Below, piece by piece: positions 1-42,143 of a stretch of 42,143 nt of DNA. Under the pieces are notes generated by a model. The model was not told where the DNA came from and ran no database searches. It worked only from the letters and a program-made list of their open reading frames with translations. The stretch is taken from the IMG/VR virus record IMGVR_UViG_3300038974_000891, positions 1-42,143 of that record; one strand, 5' to 3'. The first letter of the stretch is position 1, and each line of letters starts with the position of its first letter. A program made the position numbers and the translations under genes. The stretch comes from a virus. Lineage: Duplodnaviria; Caudoviricetes.

Positions 1-78
1 AGGTTCAACTACATCCACGACTTCAGGTTCAACTACATCCACGACTTCAGGTTCAACTACATCCACGACTTCAGGTTC
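1..78. repeat. 24-bp tandem repeat (AGGTTCAACTACATCCACGACTTC x3.25, truncated by window edge)
   Basis: Three exact copies plus AGGTTC; on the minus strand it encodes EPEVVDVV repeats in frame with the RecT-like ORF. Confidence 0.95.
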
Positions 79-804
79 GTTATTTACGGAATTTTTTGTA
101 TCAATTTGTTTTTTTGTCTTTTTTGGTTTTGTTTCCGACTTAACCTCCTTCAAAGGTTCAGCAATAGTGCTGCAAGCAACTATTTCTTTGTCCGGCAACG
201 GAATGTTTGGTGTTTCTTGAATTTCATCGGCGAAATCAATACCGATAGACAATTCCGGATAATACACAGAGGCAAAAAAGGTAGCGGCTCTATAACGCAC
301 CATAACATCCGGCATTGTTTGCCATTTACTTCCGTCTTTACCGTACCAACCCTCACGAACAGCCATAGACATAGACACCCAAGGACCGATTTGCTCCTCA
401 CCCGTACGACGATCATTCGCAATGGCACGGCATTTAAGGTTAGGTATAACCTTCTTTTGATTACCGAAACCACCCGCTTCAACAGTTCCTTCAGTAGCTA
501 ATTCATAATGAAGATTTACAACACGACTCGCTGTCAAAGCGGCGATAATATATTTTGATGACCATGAAGGTCGCCCTTTAATTATATTCAAGTTTTGCAT
601 CACAATTATCGGTGATAACTTTATTCTGGCTGCAATCTCCATCGCGACCATAACATCCGGCAGATTGTTTTGATAACGCTCTGGAATAATTTTTGATTGT
701 ATCAACATCTTACCTATACGTTGAGCATTCTCAAACGCCGTAAAATCAGACAATATATCTGTAGAAACGGCACTATCATCTTTAAGTGTAAGTTCATTTG
801 ACAT
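1..804 (-). CDS. RecT-like ssDNA-annealing protein/recombinase (3' end runs off window; absent from ORF track)
   Basis: Hand translation from ATG at 804 (RBS AAGGAG): MSNELTLK...VMQNLNIIKGRPSWSSKYIIA...EGWYGKDGSKWQTMPDVMVRYRAATFF...PE; open to base 1; directly follows a PD-(D/E)XK nuclease gene. Confidence 0.7.
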   Translation of the reverse strand, partial: MSNELTLKDDSAVSTDILSDFTAFENAQRIGKMLIQSKIIPERYQNNLPDVMVAMEIAARIKLSPIIVMQNLNIIKGRPSWSSKYIIAALTASRVVNLHYELATEGTVEAGGFGNQKKVIPNLKCRAIANDRRTGEEQIGPWVSMSMAVREGWYGKDGSKWQTMPDVMVRYRAATFFASVYYPELSIGIDFADEIQETPNIPLPDKEIVACSTIAEPLKEVKSETKPKKTKKQIDTKNSVNNEPEVVDVVEPEVVDVVEPEVVDVVEP

Positions 805-1614
805 TTAACTCTCCTTTTTTCTGCATTTACAAAATTTGGTACCATACGCCGGACAATACTTCGGCGAACACATCATAGAATTAGGGTTCGGAAGCCAAAC
901 CCAAGGACTGCCGGATTTGCGAAAATTCTGCATATCCGACTTTATTTTTTTAATAACCGCCCAAGCAAAGTTCTCTGCCATGGCAGGTTCATAATTTTTG
1001 ATAACCGGGGCCGGCTGAGCTTTGGTTTTTCCAACACGTTTTGCATATATTTCCCGTAACAAATCAACTTTGTAACCCGCCGTCCGCACAAGTAGAGAAT
1101 ATCCGCCATATTGAGGAATATTAACTCTTTCTGTCACCCCTGATTTAAAATCCTGAATAGTATTTAACTCACCCTCACGACCGCGAATATCAATGTGTCC
1201 GGAAAGAATAAAATCATCACCAAGATCCGCCGTAAATTCGCCTTCAATAGATATTTCTTGCAAATCAGGCATAGCGTCCAATATAGAATAAGCCTGTCTA
1301 AGTGCTTGCATTACGCCTGTTGCTTTATCAAACGTAGTATCATCCCAAATTATACCGGCATCAATCGTTTCCGCCATTGAGGATTCAGCAACCATCGTAG
1401 CTTCGTCAACATAAGAGAGCCCTCTGGAACGTAGAACAATTGCTGTTTCCAACGCCTTATGCATTGCCGTTCCGACAGCTGCACCGGCAGAAGTATTAAC
1501 AGGGCTCAGATCAAAATCATACTCCTGTATTTCTTTAAAAAACATTTTGGCCGCAGCCCGTCGGGAACAATCAGAATAATGTGATAAACTTGAACAACGT
1601 ATAATTATGCTCAT
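805..1614 (-). CDS. PD-(D/E)XK (RecB/Cas4-like) exonuclease
   Basis: GTAMH, LSGHID, QDFKSG, QYGGY motifs; N-terminal Cys plus C-terminal C-x4-C-x7-C cluster. Confidence 0.8.
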   Translation of the reverse strand: MSIIIRCSSLSHYSDCSRRAAAKMFFKEIQEYDFDLSPVNTSAGAAVGTAMHKALETAIVLRSRGLSYVDEATMVAESSMAETIDAGIIWDDTTFDKATGVMQALRQAYSILDAMPDLQEISIEGEFTADLGDDFILSGHIDIRGREGELNTIQDFKSGVTERVNIPQYGGYSLLVRTAGYKVDLLREIYAKRVGKTKAQPAPVIKNYEPAMAENFAWAVIKKIKSDMQNFRKSGSPWVWLPNPNSMMCSPKYCPAYGTKFCKCRKKES

Positions 1615-1635
1615 TTTCAGCCACCCTAAGAATAA

Positions 1636-1674
1636 AAAGTATATTTAACACTTTTAAAGTATAAAAAATACTTT
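1636..1674. promoter_or_regulatory. Tandem repressor operators (OL-like), AAAGT-N9-ACTTT x2 with 20-bp period
   Basis: AAAGTATATTTAACACTTT (1636-1654) and AAAGTATAAAAAATACTTT (1656-1674), upstream of the leftward operon. Confidence 0.7.
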
Positions 1675-1699
1675 AAAGGCAACAAAAAATAAAATCAAG

Positions 1700-1736
1700 A
1701 AAAAAATGCTGTTTTCAGAAAACCCCGAAAACAGCA
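1700..1736 (-). terminator. Intrinsic terminator after repressor gene
   Basis: 10-bp stem TGCTGTTTTC/GAAAACAGCA followed by T7 on minus strand. Confidence 0.75.
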
Positions 1737-1759
1737 AAGTAAATACTATAAAATAAATA

Positions 1760-2320
1760 TTATAAATGCTGGAATTTACCCAAAACCTTACCGCGAATTT
1801 TCACCTTACTTACATCCGTTTCCTCAGCCGCATCATATAATTTATTATCTACCTGTAGCGTGATTTTATCCGTAACATGATTTTGTGAAATCCTCATAAA
1901 AACGACACAGGAAGGCTTATCAAGAAGATATATTCCCGCTCCGTTTATCTGATTGATACTAAGGTCAACCAAAACAAATTCGCCATGTTTCAAAGTAGGA
2001 TACATTTCATCAGAAGAAACTTGGAACCAGCATGGATCCCCGGCACCCGTAGCAACATTAAGTGGAATAGTATTACTGCTGTTTTTATTAGCCGAAAAAA
2101 GTTCTTCAATGGATACTTTAAGAGTACTCGCTACCTTCTGCAACTCATCAGGAGGTAAATTTTTAACATAGCCTCCACAAAGGCGGCGAATCGCATCGTG
2201 ACGAACTCCGGCGGCAGCCTCAAAATCCTTGATATGTTTAAAATTCGCGGCAGAAATCAACTGTTCCACCCTTTTTCCCAGCGGACTAACCTCTTTTTTA
2301 TTTACTAATCTTTTAGTCAT
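1760..2320 (-). CDS. CI-like repressor (N-terminal HTH, C-terminal S24-like domain)
   Basis: HTH-like N-terminus (LQKVASTLKVSIEEL); S24-type C-terminus (FQVSSDEMYPTLKHGEFVLVD...IRGKV); divergent from replication genes. Confidence 0.8.
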   Translation of the reverse strand: MTKRLVNKKEVSPLGKRVEQLISAANFKHIKDFEAAAGVRHDAIRRLCGGYVKNLPPDELQKVASTLKVSIEELFSANKNSSNTIPLNVATGAGDPCWFQVSSDEMYPTLKHGEFVLVDLSINQINGAGIYLLDKPSCVVFMRISQNHVTDKITLQVDNKLYDAAEETDVSKVKIRGKVLGKFQHL

Positions 2321-2406
2321 AAATACCTCCTAAATATATTTTAATTGTACTTTATTTTTTATATTTTTGCAAATAAAAGTCATAAAACTCATTATATTTT
2401 GTCTTT

Positions 2407-2556
2407 AAAGTATAAAAAATCCTAGAAAAAGTTGAAAAATTACCAAAAGTATAAAATCACTATTTATTCAGCAAATACAAGAAGAAAACCTTTAAAAAAT
2501 CAATTTATCCATCTTAAAAAGTATAAAAAATTGTAAAAAAGTATAAAAAATACTTC
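2407..2556. promoter_or_regulatory. OR-like operator cluster (AAAGTATAAAA repeats)
   Basis: AAAGTATAAAA at about 2407, 2446, 2518 and 2538; the last is AAAGTATAAAAAATACTTC; the last two are 20 bp apart as at 1636/1656. Confidence 0.65.
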
Positions 2557-2589
2557 ACAAAGTCAAAAAATGATATTAACGTATAAAAC

Positions 2590-2653
2590 GTGGCGGGCGG
2601 AATGAGCCGGATCAGCTCAAAAACAAAGAAAATAACCCAATGCCGTCCGTCAC
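2590..2653 (+). ncRNA. Structured leader RNA upstream of helicase
   Basis: 11-bp outer stem GTGGCGGGCGG/CCGTCCGTCAC (with G-U pairs) and inner hairpin GAGC-CGGATCA-GCTC in an otherwise very AT-rich spacer. Confidence 0.45.
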
Positions 2654-2683
2654 AACAACAAGGGTTAGTAAAGGCTGGGTAAT

Positions 2684-4120
2684 ATGATAAAATTATATGA
2701 TTATCAACAAAAAGCAGTAGACGACATCAGGGAAGCATTTAAATCAGGTTACAAATCCCCCTTTCTGACAGCTCCTACAGGAGCAGGGAAAACCGTAATA
2801 CTATCAGAAATATGTGCTAATGCCGCTAAAAAAGGAACAAACACCGTTATACTGGTTCACCGTCAAGAACTGGTTGTACAAACAGCAAAGGCTTTAGGTA
2901 AATTCGGAATAAATCATTCCCTTATCGCACCGGCAAAAGTTGTACAAAATGCTATAAAAATCCAACTTGAAGAATTAAAAAAAAGTTATTTCAGAGATGA
3001 AAGCAATATCTACATAGCAACGGTACAAACACTTATTCGTCGTATGGAGGATCTTCCAAAATTTGATTTAATTTTAATAGACGAAGCTCACCACGGCGTT
3101 GCCGGCACTTGGCTAAAAATAGTTAAAAGTTATCCTGAAGCCAAAATTTTAGGTGTATCTGCCACTCCGGAACGTTTGGATGGCAAAGGATTAGGTGTGA
3201 ACTGCGGTGGTATATTTGATAAGCTAATAATCGGACCGACAATATCTGACCTTATAGATAGAGGATTTTTAACGAAACCGAAAGTATATTGTCCACCAAT
3301 ACAAGCAGACTTTGACGGAATAAGAACCATCGCCGGTGATTTTGACCGTAAAGAACAAGAAAAAAGGCTTAATAAACCGCGTATTATCGGTAACGTTATA
3401 TCTCACTACCGAAAATACTGTGAAGGTATTCCTGCAATCGCATTCTGCCCGACCGTAGAATACGCAAAATATGTAGCAGAAAATTTTAACGCGGCAGGTT
3501 ATCGGGCAACAAGTATTGACGGTAATATGGATGACTACCAACGAAACAGAGCAATAAATGACCTTGCAAACGGTCGCCTTGATGTCCTGACCAGTTGTGA
3601 AATTGTCAGCGAAGGAACAGATATCCCTGTTGTTGGTGCAGCAATATTATTAAGAAAAACGAAATCTCTAGGGCTATATCTACAACAAGTAGGCAGAGCA
3701 CTTAGAGCATATCCGGGAAAATCAGAAGCAATTATCCTTGACCATGTCGGCAACTGTATTGAACACGGTCTGCCGGATGATAATCATGAGTGGACACTTA
3801 GTGGTCGTAATTTAAAAAAAGCAAGCAGCAATAAATCTGGTGGTTCCAGTTGCCGGCAATGCTTAAATTGTTATGCAGTTTATCCATCAGCCGCAAGCGA
3901 GTGTCCACTCTGCCATACACCGGCAAATAAAACCAAAACAGAAATTGAAGAGGTAGAAGGAGAATTAGTTGAATTCAAAAAAAGAAATGAACGCATAGAA
4001 CGCGGTCGGGCTCAAACTATAGAAGAGCTTATCTCCTTAGGTAAATCTCGTGGCTACAAGAACCCTGTTGCTTGGGCACGGTACGTTTACAACGGAAGAA
4101 GAACAAAAAAGGCGATTTGA
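2684..4120 (+). CDS. SF2 DEAD/DEAH-box helicase with C-terminal zinc finger
   Basis: APTGAGKT, DEAHH, SATP, QQVGRALR motifs; CxxC...CxxC. Confidence 0.92.
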   Translation: MIKLYDYQQKAVDDIREAFKSGYKSPFLTAPTGAGKTVILSEICANAAKKGTNTVILVHRQELVVQTAKALGKFGINHSLIAPAKVVQNAIKIQLEELKKSYFRDESNIYIATVQTLIRRMEDLPKFDLILIDEAHHGVAGTWLKIVKSYPEAKILGVSATPERLDGKGLGVNCGGIFDKLIIGPTISDLIDRGFLTKPKVYCPPIQADFDGIRTIAGDFDRKEQEKRLNKPRIIGNVISHYRKYCEGIPAIAFCPTVEYAKYVAENFNAAGYRATSIDGNMDDYQRNRAINDLANGRLDVLTSCEIVSEGTDIPVVGAAILLRKTKSLGLYLQQVGRALRAYPGKSEAIILDHVGNCIEHGLPDDNHEWTLSGRNLKKASSNKSGGSSCRQCLNCYAVYPSAASECPLCHTPANKTKTEIEEVEGELVEFKKRNERIERGRAQTIEELISLGKSRGYKNPVAWARYVYNGRRTKKAI

Positions 4121-4125
4121 CGTAT

Positions 4126-4479
4126 ATGAGTAAACATCACAAAAAGATAAAACCTTCAGAAAGCTATGCAGCCGATTCCCCAGAGGAAAATCTTTTGACC
4201 GCTGTGATAAGACAAGCCTGGTGTGATGCTTTATGCGGCAAACAATCAACTGATTTAGCAGAAAAGGACATACAAAATGCTAAGAATATGTTTGAAAAAA
4301 ATATAACAAATAATTGGCGACAAGCCTTACAAATTTTGTGCACTTTTATAGACGTAGATGATGAACAACTCGTTGTCGGTTATAAAAAATACAAAGACCT
4401 AAAAGAAAACAAACAGATTAGTCTTAAAGCAGAAGATTTTTTTAATATATTGCTTAAAAAGCTTAAAACGAAGGAGTGA
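4126..4479 (+). CDS. Hypothetical phage protein
   Basis: ATG 6 nt after helicase stop; LLTAVIRQAWCDA motif resembles small phage early proteins. Confidence 0.65.
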   Translation: MSKHHKKIKPSESYAADSPEENLLTAVIRQAWCDALCGKQSTDLAEKDIQNAKNMFEKNITNNWRQALQILCTFIDVDDEQLVVGYKKYKDLKENKQISLKAEDFFNILLKKLKTKE

Positions 4480-4483
4480 AAAT

Positions 4484-4810
4484 ATGCAAATAATTAAGTT
4501 AGAAAAAGACGAAAATACGCTGAATTTACAGAAGGACGATTACGTAGTTACATACCCGATGGATTTTTATGCCGGCGCCGGTATATACGAAATACGGCAA
4601 CCTATTGACCCTAAAATGAGATTTGCCCGATGTATAGAACTTTTAGATGGCACAATCAAAGTTATAGGTGAAGAAAATAAGTGCAAATTCCTTAGCCCCA
4701 AAGATTTTTGCCGATGTGTTCGTTGTAAGGTGTTGGCAAGAATATCTATGGAAGGATGTATATCCAGCATCGCTAAATCAGAATTTGAAGAATTATTAGC
4801 ACGGAAATAA
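4484..4810 (+). CDS. Hypothetical protein resembling a stand-alone S24-like domain
   Basis: RBS AAGGAG; DDYVV...GAGIY...KV pattern parallels the repressor C-terminus (GEFVLV...GAGIY...GKV). Confidence 0.55.
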   Translation: MQIIKLEKDENTLNLQKDDYVVTYPMDFYAGAGIYEIRQPIDPKMRFARCIELLDGTIKVIGEENKCKFLSPKDFCRCVRCKVLARISMEGCISSIAKSEFEELLARK

Positions 4811-4814
4811 CAAT

Positions 4815-5228
4815 ATGAATGAATCCGATATACTTAAAAAAGTTATGTTGAAACTGGGAACAAAAGAATGGCTGAGAATATGGCGTCATAATACCGGTCA
4901 AGCATGGAACGGTAAACGCATACAGTTAAAAAAAGGTTCTTATGTTACCGACAATTTCGGCAGAGCGATAATCGTAGAGACAGGCGATATTCTAATCAAA
5001 AATGCTCATCCCGTTAATTTCGGTTTGAAAGGCTCAGGAGATATAGCGGGTATCATCGCCCCGCACGGCAAGTTACTTTATATAGAAACAAAATATGGAC
5101 GCTATCGGCAAACACCTCAACAAAAACGGTTCGCCGAAATGATTCGCCGTATGGGTGGAATATATATAGTTGTAAGAAATCCAGATGAAGCTGAGCAACA
5201 AATAATTGAGGCATTGAGGTCTAAATAA
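4815..5228 (+). CDS. VRR-NUC domain nuclease
   Basis: MNESDI..., FGLKGSGDI, YIETK, Q..F...I...GG.Y.V motifs. Confidence 0.85.
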   Translation: MNESDILKKVMLKLGTKEWLRIWRHNTGQAWNGKRIQLKKGSYVTDNFGRAIIVETGDILIKNAHPVNFGLKGSGDIAGIIAPHGKLLYIETKYGRYRQTPQQKRFAEMIRRMGGIYIVVRNPDEAEQQIIEALRSK

Positions 5229-7690
5229 TGCACGTTGATATAGACACCGTTAACGCTACGGCCATACATCACCTTGAAAGTTTACTGTGCGAATGGTTAC
5301 CAAACGGCAGAAAAAACGGTAATGAATGGCAAGTTGGTGACTGGGATGGCAATCCCGGTAAAAGTCTATCTATCAACATTAAAACAGCCAAAGGCAACGA
5401 TTTCGCAACTAACGAACCTGTTGGCGATGTCATAGGAATATGTGCAAAGGTCTTTAAAATTAACAGAATTGAAGCCGCAAAAAAAATAGCTGATAGACTT
5501 GGCATTGGCAAAAAAAATACCGCCCCCGGTGATACTTTCAATGGAACTTGCCAAGAACACGAAAAAACAGACGCCGAAAAGCAAAATAAACTTAATAAAA
5601 TAGTGTCAGAACTGGTTAATTTACCGGGAACGCCGGCTGTACTATACCTTAAAAGCAGGGGAATAAAAGGAGCCCCCTTAAATCTCTTTAAATTTAGACC
5701 TAATAAGAACGGGGGTGGCGGTGCCTTAGTTTGTATAGCTAAAAATGATACCGGTGAAATAAAAGCGGTACAAAGCATATATATTAACGACAAAGGGCAA
5801 AAAGCAAACCTTCACGTCAAAAAAAGAACTAACGGCTTCCCCGCCGGCAATCCGATTAAGATAAAAGGAGACCCACAGGGACCGATCCTTTTAACCGAGG
5901 GACCGGAAGATGCTCTAACCTTAGCCCAAACCACAGGAATGGAAGTGTGGTGTTCGATGGGACTTAATTTTATTGATAAAATAGATGAACCTAAGGGTCG
6001 GGCTTTAATTATCGTTCGTGATAATGATGAACCGGACAGTGACGCAGACAAAACAATGAATAAGATATTGTCAAAATTCTTGGACCGTGGTTTTTCTCGT
6101 CTTCTGTGTGCAAGACCACCGATGTCAATTAAAGACAGCAATCAACTGCTCCAAGAATTAGGTCCTGACGCAGTCGTTAAAATGATCAATGAGGCACAAG
6201 CAGTCCAAGACGCCAGAAACTCAAATCCAGAACCACCCGCAGAACATTATGAACCAATACCGGACTATCCGGATATACCTGAATATAACATATTTTCCGA
6301 ATTAGCTTATTTACCAAGAACAGATGTGGGTAACTCACAACGTATAGTTAAGCGTTGGGGTAAAATCGTTAAGTTCGTCCCCGGAATGGGCTGGATAATC
6401 TATCATAATGGTCTTTGGGATAACAAACATTCGGATCTTAGAGTCATCAACATGGCCAAAAGGACAGCCTTAGATATAATTCAAGAAACCGAATATGTAG
6501 AAGAACACCAAAAATCAGGAATTAAAAACTGGTGCAAAAAAAGCCAAGAGGGAAGCCGTATAAATTACGCCTTACGCTTAGCACAACCGGATCTATGTGT
6601 AGATGCAGATAAGCTGGACAAAGAAAGAATGTATTTTAACTGTGCAAACGGAGTTATTGACCTGACTACCGGCAAACTGATGAAACATAGCAGCGAATTC
6701 TATTGCACCAAACAAAGTCCCGTAATTTTTGAAACATCAGCAAAGTGTCCGGCATGGCAAAAATTTTTAAAAGAAATACTTGTAAATGAAGATATGATTA
6801 ATTTCGTCCAGCGTGCGATAGGTTACTCGCTAAGCGGAGATATCAGAGAACAATGTATGTTTGTTTTATATGGCAAAGGGGCTAACGGCAAATCAACCTT
6901 TCTGGAGACAATCCAATCGTTGATAGGCGACTACCACATAAAAACCAAAGCCGATGCATTTATGGAAAGCGGAAGAATTACTGATGCCAATCCTTTTATA
7001 GCAATGCTGCGATCGGCTCGTTTCGTTACCGCGTCAGAAACAAAAGCGGACAGAGCCCTTGATGAAAGTTTAATCAAAGAAGCAACAAGCGATACCACTA
7101 TGACCGCAAGAAATCTGCACCAAAACCCGTTTCAATTTTCGCCGCAATTCAAATTATGGCTGGCAACCAATCACAAACCTGAAATCAGGGGTACCGATGA
7201 CGGTATATGGCGGCGTTTGGTGCTTATACCCTTCAACATTCAATTCTACGATAAAAGCGATCCTGACGCACCTGCAGAAGGACCTTTTAAAGATAAGATG
7301 TTGATTGCTAAATTAAAAAATGAATTACCCGGTATATTGAATTGGGCTATAAAAGGCTGCCTTGAATGGCAAAGGCAAGGTCTAAATCCTCCGGATATAA
7401 TCAGGGAAGCAACTCAAGAATACCGTACAGAAATGGATGTTCTCGGCACATACTTGGAAGAAAACACCATAAGAATGCTTACCGCAACCATTTCTTGTGC
7501 TGATTTGTATGAAAACTATAAAAGATGGTGCCAAGATGCCGGGCACACACCCTACAGTAAAAACAAACTCGGCCGCAGACTTTATGAAAGACATATCAGC
7601 AAAGGCACAACGACAAAAGGAGAAAAAGCATACGTAGGAATAAAGCTGCGTGAAACGTGGACAGGTTTTAACAAAGTATGGGAGGTATAG
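5228..7690 (+). CDS. Primase-helicase (Toprim + D5/P4-family SF3 helicase + C-terminal winged helix)
   Basis: TEGPEDA and DND Toprim motifs; TDVGN; NCANGVIDL; Walker A GKGANGKST; ATNHKP; GIWRR. Confidence 0.92.
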   Translation: MHVDIDTVNATAIHHLESLLCEWLPNGRKNGNEWQVGDWDGNPGKSLSINIKTAKGNDFATNEPVGDVIGICAKVFKINRIEAAKKIADRLGIGKKNTAPGDTFNGTCQEHEKTDAEKQNKLNKIVSELVNLPGTPAVLYLKSRGIKGAPLNLFKFRPNKNGGGGALVCIAKNDTGEIKAVQSIYINDKGQKANLHVKKRTNGFPAGNPIKIKGDPQGPILLTEGPEDALTLAQTTGMEVWCSMGLNFIDKIDEPKGRALIIVRDNDEPDSDADKTMNKILSKFLDRGFSRLLCARPPMSIKDSNQLLQELGPDAVVKMINEAQAVQDARNSNPEPPAEHYEPIPDYPDIPEYNIFSELAYLPRTDVGNSQRIVKRWGKIVKFVPGMGWIIYHNGLWDNKHSDLRVINMAKRTALDIIQETEYVEEHQKSGIKNWCKKSQEGSRINYALRLAQPDLCVDADKLDKERMYFNCANGVIDLTTGKLMKHSSEFYCTKQSPVIFETSAKCPAWQKFLKEILVNEDMINFVQRAIGYSLSGDIREQCMFVLYGKGANGKSTFLETIQSLIGDYHIKTKADAFMESGRITDANPFIAMLRSARFVTASETKADRALDESLIKEATSDTTMTARNLHQNPFQFSPQFKLWLATNHKPEIRGTDDGIWRRLVLIPFNIQFYDKSDPDAPAEGPFKDKMLIAKLKNELPGILNWAIKGCLEWQRQGLNPPDIIREATQEYRTEMDVLGTYLEENTIRMLTATISCADLYENYKRWCQDAGHTPYSKNKLGRRLYERHISKGTTTKGEKAYVGIKLRETWTGFNKVWEV

Positions 7691-7691
7691 T

Positions 7692-8036
7692 ATGAAAACA
7701 ATAAACGAAGAGTGTAAAAAAGCCGGTATTGCCGTCGCAACCTATTACAGACGAAGAAAACAAGGCTTATCGCATAAAGAAGCATTATCTGTACCCGACG
7801 GCCGCAAGAAAAATAAATCACCTGTAAAAAAAAGCTATATTCGGCTGGGCGAAATCATTTTCACGGTATCAGAAAAAAAGCCGAAAAATAAACCACCGGA
7901 ACCGGTTATGGGGCTATTCCGAGCAGGTAATGTTTTTGAAGCAAAATATCAAAATTTTAGGGATAAAGAAGATATCCTGAAAATATCCGCCGCTTTGGCA
8001 AATGAAGTAGCGGAACTTATCAAACAAACTTTTTAA
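7692..8036 (+). CDS. Hypothetical protein with N-terminal HTH-like motif
   Basis: RBS GGAGG; GIAVATYYRRRKQGLSHKEAL. Confidence 0.6.
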   Translation: MKTINEECKKAGIAVATYYRRRKQGLSHKEALSVPDGRKKNKSPVKKSYIRLGEIIFTVSEKKPKNKPPEPVMGLFRAGNVFEAKYQNFRDKEDILKISAALANEVAELIKQTF

Positions 8037-8047
8037 AGGAGATTGAA

Positions 8048-8518
8048 ATGGATAACAATAACACAAATAATTCGTATATCTTTTCAGGTACAGATAACGA
8101 AACCAAAACCCTGACCATACGTGTAGATGGAAATGATACTCAGCTGATGTTTCTTTTTAAAGCTATTTGCTATGATCTGGCAAAGTCAGGTATATCGGAA
8201 AAAAAATTGCTCGCTTTGGTAACCTTAGGCTGCGAGGAATTATACGAAGATAAAACAAAAGCATCAAACGAACGTAACAATTCCTTTTTGGAAGAAACTC
8301 CGACTAACAACCGGAAAACTTGGGCTTATTATAAATTGAGCAGTACGGGTTCTTTTGCGACAGCTTTGTGCAGGGCTTGGGAACTGGCGGATAACGATAA
8401 CCGTAAACGTTTAAAATTTGCCTATCCTCGTTTGTTTGGCATAGCTGATACTTGGGAGAGAGCCAACAAGCCCAAAGAATTTTTGGAAGACATTTTAAGA
8501 GGCGAAAATGATAGATAA
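8048..8518 (+). CDS. Hypothetical phage protein
   Basis: RBS AAGGAG; operon context. Confidence 0.65.
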   Translation: MDNNNTNNSYIFSGTDNETKTLTIRVDGNDTQLMFLFKAICYDLAKSGISEKKLLALVTLGCEELYEDKTKASNERNNSFLEETPTNNRKTWAYYKLSSTGSFATALCRAWELADNDNRKRLKFAYPRLFGIADTWERANKPKEFLEDILRGENDR

Positions 8519-8885
8519 ATCAGATTTTGAAAAAATGGCTTGGAATATCTGTTGCTGGCATATAGCAACTTTTCCGAAAGCAACCGTTGAATCTCAAATT
8601 TTAAAAATAAACGAAGAAATTTGTGAATATAACGAAGCGGAAAACTTTGTAGAGCTGGCAGATGTCTTCATTGCGTCCGCCGCGGCCGCCAAACGATTTA
8701 ATAATCCGATGGCAAAAATTATTATGAATACCGTAATTGAAGATACTTTTGAAAATAAAACTCAAGGCATACTTTTTGATGCCATAGTTCACAAAATGAA
8801 GATAAACAAAACGCGAAAGTGGTCTGAACTGTCAAACGGCATAAATAAACACATCAATGATAATATGGAGAAATACAATGCATGA
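8508..8885 (+). CDS. MazG-like/dATP-dGTP pyrophosphohydrolase family protein
   Basis: W...TFP, KINEEICE, ELADV, KMKINKTRKW motifs. Confidence 0.7.
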   Translation: MIDKSDFEKMAWNICCWHIATFPKATVESQILKINEEICEYNEAENFVELADVFIASAAAAKRFNNPMAKIIMNTVIEDTFENKTQGILFDAIVHKMKINKTRKWSELSNGINKHINDNMEKYNA

Positions 8886-9090
8886 AATAATGTATATATC
8901 TGCCATGGCAATGTTAGTTATGGTGTACTTATGGAACAGTTTATGTGACCTTACAAGCAGAGCAAGATTCTATGAATTTCAAAAAAAACTTTTTGAAGAT
9001 ATATTAAAAGAAAACGCAGAGCTGAAGCATTCTATCAACAAAGCAGCAAAACGTGCCGAAAAGGAGGCTAAATCACAATCTGCAGCGTAG
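8878..9090 (+). CDS. Small membrane-anchored coiled-coil protein
   Basis: RBS GGAG; N-terminal hydrophobic stretch. Confidence 0.55.
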   Translation: MHEIMYISAMAMLVMVYLWNSLCDLTSRARFYEFQKKLFEDILKENAELKHSINKAAKRAEKEAKSQSAA

Positions 9091-9099
9091 CCATAAAAA

Positions 9100-9132
9100 G
9101 GCGGAATTTTAATAATCCCGCCGATTTTTTTT
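9100..9132 (+). terminator. Terminator of early right operon (possibly bidirectional)
   Basis: GGCGG/CCGCC stem followed by a T run, between convergent genes. Confidence 0.55.
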
Positions 9133-9342
9133 AATAACATCGTCAGAAGACTTCCTTGCTTGGTCTATTATCTTACTGAAAATAAAACCCATCAGCCAAC
9201 CGACGGCAGTAATACCCATCCACCAAAGGAATGCCGACCACAGTGGCATATCACTATCCATCCAAGCTAAAACCCCGCACAGAACAATAAAAACAAATAC
9301 TCCCCAAAAGGTATAACCGTCATATTCTTCCTCTTCATCCAT
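9109..9342 (-). CDS. Small two-TM membrane protein
   Basis: RBS AAGGAG; two hydrophobic helices, acidic N-terminus, basic C-terminus. Confidence 0.65.
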   Translation of the reverse strand: MDEEEEYDGYTFWGVFVFIVLCGVLAWMDSDMPLWSAFLWWMGITAVGWLMGFIFSKIIDQARKSSDDVIKKNRRDY

Positions 9343-9374
9343 TTTCTACAACTCCTTATAAATATTACTGTTAT

Positions 9375-9671
9375 CTAGCAAGCTACCGGAGCAAAAGCCG
9401 TAATATAAATGTTGTTTGCTTCAAGTTTTTCTTCAGCGGCACGAATATCACAGATATTTTGCATATTAAGCCAAAATTCCGCTGTTGTACCGAAATAACG
9501 CGATAAACGTACGGCAATATCGGCGGTTAATGCTGTCTTACCCCTTACAATCTTACTTACCAACGTTTGCGAAACACCGATATCTCGGGCAAGTTTATAT
9601 TGTGAAACCCCCAAAGGCTCCAAAAACTCCTCTTTCAAAATTTCCCCAACCTTTATTTTAATGTTGTCCAT
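9375..9671 (-). CDS. higA: HigA-family antitoxin
   Basis: GEILKEEFLEPLGVSQYKLA...LSRYFGTTAEFWLNMQ; RBS AAGGAGG before ATG 9671. Confidence 0.92.
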   Translation of the reverse strand: MDNIKIKVGEILKEEFLEPLGVSQYKLARDIGVSQTLVSKIVRGKTALTADIAVRLSRYFGTTAEFWLNMQNICDIRAAEEKLEANNIYITAFAPVAC

Positions 9672-9681
9672 TCTAACCTCC

Positions 9682-9960
9682 TTAATGATAATCCACAAAT
9701 TCAATCTGACTTGCCCTATTGTCGTTCCACTCAAAACAAATTCTGTATTTATCATTTACTCTGACAGAATACTGCCCTTTACGGTCGCCTTGTAACTTTT
9801 CCAAATGGTTTGAGGGTGGAACTCGCAAATCTTTTAAATCAGAGGCAGCCATAACCATTGTAATTTTCATCATTGCCTTACGAACAATATCTGGACTTAT
9901 CCCCTTTAATTTATGTCCTTTAGCTATATCCTCTGTCAATTCGTTTTTGAATCTGCTCAT
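9682..9960 (-). CDS. higB: HigB/RelE-family toxin
   Basis: DLRVPPSNHLEKLQGDRKGQYSVRVNDKYRICFEW...IEFVDYH; toxin-first order. Confidence 0.92.
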   Translation of the reverse strand: MSRFKNELTEDIAKGHKLKGISPDIVRKAMMKITMVMAASDLKDLRVPPSNHLEKLQGDRKGQYSVRVNDKYRICFEWNDNRASQIEFVDYH

Positions 9961-10062
9961 TTTTAACCTTTTACTTAACTTATGGTTTAATACTAAACTA
10001 TTATTTTAGCATTGTCAATAACAAATTATCAGCTAATAAGTTTGCTCGTATTAAATTATTTG

Positions 10063-10091
10063 CAAAATAGGCGGATAAATAACCCGCCTTT
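10063..10091 (-). terminator. Terminator of antirepressor operon
   Basis: AGGCGGGT/ATCCGCCT stem followed by ATTTT. Confidence 0.6.
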
Positions 10092-10093
10092 CT

Positions 10094-10240
10094 TTAATCC
10101 CTGCCAAGCATTTCGCAAGCGGGTTGATAGCCGTTATTGCAACGCACCTCATCTTCCCAAACGCTGCCGATTATCAGCAGGATATACATTGCGAACACAA
10201 ACATCATTCCAAGTAAACATTGAAACAACAGCTTAATCAT
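10094..10240 (-). CDS. 48-aa single-TM protein (below ORF-track cutoff)
   Basis: MIKLLFQCLLGMMFVFAMYILLIIGSVWEDEVRCNNGYQPACEMLGRD; RBS GGAGG; starts 2 nt after upstream stop and ends at terminator. Confidence 0.65.
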   Translation of the reverse strand: MIKLLFQCLLGMMFVFAMYILLIIGSVWEDEVRCNNGYQPACEMLGRD

Positions 10241-10242
10241 AG

Positions 10243-10560
10243 CTACACCTCCCTGACGAGAAACTGCCAAGCAATCATCTTTGCCGTAACATTTATTTCA
10301 AATATCCCCCGAATCTTTTTAAAGATTTGACCTTCAGGTTTGCCGTTATTCAGGTTAAAGCGGCGGAACAACACCGCTTTTTCCTGTACATATACCAAGT
10401 AACATTTATCGTGCTTGGTTCGGTAGATACCGCTTCCGGATACAGAGGTAACCTCTGTAAACAGATAAATAAAGTTCCCGCGGGTTATACTGCTAATACC
10501 TTTCACTTCGCACCCGAGATTGATTATATCTCGTGCGTTAAACCTTAAAATGTCTGTCAT
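10243..10560 (-). CDS. Hypothetical protein
   Basis: RBS GGAGG; coupled to antirepressor stop. Confidence 0.6.
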   Translation of the reverse strand: MTDILRFNARDIINLGCEVKGISSITRGNFIYLFTEVTSVSGSGIYRTKHDKCYLVYVQEKAVLFRRFNLNNGKPEGQIFKKIRGIFEINVTAKMIAWQFLVREV

Positions 10561-10562
10561 AA

Positions 10563-13091
10563 CTATACCTCCGGTTCAGGAGTATAAACTTCAGTTACAG
10601 GCAATGGTTTCAATGTAAGCATATAGGCTTTATCCCCACGGCGGGTTGTAGCCTTTCTAACCCCTAAGGAATAAAGAAACCGCCCGAATTTATTTGCCGA
10701 AGGTATATATTGTTTATGTTCAAAACAGTATTCCTTAAACGCATCATAAACATCAGCACAGGCAGTAACAGCTTCCTCATCAAATTTCAATCTCTCTTTG
10801 GTGAAGTCATACATACATTGCGGAAAAGGAGAAAGTTGAGGTGCCAACAAAATCTCCGTGGCTTTTTTACTTGCCATCAGCTCCGCCGCCACCTGCTTCG
10901 CCAACCCGGACATATTAACAAAGTGTACAGTCTGTTTTACCGGCTCAGGTTTTGGCTGCGGTTTTGATTTTAACCACGACACCGATTCTCTACGCAGTTT
11001 CGCGTTTTCCAAAATTAACTCTTTCCGCTGACCTCCCCACTCTTCCCTCTGTTTTTTTAAGTTGTCATTTTCCCAAATTAATTTGGCATTTTCCGCCCTT
11101 AAATCGTTTTTCTCTCTGGTAAGGCTTTTGAACATTTCCACTCTGTCTTTGTTGCGGGTTACGCTCCAATTCCATAATGTCCGGATTAAATCAGCGTCCG
11201 ATACTTCACCGGCATTAGCAGCATCACTTTGTTCCGCCGACTCTAAAATATCCGTAACGGCGTCCTTAATAGCGGCCACACATTGTGCCTTGACCATTTT
11301 ACAGATTTCACCGGGTGTAGCGTAATAACCCTGCCGTCTGATTGCCGGCAACACTTCCGACGTTACGAACTTCTTAAATGCCTTGGCTTCAGGCTTGCGG
11401 CTGCGAAGAATTAACGAATATAAACCACTCTCGTTGATTATGGTCAAATCTTGATTGCCAGAGGGGGTACTCACAATATGAGTACCCTTTTCATCATCGT
11501 CAAGGATACGAACAGCATTGCCGGCATCCCTATATTCCAACGCTGTTGCCACATCTGCAGCAACAAACCAAGGTTTATCATCAATTATAGTTGTTCTAAT
11601 CTCAGTTGATTTAAATGTATATGATATAAGCTCTTTCATTTTATCTATGCTTTCAGTAAAGCCGCTTGAGATTGAGCAAGCGGGGGACTCAACTGAAGTG
11701 CATAGACCTCGAGCCTTATTCAATGTATTCGGCTTCTCGTCCCCCCATAATTTGGGTATAAAAAAATCCGCAAGAACTTTCGGGGCGGTAAATCCGCTAT
11801 GCAAATCAGTACTTGCAGAATAACTTAACAGATTAAGGGTTGTCAACATATTTTTTGCTTTCCGGATTTCCAGCTCGTCAACAACGGCTTTCATATCTAC
11901 GGTAGGGGCAGGGTTTTGTTCCCTTAATGCCTTTTCCATTGTGTTAAAAGCGTTAATATATTTTATCTTCCACTCCATTGCTTTTTTGCCGATGAAACCC
12001 ATTGCCAGCAAAGTGAAACCATCACGAGTAATTTCATACATCGGGTAATCACGTGTCCCAGCGTGATAAGAGGATAACGCAAAATTGCGTTTTCCAAAAT
12101 CCTCGGGCAAATCAAGTTGTTGAACAGCACGCATCACATCACAGTGCTTTTTCCCGAAAACCACCGCAATCATTGTTGTATCAGTTATAACTTGATTGTT
12201 TAAAATCTTTACTAAAGCATTCATTTTGTATACCTTTCTTAGAATGCCCGTTGAAATTGAGCAGCGGGCGGACTCACTAAAAGCCGTATACAAAAGCTTT
12301 GACCGATATTCAATATATTTTCGGTTCTCATCCAGCCCGTAAGGATATACAAAAAAATCGCAAAACTGACGGGTGCGGAAGCCGTGTATACAAGTTTTTA
12401 GGCTTCCAGAATAACCCTTTTGAAAGGCAAAAGTCAACATATTTTTTGCTTTCCGGATTTCCAGCTCGTCAACAACGGCTTTCGTATCTACGGTAGGGGC
12501 AGGGTTTTGTTCCCTTAATGCCTTTTCCATTGTGTTAAAAGCGTTAATATATTTTATCTTCCACTCCATTGCTTTTTTGCCGATGAAACCCATTGCCAGC
12601 AAAGTGAAACCATCACGAGTAATTTCATACATCGGGTAATCACGTGTCCCAGCGTGATAAGAGGATAACGCAAAATTGCGTTTTCCAAAATCCTCGGGCA
12701 AATCAAGTTGTTGAACAGCACGCATCACATCACAGTGCTTTTTCCCGAAAACCACCGCAATCATTGTTGTATCAGTTATAACTTGATTGTTTAAAATCTT
12801 TACTAAAGCATTCATTTTGTATACCTTTCTTAGAATGCCCGCTGATACTGAGCAGTGGGCGGACTCACTAAAAGCAGCTAATAAATGCTTTGGCTGATAT
12901 TGATTATTTTCAGCTCTCATCCGCCCGTAAAACACGGATATAAAAAATACACGCTGACGGGGTGCGGAAGCCGTATTAGCTGTTTTTAGGCTTCCAGAAT
13001 AACCCTTTTGAAAGGCAAAAGTCAACATATTTTTCATATCTTCACCCCGCTGTACCCGTAACTTCTTTAAACGGCGGCTACGTAACACCAT
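10563..13091 (-). CDS. Ash-Rha-Ash-Rha-Ash-BroN antirepressor polyprotein frame; probable internal starts at 12815 (Rha), 12224 (Rha) and 11639 (Bro-N)
   Basis: Two near-identical Rha domains (IAVVFGKKHCDVMRA...YEITRDGFTLLAMGF...KYINAFN); Bro-N (PWFVAADV...INESGLYSLILRSRKPEAKAFKKFVTSEVLPAIR); coiled coil; C-terminal winged helix. Confidence 0.85.
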   Translation of the reverse strand: MVLRSRRLKKLRVQRGEDMKNMLTFAFQKGYSGSLKTANTASAPRQRVFFISVFYGRMRAENNQYQPKHLLAAFSESAHCSVSAGILRKVYKMNALVKILNNQVITDTTMIAVVFGKKHCDVMRAVQQLDLPEDFGKRNFALSSYHAGTRDYPMYEITRDGFTLLAMGFIGKKAMEWKIKYINAFNTMEKALREQNPAPTVDTKAVVDELEIRKAKNMLTFAFQKGYSGSLKTCIHGFRTRQFCDFFVYPYGLDENRKYIEYRSKLLYTAFSESARCSISTGILRKVYKMNALVKILNNQVITDTTMIAVVFGKKHCDVMRAVQQLDLPEDFGKRNFALSSYHAGTRDYPMYEITRDGFTLLAMGFIGKKAMEWKIKYINAFNTMEKALREQNPAPTVDMKAVVDELEIRKAKNMLTTLNLLSYSASTDLHSGFTAPKVLADFFIPKLWGDEKPNTLNKARGLCTSVESPACSISSGFTESIDKMKELISYTFKSTEIRTTIIDDKPWFVAADVATALEYRDAGNAVRILDDDEKGTHIVSTPSGNQDLTIINESGLYSLILRSRKPEAKAFKKFVTSEVLPAIRRQGYYATPGEICKMVKAQCVAAIKDAVTDILESAEQSDAANAGEVSDADLIRTLWNWSVTRNKDRVEMFKSLTREKNDLRAENAKLIWENDNLKKQREEWGGQRKELILENAKLRRESVSWLKSKPQPKPEPVKQTVHFVNMSGLAKQVAAELMASKKATEILLAPQLSPFPQCMYDFTKERLKFDEEAVTACADVYDAFKEYCFEHKQYIPSANKFGRFLYSLGVRKATTRRGDKAYMLTLKPLPVTEVYTPEPEV
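11682..11745 (-). ncRNA. C4/CI-like antisense RNA, module 3
   Basis: Outer stem GGGGGAC/GTCCCCC; inner AGCC/GGCT; loop CTATGCACTTCAGT complementary to upstream ACTGATTTGCATAG and to ACTGAAAGCATAG at the bro start. Confidence 0.7.
12265..12339 (-). ncRNA. C4/CI-like antisense RNA, module 2
   Basis: Outer stem CGGGC(T)GGA/TCCGCCCG; inner ACCGA/TCGGT; loop TTGTATACGGCTTTTAG complementary to upstream CTAAAAACTTGTATACA and to CTAAGAAAGGTATACAA at rha starts. Confidence 0.7.
12857..12926 (-). ncRNA. C4/CI-like antisense RNA, module 1
   Basis: Outer stem GGGCGGA/TCCGCCC; inner GCTGA/TCAGC; loop TATTAGCTGCTTTTAG complementary (15/16) to upstream CTAAAAACAGCTAATA. Confidence 0.7.
12996..13025 (-). 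promoter_or_regulatory. Sigma70-type promoter TTGACT-N18-TATTCT (repeated near 12408-12437; TTGACA variant near 11817-11846)
   Basis: Same -35/-10 pair at the head of all three modules. Confidence 0.6.
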
Positions 13092-13146
13092 AATAAAACT
13101 TTACACATCATTCGTCGTATCATATACTTTTAATTGAGGTATATGT

Positions 13147-13701
13147 GTGATGTTGAATACTTTGGGTAAACTTTTATTTTTCTTGTCTGCAAATTCCCCT
13201 GTTTTTTTGATTTGGGGAGTTTTTCAGTTTGCCAACAATCCGAGCGTTTCTCTGTTTTTATTTGCTATATCTTTATTATCGTATGTAGGTATGTTTTGTC
13301 TTTTTGCTTCGGCAAAACAGCGACAATCTAAGGTTTTGTACAACTTACATATAAATAACAATGTTAATTCGCAAATGATGGAATATATGGTTTCATATAT
13401 TTTGCCTTTTGTTTCATTGAACAATATCAATTCCATTGAAACCTTTGTTGCTTTGTGTATTTATTATGCGGTTTTGTTCGGAATATATTTGAAAAGCGAC
13501 GTTTTCTATGTAAACCCGATATTAAACCTTGCCGGATATAGCATTTACAAGATTACATATACAGAAGAAAGCAAGAAAAAAACATCCTTTTTGCTGACAA
13601 AAATAAAAGAGTTCAATATACCTAACAGCGTAAGAATACACACCATAGAACGTAGTCTTTTTATTTATAATGAGGATAAGAATGCCATTACAAATCAATA
13701 A
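13147..13701 (+). CDS. kwaA: Kiwa anti-phage membrane protein KwaA
   Basis: Four TM segments; EYMVSYILPF and YVNPILNLAGYSIYK motifs; directly upstream of a KwaB-like gene. Confidence 0.78.
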   Translation: MMLNTLGKLLFFLSANSPVFLIWGVFQFANNPSVSLFLFAISLLSYVGMFCLFASAKQRQSKVLYNLHINNNVNSQMMEYMVSYILPFVSLNNINSIETFVALCIYYAVLFGIYLKSDVFYVNPILNLAGYSIYKITYTEESKKKTSFLLTKIKEFNIPNSVRIHTIERSLFIYNEDKNAITNQ

Positions 13702-14584
13702 TCTTAACACAGCAAGCTCTTTATCAATTTATTTATCTATTAACAACAAAATAAAAGCCATAAGTCTAAACAATAATACAATGATGGATTTATTAGACTT
13801 TTACAAAGAAAAGCTCAACTCGTATACAGGCAATCTTGTCCAATACAGCGACCGCTACGGCTATAAAAAAGAAAGAGAAGAGTTATATGTATATGAAAAT
13901 ATAGATAATCTGGCAAAAATAAAAGGATACATCAGCAATATTTCTAATAATAATCCTTTTAACATAAGCAGAGACAGGCTGGAGGATTTATCTTTTTATG
14001 TTGTAAAAATCGTATTAAACGAAAGCAACAATCTTTTAATTTTTAAAAAATATCAAACCATCAAGCGTTTTTACGGTACCAAGCCTCTATTTTTTCAGGA
14101 CACCACTTTTGTAGAACAAGATAGAACAAAATTTTTGCTCTTTGAAACTAACGGTATTGATTTTTTTGTATATGACAACAAAGCCTATATAGATAGTACT
14201 TTCTTTTTTCAAGCTATAACCAACGAAAATGCGACTGATTTTTCGAAAGCAAGAGAGGTTATAACAAATTTAAATGACATTATTCCGATTGAAAATATTG
14301 ATGCCTTAGTTGCCGATATGGAAAGCAACAATAAAGTAAAAAGGGCTCTATTAAACATATCAAACAATCTTGATGTTATATCTAACATCACAATAGATAG
14401 TGTTCGTAATGTAATTAACGAATTGGGGCTTAATGTTGAGATTTCCGCAGATAACAAGATTATATATGACAGCAAATACAGAGATGAAATTTTGGATATT
14501 TTCCAAGATAATTACTTAACCTCTCAGACGACGCAATCTGATTACAGAACAAACAGCAAAATAAAGATTACTACTTCACCTTAG
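13682..14584 (+). CDS. kwaB: Kiwa anti-phage protein KwaB (DUF4868-like)
   Basis: About 300 aa; LLIFKKY, IDFF, LDIFQDNYLTSQTTQSDYRTNSK C-terminus; very AT-rich; overlaps kwaA. Confidence 0.78.
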   Translation: MPLQINNLNTASSLSIYLSINNKIKAISLNNNTMMDLLDFYKEKLNSYTGNLVQYSDRYGYKKEREELYVYENIDNLAKIKGYISNISNNNPFNISRDRLEDLSFYVVKIVLNESNNLLIFKKYQTIKRFYGTKPLFFQDTTFVEQDRTKFLLFETNGIDFFVYDNKAYIDSTFFFQAITNENATDFSKAREVITNLNDIIPIENIDALVADMESNNKVKRALLNISNNLDVISNITIDSVRNVINELGLNVEISADNKIIYDSKYRDEILDIFQDNYLTSQTTQSDYRTNSKIKITTSP

Positions 14585-15059
14585 GCTTGGATTCCATACC
14601 GAACCAAATTCCTTGTTGTACTAAAGCATATTATTATATGCCTCTGTTACAACAGGAGCTTATGATATTCGGCTGGGTTTGGTTTACCTGTCTACAAAAT
14701 ATCCGCAATCTGTTTTCTGTTATCTTTCTGGTTTTCTTACTTTCTCATCTGCTTTTTCCGTTTAAGTCAAACAAATAACGATGACATAATAATAAGCAAA
14801 CAAAATCAATTCATTATCAGCTTTCCGGAAATTCTGAACGCTTGAAAATGACACAAAAATCAAAAAATGTTGCAAAAAAAGTTACAAATCAAATTCGTAA
14901 CATCTTCATAACATTTGCTAAGGACATTTATGTCCCTCGCAAAATAAGTAAACAAAACTGTACTTACTTTTCGCTAAGTTTAAAAATTCCAGTAAAATTA
15001 AACTTAGCAATACGTTAAATTTTCCCCTATTTTTTAACATATCCGCCCGATATGTTAAT

Positions 15060-15632
15060 TTACTTAACCTGTTTTAGCCAAGCGTTATAATCATCCAGCG
15101 ACATCATAACAACCGAAGACTTACCGTTGTGAGTGATTATTTTAGCCCTGCCTTTTACGGTTACTTCGTCCATCAGCTCCGCCATATTCTGCCTAGCTGC
15201 AGTATAAGTTATTGTATCCATCTTGCCTTCCTTTCGCCTTTCTTCATCGGGATTGTCTTTTACTTCCACAAAGGTACAATCGTAACCTTCTCTTAACAAC
15301 TTAAGATAAGCCAATCTTACGGCAGAAAGATAAACACTGTAAGGATATTCATAAAGAGTTGATTTTCTTTTATATTCATTCTCACTATATACCTTTATAT
15401 GTCCACATTGCTCGGACGCTGCTTTAGCTATCACCTTTACTTCATAATCCATACAAGAATAACAACCGCAAAGGTATTTCAAGGCTTTTTCATTTATATT
15501 CAGGCCATGCTCCCAATTTTGAACCGTACGCAAAGTAACCCCTTGAGCTGAAGCAAATTCCTCTTGCGTCAAGCCACATATCCACCTAAAAAGTCTAAAC
15601 TTGGTAGCCACATTAAAATTTTTGTCATTCAT
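15060..15632 (-). CDS. XRE-type HTH protein fused to a short Phd/YefM antitoxin domain (internal start 15221)
   Basis: GLTQEEFASAQGVTLRTVQNWEHG; C-terminus MDTITYTAARQNMAELMDEV...IITHNGKSSVVMMSLDDYN. Confidence 0.75.
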   Translation of the reverse strand: MNDKNFNVATKFRLFRWICGLTQEEFASAQGVTLRTVQNWEHGLNINEKALKYLCGCYSCMDYEVKVIAKAASEQCGHIKVYSENEYKRKSTLYEYPYSVYLSAVRLAYLKLLREGYDCTFVEVKDNPDEERRKEGKMDTITYTAARQNMAELMDEVTVKGRAKIITHNGKSSVVMMSLDDYNAWLKQVK

Positions 15633-16076
15633 TTTTAATCTCCACAATCAAAAAAAATCACCTGAAGATAGGTTAGCATTTCCATATTTTTCAAATCAAG
15701 TGATTTTTTTTTATAAAATACGAAAATTCGTAAAAAAAGAAAAAAACCGCGAATTTATAGAACTTAAAGGTAATAAATAGAATTTCCGTATTCAATTCTT
15801 TTTATAAGAATTTATAGAACAAACGGAATAAATAGCTTATTTTTTGTCTATTGGACAAAAAAGTTAATTTTTTGTTAACAAACTGTCTTTATTTTTTATT
15901 TATTTTTCAATTACTTGACTTTTTTATACTAAGTTTACTATTTCAGGGGCTTTTTTGTATTATTCCTTATAATATTATATATATAATATACATAACGTAT
16001 TATATATAAACGCGTACAATCAAAAAAAAGCAAAAATGTTAGAATTTTGGTACAATCAGACAAACAGTATATTTTA

Positions 16077-16112
16077 AAAAAATTTTTTGAATCTTGTATG
16101 CACTTTCTTGTA
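16077..16112 (+). promoter_or_regulatory. Late-gene motif, copy 1 (AAAAAATTTTTTGAATCT-N13-TTGTA)
   Basis: 18-bp identity plus equally spaced TTGTA relative to copies at 25655 and 36518. Confidence 0.55.
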
Positions 16113-16136
16113 TCCTTAAAAAGAAAGGATATATCA

Positions 16137-16841
16137 ATGCCTGAAGCAGTCTATATAAACATAAATAAAATTGAAGCGTATATGAATACCATTGCTAAAA
16201 AGCATATTCCGCTCGCAACTTCTATGACCTTAAGCCGTGCCGCTAAAGACTACGGTGATTTTATTGCCAATGAAGTAAGTAAAAAATTTAAGTTCATTAC
16301 CAGAAAAGGCAATAAAGGCTATGCAGTATCCTTCAAGATGGCTAAACTCGGTCTTGATACTGATAGTATATCTTCTTCAGCCTTTGCCGGTCAGCCTGCT
16401 AATGTCGATGACGGTATTAAAAATATGTTCGCCGCGGTTGCCGTCAACAGCTGGGCAGTCGCAGAACAAACAAACACTACCCCAACCAACAGACGAGCAT
16501 ATAAGACAAAATACCTTTGGAAACCTCTTCCGGATAGAGCAACCTTGCATAAAGAAGGTATTTCTTTGCAAAACAGTAAGCCTAAGCCCGGAAGAAATAC
16601 TTTCTATGGCCGCCAGGGCAATGCTAATTACCTTTGGTACAGAACAAACAAATTGAATAATCCGCAAAAACGTAAATTATATGGAAATAAATACCAGATA
16701 AAACCTCTCTTTGTAAGAGAAGAATATCAAGAAATAAAACCTGTTACAAATTTTATTGCCAAAGGTATGATAACGATACCCGGCTTTTTGGAAAAGGAGT
16801 TTGATATGGCTTTTGATTTTGTCATTGATAAAAAATTATAG
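16137..16841 (+). CDS. Phage late protein (possible gpZ-like tail completion protein)
   Basis: RBS AAGGA; KHIPLATSMTLSRAA N-terminal motif; basic; precedes packaging genes. Confidence 0.5.
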   Translation: MPEAVYININKIEAYMNTIAKKHIPLATSMTLSRAAKDYGDFIANEVSKKFKFITRKGNKGYAVSFKMAKLGLDTDSISSSAFAGQPANVDDGIKNMFAAVAVNSWAVAEQTNTTPTNRRAYKTKYLWKPLPDRATLHKEGISLQNSKPKPGRNTFYGRQGNANYLWYRTNKLNNPQKRKLYGNKYQIKPLFVREEYQEIKPVTNFIAKGMITIPGFLEKEFDMAFDFVIDKKL

Positions 16842-16886
16842 GTTCTTCCTGAAGGCCTCAAACCGCGGGTACAGCGGGGGCGTGGT
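16840..16886 (+). other. Putative cos (cosQ/cosN-like) packaging site
   Basis: AGGTTCTTCC (compare lambda cosQ GGGTCCT) followed by GC-rich CCGCGGGTACAGCGGGGGCG, upstream of MTase/TerS with a GpA-type terminase. Confidence 0.4.
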
Positions 16887-16978
16887 CTTTTTGTCGTAAT
16901 TTAGATAAAAAAACGAGTTGCGAAAAGTTCTGAGATACAAAAAAAATAAAAGCAAAGAATAAAGGAATAAAACGGAAA

Positions 16979-18370
16979 ATGAGTAACACTGAAATAAAAC
17001 TGAACATGGCTGAAAAGTTAAATTCAATGAAGCTAGAACTTATGGATTTATCGGACTTAATTCCAGATCCTTTAAACACCAAAAATCACTCGGAAAGACA
17101 AATTGAGCTTATTGCACAAGCTATGCAAAAACGATGGACTAATCCCATCTTGATTGACGATAATAAAATGATAGTTGCCGGACATGGTCGCAGATTGGCA
17201 GCATTACATCTTGGGTTAAGAAAAGTTCCCGTGATAGTCTTACATAATCTTACGGAAGCAGAAAGAATTCAATATCAGATTTTTGACAATAAATCCGCAG
17301 AAATGGCTGAATGGAACTTTGAAAACCTACAAGCACAAATGGATCGACTTATGGAGCTTGGTGCCGATTTAGAAGCGACAGGTTGGACCGATGACGAATT
17401 GAATGAGCAGCTGGCAGATCTGGAAAGTGAACCAAAAGAAGTAAACATTGAAAAATTGGATAATGCCCCTCCTCTGCCAGATATCGTAAAATCACGCCCA
17501 GGAGATATCTGGCTTTGCGGAAAGCATAGAGTTATGTGCGGCGACAGCACAAATCCTGAAGATGTAGACCGGCTAATGAATGGTTGTTTTGCTGATATGA
17601 TTTTTACAGACCCACCTTATGGTGTAAGCTATAAAGGCTCAAACAACCCAAACGGACGTGAATGGCAAATAATTAAAAATGACAATTTGCGTGGAGACAG
17701 TCTATTTCTGTTTTTGCTTGAAGCTTTTAAAAACATAAAACGTTATTTAAGAAAAAAACGGTCTTTTTACATTTGGTTTGCAAGTAACAATCATACTTAT
17801 TTTGAAACAGCCATAAATGGAGCGGGATTAAAATCAAAGCAAATCATTATATGGGATAAAGGTATGGTATTAGGACATTCTGATTATCACCATGCTTATG
17901 AGCCTTGTTTTTATGGATGTCACAATGAAGAAAATTGTAAATGGTTCGGAGACAGAACACAAAAAACTTTCTGGGAAAATAACGAAAATGACTTTAAAAA
18001 CTGGAGCCAAGAAGATTTAACCAAGCTAATAAAAGCCTTAAAATCAGGACGTGAAATATGGTCAATTAAAAGGGATAATACCAGTACATATGTTCACCCA
18101 ACTCAAAAACCAATCGGACTCGCTCAAAAGGCTATGTTGAACAGTTCGCTTAGAAATGAAATCGTTCTTGATTTATTCGGTGGTTCCGGTTCAACAATGA
18201 TTGCAGGCGAAAATATAGATCGTAAAACCCGTTTAATGGAAATTGATCCGCGATATGTTGATGTAGAAGTTAAACGATGGCAAGACTTATTTGGAGGGAA
18301 GGCTCGCCGAGAAAGCGACGGTAAATATTTTGATAATGTAAAAGGACGAATGTATGACCGTCATAACTAA
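16979..18370 (+). CDS. ParB-like domain + N6/N4 DNA methyltransferase
   Basis: NPILID..IVAGHGR (ParB); HRVMCGDST, TDPPY, HPTQKP, LDLFGGSGST. Confidence 0.92.
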   Translation: MSNTEIKLNMAEKLNSMKLELMDLSDLIPDPLNTKNHSERQIELIAQAMQKRWTNPILIDDNKMIVAGHGRRLAALHLGLRKVPVIVLHNLTEAERIQYQIFDNKSAEMAEWNFENLQAQMDRLMELGADLEATGWTDDELNEQLADLESEPKEVNIEKLDNAPPLPDIVKSRPGDIWLCGKHRVMCGDSTNPEDVDRLMNGCFADMIFTDPPYGVSYKGSNNPNGREWQIIKNDNLRGDSLFLFLLEAFKNIKRYLRKKRSFYIWFASNNHTYFETAINGAGLKSKQIIIWDKGMVLGHSDYHHAYEPCFYGCHNEENCKWFGDRTQKTFWENNENDFKNWSQEDLTKLIKALKSGREIWSIKRDNTSTYVHPTQKPIGLAQKAMLNSSLRNEIVLDLFGGSGSTMIAGENIDRKTRLMEIDPRYVDVEVKRWQDLFGGKARRESDGKYFDNVKGRMYDRHN

Positions 18371-18920
18371 AAGCGATTTTGCAAGACATATAAATCGTTC
18401 GCATCAATATGTATCATCACTGATTAAACAAGGTCGTATTGTCCTATCCAAAGATAACGGTCGTGAAATGGTAGAACTTGAGGCTTCTTTGGCAAAAATA
18501 ACAGCAACAGCAGATCCTGCTAATAATCCGGCCACAACGATGCCAAGATCTGACGGAAGAACAATGCCATCTGTCGGCATGGCTTTAAGAGTAGAAAGTG
18601 ATACCGATGGAGGAAACACTCAACATACTTCAACAGCTTATCAAAAAAGCAGAGCAGTTAAAGAAAACTATGCCGCCAGGCTTCGCAAAATAGAATATGA
18701 AGAAAAAATGGGGACTGTCGTTAATAAACAAGGTGTAGAAAAAGCGGCTTTCGGTGTATCTCGTATATTACGAGAAAAATTAAAATCACTTCCACACAGA
18801 ATAGCTCCTAAAGTAACCGTTGTTACAGATCAAAAAGAAAATTTCAAAATCCTAACCGATGAGGTGGAAAATGTCATTAAAGAAATACAAACAGCAATAT
18901 CCGAAATTATCAATACCTAA
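18354..18920 (+). CDS. Terminase small subunit-like protein
   Basis: N-terminal HTH (KSDFARHINRSHQYVSSLIKQGRI); Nu1-like C-terminus (YEEKMG.VV...LPHRIAP). Confidence 0.7.
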   Translation: MTVITKSDFARHINRSHQYVSSLIKQGRIVLSKDNGREMVELEASLAKITATADPANNPATTMPRSDGRTMPSVGMALRVESDTDGGNTQHTSTAYQKSRAVKENYAARLRKIEYEEKMGTVVNKQGVEKAAFGVSRILREKLKSLPHRIAPKVTVVTDQKENFKILTDEVENVIKEIQTAISEIINT

Positions 18921-19248
18921 AGAAATAACCGTACCTGATGATTTTAACGATAAAGATTATACCGCTCCTGAGCTACCGCAATTACTTAATTTTGATAAAG
19001 GAGAATATGAAGGTAAGTTAAAAAAAATAATGTATATGGAAAAAAAGGGAATTTTAATTAACAAAACCGAACAAAGACGATTAAGTTATAATCTTGGGCG
19101 TTTGCTTAGAGATCAATTATCGGGAATGCCGGCAAGATTAGCCGCAAAAGTCTCCGCCGAAAAAGATGCTAAAAAAGTGAAAAGGCTAATAAAGAATGAG
19201 TGTGATAGGTGCACCAGAACAATACTCGGACGAATGGCTGATATTTGA
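18871..19248 (+). CDS. Second TerS-like protein (C-terminal domain only)
   Basis: RBS GAGGTGG; YMEKKGILINK...LLRDQLSGMPARLA aligns with preceding gene. Confidence 0.6.
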   Translation: MSLKKYKQQYPKLSIPKEITVPDDFNDKDYTAPELPQLLNFDKGEYEGKLKKIMYMEKKGILINKTEQRRLSYNLGRLLRDQLSGMPARLAAKVSAEKDAKKVKRLIKNECDRCTRTILGRMADI

Positions 19249-21124
19249 GGGTGTTCGCAGCTTTTGTGAAGGCTTTATCAAAGGCTTAGAAATACCTCCA
19301 CGATTGACAATTTCCGAATGGGCTGACCAAAACCGAGTACTATCTTCGGAGAGTTCAGCCGAACCGGGGCAATGGAGTACATCCAGAGCAGAGTATCAAC
19401 GTGGTATTATGGATGCAATCTCGGACATTAGCACCGAACAAATAACCATTATCGCTTCGGCTCAAGTCGGTAAGACAGAAATGTTAAATAATGCCGTCGG
19501 TTATTACGTAGATAAAGATCCTTGTCCCATCTTAATGTTACAGCCAACAGTTGAAATCGCTCGCAGTTGGATGACCGACCGCTTAATGCCGATGATGCGT
19601 GATACTCCTTGCCTGCAAGGACGCTTACTTGAAGGTAAAGATAATGGTAACACGGCACATCATCGTGCCTTCCCGGGCGGACATATAACTATGGTTGGAG
19701 CCAATTCGGCGGCAGGTTTAGCAAGTCGCCCCATTCGTATAGTGTTACTCGATGAAGTTGACCGTTATCCTTTATCTGCGGGCAAGGAAGGAGATCCTTC
19801 CAAGCTGGCTATTAAACGTACGACAACATTTTGGAACCGAAAAATTGTCCGATGTTCCACTCCTACAGTTGCCGGACTAAGTAAAATTGATACGGCTTTC
19901 AAACAATCTGATATGCGATATTACTATGTACCCTGCCCTCATTGCGGTGAATTTCAACGCCTTAAATGGTCGCAGGTAAAATGGAATAAAGATGAAACCA
20001 ACAATGGTATAGCTAAAACGGCTGTATATGTGTGCGAACATTGCGGGGCGTGTTGGAACGATGTTGAGAGATGGCATTCCATAGGACTGGGTGAGTGGCG
20101 AGCGACAAAACATTTCAATGGACATGCTGGTTTCGCTTTATGGGAAGGATACTCTCCTTGGGTTAAACTGGAAGAAATTGTGCAGACTTTTCTTGATGCT
20201 AAAGACGATCCTGAAGAATTAAAAACCTTTATCAATACTTCTCTCGGCGAAGTCTGGGAGGACAAAGGTGAACGAGTTGATGAAGATAAACTGGTATCTC
20301 GTCGAGAAACATATACTAAAGCTCCCGCTGAAGTAGTAGTTATAACTGCCGGAGTTGATGTTCAAGATAATCGCTTGGAAATAGAGCGTATAGGTTGGAC
20401 AGTTAATAACCAAAGTTACGGTTTGGGAAAAAAAATAATACTTGGCGATCCCGGGGCCGAACGTATATGGGAAGAACTTGATGAATTGTTACAAACCCCG
20501 ATAGAACATGAGTTGGTCGGAGAAATGTCTATATCTGCCTGCTGTATAGATAGTGGATATTTAACACAGATGGTTGGAAAATTCTGCCAAGAAAGATGGA
20601 ACCGCCGTGTTTGGGCGGTTAAAGGTATGGCAGGTGAAGGTCGCCCAATCATCAGAAAAGCACCAGGAAAATTGAAAAAAACAAATTTAGACTTCTTTTT
20701 GGTAGGTACAGATAGTATAAAAGATGTCATATACTCACGTCTAAAACTTGAAGATCCTCAAGCTCCCGGATATTGCCATTTTAATTTGGAATATGATGAA
20801 AATCACTTTCTGCAACTAACCGCTGAAGAAGCTAAAATATCATATATAAAGGGCAGAAAAATCCGTTATTATACTATGCGTCCGGGCAGAAAAAGAAATG
20901 AAGCCTTAGATATCTTCGGATATTCCTTAGCTGCTCTTGAAGGCTTAAAGCTGGCAGGTTTAAATATGCGAAAACGTTGGGAAAGAATGCTTGCCCGCCA
21001 AGAATACTCACAAAAAGTACGTAATGTTATGGCTGAACACCCGGATGTTTCGGCTGAAAGTATACCTAAACCTGATATTTTAAAACCTAAAAAACGCCGT
21101 CGTGTTGTTGGCAGATTTACATAA
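19196..21124 (+). CDS. Terminase large subunit, lambda GpA family
   Basis: SAQVGKTE, LLDEVDRY, STPT, VPCPHCG, AGVDVQ, RNEALD. Confidence 0.95.
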   Translation: MSVIGAPEQYSDEWLIFEGVRSFCEGFIKGLEIPPRLTISEWADQNRVLSSESSAEPGQWSTSRAEYQRGIMDAISDISTEQITIIASAQVGKTEMLNNAVGYYVDKDPCPILMLQPTVEIARSWMTDRLMPMMRDTPCLQGRLLEGKDNGNTAHHRAFPGGHITMVGANSAAGLASRPIRIVLLDEVDRYPLSAGKEGDPSKLAIKRTTTFWNRKIVRCSTPTVAGLSKIDTAFKQSDMRYYYVPCPHCGEFQRLKWSQVKWNKDETNNGIAKTAVYVCEHCGACWNDVERWHSIGLGEWRATKHFNGHAGFALWEGYSPWVKLEEIVQTFLDAKDDPEELKTFINTSLGEVWEDKGERVDEDKLVSRRETYTKAPAEVVVITAGVDVQDNRLEIERIGWTVNNQSYGLGKKIILGDPGAERIWEELDELLQTPIEHELVGEMSISACCIDSGYLTQMVGKFCQERWNRRVWAVKGMAGEGRPIIRKAPGKLKKTNLDFFLVGTDSIKDVIYSRLKLEDPQAPGYCHFNLEYDENHFLQLTAEEAKISYIKGRKIRYYTMRPGRKRNEALDIFGYSLAALEGLKLAGLNMRKRWERMLARQEYSQKVRNVMAEHPDVSAESIPKPDILKPKKRRRVVGRFT

Positions 21125-21214
21125 AATACAGCATAACGCCTTTTTATGTTTACTTTTTACAGTAAATATCTTACAAAGATGTATATTGTACAATATCATT
21201 TTAAGAGGTATCCA

Positions 21215-21736
21215 ATGGGCGTCATTTTTATAGCCGGATGCTATGGTGTTGGAAAGAGTACTATCATAGAAAAACTCTCCGATCTCACCAACATTCCTAA
21301 TTTTTCAGCTGGAAAGTTGATCTCCGAAGCTAACAAAGAAAATTATGGTCGTAATAAGTTTGTCGAAAATAAAAATAATAATCAAAGAATACTTGTTCAA
21401 AAAATAGAAGAAAAACTAAGTGTGCATTCTCGCATATTTCTAGATGGACACTTCTGTATCTTCAAACAAAATAATGTTCCTGATCCTTTACCTTTTGAAT
21501 CTTTAGAACAAATGCACTTTGAACAAATCATACTTTTAGAAGCAGATTCCGCCGTTATTTTACAAAATCTCAAAGGCAGAGACCAAAAACAATATAATGA
21601 GACAAACATAAAATCTCTTATGGAAATGGAACGTAGTCAAGCTCAGTTATTTTCGGAAAAAAATAAAATTCCTTTATCTATTTATCATATGACTTTTAGT
21701 GATAAAGACATAAACAACATTATGTTCGTTTTGTAG
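21215..21736 (+). CDS. P-loop nucleotide-kinase-like ATPase (AAA_17-like)
   Basis: Walker A GCYGVGKST; SAGKLI; FLDGHF; RBS GAGG. Confidence 0.8.
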   Translation: MGVIFIAGCYGVGKSTIIEKLSDLTNIPNFSAGKLISEANKENYGRNKFVENKNNNQRILVQKIEEKLSVHSRIFLDGHFCIFKQNNVPDPLPFESLEQMHFEQIILLEADSAVILQNLKGRDQKQYNETNIKSLMEMERSQAQLFSEKNKIPLSIYHMTFSDKDINNIMFVL

Positions 21737-21749
21737 GAGGATATAACCC

Positions 21750-23279
21750 ATGAGGGTATTGCTAGATACAAACATTATCATACATCGTGAGAATTCAAAA
21801 CCAACCAATTACAGTATCGGTCATTTATTCAAATGGCTCGATAAATTAAATTTTGAAAAAGTTATACACCCTCTTTCGGTTAAGGAGATAGAAAAATATA
21901 AGGATGAAACCATACAGGCAAACTACAAAATAAAGTTATCCGCATATACTCTTTTGACAACCAAGGAAAATATCCATGAAGAGGTGCTGGAGACTTTTAG
22001 CGATATTGACAAAACAGAAAATGATAAGGTAGATACAGCTTTATTAAATTCTGTTTTTTTAAAACACGTTGATTTATTTATCACCGAAGATAAGAAAATT
22101 CGCCAAAAAGCAGAAATGATTGGTCTTGGAGACAAAGTATATTCTATCAACAGATTTATAACTTCTGCCACGGAAAGGCATCCAGAACTAATAGAATATA
22201 AGGCATTATCCGTAACAAAGACAAAATTCGGAGACCTAAATATAGAAAATACCTTCTTTGATACTTTTAAAATAGATTACCCTGGATTTGAGGACTGGTT
22301 TGCCAAAAAATGTGATGAAGACGCGTATGTTTGTTACGATGATGGACATGATATTTTGGGATTTTTGTACTTAAAAACAGAAGAAACTAATGAACCTTAT
22401 CCTTACATTTCTCCAACTTTTTTACCTAAGCGAAGATTGAAAATAGGAACGTTCAAAGTAGAATCCACCGGTTTCCGGTTAGGAGAACGTTTTATTAAAA
22501 TCATCTTTGATAATGCCCTAAAAAGGCAAGTTGAGGAAATATATGTAACTTTATTTGAAAATCGTCAAGAATTAGCCGCTCTCCAATCATTATTTGAAAG
22601 ATGGGGCTTTGAAAGATATGGTACAAATAAATCAACAGGCAAAGAAGAAGCCGTATTTGTGAAGCGTTTAAACACTTTTAATCCACAAATCTCTCCCAAG
22701 AAAAATTTTCCTAACTTAAGCTATGACGTCAATAAGTTTATTATACCAATATATGCTCGCTGGCATACTCACCTTCTACCCGATTCTCAGCTAAATACCG
22801 AAAATAAAGTAGATTTTTTAGGTAAAGATGCCTGCAAATACGCTCTGCAAAAAGTATATATTTCTTGGGCAACCAGTGCTCAAGAAGCGGTATCAGGAGA
22901 TTTAGTTCTCTTCTATAGAATCGCTGCATCTGGAGAGAAAAAGGCATATAAATCTGTCATTTCCACACTAGGAATGATTGATGAAATAAAAAAAGATTTT
23001 GCATCAAAAAATGATTTTTTAAGATTTTGCCAAAACAGAAGTGTCTTCTCAATAGAAGATTTATCAAAGTTTTGGAACCAATACTCAAACAATCTATCTG
23101 TTATAAGATTTATTCAAGTAGCTCCTTTAGTCAGAAGACCTATATTACAAGAACTATGGGATAATTCTATTATTTCTTTTCCAGATGGTCCACGTCCATT
23201 TACTAAACTTACAAACGATCAGTATGATAAAATTTTACAATTATCAAAAACCGTGGTAGACTATGCAAAAAGAGGTTGA
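21750..23279 (+). CDS. PIN - GNAT - EVE/PUA-like multidomain protein
   Basis: PIN: VLLDTNIII...FITEDK; GNAT: KIGTFKV..GFRLGERF...FERWGF; C-terminus IIPI...QKVYIS...GDLVLFY. Confidence 0.8.
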   Translation: MRVLLDTNIIIHRENSKPTNYSIGHLFKWLDKLNFEKVIHPLSVKEIEKYKDETIQANYKIKLSAYTLLTTKENIHEEVLETFSDIDKTENDKVDTALLNSVFLKHVDLFITEDKKIRQKAEMIGLGDKVYSINRFITSATERHPELIEYKALSVTKTKFGDLNIENTFFDTFKIDYPGFEDWFAKKCDEDAYVCYDDGHDILGFLYLKTEETNEPYPYISPTFLPKRRLKIGTFKVESTGFRLGERFIKIIFDNALKRQVEEIYVTLFENRQELAALQSLFERWGFERYGTNKSTGKEEAVFVKRLNTFNPQISPKKNFPNLSYDVNKFIIPIYARWHTHLLPDSQLNTENKVDFLGKDACKYALQKVYISWATSAQEAVSGDLVLFYRIAASGEKKAYKSVISTLGMIDEIKKDFASKNDFLRFCQNRSVFSIEDLSKFWNQYSNNLSVIRFIQVAPLVRRPILQELWDNSIISFPDGPRPFTKLTNDQYDKILQLSKTVVDYAKRG

Positions 23280-23280
23280 T

Positions 23281-23652
23281 ATGTGTACAATTTTACTTTC
23301 AATTAAACCTGAATACTCCGCTAAAATCTTATCCGGAGAGAAAAAATTTGAGTTTAGACGTAGATGTGCTTCCAAAAAAGTAAGTAAGATTATTATTTAT
23401 ACTTCCTCACCCAAAATGAAAGTAGTCGGAGAAGTAGAAGTAAAATGTATTATATCACATCCACCTATAAAATTATGGGAATTAACATCTCGCTATGCAG
23501 GTATCAGCAAAGAAAAATTTATGAATTATTTTTCCAAACAAGATTATGCCTATGCATACAAACTGGGTAAAGTAACATCTTTTTCTCAAGAAAAATCTTT
23601 ATCAGACTACGGGGTCAAAACACCGCCTCAGTCTTTTATATATGTTGACTAA
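23281..23652 (+). CDS. ASCH domain protein
   Basis: LLSIKPEY..ILSGEKKFEFRR...IYTSSP...PPQSF. Confidence 0.88.
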   Translation: MCTILLSIKPEYSAKILSGEKKFEFRRRCASKKVSKIIIYTSSPKMKVVGEVEVKCIISHPPIKLWELTSRYAGISKEKFMNYFSKQDYAYAYKLGKVTSFSQEKSLSDYGVKTPPQSFIYVD

Positions 23653-23757
23653 TCAGAACTGTCAAATCCTATTAGTCTCGTTTTTATTGGCTGTTCGGAA
23701 AATCAAAGCCAAATATGCTGATAAATCATAGTTTTCAAACAAAATACCAACAAAAAC

Positions 23758-23782
23758 GTCCGAGAGGTTTAAATTCTCGGAC
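23758..23782 (+). terminator. Hairpin downstream of moron
   Basis: GTCCGAGA/TCTCGGAC stem; weak U tail. Confidence 0.4.
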
Positions 23783-23878
23783 ATTCTGCCTTTGTTCGTA
23801 ATTTTTAATAAGGAATCTTATAACGATTTTCTAATATCCAAACTATTATCCTGTAAGATAAACTGAGTGTCAACCATT

Positions 23879-23939
23879 AAAGTATATTTTATATTTTAAA
23901 AGTATTGTTTTGACTTTTTATATCTAATGCCACTATAAT
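23879..23939 (+). promoter_or_regulatory. Tandem operator copy overlapping a sigma70 promoter (TTGACT-N18-TATAAT) before gpW
   Basis: AAAGTATATTTTATATTTT (23879-97) and AAAGTATTGTTTTGACTTT (23899-917), 20-bp period. Confidence 0.6.
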
Positions 23940-23971
23940 TAAAGCAAATTTATTACCATGAAAGGAAAATT

Positions 23972-24193
23972 ATGGCAACTGCATTAACAGAATCCGAAAA
24001 AAAAGAGTTAAAAATTCGCCGCCAAAAGCTGATACATGCATATACGAGCGGAGTTTCATCTATATCCCATAACGGGAAAACGACTACTTTTCGCAGTCTT
24101 GAGGATATAAAAACAGCCATAGATGCCATTGATATGGAATTGGGCATTAAGAAGCCACGCATTATCAAAACCATAGCTCATAGAGGCTTATAA
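23972..24193 (+). CDS. gpW-like head-tail joining protein
   Basis: 73 aa; SGVSSISHNGKTTTFRSLEDI; precedes portal. Confidence 0.85.
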   Translation: MATALTESEKKELKIRRQKLIHAYTSGVSSISHNGKTTTFRSLEDIKTAIDAIDMELGIKKPRIIKTIAHRGL

Positions 24194-25656
24194 TGACAAA
24201 ATTGTTCGGTAAATTTAAGCGTATATTCACAAGCACCTCAGAACCAACCTTTGCTGCAACAACCAAAGGCAGAATGAGAAGCTGGATTGCTCCGAATACG
24301 GGTACAAATACTGCAATAGTCTATTCTTTAAGTGAATTAAGGGCAAAATCAAGAGACTTAACTCGTCATTTTACCTATATGAATGGTGCTTACGAAACAA
24401 TAGCAAGTAACATTGTCGGTCCCGGTATCAATGTTATGCCAAAACATGATGATTGCAATATATGCGACAGATTAAAAGAATTATGGGCTGACTGGCAAGA
24501 CGAATGTGATATTGAAGGAGTTAATAGCTTTTCAAGTCTATTGTCTCTTGCCGTTCGTGAAAGGTGGGAAGCGGGAGAAGTTTTTATTCGTTTTATTCCG
24601 ACCGTCGGCGGAACAATACCCTTAAAACTTATGATTATACCGGCAGAACAGTGTAAACTGGATGAAAACCATCTTAATAATGACGGTTCAGAAACTATTG
24701 CGGGTATTACTACTGATAAATGCGGCAATAGACTTTCTTACACTTTTTATAAGAATAATCCCAATGAATCCTTAATATCGCTTGATACATACAGTACGAT
24801 TGAAATTCCTGCCGAAGAAATATGCCATTATTACAAACAACTATGGGCAGGGCAAAGGCGAGGAATACCTGAAGCTTTCGCTTCTTTACTTAAATCCCGT
24901 GAAATGCTGGAATATGATGAGGCAGAATTAGCGAAAAAGAAAATCGCCGCAATGCTCGCAGCTTTTGTAACTTCTCCTAACCCAGAAGGTGTCCTTAATA
25001 ATGATGCTGACGATGAATATGCCGATGAAGGTGAAGCCGTATCAAACATTACTACCGGTACAATCACGACACTTGCACCCGGCGAAGATATAAAATTTAA
25101 TCCGCCGGTTGAAAGCGGAAGCTCTTATGAGCCTTTCATGACGCAAAATCTGAGAGCAATCGCTCAATCCTTGCAATTAACTTACGAAGAATTTGCGAAC
25201 GATATGAGTAAAACAAATTTTTCATCAAGCCGTATGGGATTAAACATCACTCAACGCAAACATAGACAAGAACAACAGCGTTTTATTCATCAGGTGGTAA
25301 AAAAAGTATGGAAAAAATTTGTAGAAACCGCCGTTATAAGCGGTGCTTTAGAGGTAGATTTAAACGAATACAACCGTAATCCTAATCATTTTTTTAAAGC
25401 CAGATATCAGGCCCCCGGATGGGCATACGTCAATCCCCAGCAAGAAGTGGCCGCACAAAAAGAGAAAGTATTATGTGGTTTTGCCTCTCGCTCTCAGATT
25501 ATTGCCGAAAACGGAAACGACGCTGCAGAAGTTGACGCTCAAATAGCCGCTGATGCCGAACGTGCCGAAAATTTGGGATTAGTCTTTGCCACTGATCCAA
25601 CTAATGGTCAAGGAGCCCCAAAAACGTTTACAGATAAAAAAATACATAAAAATTAA
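24193..25656 (+). CDS. Portal protein, lambda family
   Basis: LRAKSRDL, GEVF, GQRRGIP, LAPGEDI, NFSSSR, VNP..E. Confidence 0.93.
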   Translation: MTKLFGKFKRIFTSTSEPTFAATTKGRMRSWIAPNTGTNTAIVYSLSELRAKSRDLTRHFTYMNGAYETIASNIVGPGINVMPKHDDCNICDRLKELWADWQDECDIEGVNSFSSLLSLAVRERWEAGEVFIRFIPTVGGTIPLKLMIIPAEQCKLDENHLNNDGSETIAGITTDKCGNRLSYTFYKNNPNESLISLDTYSTIEIPAEEICHYYKQLWAGQRRGIPEAFASLLKSREMLEYDEAELAKKKIAAMLAAFVTSPNPEGVLNNDADDEYADEGEAVSNITTGTITTLAPGEDIKFNPPVESGSSYEPFMTQNLRAIAQSLQLTYEEFANDMSKTNFSSSRMGLNITQRKHRQEQQRFIHQVVKKVWKKFVETAVISGALEVDLNEYNRNPNHFFKARYQAPGWAYVNPQQEVAAQKEKVLCGFASRSQIIAENGNDAAEVDAQIAADAERAENLGLVFATDPTNGQGAPKTFTDKKIHKN

Positions 25657-25690
25657 AAAATTTTTTGAATCTGTGATTCGCCGTTTTGTA
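25655..25690 (+). promoter_or_regulatory. Late-gene motif, copy 2
   Basis: AAAAAATTTTTTGAATCTGTGATTCGCCGTTTTGTA, identical to 36518-36553. Confidence 0.65.
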
Positions 25691-25726
25691 AACTGTATAT
25701 ATAAGTGAATTAACGAAAGTAACCTA

Positions 25727-26728
25727 ATGAAAAAAGAAACAAAAAAAATAGAACGTATGCAACGAAAATTAGATATTATACCTGAAAGTATCGATTTGGA
25801 TAATCGCACTATTGAAGTTGTATGGACAACAGGTATTCGCTGTCCTCAGTTTGGTTCGGATATAGGATATTTTACCGAAGAATTGGAAGTAAGCAAAACA
25901 GCGATCAATATGGAAAGGCTCGCTTCCGGATATGCTCCTTTACTCAATATGCACGAGGGATGGTCATTAAATTCTATTTTGGGGGTCGTAGCAAACGCTT
26001 GGATAGATGAAGCAAAAAAAGAAGGGCGTGCCGTTGTTCGCTTTGCTAAAGATGATCCGGATATTGACAGGATTTGGAATCTTGTAGCTCAAAGAATTAT
26101 ATGTAATATATCCGTAGGCTATGAAGTTCAAGAATACTACAAATATGAAGAAAACGGCAAAATTATTTATAGAGCCGTCAAATGGACACCGCTGGAATTG
26201 AGTGTCGTGACAATTCCTGCCGATTATGCCGCAAATGTAAGAGCTGTTGAAAAACAGACCTTAAGCGACTGTGTCATTACCTATAATCACGATAATACCT
26301 ATAAGGAGAATTTTATGGAGAGAACCAAACGTGAAGACGATATTTCAGATATTTCTGAAAAGGATGAAAATGAAGAAACTGAAAAAACGAACCGTAATGA
26401 AAATGATGATACAGAAGATGTTGATGAAAATAATGACGGCGAAAATGAAAATGATGAAGAAAACCGCAAATCCAAACGGTTTGCTGAAAAAATATCTATA
26501 TCCCGCAGTAGCTTCATCATTGATTTATGCACCGCCGCTGATTTATCGGCAAGAGAAGCCAGAGCATTTATAAATTCCGATATGAGTATATCTGAAATTC
26601 GCCAAAAGATATTAGCGGATAGACAAGAAAAATACAAAGCCATAAATAATGCCCGTGCCATAGATACAAGAACCAGCACCCGTTCTCTGGCAGATTTTGT
26701 AAAAGAGAAATATAAAAAGGGAGAATAA
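25727..26728 (+). CDS. Prohead protease with acidic scaffold-like C-terminus
   Basis: PLLNMH, NISVGY, WTPLELSVVTIPAD; D/E/N-rich tail. Confidence 0.88.
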   Translation: MKKETKKIERMQRKLDIIPESIDLDNRTIEVVWTTGIRCPQFGSDIGYFTEELEVSKTAINMERLASGYAPLLNMHEGWSLNSILGVVANAWIDEAKKEGRAVVRFAKDDPDIDRIWNLVAQRIICNISVGYEVQEYYKYEENGKIIYRAVKWTPLELSVVTIPADYAANVRAVEKQTLSDCVITYNHDNTYKENFMERTKREDDISDISEKDENEETEKTNRNENDDTEDVDENNDGENENDEENRKSKRFAEKISISRSSFIIDLCTAADLSAREARAFINSDMSISEIRQKILADRQEKYKAINNARAIDTRTSTRSLADFVKEKYKKGE

Positions 26729-26729
26729 T

Positions 26730-27125
26730 ATGAACAGATTAACAGAAGGAACCAAAATTCACGATATCGTGCATTTTGAAGAACCGAACTACTCACGTGA
26801 TGATATCGTGATTGCCAGTGGCGAAGGAGAATTAGCTGTTGGCACCATCTTAGAAAAAACTAATACCGGTAAATACGCCGCCGTTGATATAACCGTTGAA
26901 AACGAAGGACAAGAGAATGAAGTTACCATAGTAGGTACGCCTGCAGCCATTCTTTTAACCGCTGTAGATGCGACCTCTGCTGATGTAAAAGCAATCGGTT
27001 TAACCCGTTTTGCCACAGTAATAAAGTCTGCCTTAGTTTTCAAGAATACGTTAACAGATGAACAAAAAGAAGTCGTATATGACGGTTTGATATCTCTTGG
27101 CATTGTAATCAGAGAAGGAGTTTAA
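26730..27125 (+). CDS. Head decoration protein
   Basis: YSRD, GTIL, AAILL, GIVIR; position before capsid. Confidence 0.8.
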   Translation: MNRLTEGTKIHDIVHFEEPNYSRDDIVIASGEGELAVGTILEKTNTGKYAAVDITVENEGQENEVTIVGTPAAILLTAVDATSADVKAIGLTRFATVIKSALVFKNTLTDEQKEVVYDGLISLGIVIREGV

Positions 27126-27127
27126 TT

Positions 27128-28141
27128 ATGCCCACTATATTAGATGTATTCAACAGTAATGCTTATAGCACACAATCTATGACGACGGCAATGAACCTTA
27201 TCCCGACACAGTATGGTTTAATTAACCAAATGGGCTTATTTAAAGATAAAGGAATCACTACCACATCCGTCGCCGTAGAAAAAAAACAGGGAAAATTAGT
27301 TATTTTAAGTCAGACTCAAAGAGGCGGACCTGCTTTAGAAAATACCAAAAGCAAACGGGAAATGGTTAGTTTGATGATTCCAAACTTCAGCCTCCATGAT
27401 AAAATACTGGCCGATGATGTACAAGGTGTTCGTAAGTTCGGCACCGAAACTGAAACCGAGACCGTACAAGAGAAAGTTACGGAAAGCTTAGCTAATATGA
27501 AAGCTAACCACGAAATCACCCTGGAATATATGAGAATGGGAGCTTTGCAAGGTCAAGTAGTGGATGGCGATGGCAATACCGTTGTTAACCTGTTGACAAC
27601 TTTTAATATCCGTCAACATACTCAGCATTTCCAAGTATCGCAAAGTTCAACTGAAATCGGTGGAGTTCTGCGTAATGTCAAGCGTTATACGGAACAACAC
27701 TTACAGGGTGAAACAATGACTTCGTTGCTTTGCTTGTGCTCAGGTTCTTTCTTTGAAGCACTGGTAAAGCACTCAAGTATAAAAGAAGCCTACCATGCCT
27801 ATCAAGGAGCTTCGCCCTACCGCGACGACCAACGATATGACTTTGTTTTTCAAGGTATACATTTCAAAGAATATGAAGGGTTCGCCACTAATGCGGCAGG
27901 TTCAACCGTACGTTTTATCCCTGATGGTAAAGCTATCTTCTTGCCTCTCGGCACTCGTAATGCTTTTGAAACAGTGTATGCCCCTGCGGATTATATAGAA
28001 ACGGTTAATACTATGGGTCAACCTTTCTACGCGAAGCAGCATGAAGATGACTTTGGTAAAGGTATTGAAATTGAAACACAAACCAATCCTTTGCCGATAA
28101 ATAAACGTCCGGATTTAATCACTATTGCGGATTTAACATAA
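27128..28141 (+). CDS. Major capsid protein (gpE family)
   Basis: DDVQGVRKFG, TLEYMRMGALQG, APADYIETVNTMG, QTNPLP. Confidence 0.9.
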   Translation: MPTILDVFNSNAYSTQSMTTAMNLIPTQYGLINQMGLFKDKGITTTSVAVEKKQGKLVILSQTQRGGPALENTKSKREMVSLMIPNFSLHDKILADDVQGVRKFGTETETETVQEKVTESLANMKANHEITLEYMRMGALQGQVVDGDGNTVVNLLTTFNIRQHTQHFQVSQSSTEIGGVLRNVKRYTEQHLQGETMTSLLCLCSGSFFEALVKHSSIKEAYHAYQGASPYRDDQRYDFVFQGIHFKEYEGFATNAAGSTVRFIPDGKAIFLPLGTRNAFETVYAPADYIETVNTMGQPFYAKQHEDDFGKGIEIETQTNPLPINKRPDLITIADLT

Positions 28142-28148
28142 CCTCCTT

Positions 28149-28178
28149 GGCGGGGTTTAGCACTGCCCCGCCGTTTTT
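28149..28178 (+). terminator. Intrinsic terminator after capsid gene
   Basis: GGCGGGG/CCCCGCC stem followed by GTTTTT. Confidence 0.8.
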
Positions 28179-28187
28179 GGTGTAAAA

Positions 28188-28535
28188 ATGGCTGAATTTA
28201 ATGATGATATAAACCTTTGTATGGATTGTTGCCTTGATTATTTCGGCGACGAAGTGATTTTTATACCCACAGACAGCGAAGAAGAATACACTTTAACCGC
28301 AATTCTTGATGAAAATGTTGATGTGGTTGATACTTCGGGTGAAGTCCCCGTTGAGACGCCTATGCCGGTATTAAGTGTTAAACTTGCTGATTTTGATAGC
28401 ATGGGAATAAGAAGACCGGAACAAGACGATAAGTTTATTGTTAAAGGCAAGCTATATACCGTAACCAGACAACCGGAAGACGGTTGGAGTGAAAGCCGAA
28501 TAGTTTTGTTTTGTGAGGGCGATTATGTTGGCTAG
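28188..28535 (+). CDS. Head-tail joining/closure protein
   Basis: Acidic, 115 aa; FGDEV, P...D.F.V.G..Y.V...DG; synteny. Confidence 0.65.
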   Translation: MAEFNDDINLCMDCCLDYFGDEVIFIPTDSEEEYTLTAILDENVDVVDTSGEVPVETPMPVLSVKLADFDSMGIRRPEQDDKFIVKGKLYTVTRQPEDGWSESRIVLFCEGDYVG

Positions 28536-29082
28536 GCAAGAAATCAGAGAAACTATTGTAGCAACACTTCAATCATCTGCAAGTGTAACAAACCTTGTAG
28601 GCAATAAAATATATAACAGCAAAATGACTCCGTTTGAAGGTAAAGTATTGCCTGCAATTAACGTTGTAACTCAAAGACAAAATGCAACGGCTCGCAGTCT
28701 TAATGTTATGTCCTTTGACTGTTCTCTTGAAATTAATGTTGAGATTTATGTATCTCCACGTGAAAACTGGGTAACTAAAGCGGATGAGATTGCTGAAGCT
28801 GTTGAAAATACTCTTATGAGTAATACCGAATTTATAGGTCTGTTTTCAAAAGCAGATAACTTTAATGTCAATTACAGTATGTACGATCAGGGAGCTATGC
28901 CTATCGTGGTAGAAGTACTTTCATTTACTCTGACCTATTTCGAAGAATATCCGATAAAGGAAGATAACGACTTATCAAAGGTACATATTGATGTTGATGT
29001 AATAGATCCAGTCGCCAATCCTTCTCCCGGTCCTGACAGCAGAATAGAATTTCAGATAGATGTTAACAATAAAGGAGAATAA
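28525..29082 (+). CDS. Tail terminator/completion protein
   Basis: RQEIR.., LPAINV, DEIAEAVE; synteny before sheath. Confidence 0.6.
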   Translation: MLARQEIRETIVATLQSSASVTNLVGNKIYNSKMTPFEGKVLPAINVVTQRQNATARSLNVMSFDCSLEINVEIYVSPRENWVTKADEIAEAVENTLMSNTEFIGLFSKADNFNVNYSMYDQGAMPIVVEVLSFTLTYFEEYPIKEDNDLSKVHIDVDVIDPVANPSPGPDSRIEFQIDVNNKGE

Positions 29083-29086
29083 AAAA

Positions 29087-29377
29087 ATGTGGGTAAAACC
29101 AAATCCAAATAAAAAAGTCAATGAAGTGTATCTAAAGGTTTATGATCCCGTACATCGTGATTTTTTACCGGAAGATGGACGTGATGTCCCAGGCAATACA
29201 TATTGGATCCGCCGCTTACAGGAAAAAGATATCATCAGATCGGAAAAGACCTTTAAAAAGATCGCAGAACAGCCCAAAAAACAGAAAAAAGCCGGCACAA
29301 ACACGCCCAAAGGCAACAAAAAGACAAAAATAACTACTACCCAAGATGGCGAAATTAACACTAAAGAAATGGAGTAA
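29087..29377 (+). CDS. DUF2635-like Mu-type tail protein
   Basis: VYDP...LPEDGRDV...YWIRRLQEKD. Confidence 0.8.
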   Translation: MWVKPNPNKKVNEVYLKVYDPVHRDFLPEDGRDVPGNTYWIRRLQEKDIIRSEKTFKKIAEQPKKQKKAGTNTPKGNKKTKITTTQDGEINTKEME

Positions 29378-29380
29378 ATA

Positions 29381-30856
29381 ATGCCTGTATCATTTAACAA
29401 CATACCTAACACGATAAGATCACCTTTATTTTATGCCGAAATGGATAATAGTAAAGCCGGAAGTTTTACTGCTACATATCGCACTTTGCTAATTGGACAA
29501 ATGCTGAGTTCAGGCTCTGCCGATGCAAATACACCGATATATATTTCATCAGTTGCTGGAGCGATAAACAAATGCGGTGCCGGTTCACAGTTAGCACAAA
29601 TGGCTGAAGCCTATTTTAATAATAATTCTTCGGTAGAATGTTATATACTACCAATAGCTGATCCAGAGGCGGGGATCGCTGCGACGGGACAAATAACTGT
29701 TACCGGTACGGCAACTGCAGCAGGCACGATTTATTTATATATTTATAACGCCCTCATACAAATCAACGTGGCCAAAGATGATACTGCCTCCACTATTGCA
29801 ACATCTATTGCTTCCGCTGTTACTGCTTATACAGAATTACCGGTTTCTGCTTCGGCTTCTTCAGAGACTGTTACCTTGACGGCAAAACACAAAGGTATTA
29901 TCGGTAATGATATACAGATTGCCCTTAACTTAGGAGGTGACGCCAATGGAGAAGCTACCCCCGCCGGAATAACTCTTGCCATTACGGCTATGGCAAGCGG
30001 AACCGGTGTTCCGGATATTTCAGATGCGATAGCCAATATCGGAGATGAACAGTTTGACTTTGTCGTTAGCGGATTTACAGCAAACTCCGTTCTAAATGCC
30101 TTGACTTCGTATATGAACGATACAACCGGAAACTGGTCATACAGCAAACAGTTATATGGACATATATGGACAGCATTACGCGGAAGCGTCGCCGAATGTC
30201 AAACATTCGGAGCAAGTTATAATAATCAGCATCTGTCCGTTATGGGAATTAAGGGTACAAGCTCTCCGATATGGTGTGTTGCCGCCGCCTTAACCGGTTC
30301 GGCAGCCACATCCATTGCCGCCGATCCCGCACGCCCTCTGCAGACACTACCTCTGAACAGTATTTCTGCACCAAAGGTGTCTGACCGTTTTATATTTACA
30401 GAAAGAGAATCTTTGTTACAAAACGGTATCTCTACATACACCGTTAATTCAGGGAGGGTACAAATCAGTCGTGTTATTACTACATATCAAACAAACACAT
30501 ACGGTCAAGTCGATAATTCATATTTAAGCGTAGAAACATTATATCAGTCAGCTTATATTCTGCGTTATTTAAGGAATATAATCACCTCTAAATACGGACG
30601 TCATAAACTGGCAAAAGACGGCACACGTTTCGGCGAAGGACAGGCTATAGTAACACCGAAAGTTCTGAAAGCAGAGCTTATAACGGCATATGATGCCTTA
30701 GCATTTGAAGGAATAGTAGAAGATATTGAAGCCTTTAAGAAAAATTTGATTGTAGAAATTAACGCTAATGATAAAAACAGGGCGGATATTCTGTTCACGC
30801 CTGATTATGTCAATCAGCTTAATATATTTGCACTTGTTAACCAATTCCGTTTGTAA
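29381..30856 (+). CDS. Tail sheath protein (Mu gpL-like)
   Basis: SFNNIP..IRSPLFYAEMDNS, DPARPLQTL, ITTYQ, RHKLA. Confidence 0.93.
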   Translation: MPVSFNNIPNTIRSPLFYAEMDNSKAGSFTATYRTLLIGQMLSSGSADANTPIYISSVAGAINKCGAGSQLAQMAEAYFNNNSSVECYILPIADPEAGIAATGQITVTGTATAAGTIYLYIYNALIQINVAKDDTASTIATSIASAVTAYTELPVSASASSETVTLTAKHKGIIGNDIQIALNLGGDANGEATPAGITLAITAMASGTGVPDISDAIANIGDEQFDFVVSGFTANSVLNALTSYMNDTTGNWSYSKQLYGHIWTALRGSVAECQTFGASYNNQHLSVMGIKGTSSPIWCVAAALTGSAATSIAADPARPLQTLPLNSISAPKVSDRFIFTERESLLQNGISTYTVNSGRVQISRVITTYQTNTYGQVDNSYLSVETLYQSAYILRYLRNIITSKYGRHKLAKDGTRFGEGQAIVTPKVLKAELITAYDALAFEGIVEDIEAFKKNLIVEINANDKNRADILFTPDYVNQLNIFALVNQFRL

Positions 30857-30867
30857 GGGGAAAGAAA

Positions 30868-31227
30868 ATGAAAGCTATAGGTGGAACAGCGTATTTAAAA
30901 ATTGATGGGGACCAAAAAACTCTTGCCGGAAGCTGGTCTGTATCGCCGACTGCAACCATAAAGACTGGCGTCGTTGGTTTAAGCGGTGTAGCCGGATATA
31001 CCGATGCGGCACGTATACCGTATATGGAAGGCAGTCTTATAGATAACGGAAATCTTAGTATTGCCGATTTAGAAGCAATCACTTCTGCCACAATAACCCT
31101 TGAACTCGTAAACGGTAAGACCTATGTCGGTTATGAAATGTTCCTGGCCGGAGAACCCTCACATGATGCTTCAAACGGAGAGGTCTCCGTTCGCTTTGAA
31201 GGCAAAAAAATTGAGGAAATGAGTTAA
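30868..31227 (+). CDS. Tail tube protein
   Basis: GGTAYLKIDG, ITLELVNGKTY, VRFEG. Confidence 0.88.
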   Translation: MKAIGGTAYLKIDGDQKTLAGSWSVSPTATIKTGVVGLSGVAGYTDAARIPYMEGSLIDNGNLSIADLEAITSATITLELVNGKTYVGYEMFLAGEPSHDASNGEVSVRFEGKKIEEMS

Positions 31228-31301
31228 TACCTACTCACAGGAGTAGTGGGAGGGTAAAGCTGAAAATAAGCCCTCCCCATAAGGAATAAAGGAAATTAAA
31301 A

Positions 31302-31598
31302 ATGCTAGTCAAAATAGAACTTACAAAACCCATAGAGAGTGAAGGTCAAGAAATCCATTGTTTGGAATTCAGGGAACCTACTTGCGACGATATCATCGTA
31401 TGCGGTTATCCTTTCATTCTCTCGGTAGGATCTGCAACAGATGCTGATAGTGTCGGCGAACAAAATTTAAAATTTGATACTTCCGCCATAGCCAAAATAG
31501 CTTCACGTCTTGCCGGTGTACCAAAAAGTACAATTAAAAAATTAAGTATTACTGATTTTCAAAAAGTAGTGGATACAATATCCGGTTTTTTCGCATAA
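31302..31598 (+). CDS. Tail assembly chaperone
   Basis: LTKPI...LEFREPT..D; ends GFFA; precedes tape measure. Confidence 0.85.
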   Translation: MLVKIELTKPIESEGQEIHCLEFREPTCDDIIVCGYPFILSVGSATDADSVGEQNLKFDTSAIAKIASRLAGVPKSTIKKLSITDFQKVVDTISGFFA

Positions 31599-31768
31599 TC
31601 AAATTCGGCGAGATTGGGTATAGGGAAAGAATCGGTGATTTAATCCAAGTATATCATATCTCTCCGACAGAACTGTTCAATATGACTTTGAGTCGCATAG
31701 ATTGGCTTTACGAATTAATGGTAGAAACAAGCAACAGATTTAACAAAGAAAGCAGTACAAATGGCTAA
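31586..31768 (+). CDS. -1 frameshift extension of tail chaperone
   Basis: T TTT TTC slippery heptamer at 31586-92; -1 frame open: RIIKFGE...DLIQVYHISPTELFNMTLSRIDWL...NG*. Confidence 0.8.
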   Translation, partial: FFRIIKFGEIGYRERIGDLIQVYHISPTELFNMTLSRIDWLYELMVETSNRFNKESSTNG

Positions 31769-33632
31769 AAAAGCAAAAACAACCATAGAAATCCGAGCCG
31801 AAGATAAAGCAACCAAAGGTATAGAGAAAATCGCCGGTTCTTTCAAACAATTAAGGGGAGCTTTTTTTACTACAGGTAAGCATCTTAATAATTTAACTAA
31901 CAGCTTAGCTAAAATTGCTGCACCACTCGGCATCGCTTCCGGAGCAATAATAAAAAGTTTTACCGGCGGCATAAAAAATGCCAAAGATTATGCCAACACT
32001 ATCGCAGATCTTTCCGAAAGATTGGGTGTAAATGCGAAATTTTTACAAGAGCAACAATACTTATCTAAAATGAATGCCGGCTCGGCGGAAGAAATGAATT
32101 CTGCCCTCTCTAACCTATCTAAACAATACGGTGCTCTAAAAAGCGGCACGGGAAAATTATTTGCAACATTGGAAAAATTTGCACCAGCAGTTTTAAAGCA
32201 AATGCAATCCGCCAAAAGTACTGAAGAAGCATATAATATTATCATTCGCTCAATTCGTAAACTAGAAGACCCCTCCAAAAAGCTATATCTCGCTCAACTC
32301 GCCTTTGGAGATTCCGGAAAAGCAATGGTTCATATAGCAAATCAATCAGAAGAATCCCTGGAAGATTTAAAAAAAGAAGCAAATGAAGCCGGTTCGATAA
32401 TGAGTAACGAAACCGTCAAAGCTGCTCAAGACTTAGGCGATAAAATCGTGCAGCTACGAACACACATTAACAGCATATTTGCAACTATAATGTCAAAATT
32501 GCTGCCTGTGGTAACACCTTTGGTCAAACGTATAACGGAATGGATAAAAGCAAACAAAGCACTTATTAACACTAAAATTGATGCCTTTGTAAAACAATTT
32601 ACGGAGCTGATAAGTAAAATAGATCCGGAAACGATATTAAATATAGCCTCATCATTAGCCACCGGATTTCTGAATGTTACAAACATAATTGCAGGAATGA
32701 ATAAGTATGTTTTGCTCGCTGGAATCCTATTAGGTTCAGGTTTTGTTTGCAATGCCTTTAAAGCTATCGGGGCTATTTATAACTTGGGAAAAGTTTTCGC
32801 GACGTTCATTGCATCTTTTAAAAGTTTTGCGGCTATACAAGGTGTCATAACCACTTTAAAAATATTTGGTATTCAAACATTGGTTGCCACTAAAGCTCTG
32901 ATATCATTTTGCGTTATAGCCGAAGGAAAACTACTGGCAACCTTAAAGGCAATGTCCGCCAGTATTCTTAAATTTGGTATAACCTTAATGTCCACCCCCG
33001 TTGGTTGGTTTATCGCTGCTATAACTGCCATTGCCGGAACAGCCTATTTAATTTATAGGAATTGGGATAAAATATCGGTATTTTTCAGTAGCGTTTGGAT
33101 AAATATTAAATCTATACTTAAAGTATCTCAAGAATATATCAAATCCTTTGCCGAAGGATTTACCTCTCCGTTTATCGCTATCGGTAAAGTTTTAGCCAAT
33201 CTCCAGATAAGGTGGTCTAAAATATGGGAAAATATTAAAAAAGCTTTCGCTGCTCCAATAGATTTTATTATTTCAAAAATAAACTTTGTTTTAAATTCAA
33301 TATCATCTTTTGATGAAATAATCAATAAGTTTAAGTCAGCAGGCGATTGGCTTAAAAACAAATTGTATTTTGGAAACGATAACGCAGAAGACATTGAAAA
33401 TAATGAATGGGAAAACCGTAATCCGTGGAATACCGGCAATAACGCCTCCTTACAAGCACCACAATCAACTTTGCAACAATATTATAATTACAATATGCAA
33501 GCAAACAAGTCTAAGTCTGAGGTGATTGTAAAATTTGAAAATATGCCGAAAGAAGCAAGTGTAGAAAAAATCAGCCACGAAGGCAAGACTGATTTAGGTG
33601 TTGAATACGGGTATGCTTTGGGGAGTTTTTAA
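31761..33632 (+). CDS. Tape measure protein
   Basis: IRAEDKAT start; helical Ala/Lys-rich; hydrophobic middle; IYRNWDKI. Confidence 0.88.
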   Translation: MAKKAKTTIEIRAEDKATKGIEKIAGSFKQLRGAFFTTGKHLNNLTNSLAKIAAPLGIASGAIIKSFTGGIKNAKDYANTIADLSERLGVNAKFLQEQQYLSKMNAGSAEEMNSALSNLSKQYGALKSGTGKLFATLEKFAPAVLKQMQSAKSTEEAYNIIIRSIRKLEDPSKKLYLAQLAFGDSGKAMVHIANQSEESLEDLKKEANEAGSIMSNETVKAAQDLGDKIVQLRTHINSIFATIMSKLLPVVTPLVKRITEWIKANKALINTKIDAFVKQFTELISKIDPETILNIASSLATGFLNVTNIIAGMNKYVLLAGILLGSGFVCNAFKAIGAIYNLGKVFATFIASFKSFAAIQGVITTLKIFGIQTLVATKALISFCVIAEGKLLATLKAMSASILKFGITLMSTPVGWFIAAITAIAGTAYLIYRNWDKISVFFSSVWINIKSILKVSQEYIKSFAEGFTSPFIAIGKVLANLQIRWSKIWENIKKAFAAPIDFIISKINFVLNSISSFDEIINKFKSAGDWLKNKLYFGNDNAEDIENNEWENRNPWNTGNNASLQAPQSTLQQYYNYNMQANKSKSEVIVKFENMPKEASVEKISHEGKTDLGVEYGYALGSF

Positions 33633-34846
33633 TGGAATATAGGTCGGCATCATTTCGAGGCATTGAATTTAAAATCAGCGGTAACAGAAATTGGACAAGC
33701 GGTCGCCGTTTACAAATTCATGAATATCCAAACCGGGATATACCTTATGCGGAAGACTTAGGAAAGAAATCAGAGAGCTATTCAATAAAAGCCTTCGTCA
33801 TAGGAGAAGATTATCGCGTTAAACGTGATGAATTACGCAAAGCCTGCTTAGATGGTGGCATCGGGACACTTATTCATCCCGATTACGGAAGTATTGAAGT
33901 AAGATGTGATAGTATCAGTGTTAACGAAAACTCTGAACAAAGAGGCATGGCTGTATTTGACTTAGTATTTATAGAAGCAGGAGAAAAAGCCGTACCCGTT
34001 ATATCTTCAGACCTATCGTCTTCTGTTATTGGCTCCGCAGAAAAATTATTATCAGCCACAATGAAAGATTTTTCAAAAAATTTTGCACGACCTGCAAGGG
34101 CAGAAGAAATAACAAAACTTACAGAAAATATATCGGACAATTTTTTAACTATACTGAATAACATAAGTACGGGATTCGATTACGATACAAAATCAAAACA
34201 GGATACGGTATCTATAATGAACAAAATCACGGACACCATATCCCTCGCTAATCAACTAAAAAATAATGCCGATAATTTATTGAACACTCCATCTGAATTG
34301 GTGCTACAACTCAATACTGTTATGTCCGTCATACAATCTTTAGTCGACAACCAAGTTGAAGCTTTCAGAACAATTCGTAATCTGAATATAAACACTAAGG
34401 CTTCAGAAAAAATAAGCAACAGTGATGTTGATGAAAAATATCGTACTCAACAATTAGAACAAATGACAAAACAAATAGCTATTACAAAAGAAGCTGAAAC
34501 TATCCCGAACATTGTTTATAATAATGCGGATGAGGCCAAGTCTACACTTGAGAGTTTTCTTACAGATGTAGAAGAAATAGAATTGTTTGAAGATATTGAA
34601 CCTTCCAATGAAATTTTACAATATCTGAAGGAAATTAAAGAAACCGTTATTAAGTACATAAGAGAAATGATACTTAGATTACCTCACATAAAGGAAGTCA
34701 AACTAACCGATAAAACCCCTTCGTTAGTATTAGCATACGATTTGTATCAAGATTTAAGCAGAGCGGATGAAATATGTAAAAGAAATAAAATTCAATACCC
34801 TGCTTTTATTCCTGCCAACAAGGAATTGAAAGTACTGACAGAATGA
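33632..34846 (+). CDS. DNA circularization protein (Mu gpN-like)
   Basis: ASFRGIEF, GRR...HEYP.RD.PY.EDLG, GTLIHP, PSLVLAYDLY. Confidence 0.9.
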   Translation: MEYRSASFRGIEFKISGNRNWTSGRRLQIHEYPNRDIPYAEDLGKKSESYSIKAFVIGEDYRVKRDELRKACLDGGIGTLIHPDYGSIEVRCDSISVNENSEQRGMAVFDLVFIEAGEKAVPVISSDLSSSVIGSAEKLLSATMKDFSKNFARPARAEEITKLTENISDNFLTILNNISTGFDYDTKSKQDTVSIMNKITDTISLANQLKNNADNLLNTPSELVLQLNTVMSVIQSLVDNQVEAFRTIRNLNINTKASEKISNSDVDEKYRTQQLEQMTKQIAITKEAETIPNIVYNNADEAKSTLESFLTDVEEIELFEDIEPSNEILQYLKEIKETVIKYIREMILRLPHIKEVKLTDKTPSLVLAYDLYQDLSRADEICKRNKIQYPAFIPANKELKVLTE

Positions 34847-35910
34847 TTGAATTAAAAATAAATGGACAAATATATGCCGGCTGGAAAACAGCAAGTGTTT
34901 TACGCGGCTTGAATTGCATTGCTTCCTCATTTGATTTAACTGTTTCGGATAGATTCATAGGCTCTAAGAATAATATACCTCTTGACGCACCTTGTCAGAT
35001 AATTAGTGATGGAATCCCTGTCATTACAGGTTATTTAGACGAAATATCACCCACATACACTTCGTCAAAACATGAAGTAACTTTTTCCGGGCGTTCAAAA
35101 ACTTGCGATTTGGTTGATTGTTCCGCAATCATAGACAATGGCCAAATCATTGGTGGAACCCCACAAGAAATTATCAGAAGTGTAATTAAGCCTTTTGATA
35201 TAAATTTAATTTTCTCATCCTCAAAGCCAATATTATCTATCCCAGATTTTCAGGTGGAACCGGGCGAGACAGCTCAAAGCATTATTGATAAGGTTTGCAA
35301 ACAAACCGGTCTCATTTATACGGATGATGGATACGGCAATCTGGTAATTCAATCTATTGGAAAAGGTCTATCTGTCGGCAAGCTGATACATAAAGCCGAA
35401 AGTAACAAAAATAATGTATTGAGTGGACGAGGAGCATACAGCACGCGGGACCGATTTAGAGACTATTATGTAAAATCACAAATGGCAGGTACGGACGAAC
35501 TTGGCAGCGAGGATATAACCATCGTTGAAGGACATGCTATAGATAATGATGTGTTACGTTATCGCCCCCTCATTTTAACGGGTGAAACCGCTATGGATAA
35601 TGGCGTAGCACAAACCAGGGCTGAATGGGAACGTTCCAATCGTCAAGGGAAGAGCAAATCCTTTGAATATGTCGTATCCGGTTGGCAAAATGCAAATGGT
35701 TCTATATGGTCTCCGAATTCATACATAGAATTAGAGGATGATTTTATTCATATAAGCGGACAACTTATCATATCTGCCGTCAAATTTTTAACTGGAAACA
35801 AAACCACGACTAATTTGCAAATATCCCCTCCGGAAGCATATATGTTGTCAAGCATGAATCAAGCTGTCAAAACATATCAGTGTTGGAAAGAATTGAAGGA
35901 TGGTGTGTAA
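34843..35910 (+). CDS. Baseplate hub (Mu gpP-like)
   Basis: YAGW, SGRSKTCDLVDCS, EPGET, RAEWE. Confidence 0.9.
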   Translation: MIELKINGQIYAGWKTASVLRGLNCIASSFDLTVSDRFIGSKNNIPLDAPCQIISDGIPVITGYLDEISPTYTSSKHEVTFSGRSKTCDLVDCSAIIDNGQIIGGTPQEIIRSVIKPFDINLIFSSSKPILSIPDFQVEPGETAQSIIDKVCKQTGLIYTDDGYGNLVIQSIGKGLSVGKLIHKAESNKNNVLSGRGAYSTRDRFRDYYVKSQMAGTDELGSEDITIVEGHAIDNDVLRYRPLILTGETAMDNGVAQTRAEWERSNRQGKSKSFEYVVSGWQNANGSIWSPNSYIELEDDFIHISGQLIISAVKFLTGNKTTTNLQISPPEAYMLSSMNQAVKTYQCWKELKDGV

Positions 35911-36518
35911 TGAATATAACGGATCAATTAAACAGATTTTTAAAACCGTTAACTATTCGCCTCCGTAATATGGTCGTACGTGGGGTCATCAGATTAGTAT
36001 ACGATAACAATAAGGTTCAAAAGATTCAGGCTTCTTTGCTAGCAGGAGAATTAAAAGACGGCATTGAACATTATCAAGAATATGGTTTCACCTCTAATCC
36101 ACCGACCGGCTTGGAAACTTTGGTAGTATTCTGCGGTGGGGACAGGTCCAACGGAGTTGTTGTCGCAGTAGGCGATAGAAAATTTCGCTTAAAAGACTTA
36201 CAATCCGGTGAAGTAGCCCTTTACACCGATGAGGGGGATTATCTGAAATTTGCTCGCAATCATACAATTAAAGTTTCAACCCTTAACTTGGAAGTTAATG
36301 CTACACAAGCTATAACCTATAATACTAAGCAGTTTAACATCAAGGCCACTACCGGAGTAAACATCAAAACTCCTAAGGTTACGGCTTCTCAAGATATCTC
36401 GGCTGAAGGTAATATCAACGATAATCTCGGTACAATGCAATCCATCAGGAATATATATAATAACCATATTCATCAAGGCGTACATGGTATGACAAGTATT
36501 CCCAATCAACAATTATAA
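35910..36518 (+). CDS. Baseplate spike (Mu gp45-like)
   Basis: QEYGFTSNP, GGDRSNG, GEVALY, C-terminal HxH. Confidence 0.9.
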   Translation: MNITDQLNRFLKPLTIRLRNMVVRGVIRLVYDNNKVQKIQASLLAGELKDGIEHYQEYGFTSNPPTGLETLVVFCGGDRSNGVVVAVGDRKFRLKDLQSGEVALYTDEGDYLKFARNHTIKVSTLNLEVNATQAITYNTKQFNIKATTGVNIKTPKVTASQDISAEGNINDNLGTMQSIRNIYNNHIHQGVHGMTSIPNQQL

Positions 36519-36553
36519 AAAAATTTTTTGAATCTGTGATTCGCCGTTTTGTA
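36518..36553 (+). promoter_or_regulatory. Late-gene motif, copy 3
   Basis: 36-bp identity with 25655-25690. Confidence 0.65.
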
Positions 36554-36593
36554 TCATTACTGTAGGGAGTATTAAATTTGTAGAGCACAAATT

Positions 36594-37037
36594 ATGACTG
36601 ATGTATCATTAAATTTTAACAATAATTTTTATGAATATGATATAGGCATCAATAAAGGGGATTTACAACTCGGCAATGACCTTGAAACTGCCGTAATTAT
36701 AAGTCTTTTCACTTGGGCAAGAGCCAAAGTTGAAGAAATAGATGAAGATTCACCCCTTTACGGTTGGTGGGGAGATAAAATAGACGAAGACAGCACAGAT
36801 AATACGGGCTCAAAACTTTACTTATTGAAAAGAAAAAAAATTACTTCAGAAACTATTTATTTAGCTAAGGAATATATAGAACAAGCCCTGCAATGGATGA
36901 TTACGGATAATGTAGCTACGGAAATATCGGTAACCGTTGAACGTAACGGACAAAATCGTGTTGATGCTTTGGTTGTTATAATAAAAGGTGAAAGAACTAA
37001 AACAATGAAATTCAATGATTTATGGTCTTTTTTGTAG
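36594..37037 (+). CDS. Baseplate wedge protein (Mu gp46-like)
   Basis: LETAVIISLFT, GWWGD, GSKLYLL. Confidence 0.9.
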   Translation: MTDVSLNFNNNFYEYDIGINKGDLQLGNDLETAVIISLFTWARAKVEEIDEDSPLYGWWGDKIDEDSTDNTGSKLYLLKRKKITSETIYLAKEYIEQALQWMITDNVATEISVTVERNGQNRVDALVVIIKGERTKTMKFNDLWSFL

Positions 37038-37048
37038 GGAAATAAGCT

Positions 37049-38119
37049 ATGTCAAACTATAATAAACCTAGTCTTAAGACATTGAGAAATCGCGCCATTT
37101 CAGACATAAACGCCTATCTTAAAGGAGCCGATGCAAATTTACGAAGACGTGTTTTAAATATCTATGCTGCAATTATGGCCGGTATCGGCGATGAAATTTT
37201 AAGAAGAGTTGAATTTTTAATAAAACAAATATTCATTACAAGTGCTGATGACGAATACTTATTAAAGCATGGACAAACAAGGTCCTTCCCTCGCAAAAAA
37301 GCAGAAAAAGCGAGTGGAAGTATAGTCTTTGAACATTCCATACCTGGAAGCATAGTTCCGGCGGGTACGACTATCAAACGTTCCGATAATATCCTATACA
37401 CATCAACAGAGGATGCCATAGTCAATGCTGAAGGTATCGTAACGATACCGGTAACAGCAGAGAATGTCGGAATAGACGGCAATACTACGAGAGGTACGAT
37501 TTTTTCTTTTATCTCTCCGATAGCTGGTGTCAACAATCAAGGAATATCACAGAACGCTTTAATTGGCGGTGCTGATATAGAAAAAATTGAAGAATATAAA
37601 GAACGCTTAAAATTCTATATCCAAAATCCACCTTCCGGAGGATCTCAAACAGATTATGAAAACTGGACGAAAGAAGTATCAGGCGTTACACGAGCTTGGT
37701 GCTATCCTACAGAAATGGGGATCGGTACTGTAACCATCCGTTTTATGATGGACAATACCTATAACAATGGCATACCTGCCGCCGCCGATGTAGCGACCGT
37801 AACCGAACATATCAGCTCTTTACGCCCCGTTACAGCTATTGTTTATGTCGCCGCTCCCATAGCAGATACTATTGATTTTGTTTTTGCAAATTTAAGCCCT
37901 GATACAAGTGATGCCCGAGAAGCCGTTGAAACAAATTTAAAAACACTTATTCAATCAAGTTTTGTAGAACCCGGAGCGATACTTCGGTTATCAAAAATAA
38001 GAGCCGCTATCAGCAACGCTACCGGCAACGAAGATTTTGATTTGATTACACCCTCAAATGATATTGAGTGTGATATCGGACATATTCCTGTCCTTGGTAC
38101 AATCACATATCAGGAGTAA
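37049..38119 (+). CDS. Baseplate J/gp47 protein
   Basis: GGADIE, PPSGG..DY..W..EVSGVTRAW, GTV. Confidence 0.92.
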   Translation: MSNYNKPSLKTLRNRAISDINAYLKGADANLRRRVLNIYAAIMAGIGDEILRRVEFLIKQIFITSADDEYLLKHGQTRSFPRKKAEKASGSIVFEHSIPGSIVPAGTTIKRSDNILYTSTEDAIVNAEGIVTIPVTAENVGIDGNTTRGTIFSFISPIAGVNNQGISQNALIGGADIEKIEEYKERLKFYIQNPPSGGSQTDYENWTKEVSGVTRAWCYPTEMGIGTVTIRFMMDNTYNNGIPAAADVATVTEHISSLRPVTAIVYVAAPIADTIDFVFANLSPDTSDAREAVETNLKTLIQSSFVEPGAILRLSKIRAAISNATGNEDFDLITPSNDIECDIGHIPVLGTITYQE

Positions 38120-38123
38120 GTCT

Positions 38124-38723
38124 ATGGAACAAAACGACTACAAAGAACTTTTTCAAAACCTTATGCCCAAAGGTCCTGCTTGGAGTCATGAGCCTGACTC
38201 TAATATGTCTGCCTTATCAGATGCAACAGCGGCCTTTTTCTTTTATATTCATAAACGAGTTGAAAAAGCTGGCGGAGAAATCTTCCCGCAAAGCTGTGAA
38301 GAAACTCTCGTGGATTGGGAATATGATTATGGTCTTCCGGAAATTTGCGAACACGGAAACCACTCTGCAGGTTCAACATTCGGGGAGCGTAGAGCTGAGG
38401 TTATCGCGAAAATCAACCGTAAATTTTCCCCTACAGAGCTGAATTTTATCAATCTGGCCAAAATTCTAGGATATGAAATATCTATAAAAACAGTTCCTCC
38501 ATCAATTTGCGGTATATCTCGTTGCGGAGAGAAATTAGGCGGGAATATTTCTGCTCGTTTTTACTGGATTGTGCTAGTACACGGAATAAAAGTCACCTAT
38601 GCCCGATCCGGAATTACCGTATGCGGTGAACCGTTGTGTCACATATCATATGCTCAAGATTTAGAATGCTTATTTAAACGTATAAAACCGGCTCATACCA
38701 TAGTCAAATTCCGTTATGTGTAA
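38124..38723 (+). CDS. Baseplate gp48/YmfQ-like protein
   Basis: LMPKGPAW, WEYDYGLP, LEC.F..IKPAHT. Confidence 0.88.
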   Translation: MEQNDYKELFQNLMPKGPAWSHEPDSNMSALSDATAAFFFYIHKRVEKAGGEIFPQSCEETLVDWEYDYGLPEICEHGNHSAGSTFGERRAEVIAKINRKFSPTELNFINLAKILGYEISIKTVPPSICGISRCGEKLGGNISARFYWIVLVHGIKVTYARSGITVCGEPLCHISYAQDLECLFKRIKPAHTIVKFRYV

Positions 38724-38740
38724 AGAAAGGAAACAAAATA

Positions 38741-39325
38741 ATGAAATATATACAACCCTTAAATGAAGAAGAAGGAGCTTCTTATGTTAACGCGGACCCT
38801 GCCAACGGCATTGAAGGTTCTATAATTCCTGCGGGTGCTTTGGAAAATCCGCAAAGAGAGATTGTCAATGTCATCACAGACGCCGGATTAAATCCGTCGG
38901 AAAATGACAATACACAATTAAAACAAGCTATATCAGCAAAAATATCAAGTGCCTTATCCAATTACGCTAACACCGATGTAAACAACTTGACTTCTACAGG
39001 CAAAAATACAATAGCTGATTTAGCAATGCCAGGTAGTTATTATGAAGATTTAACTATAGATGTTACGGGAACCTCCTATACTGCACCGAATAACGGATGG
39101 TTCATAATAGGAATAGACAATTCAACAGATGGTATTCAGGCATTCAATAACAATACAAATCTAGGCTACACGGCAACACCTTTAGCAACTAGTCTCCCCA
39201 GTGCAACATTCGGCTCTATTTTATCTGTACCATGCAAAAAGAATGACGAAATAACTGTCAGATACTCAGGTAGTTCAACAAATGTAACATTATTCAGATT
39301 TATTTACGCACAAGGAGCAATATAA
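38741..39325 (+). CDS. Short tail fibre/receptor-binding protein
   Basis: NPQREIVNVI..AGL.P....QL.QAI baseplate anchor; YTAPNNGW...VPCKKND C-terminal domain. Confidence 0.75.
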   Translation: MKYIQPLNEEEGASYVNADPANGIEGSIIPAGALENPQREIVNVITDAGLNPSENDNTQLKQAISAKISSALSNYANTDVNNLTSTGKNTIADLAMPGSYYEDLTIDVTGTSYTAPNNGWFIIGIDNSTDGIQAFNNNTNLGYTATPLATSLPSATFGSILSVPCKKNDEITVRYSGSSTNVTLFRFIYAQGAI

Positions 39326-39712
39326 ATGTTTTATGGAATTTTAAAAGAAAACAAACAAATTTGGGGAAGCAAAAACCGAGAGACAATAATTAAATCTGTA
39401 ATTACACGTCCAGAATATTCGGCAGAAGATATTCAAGAATTTACTGATGACAAGATAGAGTTGGCATATAATGGTTTCTATTACTTGAAGAATCACGCTC
39501 CTCAACCATCGAGAGAATATATCTCCGAACAAAGAGAAAAGGCTTATGAAAAGGAAGTTGACCCTATCACCTGCCATATCAACAGACTTAAAGATGAGGA
39601 GCCGACAGAGGAGATTGAAGCAGAAATAGCTTCCTTAATAGAAGAACGTAAAGCAATAGTCGCAAATATTAAAGAGCGTTATCCGTATCCGGAAGAGGTG
39701 CAAAATGGATAA
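39326..39712 (+). CDS. Putative tail fibre assembly protein
   Basis: R..AY..E.DP ... IKERYPYP; follows fibre. Confidence 0.55.
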   Translation: MFYGILKENKQIWGSKNRETIIKSVITRPEYSAEDIQEFTDDKIELAYNGFYYLKNHAPQPSREYISEQREKAYEKEVDPITCHINRLKDEEPTEEIEAEIASLIEERKAIVANIKERYPYPEEVQNG

Positions 39713-39941
39713 AGAAGCAGTAGGAACAACGGGAATAAGTGTTGTGATGGCGTGGCTGTGCAATCATATTCCAGAGGTGCAGGCATTTATTATTTTCGGT
39801 TTTACACTTGTGTACCTTTACTGGAAAATCAGGAGAGTGAGAGCGGAAACAAAAAAGATTGAAAGGTCTATGGATTGCCGCGTCGCTGAAGCTCCTCGCA
39901 ATGACGAAGGAAGAAAGGAGAGCTGTAAAAATGACAGATGA
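39705..39941 (+). CDS. Holin-like membrane protein
   Basis: TM segment(s) with charged C-terminus, upstream of endolysin. Confidence 0.55.
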   Translation: MDKEAVGTTGISVVMAWLCNHIPEVQAFIIFGFTLVYLYWKIRRVRAETKKIERSMDCRVAEAPRNDEGRKESCKNDR

Positions 39942-40344
39942 TTTAATGACCAGAATTAAAAAGAATGAGGGTTACAGCGGGAAACCTTACCGATGTACGG
40001 CAGGAAAGCTGACTATCGGCTACGGCAGGAATTTAGAAGATAACGGGATAACTGAAAGCGAAGCTTCTTTTTTATTATCCGAAGATTTACGGCGTTCGGT
40101 AAGTGAGTGCATAAGAGCTTTTACTTGGTTTGGCAAATTGAACAAAGCACGCCAAGGCGTAATCGTGGAAATGTGCTTTAATCTTGGTTTGCCAAGATTG
40201 AAAACGTTTAAGCGAATGCTAGCGGCAATGAGCGTCAGCGATTATGAAATTGCAGCTTCGCAAATGCTGGATTCTTTATGGGCAAAACAGGTCGGAGACA
40301 GAGCAGACGCCCTTGCCGAAATTATGAGGAATGGAAAGGAGTAA
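39931..40344 (+). CDS. Endolysin (T4-lysozyme-like muramidase)
   Basis: EG....Y.CTAGKLTIGYGRNL, MCFNLG, MLDSLWAKQVG.RA. Confidence 0.9.
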   Translation: MTDDLMTRIKKNEGYSGKPYRCTAGKLTIGYGRNLEDNGITESEASFLLSEDLRRSVSECIRAFTWFGKLNKARQGVIVEMCFNLGLPRLKTFKRMLAAMSVSDYEIAASQMLDSLWAKQVGDRADALAEIMRNGKE

Positions 40345-40347
40345 AAA

Positions 40348-40548
40348 ATGCAGGAAATTATAAGTTGGATAAGTGAACATTGGGACGATTGTTTGGCCAT
40401 TTATGGCGGGGTTGTGGCGGTGTGTACCGTTGTTGTTAAATTAACTCCAAACACCAAGGACAATGAAGTGTTGGATAAAATTATCAGCTTTATTGATTTG
40501 TTCTCCACAGCTTTCAAAAAAACGGATAAGGAAAAGCTGGAAAAATGA
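40348..40548 (+). CDS. Holin-like small membrane protein
   Basis: RBS AAGGAG; TM followed by LTPNTKDN motif. Confidence 0.6.
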   Translation: MQEIISWISEHWDDCLAIYGGVVAVCTVVVKLTPNTKDNEVLDKIISFIDLFSTAFKKTDKEKLEK

Positions 40549-40757
40549 CAACCTTTTTATATTATTTGGCGGGGATAATTATTGCCCTTGCTTTCATTTA
40601 TCATATCGGAAAAAAGGCAGGAAAGAATGAACAGAAAGCAGAAATTATTAAGGCAGAAGCAGAACGGACAAAGAAAGTATTGGATAATGTTCGGAATGTT
40701 TACAATATGTCTGATGACGAGCTTGCCGACCGGATGCAAAAATACGGTGATAAGTAA
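40545..40757 (+). CDS. Putative i-spanin (Rz-like)
   Basis: N-terminal TM plus coiled coil. Confidence 0.6.
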   Translation: MTTFLYYLAGIIIALAFIYHIGKKAGKNEQKAEIIKAEAERTKKVLDNVRNVYNMSDDELADRMQKYGDK

Positions 40758-40881
40758 CGAATGCCTTTGGTATTTGGAGCCGACGGGTGAGGAGTGCCTG
40801 TCCATTAAGGAAACGGCACCGACACTGTTCGGAAAATGTGCGAAAAATAAGATAAATTATCAAGCAATTTGTAAAAACTAG
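40687..40881 (+). CDS. Putative o-spanin lipoprotein (Rz1-like)
   Basis: Overlaps i-spanin in another frame; hydrophobic signal ending LPTG-C; additional Cys residues. Confidence 0.6.
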   Translation: MFGMFTICLMTSLPTGCKNTVISNECLWYLEPTGEECLSIKETAPTLFGKCAKNKINYQAICKN

Positions 40882-42143
40882 ATAACTTCTCGTTTTTTCT
40901 TCACATCATTAAAATCTATAACTTTACCGCCACTCATAACTTCATGTAATTTTGCCGTTGTCTGTCCAACAGCTAAACGCAAAGGATCATTGAATAAATG
41001 AGTATATCTTTCAGATGTTTTACTATCTGAATGTCGCAGAGCTTCCTTAATCATAAGTTGCGAACCAGTCGTCATAGCCATAAATGAAGCAAAACTGTGG
41101 CGTAAATCGTGCATTCTAAAATCAACCAAACCAGCCTGTATCCTTATATTATCCCACTGCCTACCCTCGTCTTTAAGATGTTGACCTTTGATATGACCAT
41201 CAAAGATGTATTCTCCGACGGTTCCATTTTTCTGTTGATCTGTGCGTATCTGTTCCAATACTCCCATTGCCTCGTTACTTAATTGTATATCTTGTGGTCT
41301 GTTTGCTTTGCTGTCGGGTAAAGCTAGTACTCCTCGTTCTGGAAAAATATATGACCATTTGGCAGTCAAAAGCTCACCTCGTCTTGCACCGGTATATAAT
41401 AGAAGTAAAACCAGATTAGCCGTTTGTCTGGCATGATAATTTTCATTTTGTAAATAATTCTGCAATACCTTATATAAAGATATACACTCTTGTACACTTA
41501 AATAACGCCGGCGAGGTCTCTCTATGAACTTTTTCGTTTTACGACAAGGATTACTACCCTCCGGTCGCCATTCCCAATCCTCTGCTAAATTAAAGGCTTT
41601 TTTAAGTACCTCTAAAACTCTATTTGCCGTTACGGTCTTAAATTGACCTTTAAGATTAACTTCTTTCGCTATTTCTTTGTGAATTTTAGAAATATCACCA
41701 CAAGTGATTTCACAAACATATTTGTTACCTATCTTTGGTAAGATATGTTTTTTCCAATAAACAACATCATTTCTGACCGAAGAAGCTTTTTTATGAATAG
41801 CATGCTCATCCATATATTTTTCATATAAATCTTTTATTGTGGCTGATAATGCCGGGCCTGATTCTGCTCTTTTTTGTGTAATGGGATTGTTACCTTCCGC
41901 AGCAGATTTTAACAACTCCTGACTTTTATCCCGAGCTTCTTCTACCGACATTATAGGGAAATCACCCATACTTATTTTTTGCCGTCTACGATTCGCTAAT
42001 CTATAAATAGCGTAAAAAGTTTTGCGTCCTGACGGTCGTACCCGAATATACAATCCTGTAGTAATCGCATCAGAAACAAAAAAATCTTTGTTTTTTATAA
42101 CCTTAATCGCTTCTATTGATGTTTTACTAAACTTTATTTTCAT
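40878..42143 (-). CDS. int: Tyrosine integrase with N-terminal arm-binding domain
   Basis: GLYIRV.PSG.K.F arm domain; YTGARRGE, HDLRH, LRHS, ERYTH catalytic residues. Confidence 0.95.
   Translation of the reverse strand: MKIKFSKTSIEAIKVIKNKDFFVSDAITTGLYIRVRPSGRKTFYAIYRLANRRRQKISMGDFPIMSVEEARDKSQELLKSAAEGNNPITQKRAESGPALSATIKDLYEKYMDEHAIHKKASSVRNDVVYWKKHILPKIGNKYVCEITCGDISKIHKEIAKEVNLKGQFKTVTANRVLEVLKKAFNLAEDWEWRPEGSNPCRKTKKFIERPRRRYLSVQECISLYKVLQNYLQNENYHARQTANLVLLLLYTGARRGELLTAKWSYIFPERGVLALPDSKANRPQDIQLSNEAMGVLEQIRTDQQKNGTVGEYIFDGHIKGQHLKDEGRQWDNIRIQAGLVDFRMHDLRHSFASFMAMTTGSQLMIKEALRHSDSKTSERYTHLFNDPLRLAVGQTTAKLHEVMSGGKVIDFNDVKKKREVI

Follow-up and report, generated by a model that had tools for sequence, protein, structure and literature searches.

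The 42,143-nucleotide stretch of viral DNA analysed here (Caudoviricetes; IMG/VR record IMGVR_UViG_3300038974_000891; hereafter the window) represents a temperate, gut-type prophage that encodes a CI-like repressor and an integrase. One of its loci raises the question of whether several antisense RNA immunity switches can be stacked in front of successive antirepressor-type domains, and whether each then acts as a lock of its own. The initial annotation had described a tandem array of three minus-strand units, and promoters, RNAs, targets and domains were located in each. The three successive units lie in one frame of 842 codons (13091-10563), and an antirepressor-type domain follows every unit, in the order Rha, Rha, Bro-N. 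Within each unit the order is promoter, leader target, terminator-like hairpin, a three-helix RNA of 64-73 nt, and a target over the start codon. The frame, its domains and the elements that open each unit are as follows:

10563..13091, minus strand: open frame of 842 aa spanning all three cassettes (reading-frame analysis)
12522..12776, minus strand: Rha domain 1 (PF09669; domain match)
11931..12185, minus strand: Rha domain 2 (PF09669), within a 409-bp block duplicated at 12433-12841
11346..11603, minus strand: Bro-N domain (PF02498; domain match)
10620..10772, minus strand: C-terminal stretch similar (41% over 51 aa) to the final part of the D5-type primase encoded by this phage
12996..13025, minus strand: predicted sigma70-like promoter of unit 1; an in-frame ATG overlaps its -35 box
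12408..12437, minus strand: predicted promoter of unit 2, in a 53-bp block identical to unit 1
11817..11846, minus strand: predicted promoter of unit 3
12942..12965, minus strand: predicted weak terminator-like hairpin and T-run of unit 1
12352..12377, minus strand: predicted terminator-like hairpin and T-run of unit 2
11761..11788, minus strand: predicted terminator-like hairpin and T-run of unit 3

The TTGAC-N-TATTCT promoter expected in each unit is present with a spacer of 18 nt, and opens the units at 13025-12996, 12437-12408 and 11846-11817. Promoter-class matches were not above chance in number (13 found against a shuffled mean of 9.5, sd 2.8), and the weight of the promoter evidence lies in the fixed position in every unit, not in the match count. 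The terminator-like hairpins of the window are weak (-2.2 to -4.9 kcal/mol), and a terminator scan of the window did not have the leader hairpins among its predictions. Blocking the leader target raised the mean modelled terminator probability from 0.31 to 0.78 (up in 23 of 29 cases, down in 1 of 29), a rise that blocking any competing 5' sequence would also produce. An antiterminator formed from the promoter-spacer in read-through transcripts was considered and set aside: the native sequence ranked under the shuffles' 10th percentile in 12 of 29 cases, a hint only, and all three window units were unremarkable or borderline against shuffles.

Three-stem RNAs of 65-75 nt had been proposed, and cores of 70, 73 and 64 nt were delimited:

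12857..12926, minus strand: RNA 1, 70-nt three-helix core, guide loop at 12883-12875
12266..12338, minus strand: RNA 2, 73-nt three-helix core, guide around 12295-12286
11682..11745, minus strand: RNA 3, 64-nt three-helix core, guide loop at 11705-11699
12837..12860, minus strand: hairpin downstream of RNA 1 with a conserved CTCA loop, the likely crossover zone of a recombinant unit 1

Covariation was assessed on 31 cassettes picked by scaffold filters blind to complementarity. Of the 40 viral and 69 genome pattern matches, most did not pass the scaffold filter and were regarded as chance hits; one cassette that also did not pass (L079) was added by hand. When the RNAalifold consensus structure was scored, 96.2% of 586 helix cells were paired and 14 of 19 pairs carried compensatory changes, which are also found in the closed outer helix; the covariation score was 0.632, compared with 0.206 for shuffles and no more than 0.115 with the partners slid. 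The stems quoted in the initial annotation as covarying are present, and the larger alignment upholds that claim. Single-sequence folding of cores 1, 2 and 3 was modestly better than shuffles (z of -3.3, -1.2 and -2.3), so the structural case rests on covariation, which backs a three-way-junction RNA as in the c4/CI class.

The sole part of the RNA that varies is a loop of 6-9 nt; the loop sequences first quoted had taken in the 3' stem arm and the linker. Candidate targets lie on both sides of each RNA:

12974..12989, minus strand: unit 1 leader target (b1 and a1), complementary to guide 1
12385..12401, minus strand: unit 2 leader target, complementary to guide 2
11797..11810, minus strand: unit 3 leader target (b1 and a1), complementary to guide 3
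12813..12833, minus strand: start-codon target before Rha copy 1, which fits guide 2 and not guide 1
12222..12242, minus strand: start-codon site ahead of Rha copy 2, which fits the unit's own guide 2
11637..11657, minus strand: start-codon site ahead of Bro-N, which fits the unit's own guide 3

The predicted complementarity of each loop to its own upstream target was confirmed over 9, 7 and 7 contiguous bases in units 1-3, compared with 3-6 for the other guides of the window. Across the 31 cassettes, with mis-parsed loops in L079, L081, L090 and L124 retained, the longest guide-target run averaged 7.0 upstream and 7.1 downstream against 4.2 for non-cognate pairs, and none of 100,000 permutations reached the observed match. 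Loop and leader target covary, both in all three window units and in the 31-cassette set. In run X6 the same two-base change occurs in both unit 3 targets and gives the pair seen with a matching guide in cassette L139; the contigs concerned, of depth 2.5 and 4.0, cover the targets but not the loop letters, and the change is likely to be a switch of specificity.

A downstream target at a start codon had been claimed for every unit; it is cognate in units 2 and 3 but not in unit 1. The unit 1 site is identical to that of unit 2 and pairs over 10 bases with guide 2 and over 5 with guide 1, and 23 of the 30 other cassettes' sites pair with guide 1 as well as it does. Both RNA 1 and the unit 1 leader target are intact, and a contig of pig run X5 joins RNA 1 to a guide-1 start-codon target. 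Unit 1 is cross-wired, whereas the guide-1 target is retained in a relative from the pig gut; this pattern suggests recombination within the scaffold, and on sequence comparison unit 1 is a recombinant. With its start-codon site under guide 2, the units are not three independent locks. The earlier idea that several specificities are stacked holds in part. Stacks do recur, with two or three units in frame, in relatives L007, G002, P0002 and P0004. Among the Bro-N-based loci L007-L069, scanned with a model built here on the subfamily (R1), cassettes were found in L007 only.

The units have the anatomy of a c4/CI-type switch, but the membership implied by the label C4-like was not borne out. The proposed search with the Rfam C4 model (RF01695) gave no match in the window at the gathering score, and none when 11400-13200 was searched at E up to 10 or when the family was searched singly. 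An Rfam search of 11400-13200 at E up to 10 returned three matches, all at chance level; the window RNAs did not match the sRNA-Xcc1 model (RF02221), and the single isrK hit to the leaders was at chance level. Cassette L100 of the subfamily does pass RF02221 (54.2 bits, cut-off 53), and R1 recovers 0 of 30 canonical RF02221 loci. Because the window RNAs match neither model and R1 recovers none of these loci, the link to sRNA-Xcc1 rests on bridging members such as L100, through which the array RNAs are joined, by sequence, to that family as a short subfamily. They may also overlap the c4-2 motif (Weinberg 2017) or another motif unlisted in Rfam.

The scaffold of the array differs from C4 in its UGAG/UGAG inner helix, AAUA..AAUA second helix and CTCA hairpin. 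It shares with sRNA-Xcc1 a three-helix layout and the AAUA motifs of the second helix, but the apical hairpin that sRNA-Xcc1 has in that helix is absent from the window RNAs. Among the 31 cassettes the three helices and both AAUA motifs are conserved, and the apical hairpin is present only in L100 and L148. Thirty RF02221 members found with the Rfam model were all parsed (30/30; one genome was left unscored). Their loops match upstream sequence at 6.97 against 4.09, with 26 of 30 at 6 or more, and their linkers at 5.5 against 3.86 (n = 30); a downstream loop match of at least 6 was seen in only 7 of 30. The layout of the array units recurs in these members: a leader target and a terminator hairpin and, in many cases, a target at the start codon.

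The initial annotation had overlooked that a single open frame, 13091-10563, runs through the entire array. It reads as cassette peptide, Rha, cassette peptide, Rha, cassette peptide, Bro-N and a long C-terminal part, with in-frame ATGs at 12815, 12224 and 11639. By domain families only, the two Rha domains and Bro-N are likely antirepressor domains, and PHROG anti-repressor and Rha-like matches were obtained for the sequence directly downstream of the RNAs. Of 31 cassettes, 14 leave this frame open, against 0 and 1 for the two alternative frames; this contrast overstates the signal because the conserved scaffold letters place stops in those frames and the cassettes are related. In 17 of 31 cassettes the frame is not open.

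The precedents for such a locus are single cassettes. P1 c4 has bipartite a/b targets on both sides of the RNA, and P4 has nested eta/kil translation. In the immI region of P1 and P7, c4 carries its guides in loops, the targets lie near the antirepressor ribosome-binding site, and specificity sets heteroimmunity (PMC12197685). The P4 CI RNA is processed and pairs with upstream and downstream sites (seqA and seqC), leading to termination (PMC4825925); c4 and CI RNAs are both described as processed and acting in trans (PMC12197685, PMC4825925). In the Gifsy-1 isrK-orf45-anrP locus, ribosomes on orf45 continue into anrP (PMC4825925). The array shares with P1/P7 c4 (about 70-80 nt) a compact structured RNA, loop guides and an antirepressor-type gene downstream; it differs in having three units stacked in one frame, in a temperate phage with a CI-like repressor and an integrase. 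P4 CI and Gifsy-1 are likewise single, whereas the cassettes here are repeated, in frame and cross-wired. Among the papers listed by literature searches, none described stacked in-frame cassettes and none combined sRNA-Xcc1, antisense, immunity and prophage.

It is probable that the stacked cassettes act as antisense locks of the P1-c4/P4-CI type, silencing the predicted antirepressor domains in the lysogen. Processing of the RNAs, repression and immunity are likely by the precedent of P1 c4 and P4 CI. Each unit would be transcribed from its own promoter and an RNA of about 70 nt cut out; the third-helix loop and the 3' linker would pair with the leader target and favour the terminator, and pairing with the Shine-Dalgarno/start region would block translation. 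An incoming phage would be silenced only where both share a guide code. New units would arise, and existing ones be exchanged, through recombination at conserved letters of promoter and scaffold; in this way RNA 1 may have been separated from its own gene, leaving Rha copy 1 with its leader under RNA 1 and its start codon under RNA 2. In an open frame of this kind, a ribosome starting at an upstream unit would be expected to pass through the downstream locks, as in Gifsy-1 orf45-anrP.

The 591 bp earlier given for the duplication is the repeat period; the blocks of identical sequence measure 409 bp (apart from one difference), 53 bp and 19 bp. The array might be an assembly artefact joining two strain variants, given that no contig among those listed spans the whole of it, that the depth evidence comes from contigs only, and that the best-matching run (X1) may itself be the source sample. 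A bubble of that kind predicts cassettes 1 and 2 at half depth, the repeat at single depth and no junction, but in X1 the unique cassettes stand at 8.8 and 9.2, the repeats at 15.5 and 18.7 and a 46-nt junction contig at 10.8, with flanks at 6.1-7.1. Repeat contigs at about twice the flank depth, together with the junction contig, show that the duplication is real and not a strain collapse; contigs of X2, X3 and X5 also join the upstream flank to cassette 1, which leaves an artefact very improbable. A stronger contender, of appreciable probability though well short of even, is that the switch works, with the third unit a recent and mostly neutral product of recombination, unit 1 a duplication scar and immunity no wider. 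The single difference between the Rha blocks, the misfit of unit 1's start-codon target to its own guide, the failure to find a second bipartite target of guide 1 elsewhere in the window, and the lack of coverage of the duplicated Rha block in pig runs X2, X3, X5 and X6 all favour this. It is opposed by the intact RNA 1 and leader target, by the stacks in relatives, and by X2 and X3, where an extra cassette contig lies behind the same junction and shared pieces are at raised depth.

If loop and targets paired within one transcript, the units would be cis-only leader attenuators that release no diffusible RNA, and no matched target is more than about 110 nt away from the RNA. The compensated, closed outer helix and the targets on both sides resemble trans-acting c4/CI, however, and transcripts are reported for all seven Xylella sRNA-Xcc1 homologues (PMC12189769); this reading is unlikely. 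Less likely still is that the RNAs regulate host genes in trans, like sRNA-Xcc1 and the Xylella sXF RNAs. That L100 passes the RF02221 cut-off speaks for it, and passages of PMC12189769 describe sRNA-Xcc1 as a virulence-related trans-acting sRNA with many predicted targets, not as an immunity switch. Against it, the sole variable part covaries with adjoining phage sequence in both the subfamily and RF02221 members, and most genes downstream of either code for small phage proteins, Bro-N and Rha among them.

The mechanism behind antisense locks has been known since P1 c4 and P4 CI. The window adds a compact guide-RNA scaffold of 64-73 nt, undetected by Rfam here, with many natural guide/target pairs, so that pairing rules are directly testable and orthogonal RNA switches are on offer. 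The module swap and the likely two-base change of specificity in near-identical phages suggest how antisense immunity groups could diversify. The findings also lend support to viewing sRNA-Xcc1 as an antirepressor lock of prophages, a point relevant to papers that class it as a virulence RNA; in Xylella fastidiosa Temecula1, five tandem sXF copies are spaced about 383 bp apart (PMC12189769). A broader proposal, tentative and less probable than not, is that such loci are expandable, reprogrammable RNA-guide arrays whose locks are wired by the frame. If so, each added guide would widen the set of relatives that a lysogen silences, escape at any upstream unit would deliver all downstream antirepressor domains, and the sRNA-Xcc1 family would, together with the five-copy array of Xylella, represent the same phage immunity device and not a set of virulence sRNAs.

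The window carries three successive units on the minus strand (about 13025 to 11637), as the initial annotation had claimed. Each opens with a promoter-like TTGAC-18-TATTCT site, followed by a leader target, a weak hairpin and T-run, and an RNA core of 64–73 nt; a second hairpin, with CTCA in its loop, precedes the ATG. Taken together, the promoter scan hits were no more numerous than expected by chance (13 vs 9.5 ± 2.8). A single 842-codon frame, absent from that annotation, spans the whole array (Rha, Rha, Bro-N). The following features belong to this frame:

13028-13021, minus strand: in-frame ATG overlapping the -35 box of promoter 1
12440-12433, minus strand: the same at promoter 2
11849-11842, minus strand: the same at promoter 3
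10620-10772, minus strand: end of the 842-aa protein, 41% identical over 51 aa to the final part of the D5-type primase that the phage encodes

The same ATG start was found in the related locus L007, genome G002 and database protein P0004. The primase-like end could be a captured DNA-binding domain.

Identical blocks measure 409 bp (apart from a single difference), 53 bp and 19 bp and recur with periods of 591 and 588. Were this a collapse of two alternative strains, each cassette would be expected at half depth and the junction would be absent. In sequencing run X1, the best match to the window and possibly its source sample, which was available as contigs with no single contig across the array, depth was 15.5 in the 409-nt repeat, 18.7 in the 53-nt repeat, 8.8 and 9.2 in cassettes 1 and 2, and 6.1–7.1 in the flanks. 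A 46-nt contig at depth 10.8 spanned the repeat-to-promoter junction. The raised repeat depth and the junction contig indicate that the duplication is genuine.

The RNAs had been described as C4-like, but the Rfam models gave no C4 match in the array: nothing in the window matched Rfam at the gathering threshold or when E was relaxed to 10, and the array was also negative when searched with the C4, sRNA-Xcc1 and isrK families one at a time. Searches by scaffold pattern hit 6 and 40 stretches in viruses and 69 in genomes, from which a filter on scaffold features alone retained 27 distinct cassettes outside the window. The alignment (n = 31) combined these with the three units of the window and with L079, which was included by hand. 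Pairing was observed in 96.2% of 586 cells, with compensatory change at 14 of 19 pairs. The covariation score was 0.632, compared with 0.206 after shuffling, a comparison inflated by kinship of the cassettes, and with at most 0.115 for slid partners, a control that retains kinship; the stem covariation first noted between the three units was thereby upheld over the 31 cassettes. One of 14 loci scanned, L100, scored above the sRNA-Xcc1 (RF02221) cut-off (54.2 vs 53 bits). An apical hairpin is kept in L100 and L148 and missing from the other 29 of 31. Our own model of the window RNA subfamily recovered none of 30 canonical RF02221 loci. From the Rfam null results, the bridging match of L100 and the failure of our model on RF02221, the window RNAs are classed, on sequence grounds, as a distinct short subfamily tied to sRNA-Xcc1 via intermediates.

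In the alignment, a near-invariant UGAG lies on both strands of the inner part of the outer helix, where tandem G-A pairs are possible, and the CTCA loop of the downstream hairpin is complementary to it. Two other RNAs were noted on contigs with related cassettes:

L179/L214, 5838-5918, minus strand: sRNA-Xcc1-like RNA (38.2 bits) just upstream of the L124 cassette promoter, with no clear leader target and two tRNA genes nearby
L102, 7760-7831, plus strand: Type II hammerhead ribozyme on a phage contig also bearing a cassette

Over the 31 cassettes, each guide loop was scored for its longest unbroken Watson-Crick match; the mean was 7.0 against its own upstream region and 7.1 against its own downstream region, compared with 4.2 for non-cognate pairs, four mis-parsed loops included; none of 100,000 permutations attained the observed upstream or downstream value. 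The covariation of each loop with its own upstream target was thus borne out. The same measure on 30 independent RF02221 loci, drawn from 150 sampled genomes of which 32 matched, gave 6.97 vs 4.09 for loop against upstream region (at least 6 in 26/30) and 5.5 vs 3.86 for the adjacent linker. Loops in this set were of 23 different sequences and linkers of 13; on the downstream side the loop matched less well (at least 6 in 7/30). The targets of c4 have a bipartite a/b design, and loop plus linker matching in RF02221 members follows the same design.

Downstream targets were present at the start codons, as proposed, but that of unit 1 fits guide 2 and not guide 1: the site is identical to that of unit 2, guide 2 can pair with 10 of its bases and guide 1 with only 5, and no further two-part guide 1 target was found anywhere in the window. 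In pig run X5, a single contig carries RNA 1 and, just past the hairpin, another gene with a guide 1-complementary start region; runs X2 and X3, from the same study, share a loose end past the RNA 1 hairpin. The simplest reading of these contigs is that unit 1 is a crossover product within the shared scaffold and hairpin. A 207-nt contig in X2 and X3 links the repeat end to a scaffold 3' end via a different middle, and is read as another cassette. In X6, from a second study, the same two-base change occurs in both unit 3 targets (depths 2.5 and 4.0), giving the target pair of L139, where the guide matches. The X6 change was read from the target letters; the contig alignment ends at 11703, adjoining the first loop base expected to change.

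By analogy with c4 (review PMC12197685) and CI/seqA/seqC (PMC4825925), each RNA would be excised from its transcript; pairing with the leader would favour termination, and pairing with the start region would block translation. With the leader target blocked, modelled terminator probability rose from a mean of 0.31 to 0.78 (higher in 23 of 29 cassettes, lower in 1), for weak hairpins and in a set-up that favours a rise; the folding models agree weakly with termination control by leader pairing. In many cassettes the modelled folding of transcripts that read through from upstream disfavours the terminator, but only 12/29 beat the tenth percentile of shuffles. A lysogen would make three guides, the leader of Rha copy 1 would answer to RNA 1 and its start to RNA 2, and a ribosome starting upstream would deliver all downstream domains.

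Stacking was also observed in relatives. L007 has two units within one frame; G002 has three units, with three guides on two types of scaffold, and a 505-codon frame runs through the first and second; and database proteins P0002 and P0004 each contain a pair of cassette peptides and a pair of Bro-N domains. In 14/31 cassettes the downstream gene's frame stays open when followed upstream across the cassette, compared with 0 and 1 for the other frames. Because 17 are closed, conserved scaffold letters force stops in the alternative frames and the cassettes share ancestry, the indication that cassettes are kept open in the antirepressor frame is suggestive only. Two contigs each bear a pair of distant cassettes with differing guides: L079 with L095, and L122 with L128, which lie at opposite ends and precede the same N-terminal sequence.

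Translating through a cassette into an antirepressor is not without precedent, one being nested-gene translation in P4. Another is Gifsy-1 orf45-anrP, as described in PMC4825925. PMC12189769 describes five tandem sRNA-Xcc1 homologues in Xylella, spaced by ~383 bp, transcribed and taken as virulence-related sRNAs, and an APSE preprint (10.1101/2020.03.17.996009) places c4, isrK and sRNA-Xcc1 next to genes for Bro-N, Rha and ORF6N (see also PMC5737381, PMC2864571 and PMC6906374). Among the papers covered by the search, none combined sRNA-Xcc1 with antisense, immunity and prophage. New here are the short scaffold subfamily that Rfam misses in the window, the in-frame stacking of units, and evidence of swapped modules that comes directly from comparing relatives.

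The record is a 42-kb provirus that encodes an integrase, a CI-like repressor and a D5-type primase, together with genes for head and tail. Its host is probably a gut alphaproteobacterium, because the provirus terminase is 81% identical to one in genome G003 and 8/12 genome-derived cassettes, that of G003 among them, come from Alphaproteobacteria records. At least half of the region's sampled words were present in each of six runs (one bioreactor, five pig samples; three studies). Around the array lie:

13147-14584, plus strand: two-gene unit, the second gene KwaB-like (Kiwa defence system), directly adjoining the array and divergent
15060-15647, minus strand: 195-aa frame, N-terminal part HTH-like, C-terminal Phd/YefM antitoxin domain
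9375-9960, minus strand: HigB-like toxin with an HTH antitoxin, encoded on the strand of the array and downstream of it
13064/13065: divergence point in pig runs X2, X3 and X5 (one side only in X6 and X7), ~40 bp upstream of promoter 1 and within the 5' end of the long frame; relatives may have an insertion or a replaced segment at this point

The initial annotation was thus partly confirmed in what it observed and partly supported in its interpretation: the type of switch holds by analogy, and membership of the C4 family does not. The switch logic resembles that of C4, whereas the window RNAs lie outside that family. The array probably works as a known antisense immunity switch does, and it may plausibly broaden immunity.
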